Below, one piece after another: positions 1 through 64,000 of a stretch of DNA of 64,000 nt. The position numbers and the translations under genes were made by a program. Source of the stretch: an uncultured Candidatus Rokubacteria bacterium (GTDB taxonomy: Bacteria > Methylomirabilota > Methylomirabilia > Rokubacteriales > CSP1-6); contig CAVVEU010000029.1 of NCBI GenBank assembly GCA_963747235.1, forward strand, positions 64,001 through 128,000. The letters run 5' to 3'. Each line of letters begins with the position of its first letter. Position 1 is the stretch's first letter. The notes under the pieces are model-generated. The model was not told the DNA's origin. It saw only the letters and a program-made list of their open reading frames with translations, and searched no databases.

Positions 1-406
1 CCTCCGGCCCTTCCGCCACCGAGAAGCCCAGCCCCTCGAAGACCTCGATGATCTCCTCGGTGACCCGGGTGATCGGATGCACCGGGCCCGGAGCCGGGCG
101 GCGGCCGGGCAGCGTGAGATCGGGGCGATCGGCCTGCCGGGTGAGGCGACGCTCTTCCGCCTTGAGCCCCTCGAGCCGCTGCGCGATGGCGGCCTCGACC
201 TCTGCCTTGGCCTGATTGGTCTGCTCGCCGATCTTCGGGCGCTCCGCGGCCGGGACGGCGCCGAGCGAGCGCAGGAGCGTGGTGAGCTGGCCCGAGCGGC
301 CGAGCACGCGCACCCGCACCTGCTCGAGGTCGGACGTGGAGCGGGCCCCGGCGACCTCCGCCAGGGCCCGGTCGAGGACTTCCTGGACCCGCGGGTCCCC
401 CGCCAC
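1..406 (-). CDS. pheS: Phenylalanine-tRNA ligase alpha subunit, N-terminal part (runs off window)
   Basis: Not in the ORF track. Manual translation from GTG at 406 gives VAGDPRVQEVLDRALAEV...LEQVRVRVLGRSGQLT...DLTLPGRRPAPGPVHPITRVTEEIIEVFEGLGFSVAEGPE, the PheS N-terminal coiled coil plus motif 1. Lies directly after rplT. Confidence 0.93.
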   Translation of the reverse strand, partial: MAGDPRVQEVLDRALAEVAGARSTSDLEQVRVRVLGRSGQLTTLLRSLGAVPAAERPKIGEQTNQAKAEVEAAIAQRLEGLKAEERRLTRQADRPDLTLPGRRPAPGPVHPITRVTEEIIEVFEGLGFSVAEGPE

Positions 407-408
407 GC

Positions 409-765
409 TCAGGCGCGCTGGGCGCGAGCCGTCTCGGCCAGCTTGGCGAAGGCCGTCGGATCGGATACGGCCAGCTCGGCGAGGATCTTGCGATCCAGCG
501 CGATGCCGGCCTTCTTGAGCCCCGCCATGAAGACGGAGTACGACAGCCCGACCTGCCGGCACGCCGCGTTCACCCGGATGATCCAGAGCGCCCGCGCCCG
601 CCGCTTCTTCTGCTTGCGTCCCCGGTAGGCGAAGGCGCCGGCGCGCAGCACCGTCTCCGAGGCCGGGCGGAAGAGCTTGCGCCGTCCGCCGAAATACCCC
701 TTCGCCTGCTTGAGGACCTTCTTCCTGCGCTGGCGGGTCTTGGCCCCGCCCTTTGCCCGTGGCAT
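409..765 (-). CDS. rplT: 50S ribosomal protein L20
   Basis: MPRAKGG...KQAKGYFG...LWIIRVNAA...[10 protein letters not shown]; canonical operon position. Confidence 0.98.
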
Positions 766-777
766 GAGTTCTTCTCC

Positions 778-975
778 TTAGAGGTACGGAACCAGACGCT
801 TGATGCGCGGCTCGTCCACCTTCGCGACCAGGACCGCCTTCCCCAGGCGCCGCCTGCGCTTGGGGGACTTGGCCTCGAGCTTGTGCCGCTTCCAGCCGCG
901 GTTGCGCTTGAGCCGGCCGGTGCCGGTGGCCTTGAACCGCTTGGCCGCCGCCCGCTTCGTCTTCATCTTCGGCAT
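778..975 (-). CDS. rpmI: 50S ribosomal protein L35
   Basis: [20 protein letters not shown]; lies between infC and rplT. Confidence 0.98.
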
Positions 976-985
976 CGACGTGCTC

Positions 986-1501
986 CTAGTGTGGTTTCGG
1001 CGAGAGGATCATGCTGAGCATGCGGCCTTCCATCCGGGGATGGTTCTCGATGACCGCGATGTCCTGCATGCCCTCCACCATCTTGTTGAGCATCTTCCAG
1101 CCGAGCTCGGTGTGCGCCATCTCGCGGCCCTTGAAGCGCACCGTCACCTTGGCCTTGTTGCCTTCCTCCAGGAACCGCCGCACGTGCTTGGCCTTGAAGT
1201 CGAAATCGTGCGTGTCGGTCTTGGGTCCGAGCTTCACTTCCTTCACCTGGATGATCGTCTGCTTCTTGCGCGCGTCCTTCTGCCGCCGCGCCTGCATGTA
1301 CTTGTACTTGCCGAAATCCATGATCCGGCACACCGGCGGCTGCGCCTCCGCGGCCACCTCCACCAGATCCATCTCCCGCTGCCGGGCCAGCTCCAGCGCC
1401 TGCGCGATCGGCAGGATCCCGAGCTGCTCGCCGTCGGCCGACACCACCCGCACTTCCCTCACCCGAATGCCTTCATTGATCCGGATGTCCTTTGACTGGA
1501 T
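986..1501 (-). CDS. infC: Translation initiation factor IF-3 (probable ATC start)
   Basis: [15 protein letters not shown]...DLVEVA...[14 protein letters not shown]...FKGRE. The frame extends upstream to ATC at 1501, 6 nt after the SD AAGGAG. Confidence 0.96.
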
Positions 1502-1529
1502 GGCGCGCTCCTTGGGGTGCGGGGCCGGC

Positions 1530-3329
1530 TCAGCCGGCGTGACCCACGGTGAGGGTGGCGGAACGACTTCCGATCTCGGCGATGAGCTCGGCCACGATGC
1601 GCTCCACCGGCACCGCGCCCACGTCTTCGCCCGTGCGGCGGCGCAGGCTGGCCGCGCCGCTCTGGGCCTCGCGCTCTCCCACGACCAGCATGTACGGCAC
1701 CTTGCGCATCTGGGCGTCGCGGATGCGGTAGCCCAGCTTCTCGTTGCGATCGTCGAGCTCGGCGCGGATGCGCGCGGCGCGGAGGGCCGCGAAGACCTTC
1801 CGCCCGTACTCGGCGTGCTTCTCGCTGATCGGGAGCACGCGGGCCTGCACCGGGGCCAGCCAGGTCGGGAAGGCGCCCGCGAAGTGCTCGGTCAGGATCG
1901 CCACGAAGCGCTCGTAGGAGCCGAAGATCGCGCGGTGGATCACCACCGGCCGCTTGGCCTGCCCGTCCGTGTCGATGTACTCGCACTGCATGCGCTCGGG
2001 CAGCATCGTGAGGTCCACCTGGATGGTGGCGAGCTGCCACTGCCGCCCCAGCGCGTCCTCCACGTCGATGTCGATCTTGGGCCCGTAGAAGGCGCCGCCG
2101 CCCTTGTCCAGATCGGAGACGAGATCGTTCGCGCGCAGAGCCTGGTGGAGCGCGTCCTCCGCCTGGTCCCACTGCTGCTCGGTCCCGAGCTTGTCGGGCG
2201 GCCGCGTGGCGAGCCGGTACGAGGGCTGCAGGTTGAAGGTGGCGTACCACTCGCGCACCAGCTGGAGGAGGTCCGTGATCTCGGACTGGACCTGTTCCGG
2301 CCGGCAGTAGAGGTGCGCGTCGTCCTGGGTGAACTGGCGCACCCGCACCAGCCCGGACAGCGCGCCGGAGCGCTCGTTGCGGTGGTCGCGCCCCATCTCC
2401 GAGTAGCGGATGGGCAGATCGCGGTAGGAGCGGAGCGCCCGCTTGTAGACGAGGGCGGACTCCGGGCAGTTCATGGGCTTGAGGCTGAAGACCTCGTCCT
2501 CGACCTCGAACTTGAACATGTTGTCCTGGTAGAGGTCCCAGTGCCCGGACTGCTCCCAGAGCTTCTTGTTCACGAGCAGCGGGGTGGCGATCTCCTGGTA
2601 GCCGCGCGCGTCGAGCGACTCGCGGGCGAACTTCTCCAGCTCGCGCACCAGGATCATCCCGCCGGGCAGCCAGAACGGCGCGCCCGGCGCGATGTCGAAG
2701 AAGTCGAACAGGTCGAGCTCGCGCCCGAGCTTGCGGTGATCGCGCTTCTTCGCTTCCTCGAGCCGCCAGACGTGCTTGTCCAGCTCCTCCTGGGTGAGCC
2801 AGGCCGTCCCGTAGATCCGCTGCAGCATCGGGTTCTTCTCGTCCCCGCGCCAGTAGGCGCCGGAGCTCGAGAGCAGCTTGAAGGCCTTGAGCTGGCCGGT
2901 CGACGTGACGTGGGGCCCGCGGCAGAGGTCGAGGAAATCGCCCTGCCGGTAGATCGAGACCGTCGGCGCCTCGATGCCGCGCAGGATCTCGACCTTGAAC
3001 GGCTCGCCCCGCTCCTCGAAGAAGGTGATGGCCTTCTCCCGCGGCATGTCTTCTCGGATGAAGGGGAGGTCGCTCTTCACGATCTCGCGCATCACCTGCT
3101 CGATGCGCTCGAGGTCCTCCGGGGTGAACGGGGTCGCCTTCAGGAAGTCGTAGTAGAACCCGTCCTCGATGGCCGGGCCGATGGCCACCTTCACCTCGGG
3201 GAAGAGCCGCTTCACCGCCTGGGCCATCACGTGGGACGTGGAATGGCGCAGGGTGGGCAGGGGCTCGGGGAGGCAGTCGAACTCCCCCGCGAACTCCAGG
3301 TGCCGCGCTTCTTCAGACGATTCGGCCAT
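1530..3329 (-). CDS. thrS: Threonine-tRNA ligase (no N-terminal TGS domain)
   Basis: RHSTSHVMAQAV, DLCRGPH, GAYWRGDEKN, RDHRKLG, KPMNCP, FYGPKID, HRAIFGSYERF. Confidence 0.98.
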   Translation of the reverse strand: MAESSEEARHLEFAGEFDCLPEPLPTLRHSTSHVMAQAVKRLFPEVKVAIGPAIEDGFYYDFLKATPFTPEDLERIEQVMREIVKSDLPFIREDMPREKAITFFEERGEPFKVEILRGIEAPTVSIYRQGDFLDLCRGPHVTSTGQLKAFKLLSSSGAYWRGDEKNPMLQRIYGTAWLTQEELDKHVWRLEEAKKRDHRKLGRELDLFDFFDIAPGAPFWLPGGMILVRELEKFARESLDARGYQEIATPLLVNKKLWEQSGHWDLYQDNMFKFEVEDEVFSLKPMNCPESALVYKRALRSYRDLPIRYSEMGRDHRNERSGALSGLVRVRQFTQDDAHLYCRPEQVQSEITDLLQLVREWYATFNLQPSYRLATRPPDKLGTEQQWDQAEDALHQALRANDLVSDLDKGGGAFYGPKIDIDVEDALGRQWQLATIQVDLTMLPERMQCEYIDTDGQAKRPVVIHRAIFGSYERFVAILTEHFAGAFPTWLAPVQARVLPISEKHAEYGRKVFAALRAARIRAELDDRNEKLGYRIRDAQMRKVPYMLVVGEREAQSGAASLRRRTGEDVGAVPVERIVAELIAEIGSRSATLTVGHAG

Positions 3330-3347
3330 GATTCCCCTGTTTCTAGA

Positions 3348-3384
3348 GACAACAAAGCATCACAGGGCTGCGCCCGGTGATGCT
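3348..3384 (-). terminator. Terminator-like hairpin between tRNA-Val and thrS
   Basis: Minus strand AGCATCAC-cgggcgcagccct-GTGATGCT followed by TTGTTGT. Confidence 0.5.
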
Positions 3385-3457
3385 CGCAACTCCCTCACTC
3401 GCTCACGCGCGACCAGCTAGCGATGCGCACCCCCAAAGGTGCTGCCGTGAAACGAAA

Positions 3458-3532
3458 TGGTAGGCTCGGGCGGTTTCGAACCGCCGACCTCTACCGTGTC
3501 AAGGTAGCGCTCTCCCACTGAGCTACGAGCCT
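3458..3532 (-). tRNA. tRNA-Val (GAC)
   Basis: AGGCTCGTAGCTCAGTGGGAGAGCGCTACCTT-GAC-ACGGTAGAGGTCGGCGGTTCGAAACCGCCCGAGCCTACCA: cloverleaf, GTTCGA T-loop, encoded CCA. Confidence 0.96.
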
Positions 3533-3552
3533 ACGCCCCGAAAGCATTGAAT

Positions 3553-3581
3553 ACACTACCGGCCGCGGCCTTCCCCGTCAA
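3553..3581 (-). promoter_or_regulatory. Sigma70-type promoter for tRNA-Val/thrS
   Basis: TTGACG-N17-TAGTGT, about 20 nt upstream of the tRNA. Confidence 0.6.
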
Positions 3582-5016
3582 GGGGAACGGCCCGCGGCCA
3601 GCCCGTCCAGGACCGTCTCGATGAGGCCCGGACCGTCTTCCGGCGCCAGGAGGACCCGGGAGGCCGCCAGCATCGAGTAGCCGTCCTGCCCCCGGGCCAG
3701 GTAGTCGGGCACCGCCACCCGGTAGAGGCCGGCCGGGTCGAGTGGCCGCCCCTCGATCACGATCGCCCCGACCCGCTGGCCGGGAGGCCGGGTCGGGTCC
3801 ACGGTCATCTGGATCCCGGCGGTCTGGAGAAAATGGCCGGTGGGCCGCGGCAGCTCGTCCACCGAGCGCTCGAGCGCGGCCCGGAGGGCCACCCCCGTCA
3901 CCTCGAGCAGCGTCACCGTGTTGGCTGAAGGGCAGCAGCTCGCGGACGTCCTTCTTCGTGATGGGGCCCGGCGGGATCACCCGGTTGCCGCGAATGGCCC
4001 CGCTGTTGAGCAGCCCCACCTGGGCGCCCATGCGATTGCGCAGCAGCCCCGCGAGGAACCGGCCGAGCGGCGTCTCCTCGCGGCGCGTCAGGCTCTCCCG
4101 CGCGTCGAGGGCCACCAGGGTGCGCCCCACCTCCACGTCGAGCTCCCGCGCCAGCAGCGCGGCCTGCTGCCGCACGAGGGCGACGATGTCGGCGGCCTCG
4201 GCCAGGCGCTCGTCCACCGGGATCAAGCGCTGGCGGCGGGCGATCACCGCGCCGCAGCGGACCTCGTACTCGACCTGGCCCACGTTCAGCGCGTCGGAGC
4301 CGGCCTTGACGATCACGGCCCGGCCCTCCTCGTGCAGCATGGGATCGTGGTCGTGCCCGCCCAGGATCGCGTCCACGCGCCACCGCGGCGGCCAGCTCGC
4401 GGTCCTGGCGGAGCGGCAGGTGCGTCACCGCCACGCGCAGATCCAGCGGCCCGAGCGCGGCGAAGGCGGCGCGGCCCGCCGCGAGCGGGTCGTCGAAGCG
4501 CAGGCCCGCGCCGGGATTGGACGTGCGCGCCGCCTCGGGCGTGGTGAGCCCGACGACGCCGACGCGCACCCCGTCGAAGTCCCACGCGCGCCCGCGCTCG
4601 GCGCCGCCGAACGGCTGCCCGGTGGCGCGATCGAGCACGTTGGCCGACAGCCACGGGAAGCGCGACTCGCTCACGCGCCGGGCCAGCACCGCGGCCCCGA
4701 AATCGAACTCGTGGTTGCCGAAGGTGGCGACGTCGAGCCCCACCGCGTTCCAGCCCTCGATCATCTGCGCCCCCTGCCGCAGCGTCGAGAGCAGCGACGG
4801 CGAGAGCGTGTCCCCGGCCAGGGCGAAGAGCGTGTGGGGGGTCTGGCGGCGCAGCTCGCGCACCAGCGTCGCCACGCGGGCGAGCCCGCCGCGGCCGGCC
4901 ACCGGCTCGAGCACGTAGACGTCGTTGACGAGCAGGAGCTGGATGCGGACCGGCGGGCGATCCGCGCAGCGCGTCTCCGCGCAGCCCGCGCAGACGATCA
5001 GCGCCAGCAGGGCCAA
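3578..5016 (-). CDS. Bifunctional metallophosphatase/5'-nucleotidase (indels near 3920 and 4375)
   Basis: Lipoprotein-like N-terminus; LLVNDVY, AGDTLSPS, TFGNHEFDFG, ILGGHDH; C-terminal domain NSGAIRG...LLPF...VAVPDYLARGQDGY, spread over three frames. Confidence 0.85.
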
Positions 5017-5047
5017 CGAGAAGAGGCGGACGGGCGGCTTCAGGGAG

Positions 5048-5972
5048 CTAGCGGAGGAACTGGTTCACGAGGCCGCTCACGATCTGGTACTTGAACTGAC
5101 CGTTGATCGCGAGCGTCTGCTTGGCGATCGTCGTCGGGCACCGGCGGGAACGGCTGCGCCAGCTTGACGGCGGTGAGCGCGGCATCGTCGAGGATGGTGG
5201 TGCCCGAGGAATGGCGCAGCTCGATGTGCGAGAGGCGGCCGTCCTTGGCGATGTGGAACTCGATCAGCAGCTCGCCCTCGATCCCCCGGTCCCCGGCCTG
5301 GCGCGGATAGATCCAGTTGGCCTTGATCCGCTCCCGGATCTTGTTGAAGTAGTCCTGATACTTCGGCTCCGGCGTATCGAGCGGGATCGGCTCGCCCTCC
5401 ACACCGCCCCGGCCGCCGCCGGTGAGCCCCCCACCGCCCCCGGGCTGCCGCCGCATGCTGTCCAGCGGACGCGCGACCGCGACCTGGGGCGCCGCCGGCG
5501 GTGCGGACACGGCGGGCTGGCTCGGCGCGGTCTGTGACGGCTGCGTGTCGGGCGCCGCGGGCCGCGGCTCCGGCGTCTTGACCATGGGCTCGGGCGTGGG
5601 GTCCGCCTTGGCGACGGCCTGCGGCGGCGCGGGAGCGGGCGGGGTCGGGCGCGGAGCGGGCGCTCGCGGCGCCTCGGCCGCGCGGGGTGGTGGCGCGGGC
5701 GGTCTGGCCGGCGGGCTGGGCGGCCGATCGCGCACTTCAGGTGGCGTCACCGGTCGCGACGGGTTGCCGAGCGGGGCCTTCTCCTCCGGCCGATCGGGGG
5801 TGATGTCCACCAGCAGCGGCTCCCCGCGCTTGCTGAACTGCGCCGGCTGCAGGAACCCCGGGATCACGACGAAGGGCACGATCAGGAACAGGTGAAACAG
5901 CACCGACGTCACGATGGCCAGAGCCAGCGTGCGTTGGGCCCGGTCCTTGGGGAGCCGAATCCTCCACTTCAC
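5048..5972 (-). CDS. TonB family energy transducer (indel near 5130)
   Basis: N-terminal TM with SVLFH, Pro-rich linker, TonB_C domain (WIYP...GIEG...SSG..ILDDAALTAVKLAQPFPP). Confidence 0.85.
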
Positions 5973-6061
5973 GCGGTCAATTATGGCATGCCCGCCCGCC
6001 GTCCGCGGGACGGGGCGGCAGCGGCCTCCCCCTTCGTTATCGCGAACTTCATGACGAATTG

Positions 6062-6175
6062 TGTCCGTCTGGTGACACGCGGCGGCGGCCTTGCGCGGTC
6101 CCCACCCGGAACCGCCATCTCTTAACGCAAGAATTTCACGCCTTTGCACCGTTCACGACTTGGCACGACCCTGGA
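6062..6175 (+). promoter_or_regulatory. Possible sigma54 promoter with upstream activator site
   Basis: TGGCACG-ACCC-TGGA at 6161-6175 (perfect -24, degenerate -12); TGT-N10-ACA at 6062-6077. Confidence 0.35.
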
Positions 6176-6197
6176 AAGCAAGAGGACCCCCAAGGCC

Positions 6198-7016
6198 ATG
6201 AGACTCCTGACCAAACTGCCCGTCGCGGTGGCCGTCCTGCTCCTGCTGGCCACCTCCCCGTCCGCCCAGCAGCCACAGCCGCTCGCGTTCGGGGTGCTGA
6301 ACCAGCAGAGCCCGGCGCTGACCGCGGAGCGCTGGAACCCGATCCTGCACTATGCGGGCACGGTGAGCGGCGTGCCGCTCCAGCTCAAGATGGGCCGGAC
6401 CGTGCAGGACACCAACGCGATGATGGCCCGCGGGGAGTTCGACTTCGTCTTCACGAATCACAACTTCCAGTCGGAGTTCGACACCATCGGCTTCAAGGTG
6501 ATCGCCCGCTGGGCGGGCGAGCCGATCCGCGCGGTCATCGCGGTGCCGGCGGACAGCCCGATCCAGCACCTGCACGAGCTGGACGGCAAGCGGGTGTCCT
6601 TCCCGTCCACGGACGCCTTCGTCGGCTACGCGGTCCCGCTCGTGGCCCTCAAGCGGGCGGGCGTGCGCGTCGAGCAGATGTTCGGCGGCAACCAGGAAGG
6701 CACGCTCGCGCAGGTCAAGGCGAAGCGCGTCGAGGCGGGAGCGGTCAACTCGCGGTTCCTCAGCCAGTACGCGGAGCGTGAGCACGTGCAGTTCCGCGAG
6801 ATCTACGTGTCCGAGGGCTTTCCCGACCTCGCGGTGATCGCGCATCCCCGCGTGCCCGCGGCCACGGTGGAGCGCGTCCGCCGCGCCCTGCTCGGGATGA
6901 GCGGCGATCCCAATGCGGCGCCCGTCCTCGCCACGGCCAAGTCCAAGGGCTTCGAGCCGGCGGGCGATCGCGACTACGACGGCGTCCGCCGCGTGTACCG
7001 GCTCATCGGCCAGTGA
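6198..7016 (+). CDS. PhnD-like (phosphate/phosphonate ABC-type) periplasmic binding protein
   Basis: Signal peptide; FGVLNQQSP...WNPIL; [17 protein letters not shown]; IAHPRVP; stop overlaps the kinase start (GTGA). Confidence 0.8.
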
Positions 7017-9408
7017 AGTCCAGCCTCCGCACCCTGCTCCTCGGCTTCTCGAGCGTGGCGATCGTCGTCGTCACGCTGAGCGGCCTCGCGGTCAACCTGC
7101 GCGATCGGAGCAACGCGGCCCGGGTGCGGCTGAGCGAGCAGACCGAGCGGCTCGCCACCGCGGCGGGCCCGTTGCTGCTCGACTCGCTCGTGGTCGGCGA
7201 CCTCGCGCGCGCGGAGCAGACGCTGCGGAACCTGAACGCGGACTCGGTGTGGAGCCTGGTCACCCTCTACGAGGCCGACGGGACCCGGCTCATCTTCGAC
7301 GCCTCCCCGGATAATCTTCGCCGCTCCGGGGCGCCCCGCTGGGTCAAGCACCTGGTGCCGCTGACCCTCGAGGAGCATCGTGTGCCGATCGCGGCGGCGC
7401 CGGTCGTCTACGGCATCCTCGCGGTCACCCCCTCGGTACAGAGCCTGGAGAGCGAGCTCTGGGCCGAGATCCGCACCATGATCGCGGTCACCGGCGTGCT
7501 GCTGGTGACCCTGCTCGGCCTCACCCACGTGATCCTGCTCGTCGGCCTTCGCCCGGTGCGCGCCCTCGCCGAGAGCGCGGCGCGGCTCGGGAGCGGTGAT
7601 CTCACCACCCGGATGCCCGAGACCCGGCTGAGCGAGATGGCGCCCACCGTGCGCGCCTTCAACTCGATGGCGGCCAGCCTCGAGCAGGCCCTGCACGATG
7701 CCCGCACCCGCGAGGCCCGGCTGGAGAGCCTCGTCGAGATCAGCGGCGACCTGTCCCGGATGCAGGAGCTCGACTCCCTCCTCGGGCGCATCGCCGACGC
7801 GTGCGGGCGCCTCGTCAACACCGACTGGGTGGGCTTCCGCCTGGTGGACGGCGACGAGCTGGTCGTCGCGGGCACGCTCGACGGCGGCAAGCACATGCCG
7901 GTGAAGCCGCGGATCAAGATCGGCGAGAGCCTGGACGGCCGCGTCGCGAGCACCGGCCGGGCCCTGATGCTCCGGGACCCCGCCAACCATCCCGACCTGG
8001 ACCCCGAGCACGCGGCCTCGATGCGGCTCTTCGGCTACCGCGGGCTCCTCATGGTGCCGGCCAAGATCGGCGACCGCGTGGTCGGCGTGCTGAGCTTCCT
8101 CACCACCCGCGAGGAGGGCTTCACGGCGGAGGACATGGCCATCGCCACCGCCTTCGCCTCCCACGCCGCGATCGCGCTCGAGAACAGCCGCCTGCTCCTC
8201 GAGTCCCGGCGCGCCTACGACGAGCTGGCCGAGACCCAGGGCCAGCTCGAGCAGGCCCAGAAGATGGACGCGATCGGCCGCCTCGCGGGCGGGGTCGCGC
8301 ACGACTTCAACAACCTGCTCACCGTCATCCTCGGGCGCACCGACATCCTGCTGCACCCGCTGAAGCCGCGAGGACCCGATGCGGCGCGGCATCGAGCTGA
8401 TCCAGCGCACCGCCGGCCGCGCGGCCGACCTGACGCGCCAGCTCCTCGCCTTCAGCCGCAAGCAGGTGCTCGAGCCCGTCGTCCTCGACCTGAGCGCGGT
8501 GACCACGGACATGAAGGACCTGCTCGGGCGCCTGATCGGCGAGGACATCGCGCTCCTGACCACGCCGACGCCGGGGCTCGGCCGCGTGAAGGCCGACCGC
8601 GGCCAGATCGAGCAGGTGGTCATGAACCTGGCGGTCAACGCGCGCGACGCCATGCCCCAGGGCGGCCGCCTCATCCTCGAGACCGCGAACGTGGAGCTCG
8701 ACGACGAGTACGTGCGGCGGCACGTGGGCGCGCGGCCGGGATCCCACGTCATGCTCGCGGTCTCCGATACCGGCACCGGCATCGCCGCGCGAGATCCAGG
8801 CCCAGATCTTCGAACCGTTCTTCACGACCAAGGAGCAGGGCAAGGGCACCGGCCTGGGCCTGGCCACCGTGTACGGGATCGTCAAGCAGAGCGGCGGCTA
8901 CATCGAGGTGGACAGCGAGCCGGGCCAGGGCACCACCTTCCGCATCTACCTCCCGCGGCTCGACGCGGCGGCGGTGACGGTGGACCGGAGCGCGCGGCCG
9001 GCCGCGGCCGCGGGGGGCACCGAGACCATCCTCCTGGTGGAGGACGAGGAGGGCGTGCGCGAGCTCGCGCGCGACATCCTCCGGGCCAGCGGCTACACGG
9101 TGCTCGAGGCGCGCAACGGCGCCGAGGCCCTCCTGCTCTGCGAGCGGCACCAGGGCCCGCTCGACATGCTGCTCACCGACGTGGTCATGCCCCGCATGAG
9201 CGGCCGCGAGCTGGCCGAGCGCCTGGCTCCGCTACGGCCCGAGCTGAGCGTGCTGTACATGTCGGGCTACACCGACGACGCGGTCATCCGCCACGGGGTG
9301 CTGGCCGCCGGCACCGCCTTCCTGCAGAAGCCGTTCACGCCCGCCGCCCTGGTCCTGCGCGTCCGCGAGACGCTCGACCTCACCGCCGCGGCGAACGCCG
9401 CCGCCTGA
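7013..9408 (+). CDS. Hybrid sensor histidine kinase (TM-HAMP-GAF-HisKA-HATPase-REC); indels near 8370 and 8790
   Basis: [55 protein letters not shown]...LLTDVVMP...FLQKPF. Confidence 0.92.
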
Positions 9409-9415
9409 CCGCCGC

Positions 9416-10432
9416 CTAGAGCCCCCGCCCCACCGCCTCCGCCACCGGCCGGAGCTCGCGCATGAGCTGGGCGAACTTCGACGGCTTGAGCGACTGCGGC
9501 CCGTCCGACAGCGCTTCTTCCGGCCGCGGGTGCACCTCGATGATGAGCCCGTCCGCCCCGCACGCCACCGCGGCCTTGGCCATCGGGGCCACCAGGTCCC
9601 AGTGCCCGGTGCCGTGCGAGGGATCCACCACCACCGGCAGGTGGCAGAGCTTCTTGAGCACCGGCACCGCGTTCAGGTCCAGCGTGAACCGCGTGGCGGG
9701 CTCGAAGGTACGGATGCCGCGCTCGCAGAGGATCACGTTGGGATTGCCCGCGGCGAGGATGTACTCGGCCGAGAGCAGGAACTCCTGGATCGTGGTGGCC
9801 ATGCCGCGCTTGAGCAGCACCGGCTTGCCGATCTCGCCGACCCGGCGGAGCAGGGAGAAGTTCTGGATGTTCCGCGCCCCGATCTGGAGGATGTCGCTGT
9901 ACTCCGCCACCACCTCCACGCTCTCGGTCTCGAGCACCTCGGTGACCACCGGCAGGCCGGTGCGCTTGCGCGCCTCCGCCAGGTAGCGGAGCCCCTGCTC
10001 CTTCAGCCCCTGGAAGGCGTAGGGCGAGGTGCGCGGCTTGTAGGCTCCGCCTCTCAGAATCTTGGCGCCCGATTCCTTGACCGCCTCCGCCACCTCGAGC
10101 ATCTGCGCCTCGGATTCGACCGAGCAGGGCCCCGCCATCACCACCACGTCGCGGCCGCCCACCGTGACCCCGTTGATGCGCACCTCGCTCGACTCGCGGC
10201 GCACTTCGCGGCTGGCCAGCTTGAACGGCTGCTGCACGGGCATGACCGACTCGACGGTCTCCAGCGCCTCGAGCAGGCGCAGGTCGGGCCGGCCGCGCTC
10301 CTCGCCGACCGCGGCCACGATGGTCTTGAACTCGCCGCGGATGACGTGGGGGCCGTAGCCCATCTCGGTGATGCGGCGGCACACGTCGTTCACGTCGGCG
10401 TCGCTGATACCGGACCTGAGTACGATGATCAT
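9416..10432 (-). CDS. aroF: 3-deoxy-7-phosphoheptulonate (DAHP) synthase, type I-beta with N-terminal regulatory domain
   Basis: [50 protein letters not shown]...SDG. Confidence 0.96.
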
Positions 10433-10471
10433 GTGACTCCTCCTGTTTGGCTGCGCTCTTCTCGCGTTTGG

Positions 10472-10508
10472 AAACAGAAACGCCGCGGGCTGTTGGCCCG
10501 CGGCGTTT
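10472..10508 (-). terminator. Intrinsic terminator of the aroF attenuator
   Basis: Minus strand AAACGCCGCGGGC-caaca-GCCCGCGGCGTTT-CTGTTT, about 40 nt upstream of the aroF ATG. Confidence 0.8.
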
Positions 10509-10559
10509 ATCTTCTAGCTGGCGCCACGGGCGGCTCGTCCGCCCGTGGCTCCCTTTCGT

Positions 10560-10658
10560 TCAGCTCATGGGAGCCAGTAGGCGGACGGTGGGAAAGTAAA
10601 AATACGCCCGCCACGCGTGGTGTTGGCGCGTCGTCGTCCCGGTGCCCGTCGTGCTCAC
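10560..10658 (-). CDS. Aromatic amino acid leader peptide (32 aa) of aroF
   Basis: SD GGAGGA, GTG start, MSTTGTGTTTRQHHAWRAYFYFPTVRLLAPMS*; W and YFYF codons are followed by alternative hairpins and a terminator. Confidence 0.8.
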   Translation of the reverse strand: MSTTGTGTTTRQHHAWRAYFYFPTVRLLAPMS

Positions 10659-10685
10659 TGGCTCGAAGTCCTCCAAAGTGGAGCG

Positions 10686-10714
10686 AGTCTACGAGTCCCG
10701 CTTCTCGCTGTCAA
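10686..10714 (-). promoter_or_regulatory. Sigma70 promoter of the aroF leader
   Basis: TTGACA-N17-TAGACT overlapping the end of the upstream gene. Confidence 0.75.
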
Positions 10715-11432
10715 GCTCCCCGTTGGGCCCCTCACCGCGGGCCACGCTGCGCCCGTGGAACCAGACCATGATCCGGTGGCGGTAGTAGTACAGCGGCAGG
10801 GCCACCGCCACCGCGACCGCGCTGACCAGGATGGCCTGCATGTAGTCCCCGGCCGCGGTATGCGCCCCCTGGGCCGAGAGCACCCAGGTGCCGGGGATGC
10901 GCCCGAGTCCCGAGACCAGCGCGAACACCCAGAGCGGCATCGGGCTGATCCCGAAGAGATAGCAGACGATGTCCTTCGGCAATCCCGGGATCAGGTAGAC
11001 GATGAAGCACAGGACCGCACCCTCGGCCTCGACGATGAAACCGAGCCGGTTCCAGGTCTCCGGGCTCACCAGGTTCTTCACGTAGTGGGCGCCGAGCCAG
11101 CGGCCGATCGCGAAGGCCCCGACGGAGCCCAGGGTGAGGCCGATGGTGGAGTAGAGCAGCCCCAGCCACTGCCCGAAGAGATAGCCGCCGAGGATGCCGG
11201 TCGCCTCGCCCGGGATCGGCGACACGATGACCTGCAGGGCCTGGAGCGCGATGAAGATGACCGGCGCGAGGACACCCCATTCCCGCAGCGTCTTCTTCAG
11301 GAAGATCTTGTCCACGTACAGCCGGACGATGAACTGGTAGATGGGCGCGTTCGTCACCACGAGCCAGACGCAGCCGGCGATGATCAGCCCCGCGACGCCG
11401 ATGATGATACCCCAGCGCGTGCGCCGGCTCAT
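10689..11432 (-). CDS. TVP38/TMEM64 (DedA/VTT domain) membrane protein
   Basis: LQVIVSPIPGE...GGYLFG...YLIPGLPKD...GRIPG. Confidence 0.88.
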   Translation of the reverse strand: MSRRTRWGIIIGVAGLIIAGCVWLVVTNAPIYQFIVRLYVDKIFLKKTLREWGVLAPVIFIALQALQVIVSPIPGEATGILGGYLFGQWLGLLYSTIGLTLGSVGAFAIGRWLGAHYVKNLVSPETWNRLGFIVEAEGAVLCFIVYLIPGLPKDIVCYLFGISPMPLWVFALVSGLGRIPGTWVLSAQGAHTAAGDYMQAILVSAVAVAVALPLYYYRHRIMVWFHGRSVARGEGPNGELDSEKRDS

Positions 11433-11481
11433 CCGAGCGTCCCCATTGACACCCCGGCCATCAGGCCCTCGGCCTCCTAGG

Positions 11482-12534
11482 TCAGGTGGCCGCGGGCACG
11501 CCCGACGAGCCAGGCCGCCCGAACCGGCCGTAGCGCGGCCACCAGCGCGGGAGGAACGGCTGCATCGCCGCGAGCTGGGTGAGCATCGCGAACCAGCGCG
11601 TGGGCGTGTGGGCGGCCATCCACTGGGCGAGCTGCAGCACGCGGTAGGGCCGGCGGTAGCACGCGACGAGGCGCTGGTAGGCCTCGAGCCCGGCCTCGAG
11701 CGACACGGCCCCATCGAGCACGCGCTGGACGATGCGGCCGCACTCGCCGCCGAAGTAGAGCGCGGGGCGGATGCCTTCCGCGGTGAGCGGCAGGCACTGC
11801 CCGGCCGCGTCGCCGACCGCGAACACGCGGCCCACCGTGGAGCGGAGCGGCCGGTTCGGGAAGTAGGTGCCGTGATACGAGCCGGCCGCCGTGCCGTGAT
11901 CCTTCAGCAGCCGATCGAGCGCGGGCTTGAGCTTCGACCGGCCGGCGTAGGACCCGAGGCCGACCAGGCTGCCGTGGCCGACGGGAAAGATCCAGCCCAG
12001 GCCCTGCGGGATGAGGCGGCGATCGAGCAGGAAGGTCAGGCCCTCGTCCTGGAGGGTGGTGTGGGTCTCGAGTCCGAAGGAATGCCGGGCGGGCTCAGCG
12101 TCGGCGCCGCCGACCAGCGCGCGCCGCCAGCCCGAGCAGTCCACGATCACGGGCGCGGTGAACCGTCCCGCGGTGGTAACGACCGTCCCGTCCTCGATGC
12201 CGGTCACCGAGGTGCGCAGGAAGCGGGCACGACACTGCGCCAGCAGCCCCTCGCAGAAGGCCCGGTAGTCGAACGTGCAGAACGGGACCGCCGAGAGATC
12301 GTAGCGAACCGTGCGGGTGGGCGTGCGGATCTCGAGCCGGTCGTGCACCTGCAAGACGCTGGCGGACACGCCGAGGGCTTCGGGAACCCAGAGCGGGGTG
12401 CCGCACGCGGAGGTCTGCACGCTGCCGACCTCGTTGCGATCGAGGAGCAGTACCTCTCCCCGGAGCTGGCGGGCGACGGCGAGGCCGCCGAAGCTGGCCC
12501 CGACCACGATGGCATCGTAATCTCGGGCGGGCAT
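11482..12534 (-). CDS. FAD-dependent oxidoreductase, geranylgeranyl reductase-like
   Basis: YDAIVVGASFGG, WIFP, VGDAAGQCLPLTAEGIRPA. Confidence 0.85.
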   Translation of the reverse strand: MPARDYDAIVVGASFGGLAVARQLRGEVLLLDRNEVGSVQTSACGTPLWVPEALGVSASVLQVHDRLEIRTPTRTVRYDLSAVPFCTFDYRAFCEGLLAQCRARFLRTSVTGIEDGTVVTTAGRFTAPVIVDCSGWRRALVGGADAEPARHSFGLETHTTLQDEGLTFLLDRRLIPQGLGWIFPVGHGSLVGLGSYAGRSKLKPALDRLLKDHGTAAGSYHGTYFPNRPLRSTVGRVFAVGDAAGQCLPLTAEGIRPALYFGGECGRIVQRVLDGAVSLEAGLEAYQRLVACYRRPYRVLQLAQWMAAHTPTRWFAMLTQLAAMQPFLPRWWPRYGRFGRPGSSGVPAAT

Positions 12535-12576
12535 TTTCGGTCACAGCATACCCTAAAACCCCGTCAAAAAAGGCGG

Positions 12577-13650
12577 TCACGCCTCCGGGCCGACCGGCCC
12601 GCGGCGGCGGGCCGCGACCTCCCGGAGGGTCCCCAGCACCCCTCTCGGAAAAAAGAACACGACCAGGATGAAGAGGATGCCGAAGTAGAGCAGCCAGCGC
12701 TCGGAGAGCCGCTGCAGGATCTCGGACCCCGAGAACACGGTCGCGCCCAGCCCGCGGAGATTGGGCAACAGGGTGCGCGCGGTGAGGAGGACGGCGGCGC
12801 CCACGATGCCCCCGTACAGCGTCCCGATGCCGCCGATGATCACCATGAGCAGCACGTCGAGCATGATCGGGATGCCGAGCGCCGACTCCGGGTTCACGTA
12901 GCGCACCCACAGCGTGTAGCAGCCGCCGAGCACCGTCGCGATCACGCTGCCGAAGGACGAGGCCGCGAGCTGGAAGACGAACGTGCGGTAGCCGAGCGCC
13001 TCCGCCCGCAGCTCGTTGTCGCGGATGGCCTGCAGCGTCCGGCCCAGCGGCGAGTGCACGAAGCGGCGCATCATCAGGAAGCAGCCCAGGCACACCACGA
13101 GCACCGTGTAGTAGGTGACGAGCCGGCCGCTCAGCCCGAAGGGGCCGGACGCGCCCGCCGCGAAGACACCCGGCAGCTTCGGCGAGAGCCCGTCCTCGCC
13201 GCCGGTGAGCGCGCTCCACTGCACGGCCAGGATGAGCGCGAACTCGGCGAAGGCCAGCGTGATCATGGCGAAGAACAGCGCCTTGACCCGCAGCGAGAAC
13301 GCGCCGATCACGATGGCCACGGTGGCCGAGATCGCGATGCCGACCACGAAGCCCAGGAGCACGTGGCCGTAGGTGGGCGCGCCCAGCTTGCCCACCGCGA
13401 GCGCCACCGCGTAGGCGCCGAAGCCGAAGAACATCGCGTGGCCGAAGGACACGATGCCGGTGTAGCCGATCACCACGTCGAAGCTCGCGGCGAGCGTGGC
13501 GAAGAGCGCGATCTTGAGCGCGAGGTCGAGGGTCTGGAACGAGGGCGCGAGCGTCGGCAACAGGACCCACGCGAGCAGCAGGCCCAGACGCAGGAACGCG
13601 GTCGGCTCCCGCCAGCGCCCGCGGCGCGCCGCCGCCCGCGCGGCCTGCAC
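12577..13650 (-). CDS. Branched-chain amino acid ABC permease (LivM-like)
   Basis: GYTGIVSFGHAMFFG, TGGEDG, SPLGRTLQAIRDNELRA, IIGGIGTLYG. Confidence 0.9.
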   Translation of the reverse strand: MQAARAAARRGRWREPTAFLRLGLLLAWVLLPTLAPSFQTLDLALKIALFATLAASFDVVIGYTGIVSFGHAMFFGFGAYAVALAVGKLGAPTYGHVLLGFVVGIAISATVAIVIGAFSLRVKALFFAMITLAFAEFALILAVQWSALTGGEDGLSPKLPGVFAAGASGPFGLSGRLVTYYTVLVVCLGCFLMMRRFVHSPLGRTLQAIRDNELRAEALGYRTFVFQLAASSFGSVIATVLGGCYTLWVRYVNPESALGIPIMLDVLLMVIIGGIGTLYGGIVGAAVLLTARTLLPNLRGLGATVFSGSEILQRLSERWLLYFGILFILVVFFFPRGVLGTLREVAARRRGPVGPEA

Positions 13651-13674
13651 CGGGGTGCGCCCGGCCGGGGCGCG

Positions 13675-14650
13675 TCACTCGCCCGTCCCGTAGAGCCCGG
13701 TGGGGCGCACGAGCAGCACCAGCACCATGATGGCCATGGTCACGCCGATGGCCGCCTTGGGGACGAGGAACGCCACGTAGTTGTAGGACAGGCCGACGAG
13801 CAGCGCGCCGACCAGCGAGCCGGTGACGCTGCCGAGCCCGCCGATGATCACCACGATGAAGGCGAAGATGAGCTGCTCGCCGCCCATCGCGGGGCGGATG
13901 GACTGGCTGAACATTCCCCACATGAGCCCGCCCACGCCGGCCAGCGCGGAGCCGGCCGCGAAGACCGCGGTGAAGTAGCGATGGACGTCGTGGCCCATCA
14001 CCTGCACCATCTCGTTGTTCTCGACTCCGGCCCGCACGATCAGGCCCACCCGCGTGCGGTGCAGCAGCCACCACATGCCCACGTAGACGGACACCCCCAG
14101 CGCGATGGCGATGATCGGGAAGCGCAGGATCACCACGTCGGCCACGTCCCAGGAGCCCCGGAAGGTGACCGGCACCGGCATCACCTGATCGTTCGGCCCC
14201 CACGCGATGCGGATCAGCTCCTCGAGCACGATGGTGGCCCCGAGCGTGATCAGGATCTGGAAGAGATGCTGCCCGTAGACCGGCCGCACGATCACCCGCT
14301 CCAGCGCGATGCCGAGCGCGCACGACACGACCACCGCGCCGCGCCACCGCGAGGAGGAGCAGGCCCGCGTTGGCGAGGACGGACTCGGAGGCGGCCCAGC
14401 CCCAAGCTCCGTTGACCAGGATCGCCACGCTGAAGCCCGCGTAGGCGCCCCAGGAGAAGAGCGCCCCGTGCGCGAAGTTGAGCACGTCCATGAGGCCGAA
14501 GATCAAGGTGAGCCCGGCCGCGACCAGGAAGATCAGCATCCCCATCGCGAGGCCGGCCACCGTGAGCGTGAGCCAGGTGCGGGGCTCGATCGCGGCGAGC
14601 GGGAGGAGCAGCAGGGCCAGGCCGAGCAGCGGGGGAACCGCGCGCTTCAT
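13675..14650 (-). CDS. Branched-chain amino acid ABC permease (LivH-like; indel near 14340)
   Basis: GLTLIFGLMDVLNFAHG, FIVVIIGGLGS, RPTGLYG. Confidence 0.9.
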
Positions 14651-15351
14651 ACGCCGAGATACCTCCGCTTGAGCGCCTGGTCGGCGGCGAGCGCCGCCAT
14701 CGGCCCCGCGTGCACGGTGCGCCCATCGTCCATCACGTAACAGTCGTCGCCCAGGCGGCTCGCCATCGCGAAGTTCTGCTCGACGAGCACCACGGTGGCG
14801 TGCTCCTTCATGGCGGCGAGCGCGCCGATGAGGTGCTCGATCACGATGGGGGCCAGGCCCTTCGAGGGCTCGTCGATCAGCAGGAGCCGCGTGGGGTTCA
14901 CGAAGGCACGCGCGATGGCGAGCATCTGCTTCTGCCCACCCGAGAGCGTGCCCGCGCGGGCGTGGCGGAAGCGCTCGAGGTCGGGAAAGAGCGTGAGCGC
15001 GCGCCGCAGGCGGTCGCGGCTCTCCGCGGTCTCGGCCAGCATCGCCACCCGCAGGTTCTCGTCCACCGTGAGCGTGGCGAAGATGCCCTGCCCCTCCGGC
15101 ACGTAGCCGATGCCGAGCCGCGCGATGGCGTGCGGGGCGAGCGCGTGGATCGGACGGCCGTCGAAGCGCACCGTCCCCCGGCGCGGCCGCAGCACGCCCA
15201 TGATCGTCCGCATCGTGGTGGTCTTGCCCGCCCCGTTGCGCCCGAGGAGCACGGTGACCGCGTCGGGGCGCACCCGCAGCGAGACGCCCTGCAGGATGTG
15301 GTGCTGCCCGATGTCGGTGTGCACGTCCTCCAGCTCGAGCAGATCAGGCAT
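14647..15351 (-). CDS. ABC ATP-binding protein (LivF-like)
   Basis: GRNGAGKTT, LSGGQKQML, DEPSKGLAP, VEQN. Confidence 0.93.
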   Translation of the reverse strand: MPDLLELEDVHTDIGQHHILQGVSLRVRPDAVTVLLGRNGAGKTTTMRTIMGVLRPRRGTVRFDGRPIHALAPHAIARLGIGYVPEGQGIFATLTVDENLRVAMLAETAESRDRLRRALTLFPDLERFRHARAGTLSGGQKQMLAIARAFVNPTRLLLIDEPSKGLAPIVIEHLIGALAAMKEHATVVLVEQNFAMASRLGDDCYVMDDGRTVHAGPMAALAADQALKRRYLGV

Positions 15352-16112
15352 GCGCGGTCCCGAAATACGCGGCCTGCACCTCCGCGCTCGCGCTCACCTC
15401 CGCAGGCGAGCCGTCCGCGATGAGCCGCCCGTCCTTCAGCACCGCGATCGAGTCGGAGAGCGCCATCACCATGTCGATCTTGTGCTCGACGAGCAGGATG
15501 GTCCGGTCCCGGCGGGCGCGGATGGCGTCGATGAGCCCGATGATGGCCGGCACCTCCTCGAGCGACATGCCCGCGGTCGGCTCGTCCAGCAGCAGCACCT
15601 CGGGCTCCGAGCGCGAGCAGGATGCCCAGCTCGAGCTTCCGCTTCTCGCCGTGGGCGAGCGCGCCGGCCGGGGCCGCCCACTTCGGCGCGAGCAGCACCG
15701 TCTCGAGCAGCCGGTACGCGGCGTCCTCGAGATCCGGGAAGCTCCGGTAGTCGCGCCAGGCGGTGAAGCCGAGCCCGCGATGCGCCTGCACCGCGAGCCG
15801 CACGTTCTCGAGCACGGTGAGGGTGGGGAAGATGTTGGTGAGCTGGAAGGACCGGCCGATGCCGAGCCGCGTCCGCGCGGCGGCCCCGCGGCTCGTGATG
15901 TCGCGGCCCTTGAACAGGATCCGCCCCTCGGTCGGCCGGTACTGCCCGCTCAGCAGGTTGAAAAAGGTGGTCTTGCCCGCGCCGTTGGGGCCGATGATGG
16001 ACTTGAGCGTGAACGGCGCCACGTCGAGGGTGACGTGGTCCACCGCGACGTGGCCTCCGAAGCGAATGGTGAGGTCGCGGGCGGAGACGATCGGGGGTGA
16101 CGCCGTCGCTAT
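15344..16112 (-). CDS. ABC ATP-binding protein (LivG-like; indel near 15610; start uncertain)
   Basis: FGGHVAVD, GPNGAGKTT, RSFQLTNIF, LLDEPTAGM, VEHKID. Confidence 0.9.
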
Positions 16113-16978
16113 GTCCCCTTGAGGAAGGCCCGGAGGGCGTTCTTCACCTTCGGGTGCTGGCCGAGCAGCACGGTGTAGTGGTTGGTGCCGGGCACCACCA
16201 CCAGCTTGGCGCGCGGGATCGCGTGGGCCATCGCCTCCGCCTCGTCCTGCGTCATCAGGCAGTCGGTGGGAGTGAGCAGCCCGTCGGGCGCGCGGAAGAT
16301 CAGAGTGGGCGCCTTGATCCGGTGGTGATGGACCCAGAGCCGCTCTCGCTCGAGGTTGCTGATCTCCTCCTCGATGGCGTGGCGCGCGGCCTTCGAGCGG
16401 ACGGTGCCCGCGGGCAATTCCTCGACGTCGTAGCGGAAGTAGCGCTCGAGGTAGTCGTTCCAGCGCCCCTCGAACATCGGCAGCATGCGCACGAAGCCCA
16501 GGAACATGTCGAGCGACGGGAACTCGACCCCGAGCCGGTTGATGGCCGGGCGGAGCGATTCGAGGATCTCGTACCGCACGTCGATGCCGCCGTCCACCAG
16601 CACGAGCTTCGCCACCCGCTCCGGATGCGTGGCCGCGAAGCGGACCGCGATGTGGGCGCCCAGGGAATGGCCGACCAGCACCGCCTCTCTTGAGACCGAA
16701 GTGATCGAGGAGTCCCAGCAGGTCCTCGTTGTGGTGCATGAGGCTGTAGCCGTGCTCGGGCTTGTCGCTCTCGCCCCGTCCCCGAAGGTCGTACGCGATC
16801 AGCCGGTGGGCGGGCGAGAGCACGTCGGCCACGCTCGCCCAGCAGGTGTGGTTCGCGGTCAGCCCGTGGACGCAGACGATGGCCGGACCCTTCGCGGGCC
16901 CGGGCCACTCCGCGACCGCGAGCGAGACGTCTTTGAGCGCGATGTGGGTGACGGCCGTCGTCGGCAGCTCACGGTCAT
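16109..16978 (-). CDS. Alpha/beta fold hydrolase (indels near 16690 and 16965)
   Basis: VCVHGLTAN, DLRGRGES, GHSLG nucleophile elbow, PGTNHY. Confidence 0.88.
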
Positions 16979-18187
16979 CGCTTGTTCATGATCGGGGGCG
17001 CGGTCTCCTGGAGGCGTCAACTCGCGCACGAGCGAGGGGATCAGCCACGCCACGTCCGGCTTCGACACCATCTTGAAGGAGTACATGCTCTGGAGCGCCT
17101 GGTGGTCCTCTTTCCGGAAGATCATCTTGCCCTTGGGCGTCTGGAACTCGAGGCCCTTCCATCGCGGCGATGAGCTTCTCGGTGTCGGTGCCCCCCGCCT
17201 TCTGGATCCCCGCCACCACCGCCATCGCGGCCGCGAAGCCGCCGCAGGTGAAGAAGTCGGGCGGCTCGTTGAAGCGCTTCATGTGCTCGCGCACCAGCCA
17301 GTCGTTCACCGGGTTCTTGGGGATCTCGTAGTAGTAGTAGGCCCCGCCCACCATGCCCTCGAGCTTGCCGGCCTTCATCGCCTTGAGCGACGTCGAGGAC
17401 GTTGCTGCCGCTGGTCAGCGTGATGCCGTACTTGTCGAGGCGATTGTCCACGAGCTGCCCGAACGGCCCGCCCTTGCCCGCCCAGATGACGAAGACGTAC
17501 TTCGGGCCGGGCTTGTCCTTGAGCGCGCCGATGATCTTCTGGATGGGCGCGGTGAAGTCGGTGGCGGTGGTGGGCGTGTATTCCTCGTGCACGACCTGGG
17601 CCCCCGCCTTCTCGACCGCCGCCTTGTAGGCGGCGACCCCGTCGCGGCCGAAGGCGTAGTCCTGGGCGATGGTGGCGATGGCCACGCCCGGCTTCGCGAC
17701 GGCCAGCGCGTTGGCGATGGCGTCCTGGCTCGAGTTGCGCCCGGTGCGGAAGACGTAGCGGTTCCAGTTCTCACCCGTGATGCTGTCGGCCACCGCGGGC
17801 TCCACGATCAGGACCTTCTTGAACTCGGCGGCCACCGGCAGGATCGCGAGGGCGGCCGCGCTCGACGTGGTGCCCACCACCAGGTCCACCTTGTCGTCGG
17901 CGTAGAGCTTGGTGACCTTCTGCTTCGCCACGTCCGGCTTGAGCTGGTCGTCCTCCTCGATGATCTCGATCTTGCGGCCGAGCAGCTCCTTCTTGCCCCC
18001 GGTGGCGTAGTCGAGGCCCAGCTCGAACCCGCGCTTCACCTGCTTGGCGTAGACCTCGAACGGCCCGGTGAAGCCCTGCACGAGGCCGATCTTGATCGGG
18101 GTCTGGGCGAGCGCAGCCGACGGCTGGCCGACGCGCGATGATGCTCAAGAGAAAGGCAATGGTCAGGCGGGTGAGCCGGGTCTTCAT
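16975..18187 (-). CDS. Liv-type ABC substrate-binding protein (several indels)
   Basis: Signal peptide, IKIGLVQGFTGP, EEDDQLKPD, AVADSITG..WNRYVFRTGRNSSQDA, QDYAFGRDG. Confidence 0.88.
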
Positions 18188-18276
18188 GGATGATCTCCAG
18201 TTCTGGGTCGGCCGTGTGGTCGGCATGCGGCGGGGCTACGCTAGCAAGGGGGGCCATGAGGGTCAAGCATTCGGGC

Positions 18277-19064
18277 CTACTCTCCGAGGTACCAGCGCCG
18301 GCGCGCCTGGGGTCCATAGCCGAGGCCGAAGCGCCGCATCGCCACGCCCGCCACCAGGTCCACCGCTTCCTCCGGAGAATCCGTCACCTGCAGCCGCTGC
18401 TCGTCGCCCGGATCGATGGTGCCCTCCACCAGCAGCCGGTTGCGCACGAAGTCGGTGAGCGGACGCCAGTACTCGCGCCCCATCAGCACGATGGGGAACT
18501 CGCTGGACCTTGCCGGTCTGCACGAGCGTGGCGATCTCGAACATCTCGTCGAGCGTGCCGAAGCCGCCGGGCAGCGCGACGAAGGCGTAGGAGTACTTCA
18601 CGAGCATGACCTTGCGGACGTAGAAGTGGCGGAAGGTGACGAAGCGGTCGACGTAGGGATTCGGCGTGCTGCTCGTGCGGCAGCTCGATGTTGCAGCCGA
18701 TCGAGCGCCCGCCCACCTCCTTGGCCCCGCGGTTGGCCGCCTCCATGATGCCGGGCCCGCCGCCGGTCATGACCGTGAAGCCGCGGCGCGCGAGCCGGGC
18801 GCCCACCTCGCGGCCCAGCTCGTAGTAGGGATGGTCGGCCTTGAAGCGGGCGGAGCCGAACACGGTGACGCACGGCCCGACGAAGTGCAGCGCGCGGAAG
18901 CCCCGCAGGAACTCGAAGAAGATGCGGACGGCGCGGGCCAGCTCGAAGCTGCGGGGCTGCGGGCCCTGCAGGAAGCGGATCTCTTCGGGGGCCGCGGCCC
19001 CCTTGCCCCACTGGGATCGGTCCGAGGCCGGCGGGGCCCCCGAGACCGGCTGCTCCGCGCTCAG
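18277..19064 (-). CDS. LOG family (TIGR00730-like) nucleotide phosphoribohydrolase (indels; start uncertain)
   Basis: CVTVFGSAR, TGGGPGIMEAANRG, PGGFGTLDE. Confidence 0.9.
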
Positions 19065-19069
19065 GCGCG

Positions 19070-19442
19070 CTACTCGGGGCCGTGGGCCGACTGCACGGCG
19101 ACGACGGACACGCTCTCGGGCGCCGCGTCGTCCCGCGGCCGATGGCTGCACGTGTAGCCGAGCGTCAACGAGAACTGTCCGGCGCGCGACTCGTCGGCCC
19201 CGTGGGCTCCGGACGCGCGGGCCGAGGCTTCGGACTCGGCGAGGGCGTTGAGCTGGGCCAGGAGCGGGGCGGGATCCATGCCGTTCTGGCGCGCGAAGTC
19301 CCCGACGCTCAGGCCGGGGAAGCGCGCGTAGAGGTCGTTCCGCTGATCCACGTAGAGGCGCCGACCTTGCGTGAACACCGGCGCGGTGCCGGGATGCTTC
19401 GCCAGCACGTCGTTGATCTTCGAATCGGCGGTGATTGCCCAC
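19070..19442 (-). CDS. Small hypothetical protein with DUF1858-like N-terminus
   Basis: ITADSKINDVLAKHPGTAPVF...SVGDFARQNGMDPAPLLAQLN; directly follows the USP gene. Confidence 0.5.
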
Positions 19443-19447
19443 CGCGG

Positions 19448-19897
19448 TCACCGGCCCCGCACGGTCAGCACCGGGCACGACACGCTGGCGACGAGCCGCG
19501 TCGCCACGCTGCCCAGGAAGAACTTGGCGAGCCCGGTGCGCCCATGGGTGCCGATCACGAGCAGGTCGGCCTTCTTGGCCCGCGCCGCCCGCGCGACGCG
19601 CTCGTGCGGCACGCCCTCGAGCAGGAGCCCGGTGGCGCGCGCGCCCGCCTTCTTCGCCCCCGCCACGATCGCGTTGAGGCGCTTCTGCGCCTGGGCGCGC
19701 GCCGAGGCCTCGAGGTCCTCGTAGAGGCTGGGCGAGATGTATCCCTCGCCCGGCAGCACCAGCGAGGGCGGCGTCATGACGTGCGCGACGATGAGCTGAG
19801 CGCGATCGGCCTTGGCCATCGCGACCGCGCGCTTGAGCGCGGCCGTCGAAGCGCGCGAGAAATCCGTGGCGTGCATGATCCGTCGTAGGCGTGGCAT
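19448..19897 (-). CDS. Universal stress protein (UspA family)
   Basis: RIMHATDFS, ADLLVIGTHGRTG...LGSVA...CPVLTV. Confidence 0.95.
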   Translation of the reverse strand: MPRLRRIMHATDFSRASTAALKRAVAMAKADRAQLIVAHVMTPPSLVLPGEGYISPSLYEDLEASARAQAQKRLNAIVAGAKKAGARATGLLLEGVPHERVARAARAKKADLLVIGTHGRTGLAKFFLGSVATRLVASVSCPVLTVRGR

Positions 19898-20265
19898 GCC
19901 GGTATCTTACAATGCGCCATGCTCAGCGTCGAGGCGCTTGCGCCGACTCCCCGGGCCGGACCCCGTCGCGGGCGGTAGGCTGCACCGCGACCTACCGGAG
20001 CGGCGCGACTCCCGCGAGCGGCTTGCCGTCCCGCTACGCGCCGCGCCGGCGGCCAGCGCGGGGTCGGGCTCACTGGCTGACCCCCGATCCCCTTCTCGGC
20101 CAGGAAGCCTACCCGAGCCGACGTCCTCCGCTGCTATCTGGGAGACTCCCGTCGGGTGCGTCCGCCCGGACCCACGACGGACTCCCAACGCCGGTCGTGG
20201 GCAGAGACCCACCCCCGCCCCCCGCGCCCCCGGCCCCGCCCTCCCCGCGCCGCCCGCGCGAACGG

Positions 20266-21385
20266 CTAGAAGTGGAAGTGGGCGCCGAGCCCGAGGTAGT
20301 CGACGCGCCGCTTGTAGAACTGCCCGTCCGGCGAGTTCCCGTGGAAGTACTCGACGAGGAGCTGGAGATTCCGCTCCAGCACGCGCACGTTCTCGAGCTG
20401 GATGCCCCCGCGCACCGACACGTCGAGGTTCCACTTGTTCTCCTCGCGCGATTGCAGGTCCACCGCCGCCACCGGCCGCACACGGCCGGCCGCGACCGTC
20501 CACGGGCTGCGGAACTCCACGCCGCCCTGCGCGGACCACGGCTTGAGGCTCTCGGGCTCCTGGTCGAACAGGTACCCGCCCCCGCCGTAGACCCGGAAGC
20601 CCCACGGCAGATCGTAGGAGAGCTTCAGATCCACGCTCTCGTAGGTGAGGTTGATGCGCTCGAGGCGCGTGCGGAGCAGCAGCTCGTCGCCCAGGTGCGA
20701 GCTCTGGTGGAAGATCCGTCCGAGCGCGGAGAACGCGCCGCGGCGCCAGGTGCCGAACAGCGAGGCGAAGTAGTCGGCGTTGAGCAGGTCCTTGGACGGC
20801 GCGTCCATCTGGAAGAGCGCGAACACGCCGGCCTGGATGCCCGCCTCCCACTGGCTGTCCGCGAAGCGCGTTGCCCCGGATGAGCGGGATCGTCTCGCCG
20901 AAGCTCACCGCGCCCACGTGCTCCAGGTCCCGGTTGTTCAGGTAGTACCGGTACGAGGCCGAGAAGTGCGGCCACCGCGGATCCGCCAGCAGCGGCTGGA
21001 AGAGGTGCCCGGCCGGCAGGAACCCGGTGGGCAGGGCCGAGACCGCGGCCGGCGCCACGTCGGGCACGACCGCGGGCGCGCGGACGGCCGCCTCCCGCAC
21101 CTCGACGCGGACCACGCCGGGCAGGTTCGAGAGCGTCGTCACGACCGCGACGCGATCGGTGCCCGCGAGCTGCGCGCCGTCGAGCGTGAGGACGCCGTTG
21201 TCCACCGTCACCGCGCGGCGGGGCACCTTGAACTCGCGCTCGAGCACCGCGCCCGCGTAGCCCGCCAGGTACGGGTCCTCCGACGCGGGCGCGGCGGCGA
21301 CGGCCGGCGCGCCCGGCGCGCCCCACAGCATCGCCCACACGGCCAGTGGGAACAGCGCCAGCGGGCGCCGACGACGTGTCGTCAT
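20266..21385 (-). CDS. DUF1207-like exported/outer-membrane protein (indel near 20860)
   Basis: Signal peptide; LFQPLLADPRWPHF, DLLNADY, HQSSHLGDE, G.SPDGQFY; C-terminal Phe. Confidence 0.75.
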
Positions 21386-21392
21386 GAATCCT

Positions 21393-21786
21393 CTACCCTC
21401 CCCCGGCACCGTAGGCCCGCCAGGCAAATGACGCGATCGTGACCCGATAGCTCGCCGCCTTCGCGGGAGCCTTGATCTCGAAATAGGACCGGTTCGACGG
21501 GGGCACGTCGCCGAGGACGTAGCCGGTGGTCGAGCCGACCACCTGGCCCGAGCCGTCGAGCGCTTCCACGAGGAGCCGCACGCTCACCGCGTAGCTGCCC
21601 GCCCGCTGGTTGTAGACGTAGCCGCTCACCACCGGACGGCCGCGGCGATCCTCCGAGCCGGTCCACTCGACGCGCAGATCGCCGTCGACCCATCGCGTCT
21701 GCACCTGCGCGCGCGCCGCGCCCGCGCCCAGGAATCAGCAGCGCCGCCAGGACCGCCGTGCTCGTGCCTCGCGCGAGTCTTCGCAT
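21393..21786 (-). CDS. Small secreted FxLYD-like protein (indel near 21725)
   Basis: Signal peptide; RVEW...VSGYVYN...VRLLVEALDGSGQVV...GDVPPSNRSYFE. Confidence 0.6.
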
Positions 21787-21865
21787 GGTGGCCTGCCATT
21801 GTCGCCGCGGGAGCCAGCGCGCCACCCGCGAATTCCTGCCGCGGGCCTTTGCTATCATAGCGGCC

Positions 21866-22083
21866 ATGACGCGCGAGTCCGCCCGCGCCCGCCGGGTCTT
21901 CCAGACGCTGATCCTCGTCGTGGCGATGGCGGTGGCGTTCCTGGGCGGGATGCTGGTGGAGCGGCTGCAGTTCCACGCCGAACGGGATGCGATGCTGCGA
22001 CGGTACGATCAGGCGCTCCGCGAGCACCGGGCCCGCGTGATGGAGGCGGAGAAGCGGGGGAAGAAATTACCCGGAAGCCCTAG
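21866..22083 (+). CDS. Small single-TM hypothetical protein
   Basis: MTRESARARRVFQTLILVVAMAVAFLGGMLVER + helical tail; TATCAT 7 nt before the ATG; probable indel near the end. Confidence 0.55.
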
Positions 22084-22458
22084 CCGGCCACCAGGCGGGC
22101 CGCCCCGATGCCCAGCAGGCACGCCGCGAAGCACAGCGCGGTGGTGAGCGCGACGTAGAGCAGCCGCCGCTCCCCACGAGCCGGCGGCGGCCAGCCGCAG
22201 CGACTCGTAGGCGAACGCCGAGTAGGTGGTGAAGCCGCCCAGGACTCCGACCGCCAGTACCACCCGCGCGTTCTCCGGGAGCACCGCCGAGCCGAAGGCC
22301 AGCTCCTGGACCAGGCCGATGCAGAACGACCCGACCACGTTGACGAGCAGGGTGCCGTGGGGAAATCGCCGCCGAGCCAGCGGAGTGGCGAGGCCGCCCA
22401 GGAGATAGCGGGCCCCGGTTCCCACCGCGCCGCCCAGGCAGACGAGGGCGAAGTGCAC
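22080..22458 (-). CDS. crcB: Fluoride channel Fluc/CrcB (indels)
   Basis: GGAVGTGARY, FPHGTLLVNVVGSF, GVLGGFTTYSAF. Confidence 0.88.
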
Positions 22459-22466
22459 GCGCGCGA

Positions 22467-23881
22467 TCAGTCGACGGGCGGCCGGCGGTCCGCCCAGGGC
22501 TGCGCGGCCTCGAAGGCGGCGGACGCGGCCAGGACGGTGTGATCGGCGTGGCGGCGCCCGACGATCTGCAGCCCCACCGGCAGCCCCGCGCTCGTGAAGC
22601 CGACCGGGACGGTGGCGGCGGGCTGGCCGGTGAGGTTGAACGGGAAGCAGAACGGCGTCCAGCCGAGTGGCGAGGACGGCTGGCCGTTGACCTCGTTGAG
22701 CCCGGGCTTGCCGACCTCGAACGCGGGCACCGCCACCGTGGGCGTGATCAGCAGATCGAAGCGCGCGAGGAACCGCTGCACCTCCGTCCAGAACTCCCCG
22801 CGGCGCGCGCATCGCGCGGAGGTATTGCGCGGCGGTGACGCCGGCGCCGAAGCGCAGCAGGGCCCGGAGCGAGCGGTCCATCTGCTCGCCGTCGGCCTCG
22901 AGCCGGTCGCCCCACGCGCTCCACGTCTCGGCGCCGACGGTGACGCGGAAGGTCTCCTCGGGATCCTCCCAGGAGGGGGACACGACTTCCACGTGCCCGC
23001 CGAAGCTCTCGAAGCGCTCGGCCGCCGCCGCGCACAGATCGGCCACCTCCGGATCCACGCGCGCGTAGCCGAGATCGGGCGACCAGGCCACGCTGAGCCC
23101 CGCGATGTCGCCCTCGCAGGCGGCCAGGAACGCGTGCGGGGCGGCGGGGAGCGAGTGGCGGTCGCGATCGTCGGGGCCCGCGATCGCGTCCAGCATGAGG
23201 GCCGCGTCGCGGACGGTGCGGGTCAGCGGCCCGGTGTGGGAGAGCGTCTCCCAGCCGCGGAAAGCCCGGATTCTGTGGCACGCGGCCGAAGGACGGCTTG
23301 AGCCCGTAGATCCCGCAGAACGACGCGGGGATCCGGATGGAGCCGCCGCCGTCGGTGCCCACCGCGAGGGGGCCGAGGCCCGCGGCCACCGCCGCCCCCG
23401 CGCCGCCGCTCGAGCCGCCCGGCGTGAGCGCCGGGTTCCAGGGATTGCGGGTGATCCCGAAGAGCGGGCTCTCCGTCACCGCCTTGTGGCCGAACTCGGG
23501 CGTCGTGGTCTTGCCGATGATGATGGCGCCCGCGCCCTTCAAGCGCTCCACCGAGACCGCGTCCTCCTCGGGCACATGATCGATGAAGAGCCGCGAGCCG
23601 CCGGTGGTGGGCACACGCCGCGTGAAGAGCAGGTCCTTGATGGATACCGGCACGCCGTGCAGCGGGCCGAGCTCCTCGCCGGTCATCACCGTGACCTCGG
23701 CGGCGACCGCGGCGTCGCGCGCTTCCTCCGCGGTCACCGCGGCGAAGCAGTTGAGCGTGGGATTGAGGCGCTCGACACGCGCCAGCACCGCGTCCACCAC
23801 CTCGACGGGCGAGACCTTCTTGGCCCGGATGAGCGCGGCCAGCTCGGTGGCCGGGATCCATCCGAGATCGGGCGTCGCCAT
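22467..23881 (-). CDS. Amidase signature family enzyme (indels near 22810 and 23265)
   Basis: GPLHGVPVSIKD, GGSSGG, GTDGGGSIRIPAS, PFNLTGQPA. Confidence 0.92.
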
Positions 23882-24294
23882 CAGGTCCCGGGGTTCACGC
23901 GAGCCAGGGTGTAGTCCACGTGGGTCGCGCCTGAGCCCTCGATGACGGTCAGCCGGCAGAGGTCGTCACCCTTGAAGAACTCGGCCCAGATCCCGGGGAA
24001 CTTCTCCGCGTTGACGAAGCGCTCGCTCCGGGCCTCCTGCCAGCCCGCGTTGGCCAGCAGGGCTCGCGCGGTGGCCAGCGTCGTCTCCACGTCGCTCGTC
24101 GTGAAGTAGATGAGGCGGGCCGCCGTGACCTTCTGGGTTCGGATGATGGCCCAGTCGTCGGAGTACGGGGTCCACTCGGCGGGCACCGGCACGTCCGGGA
24201 ACGGCTGGATCGGCATGGGCACCACGACCGGTGCGCACGCGCCGAGCCACAGCGCGATCCCCATCACGATCGGCCGGACCTTCACGCGCCGCAT
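23881..24294 (-). CDS. Hypothetical lipoprotein
   Basis: Lipobox LGAC after a hydrophobic stretch; start ATG 24294 or GTG 24285. Confidence 0.6.
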   Translation of the reverse strand: MRRVKVRPIVMGIALWLGACAPVVVPMPIQPFPDVPVPAEWTPYSDDWAIIRTQKVTAARLIYFTTSDVETTLATARALLANAGWQEARSERFVNAEKFPGIWAEFFKGDDLCRLTVIEGSGATHVDYTLARVNPGT

Positions 24295-24356
24295 TGTATC
24301 CGCAGGTCCGCGGTCCGGCAACCGCGGCGCGCGGCGGTGCTAGAGTAGCGGTCATA

Positions 24357-25702
24357 TTGGACCGCGCCACGCTGCCCCGCCTGCGCGCCTGGCTCGCGCG
24401 CCCCGACATCGTCGCCCTCGACCCCGAAGGCGTCGAGCGGCTCGTGGCCGCGCTCGACGATCCGGACCCGCCGGTCGCGGCGGGCCGCACCGGCTCGCTG
24501 ATCGCCTACGCGCCGGGGCGCGCGCGGCGCCGGCTGCTCCAGTTCGATCGCCGCGGGCATCTGATCGCCGCGTGCCGCTGGCGCGACGACGGGGAGCTCG
24601 GGTGGGCCAAGTGTCTCCTCCCCGACGGCCGCTGGCTCGGCATCGAGCCGGGCGCGGACACGCACCCGGCGTGGGGCGGCTCGGATCGGGTCTGGCTGAT
24701 GGCGTCCGACGCGCCGTGGACGACGCGTGAAGCCCTCACCCTCTTCCAGTCGCTCGACTACGCGCGCCCCGACTTCATCCCGCCGCTCTTCGAGCCGCGC
24801 CGGTTGCCGCCGGGGGGCGGCACCACCCTGCTCAACCTGATCGCGGGACTCATGAAGGACCATGGGGTCGCCACCGTGCGCTATCGCGGGCCCTACCCCA
24901 CCGAGCAGCTCTTCACCGCCCTGCTCGAGTGCTTTCGCTACGCGGCGGGCGAGGGGCTGCCGCTCGAGCGCTTCCTCGCCGATGGCGCGCTCGACTGGCA
25001 TCCCGCTCCGTTCGAGGCACAGCACGTGCGGCCCGGGGTGGTCGTGCAGCTCCGCCACGAGATCGAGAAGGTCACACCTCGCCGGCGCCGCCTTCTACCG
25101 CACCGACTGGCAGGACATCCGGCGGCGCGAGCCCCGCGTGGTCCGGAGCGACGGCGACCGGGTCATCTGCTCGCTGTGGGCCCTGGGCGGGCCGCTGGAG
25201 GACCGGCTGGTGCTCGATCCCGCCGGCGAGATCATCGAGTCGCCCGAGCCGGCGGTGGACACGGCGGCGCCGGCGCCGCTGCCCCCGATCTGGCGGGGGG
25301 CGCTCGCCGAGCTGATCGCGCGCGAGGGCGCGCCCGCGCTGGCGCCCGCCATCGCCGCGGTCACGGATGATCTCGAGCTGGAGTGGGGGCCGGTCCCGGG
25401 CGACCTCCTCCGCGCGCACGGCCAGCGGGTGCGCCTGAGCCGGCGGCTGCGCGAGGCCGGCGCGGCCGCGCGGGCCGGCGCCGCCTCCCCGCAGGAGCGC
25501 GCCGAACAGGCGCTGCGCTTCGTGCTCGAGGTCGCGCGCCTGCTCGGCCCCGAGGTGCGCCAGCGGGCCCAGGCCCGGCCTCGAAGCGCTCAGCGAAGAC
25601 GAGCAGCGCCGCGTGCTCGAGGAGGCGCCGGACGAGCTGCCGGAGGCCCTGGGCGAAGCGGTCGGGCGCCTGATCGCCCTGGTCATTCGGGGCGGCGGGT
25701 AG
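24357..25702 (+). CDS. Hypothetical protein, about 445 aa (indels near 25075 and 25575)
   Basis: Continuous coding-like frames (RRLLQFDRRG, YRGPYPTEQLFTALLECFRY, CSLWALG..LEDRL); no family recognised. Confidence 0.6.
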
Positions 25703-25774
25703 CGCGCCCCGATAGGGCCGGAACGAGACTTCGCGGCTCCGCGACGAGCGTCCGCGGAGCCGGAGCCCCGCGCC

Positions 25775-27029
25775 CTAAGACTTACCAGCACTCGAGAGCA
25801 GCCAGACGTTCAAAAGCACAAACCCGGCGATCGACACGAAGGAGAGCACGAAGTAGGTGAGGCAGATCGTCTCCTGCCGGGTGAGAGGGTGGCGCTACGC
25901 ACGCGTCGCCAGAGGGACTCGCGCACGAAGCGCACCGAGTCGTGGTTCAGCGTGGGCACCCCGACCATCTCGACCAGGATGTGGTAGCCGTCCATCTCCA
26001 GGAAGCAGAACGGGTAGAGGCTGATGAAGAACGACTGGATCTGGAGGATGGCGGAGGCCGCGATGAAGCCCTGGATCAGGCCGGGCTGGAGGAGGGTGGC
26101 GAGCCAGAAGCAGAAGCCGCCCAGGAAGAGGTGGAAGAGCGGCCCCGCCACCGCGTTGACGATCCGGGCCCGGCGGCTGGCCATGAAGATGTCGGTCACG
26201 TCGGCGTAGAAGGTCGGGATGAAGCCGTGCAGGATCGTGAAGCCGAACTCGCGCACGCGCCGCTTGTAGTGGATGCAGGCCAGCGCGTGGATGATCTGGT
26301 GGTTGATCACGGTGAGCCAGAACACGATCTTCACGAGCAGGATGGCGACGAGCGGGTGGCTGGCGAGCCCGTGCGTCACCTCGCTCAGGTTGTGCCAGAT
26401 CTTGATCCCGCTGTGGACACCGAGCCCCACCATGAGCACGAGCGCGGCGATGGCCCACGGGGAGAAGAGCAGGAAGCCGCCGTAGCGGTACATCCGCTCG
26501 AAGAACTGGTGCGAGCGCCGGCTCGTCACGGTCAGGCGCTCGAGCGCGTGGAGCGTGCCCTCCATCGCCCGGGCCGCGGGGTTGCGCCGGTTGCGGGCCA
26601 GCACCGCGCGCAGGCGCGAGACCGGCCGCATCGTCAGGAGGTCGGCCCGCAGCAACTTGACGATCAGGGTCGGGATGATCTCGAAATCGAAGGAGCCGTA
26701 CTGGAGCAGGTACGAGGTCGCGATCTCCTGGAGCGAGGCGTGGCCGTCCATCTGCGCCCACAGGAACTTCTCGGTCTCGCTGATCTGGATGATCTGCTCG
26801 GTGCGGCGGTTCTTGAGCGCGTAGGTGACGACGCCCTGGGGCGCGTAGGGCAGGCGCGCCATCTCCCAGTCCGCGTCCGGGATGCGCTGGGGCCGGCTGT
26901 GGAGGTAGGCGACCGCGCTGGAGATCTCCTCCGCGTCTCGAAGCCGGCGCCGTCCTGCTCGCGCACCAGCAGCTCGATGCGCGTGCGCTTCGGCCTGCCT
27001 TCCGCCGTCTTGTCGCTGGCCTCGCTCAC
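25775..27029 (-). CDS. RRE (PqqD-like) domain fused to an M50/site-2 protease-like membrane domain with HQxxH instead of HExxH (indels near 26935 and 25885)
   Basis: N-terminal RP...TYALKNRRTEQIIQISETEKFLWAQMDGHASLQEI (RRE pattern); NHQIIHALAC, VREFGF, FYADVTD, AVAGP, SLYPFCFLEMDGYHIL (M50 pattern). Confidence 0.8.
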
Positions 27030-27047
27030 GATCGAGGTCTCGGCCCG

Positions 27048-27548
27048 CTACTTGTGCTCGATGTCGAGGCCCGTCGCCTCCAGCCCCCAGCGCGTGACTT
27101 CGGCCACCAGGTCGGAGGCGTCGCGCAGCCGCTTGAAGGCGACCTGCGCCATCTGCTGGAAGAACTTGGCGGCCGCGAGCGGGCTGCCCGTCACGAAGCG
27201 GTTGAGGCTGTCGCGATCGAGGCTGTAGAGCATGGTGTCGATCTCGGCCTGGCAGGTGGCCGAGCGGCGCCGCTCGTCGCCGAAGACGCTCATCTCGCCG
27301 AAGACCTCGCCGGAGGCGAGCCGGGAGAGCACCTGCTCCACCCGGCCGGTGACCGGCTTGGAGACCACGATGCTGCCCTCCCGGATCAGGAACAGCTCCT
27401 CGCCCGGATCCCCCGCGCGGAACAGCACGTCGCCCTTCTTGAGACGCCGCTCACGGAAGCTGGGCCAGAGCGCGAGAAGGACCGGCTCTTCGACGTCCTT
27501 GAAGTACAGGACCCGACGCAGGAAGCCGATCTCGGGGAGGCTGGCCAC
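27048..27548 (-). CDS. Stand-alone cyclic nucleotide-binding domain protein
   Basis: KGDVLFRAGDPGEELFLIREG, GEVFGEMS, RRSATCQA; no CRP HTH. Confidence 0.9.
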   Translation of the reverse strand: MASLPEIGFLRRVLYFKDVEEPVLLALWPSFRERRLKKGDVLFRAGDPGEELFLIREGSIVVSKPVTGRVEQVLSRLASGEVFGEMSVFGDERRRSATCQAEIDTMLYSLDRDSLNRFVTGSPLAAAKFFQQMAQVAFKRLRDASDLVAEVTRWGLEATGLDIEHK

Positions 27549-27574
27549 TCAGCGGCGTCCCGTGGGCACCCGCA

Positions 27575-27796
27575 TCACGTGGCCCAGCGCTTGAGCATGA
27601 CGTTCTGGAGCGCGCGCGCCCGGTCCAGGTCGGAGACGTTGGACGTGCTGCCCAGAGCGTGCATGATGGCGGCCAGCTCCTCCGGGGTCAGATCGAACGT
27701 AGCCAGCACCCGCGCCGGCTCGCGCACGAGCTCGGCGAGGAACTCCTTGTCGATCATCACCTGTCCGACCAGGTCCTGGATACCCTTGCTGGCCAC
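27575..27796 (-). CDS. NHLP-clan (Os1348/Franean1_4349-like) small peptide, 73 aa
   Basis: SD GAGG + GTG; MASKGIQDLVGQVMIDKEFLAELVREPARVLATFDLTPEELAAI matches the D.EF...L...P...L..(Y/F)DLT.EE leader pattern. Confidence 0.7.
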   Translation of the reverse strand: MASKGIQDLVGQVMIDKEFLAELVREPARVLATFDLTPEELAAIMHALGSTSNVSDLDRARALQNVMLKRWAT

Positions 27797-27960
27797 ACCC
27801 CGACCTCGACTTTTCCGGCCACGCATTTCACGGCTAGGAGGCTCAATTTAGCATACATGGCGCGGTTTTAATACGTCTGTTCCGGAACTCGTCCCGCCTG
27901 GCGTCGATGGGGTTGAGCCGGGAAGCCGGTCGGGCCCCGTCGACGCCACCGCTCGAGGTC

Positions 27961-27984
27961 AACGCCCGGCCGGATTCGTTCGTC
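27961..27984 (+). promoter_or_regulatory. Candidate ECF-type autoregulated promoter
   Basis: AAC-N17-CGTC just upstream of the ECF sigma gene. Confidence 0.4.
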
Positions 27985-28023
27985 TGGACTGATGAGAAGA
28001 GGCGAGACGCCCGTCAGAGGGAC

Positions 28024-28536
28024 GTGGAGCCCGCCCCCCGGCAGGATCTGGTGGTCACCGCCCACTACGGGCGGCTGCAGCGCCTGTGTCGCCTCCTCCT
28101 GGGCGACCCGCAGGAGGCCGACGACGTGGTACAGGAAGTCTTTCTGAAAGCACACGAGGCCGAGCGGCTCGGGCAAGTCCCGGCGAGCTGGGCCGCCTGG
28201 CTCACCCGGGTCGCGGTCAACGGCTGTCGCGACCGCCATCGGGCCGGCGGCTGGATGCGCTTCCGTCTCCGCGGGGTCCGCCTCGACGAGGTGCCCCTGG
28301 TGGCGCTGACCCCCGCGCCCAGCGACGTCGCGATCGGCGCGGACACGCGGCGGCGGATCTGGACCGCCTTCCGCGCGCTGCCGCGGCGCCAGCAGGAGGT
28401 CTTCGCGCTCCGCCACATCGAGGAGCAGCCCACGCTCGCGGTGGCGGCGGCCCTCGGGGTGAGCCCGGGCAGCGTGAAGCGCCATCTCTTCCGCGCGGTG
28501 CGCGCGCTGCGGCTGCGCCTGAGAGACGCCCGGTGA
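28024..28536 (+). CDS. ECF RNA polymerase sigma factor (start uncertain, 27907-28024)
   Basis: EADDVVQEVFLKA, WLTRVAVNGCRD, LPRRQQEVFALR, LGVSPGSVKRHLFRA. Confidence 0.9.
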   Translation: MEPAPRQDLVVTAHYGRLQRLCRLLLGDPQEADDVVQEVFLKAHEAERLGQVPASWAAWLTRVAVNGCRDRHRAGGWMRFRLRGVRLDEVPLVALTPAPSDVAIGADTRRRIWTAFRALPRRQQEVFALRHIEEQPTLAVAAALGVSPGSVKRHLFRAVRALRLRLRDAR

Positions 28537-28995
28537 GCCGCTGCCTCTCCGACGACGCGCTGGAGCGCCACGAGGCGGAGCTCACCTCGGTGGCCGAGCG
28601 GGCGCATCTGGCCGGCTGCGCAGCGTGCGCGGGCCGGCACCGGCGGATGCGCGAGGAGCTGGCTCTGATCACCGGAGTGCTGCGCGACACGCCCGAGCCC
28701 CGGCCTCGCCTGGCCCCGGTCCGGCGGCGGCGCTGGATGCCCGCCACCGTTGCGCTCGCCGCCGTCGCGTCGGCGCTGCTGATCTGGGTCGAGGTCGCGG
28801 TGTGGCGGGCGGTGACGCCGGTGCCGCCCACCATGCAGCCGCACGAGGTGGCCTCGATCCTCGCCGACGTTTCCGCCGCGCTGTTCTCGGTGAGCGGCGA
28901 TCCGTCCGCCGGACGCGCGGGGAGGATCCGCGGCGCGCAGTCTCGAGGTGATGGCGCGGGAGCTCGACCACGCGCTCACCGGGGGAGAGCCATGA
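28533..28995 (+). CDS. Zinc-finger (zf-HC2) transmembrane anti-sigma factor (indels)
   Basis: C..D...HLAGCAAC motif, one TM helix; overlaps the sigma stop codon. Confidence 0.75.
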
Positions 28996-29496
28996 AGAAG
29001 ACCCTGACGACGCGAACGCTGCTCGCCGCCGCGCTCCTGATCGCCTCGATCACGACCGCGGTCCTCGCCCAGTCCCCTCCGTCCGGCCCCGGCGCCCCGT
29101 TCGGGGGCATGCGGAGGCCATGGGCCGCGCGGACGGCGGCTGTGGCTGATGATCCGCGCGGCCACCCTCACGCCGGCAGCAGGCGAAGGTGCACGGGATC
29201 CTGTCCACGCACCGCGCGGCGCACGCGCCCGCTCGTCGAGCAGCTCCGCCAGGCCCAGCAGGAGCTGGGCGCCAAGCTGCTGGCGCCCGGGCCGCTCCAG
29301 CCCGCCGACCTGCACCCGCAGCTCGGGCGCATCGGCCAGCTCCGCGACCAGCTCGCGCAGGACGGCGCGCAGGCCGCCCTCGAGGTCCGCGCCGTGCTCA
29401 CGCCCGAGCAGCTCGCGCGAGCCGCCCAGGCCAAGGAGCGCCTGACCCAGCTCCGCGAGGAGATGCGCCAGCTCATCGCAGCCGCCCCGCCCCTAG
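28992..29496 (+). CDS. Spy/CpxP-family periplasmic protein (indels)
   Basis: Signal peptide, Gly/Pro/Met linker, LTP..Q near the N-terminus, VRAVLTPEQ motif. Confidence 0.75.
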
Positions 29497-29497
29497 C

Positions 29498-29782
29498 ATG
29501 AAGCGCCTGCTCGTCACCCTGCTGCTGCTCGCGCCCGTCGCGCTGCCCGGGCTCGCCCACGCGAGCCCGCCTGATCCCACCTGGATCCAGGGCATCTACG
29601 ACGATGACGACGGCGACTCCATCGTCACGCTGATCGCCTCCGGGGACCGGCCACGCGCCGGAGGCCGCGCCGACCGGGCTCCCGCTCTTCGCTCCGGCTC
29701 ATCGCCCGCCTGACCCCGAGCCCGAGCGACCCCGCTCCAGGTCTGGCCTCCGCCGGCCCCGTCTCGCGCCCCCGCCCGCTAG
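29498..29782 (+). CDS. Small exported protein with acidic motif and RAP(P)-like C-terminus (indels)
   Basis: MKRLLVTLLLLAPVALPGLAHA-SPPDPTWIQGIYDDDDGDSIV...; ends ...SRAPAR* as written. Confidence 0.5.
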
Positions 29783-29845
29783 CCCCCGCACCGCTTCGAT
29801 CGGTCGTCTCGGATCACCCCACACCCAAACGGAGGAGGACTGTCT

Positions 29846-30300
29846 ATGTTCCGGATCTTCAAGGTGATGCTCGCGAGCTTTGCGGTGGCCGCGCTCGGCG
29901 TGGCGGACTCGACGCGCACGTGGCGCGCGCCGACTGGAGCGACGACTGGCTGGACTGGGACGAGGCGCGGCCGGTGATCACGTCCATCGCCCCAGGACGA
30001 GAGCGCGCCTCGCCGACCATTTCTTCCACGTCGAGTGGACCGCCGGCCCGGGCGCGAGCGGGTCGCGCCCGGATCACCGGCTACGTCTACAACGACTACG
30101 GGGATGCCGCGGTCAACGTCGCGCTGCGCATCCATGCAGATCGACGCGAGTGGGACGAGGTCGCCACGTGGTCGCGCCGATCGGCGAGACCGTCCCGGCC
30201 CACGGTCGCACCTACTTCGACGTCGCGGTCCCCGACAGCCGGTTCTACCGGTGGACGTGGCGTCGTTCGATTTCGTCGAGCTCCCCGGCTGCGCACCGAA
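29846..30300 (+). CDS. Second FxLYD-like secreted protein (many indels; end approximate)
   Basis: SD GGAGGAGG; fragments FHVEW, ITGYVYNDYG, VPAHGRTYFDV, VASFDF, similar to 21393-21786. Confidence 0.55.
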
Positions 30301-30362
30301 CCCATCGGGCGCGAAGGCCGCGGCGGCACGGGGCTGCCGCGGCCGCGCAGGAGGCCCAACCC

Positions 30363-31264
30363 ATGCTCGATTCGAGAAGTGATCTCTGGGCGGTCGTCCT
30401 CGCCGGCGGCGAAGGCGATTGGCTGCAATCCTGACCGCGAGCTGTACGGAGCGGCGCGGCCGAAGCAGTACTGCGCGCTCGCCGGACCGAAGACCCTGCT
30501 GCGCACCACGCTCGATCGGGTGGCTCGGCTGATCCCGCCGTCGCGGACCGTCGCCGTGACCCAGGCGAGCCACGCGGCTACGTCGCCGAGGAGCTCACCG
30601 GCCACCCCGCGATCACGGTGCTCGGCCAGCCGTGCGACCGGGGCACCGCGGCGGCGTGCTGCTGGCCGCGCACTGGATCCGGACCCGGCGCCCGACGCCG
30701 TGGTCACCGTGTTCCCGACCGACCACTTCATCGTGGAGGAGTCGGTCTTCGTGGACCACGTCGCCGCGGCCGGCGCGTATGTCGGGGATCACCGCGAATG
30801 GCTCCTGCTGCTCGGCGTGCATCCATCCGCACCTCGCCCGACTACGGCTGGATCGAGCCCGGCGAGCGAGTGGGCTGGACGGCCACGGCGCGATCCATCG
30901 CGTTCGCGCGTTCCACGAGAAGCCGCCCGCGGAGCTCGCGCGCCGGCTGCAGGAGGCGCGCCCTGTGGAACACCTTCGTCTTCACCGCCACCGTGACCGC
31001 CCTCGTCGACGACGGGCCTCGCGTGCCTGCCGTTGCTCCACGACCGGCTCACCCGCCTCGACCTGTTCACCGGCACGCGGTACGAGGCCATGGGCCCTCC
31101 AGCAGGCCTACCGGTTCGCGCCCACCGCGGACTTCTCCCGCGCGGTGCTCGCGTCGTCCGCGATCCCGCTGGCCGTCGTGGAGATCCCGGCGGTGACCTG
31201 GTGGGACCTGGGCACGCCCGAGCGGGTGACCCGCAGCGTCGGGATGGGGGGTCGACGCGAATGA
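30363..31264 (+). pseudogene. Mannose-1-phosphate guanylyltransferase-like sugar nucleotidyltransferase, heavily frameshifted (pseudogene or sequencing error)
   Basis: WAVVLAGGEG, RPKQYC, QPCDRGTA, FPTDHF, DYGWIEPG, FHEKP, LWNTFVF, WWDLGTPER across many frames. Confidence 0.75.
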
Positions 31265-31327
31265 TGCGCCCGGCCCCCTCGTCGAAATATGCTACAAGCG
31301 AAGCCACCAAAGGAGGAGGAACGCGGC

Positions 31328-32493
31328 ATGGCGGGAAGGGCCCGGCGGTTCTGGGTGATCGGCCTTATCCTGTGCGGCCTCCTCGCCGCCGGCGCGTACT
31401 ACGCGGTGGCCCGACCCAAGCGGATCCAGCCCGCCGCCCCCGCGGCCGGCCCCCGCCCGGTACCGGTCGTGACCGTCACCGCCCGCAGCGGCGATCTCGG
31501 CGTCTACCTCACCGGGCTCGGCTCGGTCACCCCGCTCAGCACCGTCACGGTTCGCAGCCGAGTAGACGGCCAGCTCATGCGGACGCTCTTCCAGGAAGGC
31601 CAGATCGTGCGCGCGGGCGACCTCCTTGCCGAGATCGATCCCCGCCCCTTCGAGACGCAGCTCACCCAGGCGGAAGCGCAGCTCGCCAAGGACGAGGCCG
31701 CGCTGGCGAATGCCCGCATGGATCTCGAGCGCTACCGCACGCTCGTCAAGGGCGGATTCATCCCGCAGCAGCAGATGGACACCCAGGGCTCCGCGGTCGC
31801 GCAGCTCGCGGCGTCCATCAAGGCCGACCAGGGGCAGATCGACAGCATCCGGCTCCAGCTCACCTATACCCGCATCCATCGCCCCCATCACCGGCCGCGC
31901 CGGGCTCCGCCTCGTGGACCCCGGCAACATGGTGCACGCCAACGATGGGGGCGGGCTCGTCGTGCTCGCCCAGGTCGAGCCGATCGCGGTGGTGTTCACG
32001 ATTCCCCAGGACAACCTGCCGCCGGTGCTCGCCCGCCAGCGCGCGGGCGGGTCCATCCCGGTGGACGCCTACGATCGCGAGGGCCGCACCAAGCTGGCGA
32101 CCGGCGTCCTGGTCGCGGTGGACAACCAGATCGACGCCGGCGACCGGCACCGTCAAGCTCAAGGCCTCCTTCGTCAATGGCGACGGCTCGCTGTTCCCGA
32201 ACCAGTTCGTCAACGCGCGCATCCTCGTGGATTCGCTCCGCGGCGCGGTGCTGGTGCCGAACGAGGCGATCCAGCGCGGCGCCCAGGGGCCCTTCGTCTA
32301 CCTGGTGAAGCCGGACAAGACGGTCGAGCTGCGGAAGGTCACGCCCGGGCCCAGCGAGGGCGGCGTCACCGCGGTGCGCGACGGCGTGGCCGCGGGCGAC
32401 GCCCTCATCGTGGACGGGGCCGACCGCGTGCAGGAGCGCTCGCGCGTGGAGCCCACGAGCCGCGAGCGGCCCGCCGCGCGCGCGGCTCCATGA
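31328..32493 (+). CDS. mdtA: RND efflux periplasmic adaptor MdtA/MuxA (indels)
   Basis: [64 protein letters not shown]. Confidence 0.88.
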
Positions 32494-35400
32494 ACCCGTC
32501 GCGCGTCTTCATCCTCCGGCCGGTCGCCACCTCGCTGCTCACCGTCGCCATCGTTCTCGCCGGGATCGTCGCCTACCGGCTGCTCGCGGTCTCGGCCCTG
32601 CCCCAGGTGGACTACCCGACCATGCAGGTGCAGACGTTCTACCCGGGGGCGAGCCCGGACGTGATGGCCTCCGCGGTCACCGCGCCGCTCGAGCGCCAGT
32701 TCGGGCAGATGCCCGGGCTCAAGCAGATGACCTCCACCAGCTCGAGTACCGCGTCGGTCATCACGCTGCAGTTCGACCTCAACCTGGCCCTGGACGTCGC
32801 GGAGCAGCAGGTGCAGGCCGCGATCAACGCGGCCACGTCGTTCCTGCCCGGCGACCTGCCCAACCCGCCGATCTACAGCAAGGTCAATCCCGCCGACGCG
32901 CCGATCCTCACCCTGGGCCTCACCTCCGCCTCCCTGCCGCTCACCACCGTGCAGGACCTGGCCGACACCCGCCTCGTGCCGAAGATCTCCCAGCTTCCCG
33001 GGGTGGGCCTGGTCAGCCTGAGCGGCGGCCAGAAGCCGGCGATCCGGATCCAGGTCAATCCCGCGCTCCTCGCCGCCAACGGGCTCACCCTCGACGACGT
33101 GCGCGGCGGCGGTGGCCGCGGCCAACGTGAACCAGGCCAAGGGCAGCCTCGACGGCAGCCGTCAGGCCTTCACCATCGGCGCCAACGACCAGCTCACGTC
33201 GAGCGATCAGTACGGGAACCTGGTGGTGGCCTATCGCAACGGCGCGCCGGTGCACCTCTCCGACGTGGCCGACACGCGTGGACGACGCGGAGAACCTGCG
33301 GCAGGCCGCGTGGATGGACGATGGAGCCCGCGGTCATCGTCAACATCCAGCGCCAGCCGGGCGCGAACCTCATCCAGGTGGTGGACCGCGTCAAGCAGCT
33401 CCTGCCCCAGCTCCAGAGCACCCTGCCCGGCTCGGTGAAGGTCGCGATCCTGACCGACCGCACCACCACCATCCGGGCCTCGGTGCACGACGTGCAGGTC
33501 GAGCTGATGCTGGCGGTGGTCCTGGTCGTCCTCGTGATCTTCCTGTTCCTGGGCAGCCCCGCCGCCACCTTCATCCCGTCGATCGCGGTGCCCGTCTCCA
33601 TCATCGGGACGTTCGCGGTCATGTATGCGCTGAACTTCAGCCTGAACAACCTCTCCCTGATGGCGCTCACCATCGCCACCGGCTTCGTGGTGGACGACGC
33701 GGTGGTCATGATCGAGAACATCGCCCGCTACCTCGAGGCGGGCGACGCGCCGCTCGAGGCCGCGCTCAAGGGCTCGGCCCAGATCGGCTTCACGATCCTC
33801 TCCCTGACCGTCTCTCTCATCGCGGTGCTGATCCCGCTCCTCTTCATGGGCGACATCGTGGGCCGGCTCTTCCGCGAGTTCGCGATCACGCTGAGCGCGG
33901 CGATCCTGGTGTCCGCCGCGGTGTCCCTGACCCTCACGCCCCATGCTCTGCGCCCGGCTCCTGCAGCACCGCGAGGAGCGAAACCCGGGCCCGTGGCCCG
34001 CGCCTCCCAGGCCGTCTTCAACCGGGTCCTCGCCCTCTACGCGCGCACCCTCCGGGTGGTGCTCGATCACCAGCCCGCGACCCTGCTGGTGGCGGTGGCG
34101 ACGCTCGGGCTCACCCTCGTCCTCTACGTGGCGGTGCCCAAGGGCCTCTTCCCGGTCCAGGACACCGGGGTGATCCTGGGCATCTCGGAGGCGCCCCAGA
34201 GCGTCTCCTTCCCGGCCATGGCCCAGCGCCAGCGCGCCCTCGCCCAGGCCATCCTGCGCGATCCGGCGGTGGCCACCCTCTCGTCGTTCATCGGGATCGA
34301 CGGCACCAACGTGACGCTCAACAGCGGGCGCCTGCTGATCACGCTCAAGCCGCTCGACGAGCGGCGGGCCTCGGTGGGCGCGATCATCGACCGCCTGCGC
34401 CCGCGCCTCGCCGAGGTGAGCGGCATCACGCTCTATCTCCAGCCGGTGCAGGACCTCACGGTGGAGGACCGGGTGAGCCGCACCCAGTACCAGTACAGCC
34501 TGGAGAACCCGAGCGTGGACGAGCTCAACACGTGGGCCCCGCGCCTGGTGGAGCGCCTGCGGGCCCTGCCCGAGCTGCGGGACGTGGCGAGCGATCAGCA
34601 GGACCAGGGGCTCGAGACGTCGATCCGCATCGACCGCAGCACCGCGTCGCGCCTCGGGATCACGCCCCAGATGATCGACGACGCGCTCTACAACGCCTTC
34701 GGCCAGCGCCAGATCTCGACGATCTTCACCCAGCTCAACCAGTACCGCGTCGTGCTCGAGGTCAAGCCCGAGTTCCGCCAGAGTCCGGACGCGCTCAGCA
34801 GATCTACCTGCGCTCGGCCGGGGCGGCCAGGTGCCGCTCTCGACGTTCACCGCCATCGAGGAGCGGGCCACCCCGCTGCTGGTCAGCCACCAGGGCCAGT
34901 TCCCGGCGGTGACCGTCTCCTTCAACCTGGCGCCCGGCGTGTCGCTCGGCGCGGCGGTGGACGTCATCGAGCGGGCCCGGCGCGATCTCAGGATGCCCGC
35001 GGGCATCGAGACGCGGCTTCCAGGGCGCCGCGCACGCCTTCCAGGCCTCGCTCGCCAACGAGCCGCTCCTGATCCTGGCCGCGGTGTTCACGGTCTACAT
35101 CGTGCTGGGCGTGCTCTACGAGAGCTGGATCCACCCGGTGACCATCCTGTCCACCCTGCCCTCGGCCGGCGTCGGCGCCCTGCTCGCCCTGATGGCGGCG
35201 CGCCTCGACCTGAGCGTGATCGCGCTGATCGGCATCATCCTGCTCATCGGCATCGTGATGAAGAACGCGATCATGATGATCGACTTCGCGCTCGACGCCC
35301 AGCGCACCGAGGGCAAGCCCGCGCCCGAGGCGATCTACCAGGCCTGCCTGCTGCGCTTCCGCCCGATCGTGATGACCACGATGGCCGCGCTGCTGGGCGG

Positions 35401-35608
35401 CGTGCCGCTGGCGCTGGGCCAGGGCGTCGGCTCCGAGCTGCGCCAGCCGCTCGGCATCGCGATCGTGGGCGGGCTCATCATGAGCCAGCTCCTCACGCTC
35501 TACACCACCCCGGTGATCTACCTCGCCTTCGACCGGCTCGCCGCGCGCGCCACCCGGCGCCGCGCCGCCCCCGCGGGCCCCCTCGCCGCCGCGGAGCCCC
35601 GCGCGTGA
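32490..35608 (+). CDS. mdtB: RND efflux permease MdtB/MuxB (several indels)
   Basis: [64 protein letters not shown]. Confidence 0.9.
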
Positions 35609-38600
35609 ACCTCTCCGGCCCCTTCATCCGGCGGCCGGTCGGCACCACGCTGCTGACCGTCGCGCTGGTGCTGGCGGGCGTCATCGGCTTCCAGCTCCTG
35701 CCGGTGGCGCCGCTGCCCCAGGTGGACTTCCCCACCATCAACGTCTCCACCGGCCTGCCCGGCGCGAGCCCGCTCGACCATGGCCTCGGCGGTGGCCACC
35801 CCGCTCGAGCGCCAGTTCACCCGCATCGCCGCGGTCAGCGAGATGACCTCCACGAGCTTCCTGGGCTCGACGAGCGTGGCGCTGCAGTTCGATCTCTCGC
35901 GCGACATCAACGGCGCCGCCCGCGACGTGCAGTCGGCCATCAACGCGGCGAGCGGCCAGCTCCCCTCGAACCTCCCGAGCAATCCCACCTACCGCAAGGT
36001 CAACCCGGCCGACGCGCCGATCATGATCCTGGCGCTGACCTCCGCCACCGCGACCCCGGGCAAGCTCTACGACATGGCCTCCACGATCCTCCAGCAGAAG
36101 CTGGCCCAGCTCGAAGGCGTCGGGCAGGTCTTCGTGGGCGGCAGCTCGCTGCCCGCGGTGCGGGTGGAGCTCGAATCCCCACGCGCTCGCCCGCTACGGC
36201 ATCGGGCTCGAGGACGTGCGCGCGGTGCTGGCCAGCGCCAACGTCAACCGGCCCAAGGGCCAGATCCACGGGCCGGAGCGGGCGTGGGAGATCCGCACCA
36301 GCGACCAGATCCGCTACGCGGCGGAGTACCGCCCGCTGCTGGTGGCCTGGCGCAACGGGGCCGCGGTCCGCCTGGAGGACGTGGCCGACGTGCGCGACTC
36401 GGTCGAGGACCTGCGCTCGATCGGCCTCGCCAACGGCCAGCGCGCCGCGCTCCTCATCATCTTCCGCCAGCCCGGCGCCAACATCATCGACGCGGTGGAC
36501 CGCATCCGCGCGGCGCTGCCCGAGCTGCACGCGCTCCTGCCCGCCGACGTCGGCCCTGACCCCGGTCCTGGACCAGACCGTCACGATCCGCGCCTCGGTG
36601 GCCGACGTGGAGCACGCCCTGATGATCTCGGTGGCCCTGGTGGTGCTGCGTGGTGTTCCTGTTCCTGCGCGACTGGCGCGCCACCGCGATCCCCGGGGTG
36701 GCGGTGCCGGTGTCCCTCATCGGCACCTTCGCCTTCATGTACCTGATGGGCTACAGCATCGACAACCTGTCGCTGATGGCCCTCACGGTGGCCACCGGCT
36801 TCGTGGTGGACGACGCGATCGTGGTGGTGGAGAACGTCATGCGCCACCTCGAGGCGGGCATGCCCCCGCTCGAGGCGGCGATCACGGGCGCCCGCGAGAT
36901 CGGCTTCACCGTGCTGTCGATCAGCATCTCGCTGGTGGCGGTCTTCATCCCGATCCTCCTGATGGGCGGGCTCGATCGGGCGACTCTTCCGCGAGTTCGC
37001 GGTGGTGCTCTCGATCGCCGTCCTCGTCTCGCTGGTCGTCTCGCTCACCGTCACCCCGATGATGTGCGCGCGGCTGCTCCGCTCGCGCGAGGGCCGGCCC
37101 ACGGCCGCCTCTACCGCGGCGGCGAGCGGGTGTTCGGCTGGGTCGCCGCGGCTACGAGCGGTCGCTCGGCTGGGCCCTCCACGTACCCGCGCACCGTGCT
37201 GCTGATCGCCGGACTCGACCTGCGCGGTCAACGTGTATCTCTTCGTGGCGATCCCCAAGGGCTTCTTCCCCCAGCAGGACAACGGCCGGCTCAGCGGCGC
37301 CATCGTGGCCGCCCAGGACATCGTCGTTCCAGGCCATGCGCCGACAAGGTGACCCGCTACGCGGCGATCGTGCACGGCGATCCGGCGGTCGCCACCGTCA
37401 CCGCCTACACCGGCGGCGGGGCCCGCGGCACCACCGTCAATACCGCGCGCATGTTCATCGCGCTCAAGCCGCGCCGGGAGCGCGACGCCACCGCCGACGA
37501 GGTGATCACCCGGCTGCGCCCGAAGCTCGCGCGCGTCGCCGGGGCCACCTGCTATCTCCAGGCGGTGCAGGACATCCGGCTGGGCGGGCGCATGGGCAAC
37601 GCGCAGTACCAGTACACGCTGCAGGCCGACCGTCTGGAGGATCTGAGCGAGTGGGCCCCGCGCATGCTCCAGACCCTGCGCGCGCCTCCCCGAGCTGCGC
37701 GACGTCTCGAGCGACCAGCAGGACGCGGGGCTGCAGGTGCCGCTCACCATCGATCGGGACACCGCGGCCCGGCTCGGGGTGAGCACGCGGCTCATCGACG
37801 AGACGCTCTACAGCGCCTTCGGGCAGCGCCAGGTGTCGACCATCTACACCCAGCTCAACCAGTACCGGGTGGTGATGGAGGTGGCGCCCGAGTTCTGGCA
37901 GAGCCCCGACGCCCTCCGCAACATCCACGTCCAGTCGGAGCGCGGCGAGTCCGTCCCCCTCACCGCGCTCACCCGCTTCGAGCCGAGCGCGGCCCCGCTG
38001 CAGGTGAACCACCAGGGCCTCTTCCCGTCCGTGACGCTCTCGTTCAACCTGGCCCCCGGGGTGGCCCTCGGCGAGGCGGTCACCGCGGTGGAGGAGCGCG
38101 GCGCGCCGCATCGCGCTGCCCGCGAGCATCCGCGGCAAGTTCGCGGGCGCGGCCCAGGCCTTCCAGGCCTCGCTGTCCACCCAGCCGCTCCTGATCCTGG
38201 CCGCCCTCGTCGCGGTCTACATCGTGCTCGGCATGCTCTACGAGAGCTTCGTCCACCCGCTCACCATCCTGTCCACCCTGCCCTCGGCCGGGGTGGGCGC
38301 GCTGCTCGCGCTGCTCGCGTGCGGGATGGAGCTGTCGATCATCGCGATGATCGGCATCATCCTGCTGATCGGCATCGTGAAGAAGAACGCGATCATGGTC
38401 ATCGACGTCGCGCTCGATCTCGAGCGGCGCGAGGGCCGCGCCCCCCGCGAGGCCATCCACGAGGCCTGCCTGCGCCGGCTGCGGCCCATCCTGATGACCA
38501 CCATGGCCGCGCTGCTGGGCGCCCTGCCCCTGGCGCTCGGCACCGGCACCGGCTCCGAGCTGCGCCGCCCGCTGGGCGTCAGCATCGTGGGCGGCCTGCT

Positions 38601-38748
38601 GCTGAGCCAGCTCCTCACGCTCTACACGACGCCCGTCGTGTACCTGTTCCTCGAGCGCTGGCGCTTGCGCACGGTGAGCGGCTGGCGCAAGCTCGGCGAG
38701 CGGCTCGGCGGGCGACGGCCCATCGAGCAGATCAGCGGCGGCAAGTAA
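35605..38748 (+). CDS. mdtC: RND efflux permease MdtC/MuxC (several indels)
   Basis: [53 protein letters not shown]. Confidence 0.9.
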
Positions 38749-38781
38749 CCCCCTTCCAGTCCCGAGGAGAAGACGACCGTC

Positions 38782-39399
38782 ATGGAGCTCGATCCCCAGA
38801 CCATGAAGTCCGAGTCCACCTACAAGCTGCTGATCGGCTGCGTGGTGCCGCGGCCGATCGCGTGGGTCTCCACGGTGGGCGCGGACGGCGTGAACAACCT
38901 CGCCCCCTTCAGCTTCTTCATGGGGGTCTGCCAGGACCCGCCGACCATCGCGTTCTCGTCGGGCCCGCGCGCGAGGGATCGCAAGGACACCGTGCGGAAC
39001 GCCGAGCACACCGGCGACTTCGTGGTCAACATCGTGGACGACGACCGCGCCGAGCAGATGAACCTGACCTCGGGCGAGTACCCGCCCGAGGTGGACGAGT
39101 TCGCGCTCACCGGCCTCACCGCCGCCCCCGGCGTGCGGGTGCGCTCGCCGCGCGTGGTCCAGGCCCCGGTCAGCCTCGAGTGCCGCGTGGCCCAGATCAT
39201 CCCGGTCGGGCGCGGGCCCCACAGCCTGGTGCTGGGCGAGATCGTGTACTTCCACGTGCGCGACGACGTCTACGACGCGGCCACCGGGCGCATCGACGTG
39301 GCGCGCCTCAAGCCGGTCGGCCGCCTCGCCGGCCACCAGTACACCTACGTCCACGAGATCTTCGAGATGAAGCGCCCCAACGAGAACTACCGGGGGTAG
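38782..39399 (+). CDS. Flavin reductase-like protein (DIM6/NTAB family)
   Basis: YKLLIGCVVPRPIAWVST, NLAPFSFF, KDTVRN, PVGRLAG. Confidence 0.9.
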   Translation: MELDPQTMKSESTYKLLIGCVVPRPIAWVSTVGADGVNNLAPFSFFMGVCQDPPTIAFSSGPRARDRKDTVRNAEHTGDFVVNIVDDDRAEQMNLTSGEYPPEVDEFALTGLTAAPGVRVRSPRVVQAPVSLECRVAQIIPVGRGPHSLVLGEIVYFHVRDDVYDAATGRIDVARLKPVGRLAGHQYTYVHEIFEMKRPNENYRG

Positions 39400-39459
39400 C
39401 GAGCCGGCCGATCGGGCGTGGACGAGCCAGTCCTCCGGACGTGCAGGCCCCGGCGCCGA

Positions 39460-40521
39460 TCACGCCGTCTCGCGCCGGATCTCCTGGACCAGCTCGCGCA
39501 GGATGCCCTGCTCGCCGGGGGTCGCGGCGGGGATGCTGAACTCCACGTCGGTGACGAGGCCCCGGTAGCGGTCCACGAGCTTCCGGCCGATCTGCGCATA
39601 GGTCCCCACCACCGCGTAGGTGTGCAGCACCTCGTCGGTGATGCGCGGCGGCATCTCCTCCCAGCGCTGGGCCCGCGACAGCACGGCCAGCTCGGCGGCC
39701 AGGTCGCCCAGGCCGTGCACCTCGAAGGCGGCGCGGTAACCCGGGGTGGAGGCGTAGAAGGCCACCCGCGCCCGCACGTCCGGCACCCGCGCGGCGAGCG
39801 TCGCCTCGTCGGGCGCCGCGCAGATCAGCGGCTTCATCGCGACGGCGAGCGCGGGGCTGCGTCCCGCCGCCACCGCGCCCGCCCGCATCGCGGGCAGCAT
39901 GACGTCGCGGATGTAGCGCGGCGTGCACACCGGGTGCGGGCGCAGGCCGTCGGCCACCTCGCCCACGAAGCGGCACATGGTCGGATTCACCGCGGCCACG
40001 TGGATCGGGATGTCCGGGTGCTCGATCGGGCCCGGGTCGAAGAGCGGAACCATCAGGCTCAGGTTGTAGTGCGGGCTCTCGAAGGCGAGCGGCGTCCGCT
40101 GCTGCCACGCCGTCCACACCGCGCGCACCGCCCGGACGTAGTCGCGCATCCACGGGCCGGGCGGGCGATACGGCAGGCCGAAGCGCCGCGTGATGTGTCC
40201 CCGCACCTGGCTGCCCAGCCCCAGCACGAAGCGCCCGCGCGAGAGCTTCTGGATGTTCCACGCCGACATCGCGGTGATGGTGGGGCTGCGCGGGAACGCC
40301 ATCGCCACCGCGGTGGTGAGACGGAGGCGCGTGGTCGCGGCCGCGGCCAGCGCCATGACCACGTACGGGTCCACCTTGGTCTCCTCGACCGCGAGGCCGT
40401 CGTAGCCGAGCGATTCGACGAGCCGGGCGTCCTCGATCACGCGGCCGAGATCGAGCGGCGTCTCCGCGGCGCGAAGGCCGGGGTCGAGCTTGCCGAGCGG
40501 GAGGAGCGTCTCGACGCGCAT
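39460..40521 (-). CDS. LLM-class (probable F420-dependent) oxidoreductase
   Basis: AFPRSP, GRFVLGLGSQV..HITRRFG, FYASTPGYR. Confidence 0.88.
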   Translation of the reverse strand: MRVETLLPLGKLDPGLRAAETPLDLGRVIEDARLVESLGYDGLAVEETKVDPYVVMALAAAATTRLRLTTAVAMAFPRSPTITAMSAWNIQKLSRGRFVLGLGSQVRGHITRRFGLPYRPPGPWMRDYVRAVRAVWTAWQQRTPLAFESPHYNLSLMVPLFDPGPIEHPDIPIHVAAVNPTMCRFVGEVADGLRPHPVCTPRYIRDVMLPAMRAGAVAAGRSPALAVAMKPLICAAPDEATLAARVPDVRARVAFYASTPGYRAAFEVHGLGDLAAELAVLSRAQRWEEMPPRITDEVLHTYAVVGTYAQIGRKLVDRYRGLVTDVEFSIPAATPGEQGILRELVQEIRRETA

Positions 40522-40586
40522 CGGGCGTCATGCTAGCGGATGCATTTCCACCTGACAACGGCCTCGAGACGGGCTATCGTACCGCC

Positions 40587-41361
40587 GTGATCCAGACTCT
40601 TCGCGCTCTGCGGCGGCTACATCGAGCTGGACCGGGCCAGCATGCTGGACGACCTCCCGGCGGGGCAGCCGTGGACGGTCCCGGTGATGACCTTCCTGGT
40701 CGCGCATCCCCGCGGCCGGCTCCTCTTCGACACCGGCATCCACGCGCAGGCCCGCGTGGATCCGATCGGGCGCATGGGCGCGGAGCGCGCCAAGCGGCTC
40801 GTTGTGAAGTCGAAGGAAGGTGAAGACGTGGTGCCCCAGCTCGGCCTGCTCGGCCTCCGGCCCGACGAGGTCCGCTACGTGGCCAACTCGCACCTGCACT
40901 TCGACCACTGCGGCGGCAACGAGTTCTTCCCGCGCGCGACCTTCCTGGTGCAGAAGGCGGAGATGGACGCGGCGCGGCGGCCCGGCTTCGCCCCCGGCTA
41001 CAACCCGAGCCCGATCGACTTCGACCACCCCCTCGACTACCGGCTCATGGACGGCGAGCACGACGTGTTCGGCGACGGCAGCGTGATCCTCTTCCCCACC
41101 TTCGGCCACACGCCCGGGCATCAGTCGCTGCGCGTGCGCCTGGGCAAGGGCGCGGACATGGTCTGCGCCGCCGACGCCTGCTACACGCGGGAGAACATGG
41201 ATCGGGACGTGCTGCCGCGCATCCTGTGGAACGGCCCGATCATGCGCGAGTCGCTCGCCACCCTGCGGCGCCTCCGGGACCAGGCCGGCGCCACCGTCTT
41301 CTTCGGTCACGATCCCGCGCAGTGGCAGGCCACGCCCCGGGCGCCTGCCGCCATCGCCTGA
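40587..41361 (+). CDS. Metallo-beta-lactamase fold N-acyl homoserine lactonase-like protein
   Basis: LFDTG, SHLHFDHCGG, GHTPGHQS, ADA, GHD; start region has an indel. Confidence 0.85.
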
Positions 41362-41374
41362 CCCGAGGCCTCCG

Positions 41375-42217
41375 GTGCTCGCCACCCTGCTCGACGGGCT
41401 GACGTTCCCCGAAGCGCCCCGCTGGCACGACGGCCGCCTCTGGTTCTCGGACTTCTACACCCAGCGCGTCGTCGCGGTGGATCCCGCCGGCCGCGCCGAG
41501 ACCATGTTGGAGGTCCCGCAGCGGCCGTCGGGCCTCGGCTGGACGCCGGACGGCGCGCTGCTCGTCGTCTCCATGCTCGACCGCCGCCTGCTCCGCGTGG
41601 AGCACGGCACGACGCGCGTGCTCGCCGATCTCTCCGCGGTCGCGACCGGGCCGTGCAACGACATGGTGGTGGACGGCCGGGGCCGGGCCTACGTCGGCAA
41701 CTTCGGCTACGACCGGCACAAGGGCGAGCCGCCGCGGACCACGTGCCTGGCGCGCGTGGACCCGGACGGCCGCGTCACCCGCGCGGCCGAGGACCTCTTC
41801 TTCCCCAACGGCACCGTCATCACCCCCGACGGCCGCACCATGATCGTCGGCGAGACGCAGGGCCATCGCCTCACCGCCTTCGACGTGGCCCCCGACGGCA
41901 CGCTGAGCAACCGGCGCGTGTGGGCCGCAGCTCGACGGACGCGTCTTCCCCGACGGCATCTGCCTCGACGCCGAGGGCGCGATCTGGGTCTCCGACGCGC
42001 GCGGCATTCGCGCTGCTGCGCGTGCGCGAAGGCGGCAAGATCGACGGCACCGTGTCCACCGGCGACCCGGTACGCCTTCGCCTGCATGCTCGGCGGCGCC
42101 GACCGCCGGACCCTGTTCGCCTGCACCAGCACCGGCAGCGGGCCGGCCATGGCCGACAAGCGCGACGGCGCGATCGAGACCGTCCGCGTGGACGTGCCCG
42201 GCGCCGGGCTCCCCTGA
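41375..42217 (+). CDS. SMP-30/gluconolactonase family protein (compensating indels)
   Basis: FPEAPRWHDGRLWFSD, CNDMVVD, FPNG, PDGICLDAEG. Confidence 0.88.
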   Translation: MLATLLDGLTFPEAPRWHDGRLWFSDFYTQRVVAVDPAGRAETMLEVPQRPSGLGWTPDGALLVVSMLDRRLLRVEHGTTRVLADLSAVATGPCNDMVVDGRGRAYVGNFGYDRHKGEPPRTTCLARVDPDGRVTRAAEDLFFPNGTVITPDGRTMIVGETQGHRLTAFDVAPDGTLSNRRVWAAARRTRLPRRHLPRRRGRDLGLRRARHSRCCACAKAARSTAPCPPATRYAFACMLGGADRRTLFACTSTGSGPAMADKRDGAIETVRVDVPGAGLP

Positions 42218-42242
42218 CCTCCTCACGAAAGGCTGGCCTGCC

Positions 42243-43076
42243 ATGAGCACGACAACCGCAGCGACGCGGCCCGACGACGACCTGGGACTGGCGGGACGGG
42301 TGGCCATCGTCACCGGCGGCGGGGCCGTCGGCGACGGCATCGGCAACGGGCGCGCGGCCTGCATCCTGCTGGCGCGCAGCGGGACCGACGTCCTGGTCGT
42401 CGACCGCGACGAGGGCCTCGCCAAGCGCACCGTCGAGATGATCACCGGCGAAGGCGGGAAGGCCTCCGCGCTCGCGGTGGACGTCACCGACGAGGCGCAG
42501 TGCGCGACGATGGCCCGCGAGGCGGTGAGCCGCTACGGCCGGCTCGACTTCCTGATCAACAACGTGGGCATCGGCAGCAAGGGCACCGTGGTGGAGGAGA
42601 AGCCCGACACCTGGCGGCGGGTCATGCAGGTCAACGTCGAGACCATGTTCCTCGCCTCGAAGGCCGCGATCCCCGAGATGATCCGCACCGCCAAGAGCGG
42701 CGCCATCGTGAACATCTCCTCGATCTCGGCGCTGCGCCCGCGCGGGCTCACGACCTACTCGGCCTCCAAGGGCGCGGTGATCGCGCTCAGCAAAGCCATG
42801 GCGGTGGACCACGGCCCCGACGGCATCCGCGTCAACTGCATCGCCCCCGGCCCGGTGTACACGCCGATGGTCTACGCGCGCGGCATGAGCCCCGAGGCGC
42901 GCGACCAGCGGCGGCGCGCGTCCGTGCTCGCCCGCGAGGGCACCGGCTGGGACATCGGCCAGGCCGCGCGCTTCCTGCTGTCGGGCCACGCCCGCTACAT
43001 CACCGGCCACGTGCTGGTGGTGGACGGCGGCGCCACCCTCGTCGGCCCCGCCCGCGAATCCCTGACCGAGCACTGA
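42243..43076 (+). CDS. Short-chain dehydrogenase/reductase
   Basis: TGGG...GIGNG, NNVG, YSASKG, RVNCIAPG. Confidence 0.93.
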   Translation: MSTTTAATRPDDDLGLAGRVAIVTGGGAVGDGIGNGRAACILLARSGTDVLVVDRDEGLAKRTVEMITGEGGKASALAVDVTDEAQCATMAREAVSRYGRLDFLINNVGIGSKGTVVEEKPDTWRRVMQVNVETMFLASKAAIPEMIRTAKSGAIVNISSISALRPRGLTTYSASKGAVIALSKAMAVDHGPDGIRVNCIAPGPVYTPMVYARGMSPEARDQRRRASVLAREGTGWDIGQAARFLLSGHARYITGHVLVVDGGATLVGPARESLTEH

Positions 43077-43114
43077 TCCGGATCAGCCCCCGGCACCCCT
43101 TCAAGGAGACCACG

Positions 43115-44051
43115 ATGCGCTTCGGCATGTTCACGAGCATGGGCAACCAGACGTGGCCGGCGGTTCTCGAGATGTGGAAGCACGCGGAGGCCACGAAGTG
43201 GGACGTGGCCTGCGTGACCGACCACTTCATGCCGAACACGAAGGAGCGCGAGGGCGCGATGCTGGAAGGCTGGAGCACGCTCACCGCGCTCTCCACGCTG
43301 GTGCCGCGCATCCAGGTCGGCACGATCGTGCTCGGCAACACGTATCGCCACCCGGCGGTGGTGGCCAAGATGGCCGCGCAGGTGGACATCATCTCGGGCG
43401 GGCGGCTCCTGCTCGGGCTCGGCGCGGGCTGGCAGGAGAACGAGCACGAGGCGTACGGCATCCCCTTCTACACGATGCGCGAGCGCCTCGAGCGGCTCGA
43501 CGAGGCCTGCCAGGTGATGAAGTCGCTGTGGACGCAGGACCGGAGCAACTTCAAGGGCCGCTACTACACGCTCTCGGACGCCCCGCTCCAGCCCAAGGCC
43601 GTGCAGACAGCCCCACCCCGAGCTGATGATCGGCGGCGGCGGCGAGAAGGTGACGCTCCTCACCGTGGCCCGCTACGCGGATCACTGGAACGTCTGGGGC
43701 GGACCCAAGGTGCTGGCCCACAAGGGCCGCATCCTCGACGAGCACTGCGCCAGCGTCGGGCGCGACCCCAGGACCATCCGCCACTCGGCCAACATGGCGC
43801 TGCTGATCACCGACAAGAAGGCCGAGGTGGACGCGCTGGCCGAGACGATCGGCTCCCGCATGGGGCGCCACGCCGCGGACGCGCGCGACACGTGCCTGGC
43901 CGGCACCCCGGAGCAGATCCGGGAGACGCTGGCCGAGCTGCGGGCCGCGAAGGTGGACACCCTGTTCATCCCGACCCTGTTCCGGCCCCTGCCGGAGCTG
44001 CGCCGGGACCTGGACCGCTTCATCGCGGAGATCGCTCCCGCGTTCCGCTGA
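43115..44051 (+). CDS. LLM-class (probable F420-dependent) oxidoreductase (indel near 43610)
   Basis: DHF, YRHPAVVAKMAAQVDIISGGR, GLGAGW...EH..YG, IGGGGEK. Confidence 0.9.
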
Positions 44052-44052
44052 G

Positions 44053-44084
44053 CCTCCCGGGTAGGCTGCCCTCCGGGTAGGCTG
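44053..44084 (+). repeat. Tandem 16-bp near-duplicate
   Basis: CCTCCCGGGTAGGCTG / CCCTCCGGGTAGGCTG. Confidence 0.6.
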
Positions 44085-44111
44085 ACGGCGGGGGCAAGGC
44101 ATACTGAGCCC

Positions 44112-47100
44112 GTGACCCGACGCCGCCTCTTCCTCACCGTCGCGGTCGCCCTGCTCGCCACGTTCGTGGTGGCGGCGACCGCGGCCTGGCTCGCGCTGCC
44201 GAGCCTGGCCCGCTGGGCCGTGGTCTGGCAGGTCGAGGCCCAGACCGGCCGCAAGCTGACGATGCGGGAGTTCGCCCTGGATCTACGCGGCGGCCACCTG
44301 CGCATCACCGGGCTCCGGCTGGACGATCGCGAGCCGGGTCCGCCACTCGCCGAGCTCGACCGCCTGGAAGTCCGCTTCCGCCCGAGCACGCTGCTGCGCG
44401 GCCACCTCTGGATCGAGGATCTGGCGCTCGACAATCCCCGCGTGCGCATCGTGCGGACCGCGCGCGGGGTCCTGAATATCTCCGACCTGCTGCGCCCGTC
44501 CAAGCCGCGCGAGGGCACCGCCGCCGTCACCCTCGATCGCTTCGCGCTGACCGGCGGCGCGATCCTGTTCGAGGACCGCGAGCTGACCCCGCCCCGCACC
44601 TGGCGGGCCGACGCGCTGGCCATCGAGGCCTCCCTGCTCTCCACGGTGAACCCGGAGCCGCGCGGCCGCGGCCGCCTCACCACCACCGTGGCCGGCGCGC
44701 CGCTGTCGGTCGAGATGTCCGACGTCCGGCTCGCCCCGATGCACGGGCGCGTGCGCGTCAACCTGAGCAACATGGACGCGACGCTCGCCAATCTCTACCT
44801 GCCGCCCGACACCGCGGTGGTGCTGGAGCGCGCCCTCGTCTCGGCCGGGCTCACCGCCACCGCGGACGCGCAGGACGGCCTCCGGCTCGACGGCCAGGCC
44901 CGGCTCGACAACCTGGTGATGCGCCGGCGCGGCGCGGACACCTCGCTGGTCACCGTGCCGTCGCTGACCTTCGCGCTGACCACCGTGAACGGAGCGGACG
45001 GGCGGCCGCGGGGCCGCGTCGAGGTCGTCGGGCGCGCCACCGTGCACGATCCGCGGCCCGGCCAGACCAATCGCTTCGAGCTGGAGCGCCTCAAGCTGGT
45101 GGTGGACGGCCTCGACGCCTCGGGCCGCGCGCCCGCCCAGGTCACCCTCACCGCGGCGCTGCCGGGCGGCGGCGCGCTCGACGTGCAGGGCACCGCGCGC
45201 TCCACCCCGCTCGGCTCGACGCTGCGCGCGCGGATCAGTCGCGTGGACCTGGCTTTCTGGGCGCCCTATCTCGATCTCCCGCTCCAGTTCAACGGCATGA
45301 TCGAGACCGATCTCACGGTGGACGTGGCCACCGCGGCCGCGGCCGGGATGCGGCACGACGGGGAGGGCGGCGGCGTCACGACGCGCGTGCGCGGGAGCGC
45401 CACGCTGAACGGCGCCACCGTCTACGGCCCGCGCGCGGCCGACGGCGCGCCGGCTCCCGGCGCCGCGTCCGGCATCGGCGCCGCGCCGGCCGCGGGCGCC
45501 GCATCGGCCGCCGCCGCGCAGAGCGAAGACCGGACGCGCGAGGGCCGGCGACGGCTCATCGCCGCCGACCGGATGGAGATGACCGGGCTCGACGCGCAGT
45601 GGCCGAAGGTGCGCGTGGAGCGGCTGCGCCTGGCCCGGCCGCGCGTGACCCTCGAGCGGGACCGCGCGGGGCGCTTCCCGATCCTCGACGTCGTCCAGTC
45701 GCTCCGGCCCACGGCGGCGCCCGCGCCGTCGGCCGCCCCCACCGCGAAGCCGGCGACCGCGACCACCGGCGCGCTCGCGCTCGAGATCGGCGAGGTCGCG
45801 GTCGAGGCCGGCCGGGTGCGCTTCGACGATGCCTCGGTCACGCCCGCCGCGCGCCTGCGGATCGAGCCGATCGCGCTCACCGCGAACGACGTCACGTGGC
45901 CGGGCCGGCAGCCCGCGCGCGTCAAGTTCTCCGCCGGCACGCCCGAGGCCGGCACGTTCGACGCCGAGGGCACCGTCGCGCTCGATCCCGTCCGCTTCGA
46001 GCTGCGCGCGCGCGTGGCGGGCGTCACGCTCGCGCCCTATCGCGCCTACGTGCCGCTGAGCGCGCGCCTGCAGGGCCGGCTCGAGGCCGACATGGCGCTG
46101 AAGGGCCAGCTCGGCGAGACCATGCAGCTCAACGCGCGCGGCACCGCCGCGCTCGGCGATCTCTCCTTCTCCGACGGCGACCGGCCCGTGCTCACCGTCG
46201 GCCGCATCGAGACGGTCGGGCTGGACTACACCTGGCCGGCCACCGCCAGCATCGAGCGCGTGCACATGAAGAAATCGTGGGTGCACATCGAGCGGCGCGC
46301 CGACGGCACCCTGCCGATCACCGCGCTGTTCGCCCCGGCACGCCCGGCGCCGGGCCCGGCCGCGCCCGCGCCCCGGCCGCCACCGCGCCATCGGCGGCTC
46401 CCGCCGCCGCCGGCGGCCGCCGACACCAGCAAGGCCACCGTGACCGTGCGCGAGGCCATCTTCGAGGACGGCAGCGCGACGATCGTGGACGCGGCGGTGA
46501 GCCCGCCCGCGCGCCTCGAGGTGGCCGGCGTGCGCCTGGCCGCGCGCGACTTCCAGTGGCCCGCGCGCGGCGCGATCCCGGTGCAGCTCGACATGTCCAC
46601 CCCGGGGTCCGGGACGCTCACCGCGAAGGGCCAGCTCGACCTCACCGCCCGCACGATCGAGGCGCAGGTCACGCCGAGCGGCGTGGATCTCTCACCGGTG
46701 CGGCCCTACCTGCCGGTGCGCGGGCGGATCGCGGGCAAGGCGAGCGGCGACCTCCAGGTCAAGGCGACGCTCGAGCCGCTCGCGATCACCGCGCGCGGCG
46801 CGGCCACGCTGGCCGATCTGGCGGTGGCGGACGGGGACCGGCCGGTGGCCACCGCCGCGCGGCTCGAGACCACCGGGATCGACTACACGTGGCCGGCGAC
46901 CGTGGTGGTCGAGGCCGCGCGGCTGCAGAAGCCGTGGGCGCAGATCGAGCGCGCGGCCGACGGGAGCTTCCCGATCGTCGCGCTGCTCACGCCGGCGCCG
47001 CCCGCCGCCGCAGGCACCGACGCGAGCCGCCGGCGGCAGCGCGCCGTCCGGCCCGGGGGCGCCGAAAGTGGCCGAGCCCAAACTAGATGTCCGCGTGCGC

Positions 47101-48875
47101 CGCGTCGCGGTCGAGGACGGCGTGATCGCGATCGTGGATGGCGCGGTGAGCCCGCCGGGACGCATCCAGCTCCAGGGCGCGAGCCTCCAGATCGAGAACA
47201 TCGCCTGGCCCGCGCGCGAGGCCTCCCAGGTGAAGCTGCGCACGGAGACCGCGACCGGCGGCCACCTCGAGGTCCAGGGGCAGCTTCGCGTGGACACCCA
47301 GGCGGTGGACATGCAGATCGCGGCCAAGCAGCTCGACCTGGCCACGATGCAGGCCTTCCTGCCGTCGCGCGGCACCATCGAGGGCAAGATGGACGCCGAC
47401 CTGCGCGTGCGCGGCACGCTGGCGCCCCTGTCCGTCGCGGCCACCGGCCGCCTCGCCTTCGACGACCCCACCTTCGGCGACGGGCAGCGCATGCTGGCCT
47501 ACATCAAGCGGGTGGACGTGGCCCGTCTCGACGCGGACTGGCCGCGCCGCGTGACGGTCGAGCGCGTGGCGATCGACAAGCCCTGGGTGCTCCTGGAGCG
47601 CGAGGCCGACGGCACGGTGCCGCTGCTCGGGCTCCTGATGGCGGGGCCGTCCGCGCCCGGCCCCGCGCGGCGCCGCGCCGCGCGACCGGGTCACGACCGC
47701 GCCGGGCGCCCCACCGGGTGCTGCCACATCACCGCCCGTCGTCAGAGTCGGCGCGCTCGCGGTGGAGGAGGGCTTCGTGCGCTTCGTGGATCGCACGACC
47801 ACGCCGGCCTTCGTCGAGGAGGCCTCCCGCATCGTGCTGAGCGGCCGCGGGCTCGGCACCGCGCCCGACAGCCGCGGCCAGGTCGCGATGAACGGGCGGC
47901 TCACCGGCGGCGCGCCGTTCGAGATCAAGGGCACGCTGGGCGCGATCGGCGGCCCGCTCAACCTCGAGCTCGACGGCAAGCTCACCGACTTCCCGCTCAC
48001 CCGCGTCAACCCGTACAGCAACAAGCTCATCGGGTGGGTCGCGCGCCGCGGCGCCTTCGGGGCCACCGTGCACTACCGCGTGGTGGACAACCGCATCGAG
48101 GCCACCAACGACCTGCTCATCGGCCAGCCCGAGTACGCGCCCTCGCGCAGCGGCGACGAGGTGCGCGATCGCGTCGGGGTGCCCTTCGGCATGCTCGTGT
48201 CCCTGCTCAAGAACGTGCGCGGGGAGATCAAGCTCTCGGTGCCCGTCTCGGGCGACCTCGCCTCGCGCCAGTTCGACCTGAGCGACGCCTTCTGGGCCGC
48301 GATGCGCGAGACCGCGATCAGCGTGATGGCGCTGCCGGTGAGCTGGGTGGGCAAGATCTTCTACACCGAGGACGCGCGGATCGAGACCGTGCGGATCTGG
48401 CCGGTCAACTTCGAGGCCGGCACCACCCGCATCGCGCGCGACTTCGAGCAGCAGGCCGAGCGGCTGGCCGGCTTCCTGCGCGACGCCCCCGGGCTGACCC
48501 TGGCCATGAAGCCCGTCCACACCGTGGAGGACATCGTGGCGCTCAAGCGCGAGGCGGTGCGCCAGCGCATCGACGCGGGCGCCCGCGAGCCGGGTCAGAC
48601 CGCGGAGGCGGTCGCGGCGCGGCTCTTCGCGGAGCGCTTCCCCGGCCAGGCGCCGCCACCGCGGGCTCGACGCGCTCGTGACCGAGCTGGTGAAGGCCGA
48701 GCCGAACCCGGAGGCGGCGGCCCGCAATCTCGCGGCCCGGCGCATGGAAACCACCCGCGCCCGCCTCCAGGCCGCCAAGGGCACCGCCAACGCCGAGCGC
48801 CTGCGCGCCACCGAGGGCGTGGTCCCGGTCGAGGCCTCCGGCCAGGGCCGCATCGAATTCGAGATCGTCCCCTAG
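44112..48875 (+). CDS. Large multi-DUF748 (AsmA-like) envelope protein, about 1580 aa (indels)
   Basis: N-terminal TM; repeated units (P.V.I.R...G..P/N...L; F.D..V.P); C-terminal LLKN..GEI.L..PVSGDL and an OmpA-like fold segment. Confidence 0.8.
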
Positions 48876-48891
48876 CCGGCGTCACCCGACG

Positions 48892-48937
48892 GGGTCAGGT
48901 CTTGCATTCCGACAATGTCGAATGTAAGACCTGACCC
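48892..48937. repeat. Long palindrome between convergent genes (REP-like or bidirectional terminator)
   Basis: GGGTCAGGTCTTGCATTCCGAC-AAT-GTCGAATGTAAGACCTGACCC. Confidence 0.7.
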
Positions 48938-48940
48938 GGA

Positions 48941-49538
48941 CTAGAACTTGGGATTGTCGGTGCGGTCCTCGAGGGCGGCGGGGCCTTCCGTCGGTAGCGC
49001 CTCGGCGTAGTTCTGGGCCGCGTCGATGTCGTGCTCCCAGACGTCGCGGGGCAGCTCGTACAGGACCTCGATCCCGTGGCCGTCCGGGTCCGAGATGTAC
49101 ACGCTGTGGGTCATGCCGTGGTTGATGCGCCGGTGGAACGTGACGCCCCTGGCTTGCAAGAACTCGAGCTGCTTGAGCCACGACTCGCGATCCGGCCACG
49201 CGATGGCCACGTGGTTGAGGCCGACCTTCGGCCCCATCAGGCTCCACGTCTCGGGCGATCCCTCCGCCGTCGCGGCGCCTTCCTTGCGCGGCACCTCGGC
49301 GAGCGCCACGTCGTGGTGGGAGACGATCGCCGTTGTCGGCGACGCCGCTGTAGAAGCGCATCTTCGGCCGCACCTTCCCCGGCTGGGGCTTGAGCTCCGC
49401 CACGCAGCGGAACCCCACGATCTCGGTCCAGAAGCGATGCGAGACCTCGATATCCCGCACGTTGAGCACGATGTGGTTCACGCCGCGCGGCGCCTGGGCG
49501 CTCCCGACGGCACGCACATCCGATTCGGTCTTGGCCAT
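48941..49538 (-). CDS. VOC/glyoxalase family protein (extradiol dioxygenase-like; indel near 49325)
   Basis: GVNHIVLNVRD, HHDVAL, GLNHVA, HGMTHSVYISDPDGHGIE. Confidence 0.85.
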
Positions 49539-49572
49539 GGCTCTCTCCTCCGGTGGCTAGAACATCCCCCCG

Positions 49573-50025
49573 CTAGAACATTCCATTGCTGTTGGCCGCC
49601 TTCTCCGGAATCTCCTGGATCACGTCCCAGTGTTCCACGATCTTGCCGTTCTCCAGCTTGAAGATGTCCACGATCGCCGAGCCGCGGGCGCCCGGGGTGC
49701 GGACGGCGTGCACGTGCAGGATCACGTAGTCGCCCTCGGCCCACACGCGCTTGATCTCGCTTCGCGACTGGGGGAACTTCTCGCGCAGGAACCCCAGGAA
49801 GCCCTTGAAGCCCTCGATGCCGTCCGGCGCCATCGGGTTGTGCTGCACGTACCGGGGGCCGAAGAACTTCGCGGCCGCCTCGAAATCCTTGCGGTTGATC
49901 GCGGCGTCGTAGAACTCGACGACCGCCTTCTTGTTGGCCTCCTCGGTCGCGTCGGCCGCGGCAGGGATGGGGGCGGCCGGGACGAGCAGCGCGGCGGCCA
50001 GCAGCAGCACGGCGATGCGGGTCAT
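49573..50025 (-). CDS. Exported SnoaL-like/NTF2-fold protein
   Basis: Signal peptide; NKKAVVEFY, YVQHNP..PDG, AEGDYVILH, DIFKLENGKIVEHWDV. Confidence 0.88.
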   Translation of the reverse strand: MTRIAVLLLAAALLVPAAPIPAAADATEEANKKAVVEFYDAAINRKDFEAAAKFFGPRYVQHNPMAPDGIEGFKGFLGFLREKFPQSRSEIKRVWAEGDYVILHVHAVRTPGARGSAIVDIFKLENGKIVEHWDVIQEIPEKAANSNGMF

Positions 50026-50086
50026 GGGCGCCTCCCCGGGAGCGATCACCTGCCCGCCGATGATACCGTGCCCGGGCGCCTTCGCG

Positions 50087-50968
50087 CTAGGCGCGCAGCT
50101 TGGGGTCGAGCGCGTCGCGGATGGCGTCGCCCACGAAGTTGAGGCCCACCACGGTGACGAACAGGGCGGCCCCCGGCCCGAAGACGATCCAGGGCGCCTG
50201 CTGGAGGTATCCCCGGCCGGCGTTGATCATGCTGCCCCAGGAGGCGGCCGGGGGCTGGATGCCCAGGCCCAGGAAGGACAGCGAGGCCTCGGCCAGGATC
50301 GCGAACGCCACGCTCAGCGAGGCCTGGACCACGATGGGCGCGGTGGCGTTCGGCAGCACGTGCGACCAGGCGATGCGCCAGCCGGGCGCCCCCAGGGCGC
50401 GGGCCGCGTCCACGTACTCGCGCGCGGTGATGGACAGCACCTGCCCGCGCATGAGCCGGGCGAAGGTGGGCGTGTAGACCACCCCGAGCGCGATGACCAC
50501 GCCGGTGAGCCCGGCCCCGAGCACCGCGCCCAGGGCCAGCGCCAGCACCAGCGGCGGGAACGACAGCACCGCGTCCATCACCCGCATGACCAGGTTGTCC
50601 ACCCGGCCGCCCGCGTAGCCGGCCAGCAGGCCGAGCAGCCCGCCCACGGCCACCGCGATGACCACCGAGCCGAAGCCGGCGACCAGCGAGACACGCGTGC
50701 CGAAGATCATGCGCGAGAACACGTCGCGGCCCACGTTGTCGGTGCCCATGAGATGGGTCCGGTCGGGGCGGGCCAGCGTGTTGTCGAGGTTCTGCTTCAG
50801 CGGATTGTACGGCGCCACCACCGGCGCGAGCAGCGCCACCGTGATCGCCAGCAGCATGACCGCGGCCCCGAAGGGCGCCAGGCGCGCGCGGGCGGCGCGA
50901 CGCAGGGTGCTGAAGCGTCGGTCGCGGACCGAGCGGGACGGCGCGGGCGCCGCGAGGATCGTCGCCAT
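50087..50968 (-). CDS. Peptide/nickel ABC permease (DppC-like)
   Basis: HLMGTDNVGRDVFSR, EYVDAARALGA, EASLSFLGLG. Confidence 0.93.
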   Translation of the reverse strand: MATILAAPAPSRSVRDRRFSTLRRAARARLAPFGAAVMLLAITVALLAPVVAPYNPLKQNLDNTLARPDRTHLMGTDNVGRDVFSRMIFGTRVSLVAGFGSVVIAVAVGGLLGLLAGYAGGRVDNLVMRVMDAVLSFPPLVLALALGAVLGAGLTGVVIALGVVYTPTFARLMRGQVLSITAREYVDAARALGAPGWRIAWSHVLPNATAPIVVQASLSVAFAILAEASLSFLGLGIQPPAASWGSMINAGRGYLQQAPWIVFGPGAALFVTVVGLNFVGDAIRDALDPKLRA

Positions 50969-50972
50969 GGCG

Positions 50973-51917
50973 TCAGCGGTGCCGGATCCGCGGGTCGATC
51001 CAGCCGTAGAGCAGATCCACCATCAGGTTGCTCAGGATGAAGCCCACCGCGATCAGCAGCACCACCCCCTGCACCAGCGGGTAGTCGCGCGCGAACACCG
51101 CGTCCACCACCAGGCGCCCGACCCCGGGCAGCGCGAACACGTACTCGGTGATGACCGCGCCCCCGATCAGGGTGCCGAGCTGCAGGCCGAGCACGGTGAC
51201 CACCGGGATCAGCGCGTTCTTGAGCGCGTGCCGGCGGATCACCGCGCCGTCGGAGAGACCCTTGGCGCGCGCGGTGCGGATGTAGTCCTCGGACAGCGCC
51301 TCCAGCATGCTCGAGCGCAGGGTGCGCGTGATCACCGCGGCCAGGGCCAGGCCGAGCGTGATCGCGGGGAGCGCGAGCGAGCGAATCCCGTCCCAGAGCT
51401 CCTCCATCGGATCCACGTAGCCCGAGATCGGCAGCCAGCGGAGGGTGACGCCGAACAGGAAGATCAGCAGCAGCGCGATCAGGAAGTTCGGCATGCAGAT
51501 GCCGAAGAGGGCGAACGAGGTGCCGAAGCGGTCGAGCGTCGAGTTGCGACGCGCGGCCGAGAGGATGCCGATCGGGGTGGCCACCAGCAGCGAGATGGCC
51601 ATCGCGAAGCCCGCGAGCTGGAGGCTCGGCTTGATCCGCCGGCCCACGTTCTCGATCACCGGCTCTTGATTGCGGATCGAGCGGCCGAGGTCGCCCTGGA
51701 GCAGGCGGCCCATCCACGTCGCGTACTGCAGGTGGAGCGGCCGGTCGAGGCCCAGGTCGCTCCGGAGCTGCCGCTTGACGCTGTCGTCCACCGACTCCGC
51801 CATCATGGCGTCGATCGGGTCGCCGGGCGTGAGATGGATGAGCGCGAAGACCCCGGCGGTGACCAGCAGCAGCACCGGGATCGTCGCGATCAGGCGGCGC
51901 AGGATCAGCAGGCCCAC
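50973..51917 (-). CDS. Peptide/nickel ABC permease (DppB-like)
   Basis: PGDP, GLDRP, DYIRTARAKGL, HALKNA, RDYPLVQG. Confidence 0.93.
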   Translation of the reverse strand: MGLLILRRLIATIPVLLLVTAGVFALIHLTPGDPIDAMMAESVDDSVKRQLRSDLGLDRPLHLQYATWMGRLLQGDLGRSIRNQEPVIENVGRRIKPSLQLAGFAMAISLLVATPIGILSAARRNSTLDRFGTSFALFGICMPNFLIALLLIFLFGVTLRWLPISGYVDPMEELWDGIRSLALPAITLGLALAAVITRTLRSSMLEALSEDYIRTARAKGLSDGAVIRRHALKNALIPVVTVLGLQLGTLIGGAVITEYVFALPGVGRLVVDAVFARDYPLVQGVVLLIAVGFILSNLMVDLLYGWIDPRIRHR

Positions 51918-51933
51918 CGCGGTCGCCGCGGAG

Positions 51934-53508
51934 CTACTTCAGCCAGACGTCCTTGAAGCGCATCATCCCGTCCGGGATCGGGTCGTAGCCCTGCACCTTC
52001 GGGCTGAAGGCCTTGGGCTCGATCGGGTGGACGATGAAGATCATCGGCAGCTCGTCCTGCAGGATCCGCACGAGCTGGCTGAAGAGCTTCTTGCGCTCGG
52101 CCTGGCTCGAGAGCTCGCGTGACTTGTCGAGCAGGGCGTCGATCTGCGGGTTGGAGATGCCCGACCAGTTGAGCGAGGTGCCCGGCGTGGTCCGGTAGAA
52201 CTGGAAGGTGTTGCCGTCCGGATCCGGCCGCCCGCTCCACTGGTAGCTGACCATCTCGTAGTTCTTGCTGTTGCCGTCCGAGAGCAGCGTCGCCGAGTCC
52301 ACCAGCTTGATCTTCATGGTGATCCCGGCCTCCGCGAGCTGGGCCTGCATCACCTCGGCTTCCTGGATGTTGATCGGGATGTTGTTGGTGGTCACCGTGA
52401 AGGTGAAGCCGCCGGGCTTGCCGCCCTCCGCGAGCTTGGCCTTGACCTTGGCGAGGTCGCGCTTCATGAACGGGATCGAGCGGTCGTAGGCCCAGCTCGT
52501 CGGCGGGATCGGCCCGTTGGCGGGCACGCCCACGTTGAGCCACACGCCCTTGACGATCTGCTCGAGATCGAGCGAGTAGGCCACCGCCTGCCGCAGGGCC
52601 TTGTTGTCGAACGGCGGCCTGGTGTGGTTGAGCTGGTAGGCGAAGTCGGCCAGCGAGGGCACGTCGAGCACCACCACGTTCTTGTCCGCCTTCACCGCGG
52701 CGACGTCGCGCGGGGCCACGTAGTCCATCACGTGGATCTCGCCCGCCTGGAGGCTCTGGAGCTTCACGGTGTCGTCCGGGATGGGCCGGTAGCGGATCTG
52801 CTCGAGGTAGGGCCCGCCCTGCTTGTTCCAGTAGTTGTCGTTGCGCCGGATGATGAGGCGGTCGTCCTTCACCCACTCCACGAACACGAAGGGGCCGGTG
52901 CCCGCGCCCTTGGCGTTGCGCTCGAGCTCGGCCCCGCGCTCCTGCGCGGTCTTGGGCGAGACCATCATGCCCGCGCGGTCGGTCAGGGTGGCGAGCAGCG
53001 CCGCGTCGGGCCGCTTGAGGTTGAGCCGCACGGTGTAGGCGTCCACCACGTCCACCGTGTCGATGCTGGCGGTCTCACCCTTGCGCACCGACTTGGGCTC
53101 GGTCTTCATGCGGTTGAAGTTCCACTTCACCGCCTCCGCGTTGAAGTCGGTGCCGTCGTGGAACTTCACCCCGCGACGCAGCTTGAAGATGAGGGTCTTG
53201 GGCTCGGGCTGCTGCCAGGACTCGGCCAGCCCCGGCTTGATGCCGAGGTTGGCGTCGAGCACCACGAGCGGCTCGTAGATGTTGTGGTAGATCTGCCGGT
53301 CGATCTTGCTCCCCGACAGATGCGGGTCCATGGTGGCCGCTTCGACGTAGAAGCCCACGCGCAGGGTGCCGCCCTTCTTGGGCGTCTCCTGGGCCCACGC
53401 GCGCCCGGCGGCCGGCACGAGCGCGCTCGACGCCCCCGCGAGCGCGGCGAGCCGGAGAAAGTCGCGGCGAGATTCCGAGTGGGTCGCGTCGGGCTGGGTG
53501 GCCGCCAT
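51934..53508 (-). CDS. Peptide ABC substrate-binding protein (family 5) with Tat signal
   Basis: SRRDFLR Tat motif; GLAESW, FKLRRGVKFHDGT, GTGPF, PFDNKALRQA. Confidence 0.92.
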   Translation of the reverse strand: MAATQPDATHSESRRDFLRLAALAGASSALVPAAGRAWAQETPKKGGTLRVGFYVEAATMDPHLSGSKIDRQIYHNIYEPLVVLDANLGIKPGLAESWQQPEPKTLIFKLRRGVKFHDGTDFNAEAVKWNFNRMKTEPKSVRKGETASIDTVDVVDAYTVRLNLKRPDAALLATLTDRAGMMVSPKTAQERGAELERNAKGAGTGPFVFVEWVKDDRLIIRRNDNYWNKQGGPYLEQIRYRPIPDDTVKLQSLQAGEIHVMDYVAPRDVAAVKADKNVVVLDVPSLADFAYQLNHTRPPFDNKALRQAVAYSLDLEQIVKGVWLNVGVPANGPIPPTSWAYDRSIPFMKRDLAKVKAKLAEGGKPGGFTFTVTTNNIPINIQEAEVMQAQLAEAGITMKIKLVDSATLLSDGNSKNYEMVSYQWSGRPDPDGNTFQFYRTTPGTSLNWSGISNPQIDALLDKSRELSSQAERKKLFSQLVRILQDELPMIFIVHPIEPKAFSPKVQGYDPIPDGMMRFKDVWLK

Positions 53509-53564
53509 TCCGTGTCCTCCTAAGAGTGGGCTGATACCGGGGTGATGTCGGACTGACGTCGGAG

Positions 53565-54719
53565 CTACAGCCGGCTCTCGTCGATCTTGAGGCCGAGCCA
53601 GTGGCGGCCGACCAGCTCGTAGTGGGCCAGGCGGGCCTGCAGGTGCTGGCTCATCACGTGGACGTCCTGGAAATGGCGCTGGATGGGGCTCGACTCGTAG
53701 GCCGCGGTGGCGCCCGCCATGTTGTAGACCATGTCCACGACCGAGACCGCGGTGCGGATGCCGTCGGTGGTGGCCAGGCGGAGCACCGCGCGCTGCTCGA
53801 GCGTGACCGCGCCGTTGGCGACTACCGCGTCCCAGATCCCGCGCACCGCCTCCCGGAGAAAGGCGAGGCCGGAGCGCAGCCGCGCCTCGGCCCGGCCCAC
53901 CTCGTTCTGGATCATGGGCTGATCGCGCAGCAGCGCGTCCATGGCCCGCGGGGTCTTGGTGGTGGCCAGCTCCATGAACGCGTCCAGGCAGCTCCGCGCG
54001 GTGCCGAGGGCGACCGCGGCATCCCCGGAGGCGAAGACCAGCGTGCGCGGCAGCCGGTAGAGCGGGCCCCGCTCGACCAGGGGCGCGGTCACCGACTTCA
54101 CGGTGCGGGCTTCCGGCACGAACACGTCGTCCACCTGGAAGTGATTCGTGCCGGTGCCGCGCATGCCGCGGACCTGCCAGGTGTCGAGGATCTGGGCCTC
54201 CGCGCGCGGCACGAAGCAGTAGCGCATCTCGGGCTGGCCGTCGTCGAGGCGGGGCCGGCCCTGCTCGGTGACGGTGGTGTGGGCGGCCAGCCACGAGGCG
54301 TGCCGGCTGCCGGTGCTGAAGCCCTGGCGGCCGGTGACCCGGTACCCGCCGGGCACCACGATGGCCTGCGCGTTGGCCTGCGGCGTGTTGGCCACCACCG
54401 AGCGCGGGGTGTCGATCCAGATGGCGCGCGCCGCCGCGGTCTCCATGCGCGCCGCGTAGGTCGCGAAGATGGATACCTGGTTGGTCACCCACGCGGTGCT
54501 CGCGTCGGCCCGCCCGATCTCCTCGATCACCTCGATGTAGCTCGGCAGGTCCATCTCGAAACCGCCGAGCGTCCGCGGCAGCGCGAGCCGGAAAAGGCCC
54601 GCGTCGGCCATCGCCTCGAAGAGCGGACGCGGCAGCTCGCGCAGCGCGTCCGTCTCCGGGGCCGACGACCGGATCAGCGGCGCGAGCGTCCGCGCCGTCT
54701 CGAGCGGCGACGGGGTCAC
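53565..54719 (-). CDS. Acyl-CoA dehydrogenase-fold flavin-dependent monooxygenase (HsaA-like)
   Basis: LPRTLGG, DASTAW, FSTGSRHA, DTWQVRGMRGTGT, IQRHFQDVHVMSQH. Confidence 0.88.
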   Translation of the reverse strand: MTPSPLETARTLAPLIRSSAPETDALRELPRPLFEAMADAGLFRLALPRTLGGFEMDLPSYIEVIEEIGRADASTAWVTNQVSIFATYAARMETAAARAIWIDTPRSVVANTPQANAQAIVVPGGYRVTGRQGFSTGSRHASWLAAHTTVTEQGRPRLDDGQPEMRYCFVPRAEAQILDTWQVRGMRGTGTNHFQVDDVFVPEARTVKSVTAPLVERGPLYRLPRTLVFASGDAAVALGTARSCLDAFMELATTKTPRAMDALLRDQPMIQNEVGRAEARLRSGLAFLREAVRGIWDAVVANGAVTLEQRAVLRLATTDGIRTAVSVVDMVYNMAGATAAYESSPIQRHFQDVHVMSQHLQARLAHYELVGRHWLGLKIDESRL

Positions 54720-55036
54720 TGGATCGGCGAGCGCGGCGTCGCGGTCAGGCGCGTCACCTTGATCTGCTCGCGGTCGATCATGGTGCCGACCCGCGCGGAG
54801 ATCTCGTTCTTCCAGTAGTCGGTCTGGTAGACCGCGTCGTAGAGCCGCTTGCGCTCCGCCTCGCTCTCGAAGCGGCGGATCCAGACGTAGACGGACTGGT
54901 CCTCCTCGCCCACGAAGCTGCCGAGGATGACCATGCCCATCTTGACCTGGAACGGGATGATCTCCTCTTCCATGCACTTCACCCACTTCTCCTGCTGTCC
55001 GGGACGGATGTGGTACTGCCTGAGCTCGAAGAACAT
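54716..55036 (-). CDS. NIPSNAP family protein
   Basis: MFFELRQYHIRPG, YVWIRRFESEAER. Confidence 0.88.
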   Translation of the reverse strand: MFFELRQYHIRPGQQEKWVKCMEEEIIPFQVKMGMVILGSFVGEEDQSVYVWIRRFESEAERKRLYDAVYQTDYWKNEISARVGTMIDREQIKVTRLTATPRSPIQ

Positions 55037-55135
55037 GCCGACCTCCTGGGTTCGGGTAGGCTGCCGGGGCAGCATACCGCGAATCGCCCCCGCGGGGGTA
55101 CACGGCACCGGCCGGAGCGTGTATCATCCCCTGCG

Positions 55136-56176
55136 ATGGCCCCTCTCGGGTTTGGCTGCTGCCACGTGCCCGCGGTCGCCCCGGTCCCTCTCGCAGCCGC
55201 CCGCGGGGCACGGCGCGCGCCGGATGGAGCGCATGGCCGGGTCGGCGGCGGGACGCGCGAGACCGGGCGCGCCGCCGCCAACCCCGGCGTGCAGGGCTAC
55301 TCCCCGCCCCCGCCGCCGGTCAGCCCGATCAAGGGGCTGATCGACTTCCACACCCACGCGGCCCCCGACATCTTCGGCCGCGCGCTGGACGACGACGAGC
55401 TGGCCACGCTGGCCGCCACGCGCCAGATGGAGGCGGTGGTCTTCAAGAATCACGTGACCCACACCGCCGACCGGGCCTTCCTCGTCCGCAAGCACGTGCC
55501 GGGCATCAAGGTGTTCGGCGGCATCACGCTGAACCACGCGGTGGGCGGGCTCAATCCGCAGGCCGTCGAGTGGATGTGGCGGATGCAGGGCGGCTTCGGC
55601 CGCGTGGTCTGGTTCCCCACCTTCGACGCCGATAACCACGTCAAGCGCGCGGGCACCGCGCCGGCCGGGATCCGCGTGCTGGACGAGCGCGGCCAGGTCC
55701 TGCCCGCCGCGCGCGCGGTGCTGAAGATCTGCGCGGCGCAGCGCCTGGTGGTGCAGACCGGCCACGCCTCGCCCGACGAGGCGCTCGCCCTCATCGCGGC
55801 GGCGCGCGAGGAAGGCTGCGAGCGCATCGTGGTCACCCACGCCCAGTTCGACGTGGTGGGCATGAGCCTGGCCCACATGAAGAAGGCGGCCGCCCTCGGC
55901 GCCAAGCTCGAGCTCTGCGCGCTCCTGATGCTGGCGGGCCCGACCTCTCCGCTGGAGTTCATGCACCACACCGCGCGCGTCGAGGTCTCGGACACCGCGG
56001 CGCGCATCAAGGCGGTGGGCGCCCAGCACTTCGTGCTCGGCACCGACCTGGGCCAGGCGGGCAATCCCACCCCGGCCGATGGCCTCCAGATGCTGGTGGC
56101 CGGCCTCATGAAGGAAGGCATCACCCGCGATCAGATCCAGACCATGGGCCGTGAGATTCCCGGCCCGCTCCTCTGA
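55136..56176 (+). CDS. DUF6282-like amidohydrolase-fold protein
   Basis: IDFHTHAAPD, KNH, LN..VGGLNP, WFPT, TGH, VTH, GTDLGQ. Confidence 0.75.
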   Translation: MAPLGFGCCHVPAVAPVPLAAARGARRAPDGAHGRVGGGTRETGRAAANPGVQGYSPPPPPVSPIKGLIDFHTHAAPDIFGRALDDDELATLAATRQMEAVVFKNHVTHTADRAFLVRKHVPGIKVFGGITLNHAVGGLNPQAVEWMWRMQGGFGRVVWFPTFDADNHVKRAGTAPAGIRVLDERGQVLPAARAVLKICAAQRLVVQTGHASPDEALALIAAAREEGCERIVVTHAQFDVVGMSLAHMKKAAALGAKLELCALLMLAGPTSPLEFMHHTARVEVSDTAARIKAVGAQHFVLGTDLGQAGNPTPADGLQMLVAGLMKEGITRDQIQTMGREIPGPLL

Positions 56177-56204
56177 TGGGCTGACGGAGACCGCGGGCTG
56201 CGCC

Positions 56205-57485
56205 ATGGCGTTGCGCATCGAGGTGATTTGCACGGGGGACGAGGTGCTGACCGGGCAAGATCGTCAACACCAACTTCAGCTACATCACCCAGAAGCTGGA
56301 GGACGTCGGGCTCTCCGTGCAGTGGGAGACCACGGTCGGCGACGACCGGGAGAACCTGCTGCGCGCCTTCCAGCTCGCGGGCGAGCGCGCCGACGCGGTC
56401 ATCGTCAACGGCGGGCTCGGGCCCACCGTGGACGACCTCTCGCAGGAGATCGCGGCCAAGGCCGCCGGCGTCCCGCTCGCGCTCAACGAGGACTGGCTCA
56501 AGCGCATGGAGGACTTCTTCCAGCGCCGGAGCCGGGTGATGCCGCCCAACAACCGCAAGCAGGCCATGCTGCCCGTCACCTCGGAGGTCATCGACAACCC
56601 GATCGGCACCGCGTGCGGCTTCGCGGTGGACATCGGCCGGGCGCGCTTCTACTTCACGCCCGGCGTGCCGCGCGAGCTGCGCCGCATGCTGGAGGAGCAG
56701 ATCGTCCCGCGCCTGCTCGCCAAGGCCGGCCTGCCCGGGGCCATCTTCCTCAAGCGCTTCCACTCCTACGGCCTCGGCGAATCGCACGTGGACTCGCTGC
56801 TCGCCGGCGTGGAAGACCTCGTGCCGGACGGCAGCGTGAAGCTCGGCTTCCGCGCCCACTACCCGCAGCTCGAGACCAAGCTGACCGCGCGCGGCCGGGA
56901 CATGGACGACATCCGCCGCAAGCTCGAGCCGGTGGAGCGCGAGGTGCGCAAGCGCGTCGGCAACTTCATCCTGGCCGAGGACGACCAGACCCTCGAGGGC
57001 GTCATCCTGAAGGAGCTCCAGGCGCCAGGCGGGCACGCTCTCGCTGGTCGAGACGTTCACGAGCGGGCAGATGGCGTCGCGGCTCGCCCACCTGCCCGGC
57101 GCGGACGCGGTCTTCCGTCGCGGCGTCGATCGCGCGCGCCCTGCCGGAAGTGTGGGCCGCGGTCGGGCTCACGGGCGCCGCGCCGGACGGCCCGCTGACG
57201 CCGCAGATCGCGGAGACGGTGGCGCGCGCGGCGCGCAGCCAGACCGGCGCCACCCACGCCCTCGCGGTGCTGATCGATCTCGACGACGGCCCCGATCGCA
57301 TCGAGTTCGGCGGCACCATCTGCCTCGCGATCGCCACCGAGGGCGACGTGGCCTCGCGCAAGGCGCGCATCCTGGGCGGGCGCGACTGGGTCCGCCTGGG
57401 CGCGGTCGAGATGGGCCTCGACTGCCTGCGCCGCTACCTGCAGAAGCTGCCGGTGTACGAGCGGATCGACTTCGAGAAGGCGTAG
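56205..57485 (+). CDS. cinA: CinA-like protein (MoCF domain + degenerate PncC domain; indels)
   Basis: TGDEVLTG..VNTN, VGDD, GGLGPTVDDL, NRKQAM, GTACG, PGVPRE. Confidence 0.82.
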   Translation: MALRIEVICTGDEVLTGQDRQHQLQLHHPEAGGRRALRAVGDHGRRRPGEPAARLPARGRARRRGHRQRRARAHRGRPLAGDRGQGRRRPARAQRGLAQAHGGLLPAPEPGDAAQQPQAGHAARHLGGHRQPDRHRVRLRGGHRPGALLLHARRAARAAPHAGGADRPAPARQGRPARGHLPQALPLLRPRRIARGLAARRRGRPRAGRQREARLPRPLPAARDQADRARPGHGRHPPQARAGGARGAQARRQLHPGRGRPDPRGRHPEGAPGARRARSRWSRRSRAGRWRRGSPTCPARTRSSVAASIARALPEVWAAVGLTGAAPDGPLTPQIAETVARAARSQTGATHALAVLIDLDDGPDRIEFGGTICLAIATEGDVASRKARILGGRDWVRLGAVEMGLDCLRRYLQKLPVYERIDFEKA

Positions 57486-57497
57486 GAGGCGTCCCTC

Positions 57498-58333
57498 ATG
57501 AAGACTCCCCAGGAGAAGGCGGCCGCCTTCCGCGCGCTGCACGAGCGGCCCGGCGCGTTCGTGATCCCGAACCCGTGGGACGCGGGCACCGCGCGGCTGC
57601 TCGCCTCCCTGGGCTTCGAGGCGCTCGCCACCACCAGCCTCGGCCTCGCCAACTCGCTCGGGCGCGTGGACGGCACCAACGGGGTGAGCCGCGCCCAGGT
57701 GATCGAGAACTGCCGGGTGATCGCGGCGGCCACCGACCTGCCGGTGAACGCGGATCTGGAGAACGGCTACGCCCACGAGCCGCGCGCCGCCGCCGAGATC
57801 ATCCGGCTCGCCGCGGCCGCCGGCATCTCGGGGGGCTCCATCGAGGACGCCACCGGCGAGCCCGAGAAGCCCATCTACGACTTCGCGCTCGCGGTCGAGC
57901 GGGTGCAGGCCGCGGTCGAGGTGGCGCGCGCCCTGCCCGTCCCGTTCATGCTGACCGCGCGCGCCGAGAACCTCCTGCACGGCCGCCCCGACCTCGACGA
58001 CACGATCCGGCGCCTGCAGGCCTTCGAGCAGGCGGGCGCCGACGTGCTCTACGCGCCCGGCGTCCGGGACCTCGCCACGATCCAGACCGTGGTGTCGGCG
58101 GTGGGCAAGCCGGTCAACGTGGTGATGAGCGCGGCGGATCCGGATCTCACCGTGGCCCAGCTCGCCGGGGTCGGGGTGAAGCGCATCAGCGTGGGCGGCG
58201 CGCTCTCCCGCCTGGCCCTCGCCGCGTTCATGAAGGGCGCCCGCGAGATGGCGGAGCGCGGCGGGCTTCACCTGGATGCGCGACACCGTGCCGAGCAAGG
58301 ACCTCAAGGACGTCTTCCGGCAGGTGGCCGTAG
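57498..58333 (+). CDS. Isocitrate lyase/PEP mutase family protein (indel near 58262)
   Basis: PNPWDAG, ATTS, PVNADLENGY, GSIED, AGADVLYAPG, RISVG. Confidence 0.9.
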
Positions 58334-58344
58334 GCCCGTCCTCG

Positions 58345-61032
58345 ATGCGGCTGCGCAGTCATCTGGTTGCCCTCGTCCTGGCCGCGCTGGTGCCGGTGCT
58401 GGGGTTCGCCGCGCTCGTGATGCGGGAGAACGCGCGGCTGCAGCTCGCGGCCACCGAGCGCGGCATGCGCGACACCGCCTTCGCGGTCGCGCGCACGGTG
58501 GACAAGGAGCTCGAGACCGCCATCACCGCGCTCGAGGCCATCGCCCAGTCCGAGCACCTCGACACCGTGAACCTGCCGCCCTTCTACGAGCTCTGCAACC
58601 GGGTGACCCGCTCGCAGGGATGGGTGAACATCCTCCTGTTCGAGGCCGACGGGCGCGCCCTCATGCAGACGTCCGGGCCGATGGGGACATCGCGGCCGCC
58701 CACCCGGCGGCCCGAGCTCTTCGCCGAGCTCCGCGAGCAGCGCCGGCCCGCCGTCTCCAACCTCTTCGACGGATCGAGCGAGCGGAACATCGTGGCGGTC
58801 TACGTCCCGGTGGTGCGCGACAACGCGGTGCGCTTCGTCCTGACCGTCGGGCTGCGCGCCGGCACCTTCGGCGAGCTCCTCCGCTCCCAGAAGTTCGCCC
58901 CCGACACGATCGCGGTGCTGCAGGACCGCGAGGCCACCATCATCGCCCGCACCCAGGGCGAAGCCGAGCTGGTCGGCCGGAAAGTCCAGAACACCGCGCC
59001 GGGGCGCGAGGGCTGGGTGAAGAGCCGGATCCTCGAGGGGACCGAGGTCTACGCCGCCTATGCCACCGCGCCGCTCTCCGGCTGGCGCGTCGTGCTCACG
59101 TCCCCGGTCGCGGCGGTGGAAGCGCCGCTCCGCCGTGGAGCCTGGCAGCTCATGCTGGGGGCCGCGGTCGCCTCGGCGCTGGCCGCGGGCCTCGCGTTCG
59201 TCTTCGGCCGTCGCATCGCGGACGCGGTCGGCGGCCTCGTGCGCATCGCCCGCGCGGTCGAGCGCGGCGAGCCCGCGGAGCCGCTGCGGAGCGGCGTGAC
59301 CGAGGTGAACGAGGTGGCCGACCAGCTTGCCACCGCGGCGGAGCTGGCCCGCAGCCGTGAACACGACACCACGCTGCGGGAACGGCAGGCCCGGGCGATC
59401 GCCGACGTCGCGCACGCCCTCGCCGCCTCGCCGGACCTGGACACGGTGCTCCGCACCGCGGTGAACGCGGTGCGCGGCCTCGTCCGCGCGGACAGCGCCC
59501 GGATCGCGCTGGTGGACGAGGCCGAGCGCCTCATCGTGCGGTACTCCACCGTCGTCTCCTCCCTGATGCCGCAGGGCTTCGAGATCACGAAGGGCCAGGG
59601 CGTGGGCGGCCTCGCCTGGTCCACCGGCCGGCCGATGCGCACCGACGACTTCGCCCGCGATCCCCGCTTCCAGGACAGCCCCTACCTGCCGATCGCCCAC
59701 GGCGACGGCATCGTGTCCTGCATGACGGTGCCGATCATCTCCTCGGGAGTGGTGGTGGGCGTGATGTACGCCAACAACTTCACGCGCCGGCCGTTCACGG
59801 ATGAGGAGCAGGCCGCGCTCGTCACCCTCGCCGACCACGCGGCGGTGGCGGTGGAGAAGGCGCGGCTCCTCGCCGCCGAGCACGCCGCGCGCGCGGAGGC
59901 GGAGTCGGCCAGCCGGGGCAAGGACGAGCTGCTCGCGATGCTCGGCCACGAGCTGCGCAATCCGCTCTCCGCGATCGCCACCGCCATCCACGTGCTCGAG
60001 ACGGGGGAGCGCTCCGAGGAGCTGACCCGCCGCGCCCACGAGATCATCGCCCGGCAGAACGCGCACCTGGCCCACCTGGTGGACGATCTTCTCGACGTGG
60101 CCCGCGTGACCTCGGGCAAGATCGCCCTGGTGCGCCGGCCGCTCGAGCTCGGCCAGGCGGTGCGCCACAGCCTGGCCGCCCTGGCCGCGAGCGGCAAGAC
60201 CGAGCGGCACCGGGTCGCCATGGACCTGGAGCCGGTCTGGGCCGACGTGGACGAGACGCGCTTCGAGCAGATCGTCAACAACCTCGTCGGCAACGCGCTC
60301 CGCTTCACGCCCGCCGCCGGCCGCATCGAGATCAGCCTGCGCGGCGAGGACGGCGGCGCGGTCCTGCGCGTGCGGGACACCGGGGTGGGGATCGCGCCGG
60401 AGATGCTCTCCCGCGTCTTCGATCTCTTCGCCCAGGGCGAGCGCGGGCCGGACCGCGGCGCGGGCGGCCTGGGCCTCGGCCTCACCCTGGTCCGCCGCAT
60501 CACCGAGCTGCACGGCGGCCGCGTGGACGCGGCGAGCGCGGGCGCGGGACACGGCAGCACGTTCACGGTGCGCCTGCCCGCGCTCGCCGCGCCGCCCGCC
60601 CCCGCGCCCCGGGTGGCGGCGACGGCCCCGTCGAACGGCACCGCGCGCCGCATTCTCGTCGTGGAGGACAATACGGACGCGCGCGAGATGCTGCGCCACC
60701 TGCTGAACCTGGCCGGTCACGAGGTCCACGAGGCCGGGGACGGGCCCGGCGGGCTCGAAGCCGCGCTGCGCCTCCGCCCCGACATCGCCCTGGTGGATGT
60801 GGGGTTACCCGGCTTCGACGGCTATCAGCTCGCCCGGCGCGTGCGCGGGACCCCCGGCGCGTCCGTCTATCTGGTCGCCCTCACCGGCTACGGGCAGCCC
60901 GACGACCGTCGCCAGGCCATGGAAGCGGGCTTCGACGCGCACCTGGTCAAGCCGGTGAATCCGGATGCCCTGCTGGCCGCCATCCAGATGGCCGCGCAGA
61001 CGGCGGGGCACACCGCCACGGGAGACGCCTGA
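58345..61032 (+). CDS. Hybrid sensor histidine kinase (Cache-like/HAMP/GAF/HisKA/HATPase/REC)
   Basis: LGHELRNPL, NLVGNALRFT, DTGVGI, GLGLGL, VVEDN...DVGLPGFDG...LVKPV. Confidence 0.93.
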   Translation: MRLRSHLVALVLAALVPVLGFAALVMRENARLQLAATERGMRDTAFAVARTVDKELETAITALEAIAQSEHLDTVNLPPFYELCNRVTRSQGWVNILLFEADGRALMQTSGPMGTSRPPTRRPELFAELREQRRPAVSNLFDGSSERNIVAVYVPVVRDNAVRFVLTVGLRAGTFGELLRSQKFAPDTIAVLQDREATIIARTQGEAELVGRKVQNTAPGREGWVKSRILEGTEVYAAYATAPLSGWRVVLTSPVAAVEAPLRRGAWQLMLGAAVASALAAGLAFVFGRRIADAVGGLVRIARAVERGEPAEPLRSGVTEVNEVADQLATAAELARSREHDTTLRERQARAIADVAHALAASPDLDTVLRTAVNAVRGLVRADSARIALVDEAERLIVRYSTVVSSLMPQGFEITKGQGVGGLAWSTGRPMRTDDFARDPRFQDSPYLPIAHGDGIVSCMTVPIISSGVVVGVMYANNFTRRPFTDEEQAALVTLADHAAVAVEKARLLAAEHAARAEAESASRGKDELLAMLGHELRNPLSAIATAIHVLETGERSEELTRRAHEIIARQNAHLAHLVDDLLDVARVTSGKIALVRRPLELGQAVRHSLAALAASGKTERHRVAMDLEPVWADVDETRFEQIVNNLVGNALRFTPAAGRIEISLRGEDGGAVLRVRDTGVGIAPEMLSRVFDLFAQGERGPDRGAGGLGLGLTLVRRITELHGGRVDAASAGAGHGSTFTVRLPALAAPPAPAPRVAATAPSNGTARRILVVEDNTDAREMLRHLLNLAGHEVHEAGDGPGGLEAALRLRPDIALVDVGLPGFDGYQLARRVRGTPGASVYLVALTGYGQPDDRRQAMEAGFDAHLVKPVNPDALLAAIQMAAQTAGHTATGDA

Positions 61033-61033
61033 C

Positions 61034-61900
61034 ATGCCGATCACGGTGACGCGCCTCAGCCCCTCCTTCGCCGCGCGCGTCGACGGCGCCGACATCAGCC
61101 GCCCGCTCGACGAGGCCACCTGGACCGCAATTCGCGCCGCGTTCGACGAGCACTCGGTGCTGCTCTTCCGCGGCGCCGGGCTCGACGACGAGACGCAGGT
61201 CGCCTTCAGCCGGCGCTTCGGCGCGCTCGAGGTCACCCGCAGCATGAACCCGGCCGCGGGCACCCCGTTCGCGCGCCAGTCGAACCTCGACATCAAGACC
61301 GGCCAGGTCATCCCCGCCGAGGACCGGCGGATGGTCTATCAGCTCGCGAACATGCTCTGGCACAGCGACAGCTCCTTCAAGCCGGTGCCCTCGCTCTGCT
61401 CGCTCCTCACCGGACGCATCGTGCCGCCCGAGGGCGGCGCCACCGAGTTCGCGAGCGCGCGCGCCGCCTACCCCTCGCTGCCGGAGGCGCTCCGGCGCCG
61501 CGCGGAGCACGCGGTCGTGGTCCACGATTTCTCCTGGTCGCGCGACCAGGTCCGGCCCGGCTTCTTCACCGCCGAGGAGCGCGCGGTGTACCCGCCGGTG
61601 CGCCATCGCCTCGTGCGCGCCAATCCGGCGAACGGGCGCCGCGCCCTGTTCCTGGGCGCGCACGCCTCCCACGTGGAGGGCCTGCCGGTGGACGAGGGCC
61701 GCGCGCTGCTGCGGACCCTGCTCGATCACGTGACCCAGCCCGAGTTCACGTACCGGCACGAGTGGCAGGCGGGCGATCTCGTGATCTGGGACAACCGCTG
61801 CGTCCTCCATCGCGCCACCCCGTTCGACACCGCCCGCCACCAGCGCCTCATGCAGCGGACCACCATCGCGGGCGATCCCGCGGAGCCGGTGGCGCGATGA
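61034..61900 (+). CDS. TauD/TfdA family Fe(II)/2-oxoglutarate dioxygenase
   Basis: WHSDSSF, GGATEFA, WDNRCVLHRA. Confidence 0.93.
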   Translation: MPITVTRLSPSFAARVDGADISRPLDEATWTAIRAAFDEHSVLLFRGAGLDDETQVAFSRRFGALEVTRSMNPAAGTPFARQSNLDIKTGQVIPAEDRRMVYQLANMLWHSDSSFKPVPSLCSLLTGRIVPPEGGATEFASARAAYPSLPEALRRRAEHAVVVHDFSWSRDQVRPGFFTAEERAVYPPVRHRLVRANPANGRRALFLGAHASHVEGLPVDEGRALLRTLLDHVTQPEFTYRHEWQAGDLVIWDNRCVLHRATPFDTARHQRLMQRTTIAGDPAEPVAR

Positions 61901-62875
61901 AGCAGGTCCTGCTCGAGCGCTACGGGGCCCCCGCCGAGGCGGTCCGCTGCGTGGAGGTCCCGGACGTCGGCGCGCCCGCGGCGGGCGAGGTCGTCTTCGA
62001 CGTGCTCGCCTTCCCGATCAATCCCGCCGATCTCTCCATGTGCCGCGGGACGTATCGCTTGCGGCCCACCCTGCCGGCCGGCATCGGCGCCGAGTGCGTC
62101 GGGCGCGTGGCCGCGGTCGGCGCCGGCGTCACCCACGTCGAGCCGGGCGATCGCGTGATCAACCTGCAGCGCGAGAACTGGACGCAGCGGCGCCGCGTGA
62201 AGGGCGACGACGTGATCCCGGTGCCCGCGGGCCTGGACGATCTCCAGGCCGCCATGCTCCGCATCAACCCGCCCACCGCGCTGCTGCTGCTCACCGACAT
62301 CGTCGCGCTGCAGGCCGGGCGACTGGATCATCCAGAACGTGGCCAACTCGGCGGTCGGCCGCTTCGTGATCCGGCTGGCGCGGGCGCGCGGCATCCGGAC
62401 CGTGAACGTGGTGCGGCGCGAGTCGCTGTTCGGCGAGCTGACCGCGCTGGGCGCGGACGTCTGCGTGGTCGACGGCCCGGAGCTGGCCGACGTCGTGAAG
62501 GCGCGGACCGGCGGCGCGTCCATCCGCCTCGGCCTCGACGCGGTGTCGGGCCGCGCCACCGCGCGGATCTCGGCCTGCCTCGGCGAGGGCGGCGTGGTCT
62601 GCAACTACGGCTCGATGAGCGGCGAGGATCCGGTGATGCCGCGCGGCAAGCTGGTCGGCGACGGGCAGACCCTGGTCGGCTTCATCCTCGGGCGCGCGCT
62701 CGCCACCCGCTCGCTGGCCGAGATCCGGGCGATCTACGCGGAGCTCGGCGAGCAGGTCCGGCAGGGCCTCCTCACCGCCCCGGTCGAGAAGGTCTACACG
62801 ATCGACGAGATCAGGGCCGCGGTGGCGCACGCCGAGCACGGCGAGCGCGCCGGCAAGATCCTGGTCGCCCCGTAG
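61897..62875 (+). CDS. MDR-family enoyl-thioester reductase-like oxidoreductase (indel near 62318)
   Basis: PINPAD, AMLRINPPTA, QNVANSAVG, DAVSG, YGSMSG, GKIL. Confidence 0.88.
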
Positions 62876-62877
62876 GG

Positions 62878-63719
62878 TCAGCCGCGCATCGCGGCCGCGT
62901 AGGCGTCGAGCCGCGGCAGCACCGTCGTCGCGGGGCCCGCGCGGCAGGCCGAAGATGGCGCGCTGCACCCCCGCCGCCGCGAGCGCGTCGAGCGACTCCC
63001 GCTTGGGCGGCGCGAAGAAGATGGAGACCGGCACCGACTTCGGATCGCGGCCCGCCGCCTTCAGCCGCTCGCGCAGCGCGGGGATCTTCTCCACCGGGTT
63101 GGCGTGCGGGCGCAGGATCGGCATCCAGCCGTCGCCGAACTCCACCACGCGGTCGAAGGTGCTGCTCCCCATCGCCGCCGATGATGATCGGCGGGTGCGG
63201 CTTCTGCAGCGGCTTGGGATCGGACCAGATCTTCTCGAAACGGACGAACTCGCCCTGGTAGCTCGCCTCGCGCTCCGTCCAGATCTTCTTCATCGCGAGC
63301 ACCCGCTCGCGCAGCAGCCGCCAGCGGCTCTTCCACGCGGTGCCGTGGTTCTCCATCTCCTCGGCGTTCCAGCCGCCGCCGATGCCGAAGAGCACGCGGC
63401 CGCCCGAGAGCCGGTCGAGCGTGGCCACCTCCTTGGCGGTGACGATCGGATCGCGCTCGATCACGAGGCAGATGCCGGTGCCGAGCTTGAGGCGCTTCGT
63501 CGCGCCGGCCGCCGCCATCAGCGCGACGAACGGATCGTAGGCCGACCAGTAGTCGCGCGGCAGCTCGCCCCCGCCCGGCCACGGGCTCTTGCGGCTCGCC
63601 GGGATGTGCGTGTGCTCGGGAAACCACACCGATTCGAAGCCGCGCTCCTCGAGGGCGCGCGCCAGCTCGTCCGGGGCGATCGAGTACTCGGTGGGGAACA
63701 TGACGACGCCGTAGTCCAT
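62878..63719 (-). CDS. LLM-class (probable F420-dependent, Rv2161c-like) oxidoreductase (indels)
   Basis: EERGFESVWFPEHTHIP, DPFVAL, RDPIVTAKEVATLD.LSGGR, PKPLQKPHPP. Confidence 0.9.
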
Positions 63720-63811
63720 GAGAAGCCCTCCTTCTCGTGCGTTGGCGATCAGCCTGGCGATTGGGCTGGGGGTTCGCGGGGGATTGTACTACCCTGTGCG
63801 GCGGACCGGCC

Positions 63812-64000
63812 ATGACCTCTCCTCGGCACGTCATCGTCTGCGGCGCCGGCGTGATGGGCGCCGCGGTGGCCTACTACCTGGCCCGGCGCGGCGTCGCGGT
63901 CACGGTGGTGGAGCGCTCCGGCGTGGCCTGCGCGGCCTCCGGCAAGTCCGGCGGGTTCCTCGCGCTCGACTGGTGCGACAACACGGAGGTGGGCCCGCTC
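63812..64000 (+). CDS. FAD-dependent oxidoreductase (DAO family), N-terminal part
   Basis: HVIVCGAGVMGAAVAYYLA...VVERSGVACAASGKSGGFLALDW. Confidence 0.85.
   Translation, partial: MTSPRHVIVCGAGVMGAAVAYYLARRGVAVTVVERSGVACAASGKSGGFLALDWCDNTEVGPL

Follow-up and report, generated by a model that had tools for sequence, protein, structure and literature searches.

A conserved Rokubacterial three-gene operon encoding a small helical protein, a cyclic-nucleotide-binding protein and an RRE-fused, site-2-protease-like membrane protein with Gln in place of the catalytic Glu

The three genes and their products

The window, i.e. the whole stretch of 64,000 nucleotides of DNA that was analysed, harbours at 25775-27796 three genes (table 1), which are co-oriented on the minus strand in the order peptide-cNMP-protease and separated by 26 nt (peptide/cNMP gene) and 18 nt (cNMP/membrane protein gene), as the initial annotation had described them (gaps of less than 30 nt). 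They encode a small helical protein, a stand-alone cyclic-nucleotide (cNMP)-binding protein and a membrane protein in which a peptide-docking RRE domain is fused to a site-2 protease (S2P)-like core.

Table 1. Features of the three-gene locus, with positions given in window coordinates.
Feature	Position	Strand	Basis
RRE + S2P-like (M50-type) membrane protein gene	25775..27029	-	intact homologues, NF041824, three-frame reading
First frame break, +2 nt at about 26931-26932	26930..26933	-	DNA alignment with C22 paralogue and L009; three-frame translation
Second frame break, -1 nt at about 25886	25885..25887	-	DNA alignment with C22 paralogue and L009; three-frame translation
RRE (PqqD-like winged-helix peptide-docking) domain, residues 44-136	26620..26898	-	AF2 and VIA-align
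S2P-type membrane core, residues 164-417	25778..26538	-	VIA-align, profile
HQIIH motif (H243-Q244-I-I-H247); Gln codon CAG at 26296-26298	26287..26301	-	sequence
Asp346 of EMDGYH motif, corresponding to the third zinc ligand of S2Ps	25990..25992	-	sequence, aligned to MDG of MjS2P
Stand-alone 166-aa cyclic-nucleotide-binding protein gene	27048..27548	-	PF00027, synteny
Phosphate-binding cassette of the cNMP domain, residues 83-98, FGEMSVFGDERRRSAT	27255..27302	-	sequence
Gene for the 73-aa NHLP/Nif11-clan-like small helical protein (Os1348-like)	27575..27796	-	ORF, profiles, AF2
C-terminal tail of the small protein, residues 58-73, DRARALQNVMLKRWAT	27578..27625	-	alignment A2, end motifs, dN/dS

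The gene of the small protein starts with GTG at 27796, preceded by GAGG 7-10 nt upstream, and ends with the stop codon at 27575-27577; an ATG further upstream, at 27826, would if used instead extend the product to 83 aa. The NHLP/Nif11-clan leader proposed in the initial annotation is borne out in part. Both curated cut-offs are missed (37.2 bits against 40 for NF038399, the Os1348 NHLP clan, and 30.1 bits against 48 for PF14407, Frankia_peptide), but a profile built on 68 homologues matches Os1348 (PDB 6lk7_A) at E 8.2e-5 over residues 3-31 and, as far as such profiles can tell, the likeness to the NHLP clan is real but sub-threshold. The AlphaFold2 (AF2) model (pLDDT 84.7) predicts a compact unit of five helices, one of which spans residues 56-71 in the tail, in agreement with the helical tail that had been suggested. 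Neither Gly-Gly nor Cys occurs in the 73-aa sequence, as had also been stated correctly, and the variable, modifiable Cys/Ser/Thr-rich core that follows the GG site of NHLP/Nif11-clan RiPP precursors is absent from it.

The length of 73 aa is kept in 64 of 68 loci, and nine positions are invariant, including Arg70 and the C-terminal Thr73 (alignment A2). In all 68 loci Thr is the last residue, the end motifs being KRWAT (42 loci), RRVAT (18), KRWST (4), KRLAT (2) and RRVST (2). Median dN/dS, computed on 33 of the 67 distinct sequences, is 0.20 in the tail, 0.35 in residues 1-45 and 0.97 in residues 46-57 (the linker), and the C-terminal 16 residues are by this measure the most constrained part of the protein.

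By profile, the second gene product is a stand-alone cNMP-binding domain: PF00027 scores 74.2 bits (cut-off, 27.5), and each of 71 homologues has an intact FGE...R[ST]A motif in its phosphate-binding cassette. The score with TIGR03896, the bacteriocin-type transport-associated cNMP protein, is 41 bits (cut-off, 161). A C-terminal tail, RWGLEATGLD, is conserved, and the genome yields 27 matches to class III cyclases.

The gene of the membrane protein lies where the initial annotation had placed it, but it is not one open frame, and two indels had been passed over. The window copy has to be read in three frames, the longest plain ORF (25810-26862) covering 350 aa, while intact relatives (76-95% identity) measure 409-417 aa. 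An intact paralogous trio is found on contig C22 of the same genome, with a protease paralogue of 417 aa (L081:1477-2730(-)), on which the AF2 model was built (pLDDT 85.6, pTM 0.78). None of the profiles reaches its cut-off: NF041824 (daptide intramembrane metalloprotease), which is the best NCBIfam match, scores 84.9 bits against 300 (83.8 and 77.6 bits for the two copies in a six-frame search of the genome), Pfam Peptidase_M50 13.7 against 27.2 and Pfam PqqD 12.8 against 23.4. By model structure, however, the RRE and M50-type domains that had been proposed are recovered with Z-scores of 9-10 (VIA-align). Residues 44-136 resemble in particular the lasso-peptide RREs 6jx3_B (Z 9.9, rmsd 2.8, 82 aligned) and 5v1v_A (Z 9.8), followed by heterocyclase and sactisynthase RREs (Z 6.8-7.5) and PqqD 3g2b (Z 6.4), whereas residues 164-414 resemble the S2Ps 3b4r_A (Z 9.4), RseP 9j83_A (Z 9.1), 7w6y (Z 9.0) and SpoIVFB 8vjl_A (Z 9.0). 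Furthermore, the profile of alignment A1 matches MjS2P 3b4r_A at E 9.3e-7 with the motifs aligned. At the level of the model, the identity of both domains is thus settled by structure where the Pfam profiles remain sub-threshold.

Conservation of the trio and the Glu-to-Gln substitution

The conservation of the trio was evaluated in 71 related loci, with identities from 49 to 100%. In all 71 the protease gene is immediately preceded by the cNMP gene, and in 69 the latter is itself preceded by the peptide gene, so that the full order peptide-cNMP-protease is found in 69 of 71, an arrangement far from chance. Flanking genes differ between loci (MacB, ECF sigma, response regulator, YfhO, FecR-like and others); on the strand of the trio no further gene is conserved across the 71 loci, and the subset of recurring neighbours scanned with Pfam belongs to unrelated families. 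A convergent gene of 447 aa, without a Pfam family, occurs in 44 of the 71 loci as the sole other widely kept neighbour, and may belong to the system.

The protease gene, mostly present in a single copy per genome, is carried by 138 of 158 genomes in the family to which the window belongs, and was found in 9 of 21 of a second family and in 1 of 71 genomes of the other eleven families (at 38% identity), tallies that include two unpublished genomes, G076 and G217. The trio is a lineage-wide Rokubacterial operon, kept in most Rokubacteria. Nearly all members of a large family of uncultured soil bacteria have it, mostly as one copy, and its role in them is therefore probably a core physiological one.

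That no modifying enzyme accompanies the trio, as already observed for the window, holds on a larger scale. The 88%-complete genome as a whole gives no match to YcaO, Peptidase_C39 or LanC-like proteins (for the latter, control genomes gave none either), and its 23 radical SAM matches all fall on contigs other than C29, which carries the window, and C22. Among the Pfam-scanned recurring neighbours of the 71 loci, no YcaO, radical SAM, LanM or C39-ABC gene is conserved.

The column of Gln244 is that of the catalytic Glu, the motif aligning with HELGH of MjS2P and SpoIVFB. HQxxH is present in the window and in 70 of the 71 related loci, the remaining one being truncated before the motif. In alignment A1 all 21 members of the clade have Gln, and all 44 of the HExxH group Glu. 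The HExxH relatives from metagenomes (L104 etc.) were retrieved with an HEL pattern, and their Glu is counted by construction; the unbiased count is that of the 150 best representatives in a library of 1.84 billion proteins, which comprise 100 HExxH, 18 HQxxH and 4 HVxxH proteins and 28 fragments without the motif region (99 HExxH and 17 HQxxH in the script tally, P0211 and P0129 having been reassigned by eye). All 18 HQxxH proteins are at least 46% identical to the query; the relatives outside the clade carry HExxH, apart from the small HVxxH group. The other determinants of the site are kept: Asp346 is invariant in alignment A1 along with H243, H247, G262, R288, G295, P339 and G347, and MDGYH[IV] is found in 68 of the 71 loci, the other three being truncated. 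With zinc ligands and core residues invariant, the membrane protein appears to be maintained rather than decaying.

Gln for the catalytic Glu is the same substitution that experimenters use to inactivate S2Ps, and the PDB holds it in engineered mutants of SpoIVFB (8vjm, with HQLGH) and RseP (9j83, E18Q). With the catalytic residue missing, the membrane protein probably binds its partner rather than cutting it. The features of an intramembrane pseudoprotease are found at the level of sequence and model: the fold is kept, the catalytic Glu is lost and the sequence is conserved (71 loci). Traces of activity can nevertheless persist in a Gln mutant of a zinc protease, and for a signal one slow turnover per molecule could suffice. 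The initial annotation, in which the substitution goes unmentioned, had proposed that RiPP parts were repurposed as a cyclic-nucleotide-regulated peptide/receptor module instead of a toxin pathway; to judge from sequence, the clade-wide fixation of Gln is the strongest support for this reading, which the distribution of the trio and the constraint on the peptide also favour. The findings that could have spoken against the proposal turned out otherwise, in that the RRE likeness is found by structure and the NHLP likeness by near-threshold profiles, the three genes stay together and homologous loci show no standard modification enzymes among the recurring neighbours scanned.

A proposed small-protein binder and its alternatives

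The explanation that accounts best for these data, to which we would give about an even chance, is that of an RRE-dependent intramembrane leader-peptidase system that now most likely binds rather than cuts, i.e. a cNMP-gated binder of the small protein. The membrane protein would hold the 73-aa NHLP-clan helical protein at the membrane, with the leader-like N-terminal half of the latter docked on the cytoplasmic RRE, and its constrained tail (...KRWAT-COOH) would sit inside the crippled active site or close to it. Through the stand-alone cNMP-binding protein, cAMP or cGMP would control whether the small protein is captured or released, and the output would be the quantity of small protein (or of receptor) that is free to act on some target. 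The near-universal, mostly single-copy gene, the fixed peptide length, the invariant C-terminus and the tail constraint are all more in keeping with a conserved physiological role than with an antibiotic.

The pairing of the two proteins was addressed by prediction of their complex. The protease with Zn and the small protein score 0.41, and three controls all score 0.00; at least 74% of contacts are common to the runs and the pLDDT of the partner is at least 69. This is a weak pass: of 80 solved complexes 58 attain the mark, as do 2 of 110 mismatched pairs, and passes at scores of 0.60 or less comprise only 7 of those 80 solved complexes and both mismatches; the models would lend weak support to the pairing. 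The link to cyclic nucleotides is supported by natural fusions, namely of two cNMP domains to the C-terminus of active HExxH relatives (L104, 721 aa; L099, 738 aa; L092, 1176 aa). These fused relatives suggest that cNMP-controlled intramembrane proteolysis forms a broader class, as yet undescribed.

In a more specific and tentative form, which we consider possible rather than probable, the protein would be a natural 'substrate-trap' S2P, a RiPP leader peptidase turned into a receptor that reversibly captures the 73-aa protein, with the RRE on the leader-like half, the Thr carboxylate on zinc like a bound product and the cNMP sensor deciding between capture and release.

Other readings account for part of the same observations. 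A leader peptidase that still works, by means of another residue, a metal-bound water or slow turnover, would, by a cut in the variable linker, release an unmodified, cationic, helical signal or bacteriocin of ~16-20 aa at a time set by the cNMP, and is improbable, yet far from negligible. The retained zinc ligands and the daptide leader peptidase as the closest profile would suit it, but the Glu-to-Gln change is the standard inactivating one in S2Ps (8vjm, 9j83) and all of the clade shares Gln, the relatives having retained Glu. The small protein has a precursor-like layout, with a leader-like N-terminal part, a near-neutral linker (dN/dS 0.97) and a conserved tail, and active HExxH relatives have similar partners of 70-72 aa ending in RKAAS; against this, it is predicted to form a compact five-helix unit and belongs to a near-universal, single-copy and slowly evolving set, unlike a bacteriocin locus. 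Export of a cut peptide would be well served by the MacB-type permease found just upstream, on the same strand, in 11 of the 71 loci and at the C22 copy, whereas no exporter is conserved with the trio across the 71 loci and no C39 peptidase is found in the genome. There is a similarly small chance that the window copy is a decayed duplicate, its indels being real, and that only the intact C22 trio works. In favour of this, two indels lie within 1.25 kb, the C22 copy is intact at 417 aa and the genome stands out by its two copies, since of 19 other genomes of the genus 18 have one and one has none; as the contamination of the bin amounts to 4.9%, however, one of the two may belong to another strain binned together with it. 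Apart from the indels, the window copy is free of stops and its DNA is 94% identical to that of C22. Moreover, unrelated genes of the window are also split in frame (an amidase at 22009-23881, the 447-aa gene at 24231-25860 and an RND pump from 31626), as is the 447-aa gene on C22, which points to indel errors in the assembly.

Rather less likely than either is that the small protein is not the ligand, the Glu-less S2P being a scaffold, chaperone or regulator of another membrane protein and the NHLP-clan and cNMP proteins forming a separate, soluble pair. Pseudoproteases of intramembrane families, such as iRhom (PMC3149277) and EGY3 (PMC9355673), are known for acting on other clients, and at two loci (L083 and L087) a cNMP gene and an active protease gene are found with no NHLP-like gene beside them (L085 is not fully resolved). 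The RRE, by definition a leader-peptide docking domain, is nevertheless retained and well folded in the model, in 69 of 71 loci the protease gene comes with the NHLP-clan gene, and the complex prediction, weak pass as it is, stands clear of all three controls. As S2Ps such as RseP cleave anti-sigma factors, an established function, the membrane protein might finally work with the divergent ECF sigma factor (27907-28536), Pfam-confirmed and 80 nt from the peptide gene, and with the gene next to it, as a site-2 protease or a decoy for an anti-sigma factor. This is very improbable, given that the ECF gene cluster is present in only 10 of the 71 loci, all close relatives, that most lineages have the trio without it, that the gene after the ECF has no Pfam anti-sigma match and that the RRE and the NHLP partner would be left unexplained.

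Significance and comparison with known systems

Intramembrane pseudoproteases are known in eukaryotes (iRhoms, EGY3); in the literature, we found neither a report of a bacterial S2P-type pseudoprotease with a dedicated partner nor a published account of the trio. Should the substrate-trap proposal be true, the membrane protein would become the first S2P pseudoprotease from bacteria to have a known ligand, and RiPP machinery would serve as a second-messenger-controlled protein switch, core to a whole uncultured lineage. With a likely ligand and a likely regulator encoded beside it, the question of what a dead intramembrane protease binds, and of how the binding is controlled, becomes directly testable with three small genes. 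RRE-containing 'RiPP-like' loci retrieved by genome mining need not make natural products, which matters for counts in soil metagenomes.

Among the closest systems are those of the HExxH relatives (L104, L099, L092, L084, L086, L090, L083 and L087), which belong to the same RRE + S2P family at about 27-36% identity. They share with the trio the association with cNMP domains, in some cases as an adjoining gene (L083-L087, L084, L086, L090), and, in some loci, Frankia_peptide/NHLP-type small genes nearby, that of L086 scoring 53.6 bits on PF14407 (cut-off, 48). They differ from it in keeping the catalytic Glu, in gene order and in their often fused cNMP domains, the fused forms being followed, unlike the trio, by a small zinc-ribbon gene.

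The daptide leader peptidase MpaP/DapP is an RRE fused N-terminally to an intramembrane site-2 protease, and daptide precursors are short ribosomal peptides with an invariant C-terminal Thr (bioRxiv 10.1101/2023.03.08.531785). The window protein shares the N-terminal RRE and the S2P core, and its partner likewise ends in an invariant Thr; it differs in having HQxxH instead of HExxH and in scoring far under the cut-off of NF041824. The partner, of the NHLP clan, is without the ELExMEAP daptide leader, and a cNMP sensor is added to the set. Among the recurring neighbours of the trio scanned with Pfam, the dehydrogenase, aminotransferase and methyltransferase of daptide loci are not conserved. 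The DapB-type DUF-RRE protein of daptide systems (NF041823) had no match in the 88%-complete genome, nor in the control genomes.

Of the solved structures, Os1348 of Pseudomonas sp. Os17 (PDB 6lk7) is the nearest to the small protein and likewise a small, folded protein of NHLP-clan/PF14407-like type. Its neighbours are a GNAT acetyltransferase, a soluble protein with an HEXXH motif and a SagB-type dehydrogenase, and antibiotic activity has been associated with it (PMC7726476); it differs from the window peptide in having no RRE-S2P partner and no cNMP protein. For cNMP-binding proteins beside NHLP-type peptides, a precedent is given by TIGR03896, which the window protein matches weakly. Members of that family have two cNMP domains and go with C39-ABC exporters and HlyD, unlike the trio, whose genome lacks C39 peptidases by profile search.

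Among catalytically dead proteins, EGY3 is not known to have any part of the zinc motif, in contrast to the protein of the trio with its retained metal ligands. Plant EGY3, of the S2P family (PMC9355673), and the iRhoms (PMC3149277) are described as dead kin of intramembrane proteases acting on other clients. Like the protein of the trio, they are maintained by selection, with binding instead of cleavage as their presumed role, but they are eukaryotic and have neither an RRE, nor a dedicated small partner gene, nor a cNMP sensor.

Gln mutants of S2Ps bind substrate without cutting it and are used for trapping. The engineered SpoIVFB (HQLGH, 8vjm) and Aquifex RseP (E18Q, 9j83) carry the identical change at the same column, but are laboratory mutants of active enzymes, the substrates of which are membrane or membrane-associated proteins rather than RRE-docked peptides. 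In the trio, by contrast, it is an old and natural change found throughout the clade. The nucleotide-binding (CBS) domain of SpoIVFB is a further parallel, namely to the cNMP sensor of the trio.

Gene layout and domain identities

The minus strand carries the three genes in head-to-tail order, with intergenic gaps of 26 and 18 nt, as the initial annotation had read them (co-oriented, gaps under 30 nt). The genome, G000, comprises 5.57 Mb in 42 contigs (completeness 88%, contamination 4.9%); the window, of 72% GC, lies on its contig C29, and its close homologues carry the source names Methylomirabilota or Rokubacteria. A second complete trio is found on contig C22, where a MacB/FtsX permease gene adjoins it directly upstream on the same strand, and its protease gene is intact, encodes 417 residues and shares 94% DNA identity with the window copy. 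Since 18 of 19 other genomes of the genus contain one copy and the remaining one none, the second copy may be a recent duplication or come from a co-binned strain.

Coordinates of the trio genes, their neighbours and related features
Feature	Location	Strand	Remark
Small protein, 73 aa	window 27575-27796	-	GTG start, GAGG 7-10 nt upstream
cNMP-binding protein, 166 aa	window 27048-27548	-	
RRE-S2P membrane protein (protease gene)	window 25775-27029	-	
HQIIH motif	window 26287-26301		
Second trio (C22), small protein	L002:1417-1638	-	
Second trio (C22), cNMP-binding protein	L081:2750-3250	-	
Second trio (C22), protease	L081:1477-2730	-	
447-aa neighbour	window 24231-25860	+	convergent, right after protease gene; frame-split
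447-aa neighbour	L042:9919-11262	-	convergent, right after protease gene
447-aa neighbour	L081:4-1336	+	convergent, right after protease gene
Amidase	window 22009-23881		frame-split
RND pump	window 31626-35608		frame-split
ECF sigma factor (Pfam r2 and r4)	window 27907-28536	+	divergent from small-protein gene
318-aa gene	L083 and L087, 4945-5898 in each		
Zinc-ribbon protein	L104:8029-8241		after fused gene
Zinc-ribbon protein	L099:8035-8250		after fused gene
Zinc-ribbon protein	L092:9269-9478		after fused gene
HVLVH gene	G248:C122:1797-2975		

The cNMP-binding protein is recognized as such by PF00027 (74.2 bits against a cut-off of 27.5), in agreement with its first assignment, and its phosphate-binding cassette is intact. 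The 73-residue protein had been taken for an NHLP-clan peptide; it is a relative of that clan, with E 8.2e-5 between a profile of 68 of its homologues and the Os1348 structure 6lk7_A, but scores slightly under the curated cut-offs of NF038399, the Os1348 family profile (37.2 versus 40 bits), and of PF14407, Frankia_peptide (30.1 bits, cut-off 48). The other NF038399 matches in the genome were discarded as peptide loci, being LigA-like subunits (C14, C15) and a nitrile hydratase alpha subunit (C15). The AlphaFold2 model of the small protein is compact, with five helices (pLDDT 84.7); a fold search with the small protein returned nothing at E 0.001 or better, and its best rows (E about 1-6), namely DesB/LigA-type domains, Os1348 6lk7 and the NHLP-type precursor SonA, are an echo of the clan and no proof.

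The membrane protein scores weakly on Pfam M50 and PqqD, and among NCBIfam families the daptide intramembrane metalloprotease comes closest, with 84.9 bits (cut-off 300). Its domains are settled, at the level of a predicted structure, as an RRE, the docking domain for RiPP leader peptides, and a site-2 protease (S2P) domain: in the AlphaFold2 model of the intact C22 paralogue (pLDDT 85.6, pTM 0.78), residues 44-136 align with leader-bound lasso-peptide RREs (6jx3_B, Z 9.9; 5v1v_A, Z 9.8) and with PqqD (Z 6.4), and residues 164-414 with the S2P of Methanocaldococcus jannaschii (MjS2P, Z 9.4), RseP (Z 9.0-9.1) and SpoIVFB (Z 9.0). MjS2P is also found by sequence with the family profile (E 9.3e-7).

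A glutamine in the position of the catalytic glutamate

The metalloprotease motif of the window protein is HQIIH, not HExxH, and the profile alignment pairs its Gln with the catalytic Glu of MjS2P and SpoIVFB. The natural Gln is the very change that experimenters use to inactivate S2Ps, as in PDB 8vjm, returned by the family-profile search, which is SpoIVFB with HQLGH, and in PDB 9j83, returned by the fold comparison, which is entitled 'RseP E18Q mutant'. Of 71 related loci from species-representative genomes (49-100% identity), 70 have HQxxH and the remaining one ends before the motif; this recurrence indicates that HQIIH is no sequencing error. When the 150 top-ranking representatives of an unbiased 1.84-billion-protein scan were tallied for the motif, two of them assigned by eye, 100 had HExxH, 18 HQxxH and 4 HVxxH, while 28 were fragments without the motif region; all 18 HQxxH representatives belong to the HQxxH clade or are fragments. 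The zinc ligands H243, H247 and D346 and other core positions are invariant, and three positions conserved in the active relatives, i.e. HExxH proteins outside the clade, are changed within it (D173 to H, V291 to N and R361 to N). A second Glu-less group, with HVLVH for HExxH (proteins P0130, P0172, P0213 and P0268, and a gene of genome G248), is among the nearest relatives of the clade, at about 37-38% identity.

Conservation of the trio and its active relatives

The trio recurs in related genomes: in each of the 71 loci the cNMP gene immediately precedes the protease gene, and in 69 the small-protein gene lies upstream of the cNMP gene; the exceptions are L078, a contig of 1.1 kb, and L061, and in L073 the small-protein gene is broken. 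The flanks vary by lineage (MacB permease, ECF sigma, response regulator, YfhO, FecR-like, TPR and others), and the only recurrent downstream neighbours are the convergent 447-residue gene (44/71 loci) and an amidase (40/71). The 447-residue protein, which belongs to no Pfam family and gave no usable match in the ESM Atlas, is one of the few widely kept neighbours and may be part of the system. In a survey of 251 genomes of the phylum, including the unpublished G076 and G217, the protease gene was found in 138 of 158 genomes of the window's family, in nine of 21 of a second family and in one of 71 from the remaining eleven families, this last match being 38% identical to the query; it is single-copy in most genomes. 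Seven loci (L010, L012, L013, L016, L021, L025 and L051; 56-93% identity to the Rokubacterial gene, six of them at 87-93%) occur in MAGs labelled Deferrimicrobiaceae, Acidoferrum, Limnocylindria, Nitrosotalea, Verrucomicrobiia, Dormiibacterota and Binatia; the likely explanation is mis-binning of these contigs, not transfer.

The small protein is 73 residues long in 64 of 68 loci, has nine invariant positions and always ends in Thr (KRWAT in 42, RRVAT in 18, KRWST in 4, KRLAT in 2 and RRVST in 2). The ratio dN/dS, computed on 33 of 67 distinct sequences, is 0.35 for residues 1-45, 0.97 for the linker (46-57) and 0.20 for the last 16 residues. In a typical RiPP the core is the variable part, so that this pattern of constraint is the reverse of the usual one.

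In active form the same partnership occurs at loci of HExxH relatives (about 27-36% identity), retrieved from metagenomes with an HEL pattern; judging from these gene neighbourhoods, the three-part system is probably older than the loss of the Glu. In L104 (721 aa), L099 (738 aa) and L092 (1176 aa) the C-terminus of the protease carries two fused cNMP domains, and such natural fusions speak for a direct action of the cNMP sensor on the protease. In L084, L086 and L090 the protease gene is closely followed by a separate cNMP gene; in L083 and L087 such a gene is found just upstream, a 318-residue gene with no Pfam family stands between the two, and an NHLP-like gene was not found beside them. 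Frankia_peptide/NHLP-type small genes are near the proteases of L086 (53.6 bits, over the cut-off), L093, L104, L099 and L109; those of L086 and L093 encode about 70-72 residues ending in RKAAS, which echoes the basic-x-Ala-Ser/Thr end of the clade. A Cys-rich zinc-ribbon protein of about 70 residues is conserved after each fused gene.

A putative cNMP-gated receptor and its alternatives

The initial annotation is borne out, with corrections, and its proposal that RiPP parts may have been repurposed as a cNMP-regulated module is supported, mainly by the HQxxH motif, which it had missed. It had seen no modifying enzymes in the window; the 88%-complete genome gave no match for YcaO or Peptidase_C39, none for LanC-like proteins (for which the controls were silent too) and 23 radical SAM matches, none of them on C29 or C22. 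We infer, with about as much confidence as doubt, that the Glu-less S2P-like protein serves as a cNMP-gated membrane receptor for the small protein, a reading in which binding, non-cleavage, gating and output are all deduced. The RRE would dock the leader-like half of the 73-residue protein, the constrained tail would lie, uncut, in or near the zinc site, and the cNMP protein would gate capture or release. A cNMP signal would be available, since the class III nucleotidyl cyclase domain (PF00211) is matched 27 times in the genome (never in the window, the nearest at C29:149846), and the cNMP signalling repertoire of the organism appears to be large.

Complex prediction of the protease with Zn and the small protein weakly supports binding, with a score of 0.41 against 0.00 for the best of three controls; 58 solved complexes out of 80 attain the mark, as do 2 mismatched pairs out of 110, and of these just 7 solved complexes, but both mismatched pairs, score 0.60 or below. 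Agreement between the runs is at least 74% of contacts, the partner pLDDT is at least 69, and no interface was reported. That the small protein is not a ligand of the membrane protein at all is, in our estimate, distinctly improbable. Slow residual cutting, freeing an unmodified cationic helix, would suit the precursor-like layout of the small protein and the presence of MacB upstream in 11 loci, but the Gln is clade-wide and no exporter is conserved, so that we regard it as unlikely.

A further alternative concerns only the window copy, which could be a pseudogene. The RRE-M50 gene first described there has the domains ascribed to it, as the model alignments bear out, but is not one open frame: relative to the C22 paralogue and the related locus L009, it has two additional bases near 26931-26932 and lacks one near 25886, intact relatives having 409-417 residues. 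The amidase, 447-residue and RND pump genes of the window are likewise broken, each across two or three frames; the assembly seems to contain many small indels, which are more likely than gene decay to have caused the breaks, and we doubt that the copy is decayed. Six of the 20 public sequencing runs matching 25700-27900 are recorded as RNA, small shares that are no evidence of expression or habitat; a scan of 25500-28100 gave no promoters and no terminators, which is uninformative for a 72% GC genome of a phylum whose promoter rules are not known. A link of the S2P-like protein to the neighbouring ECF sigma/anti-sigma pair was rejected and is very improbable, the pair accompanying the trio in only 10 of 71 loci. 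In the window, genes for a membrane protein that contains Cys and for a protein with a signal peptide lie beyond the sigma factor gene, up to about 29500; Pfam matches neither.

A literature search found no paper describing the trio; the supplements of the daptide report may contain motif data on DapP. In that report (bioRxiv 10.1101/2023.03.08.531785), the leader peptidase MpaP/DapP has an RRE fused N-terminally to an S2P, and the precursor an invariant C-terminal Thr. Membership of a daptide system suggested itself from the top NCBIfam match and the invariant Thr of the small protein, but was rejected, as the DapB-type daptide RRE protein gave no match in the genome, with silent controls, and no modification genes were seen among the recurring neighbours scanned with Pfam. 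The module would work like an RRE-dependent leader peptidase system of the MpaP type, but departs from it in three respects, namely the catalytic Glu, the score required for the family and the enzymes that go with it. Its logic is akin to that of eukaryotic intramembrane pseudoproteases such as iRhom and EGY3.
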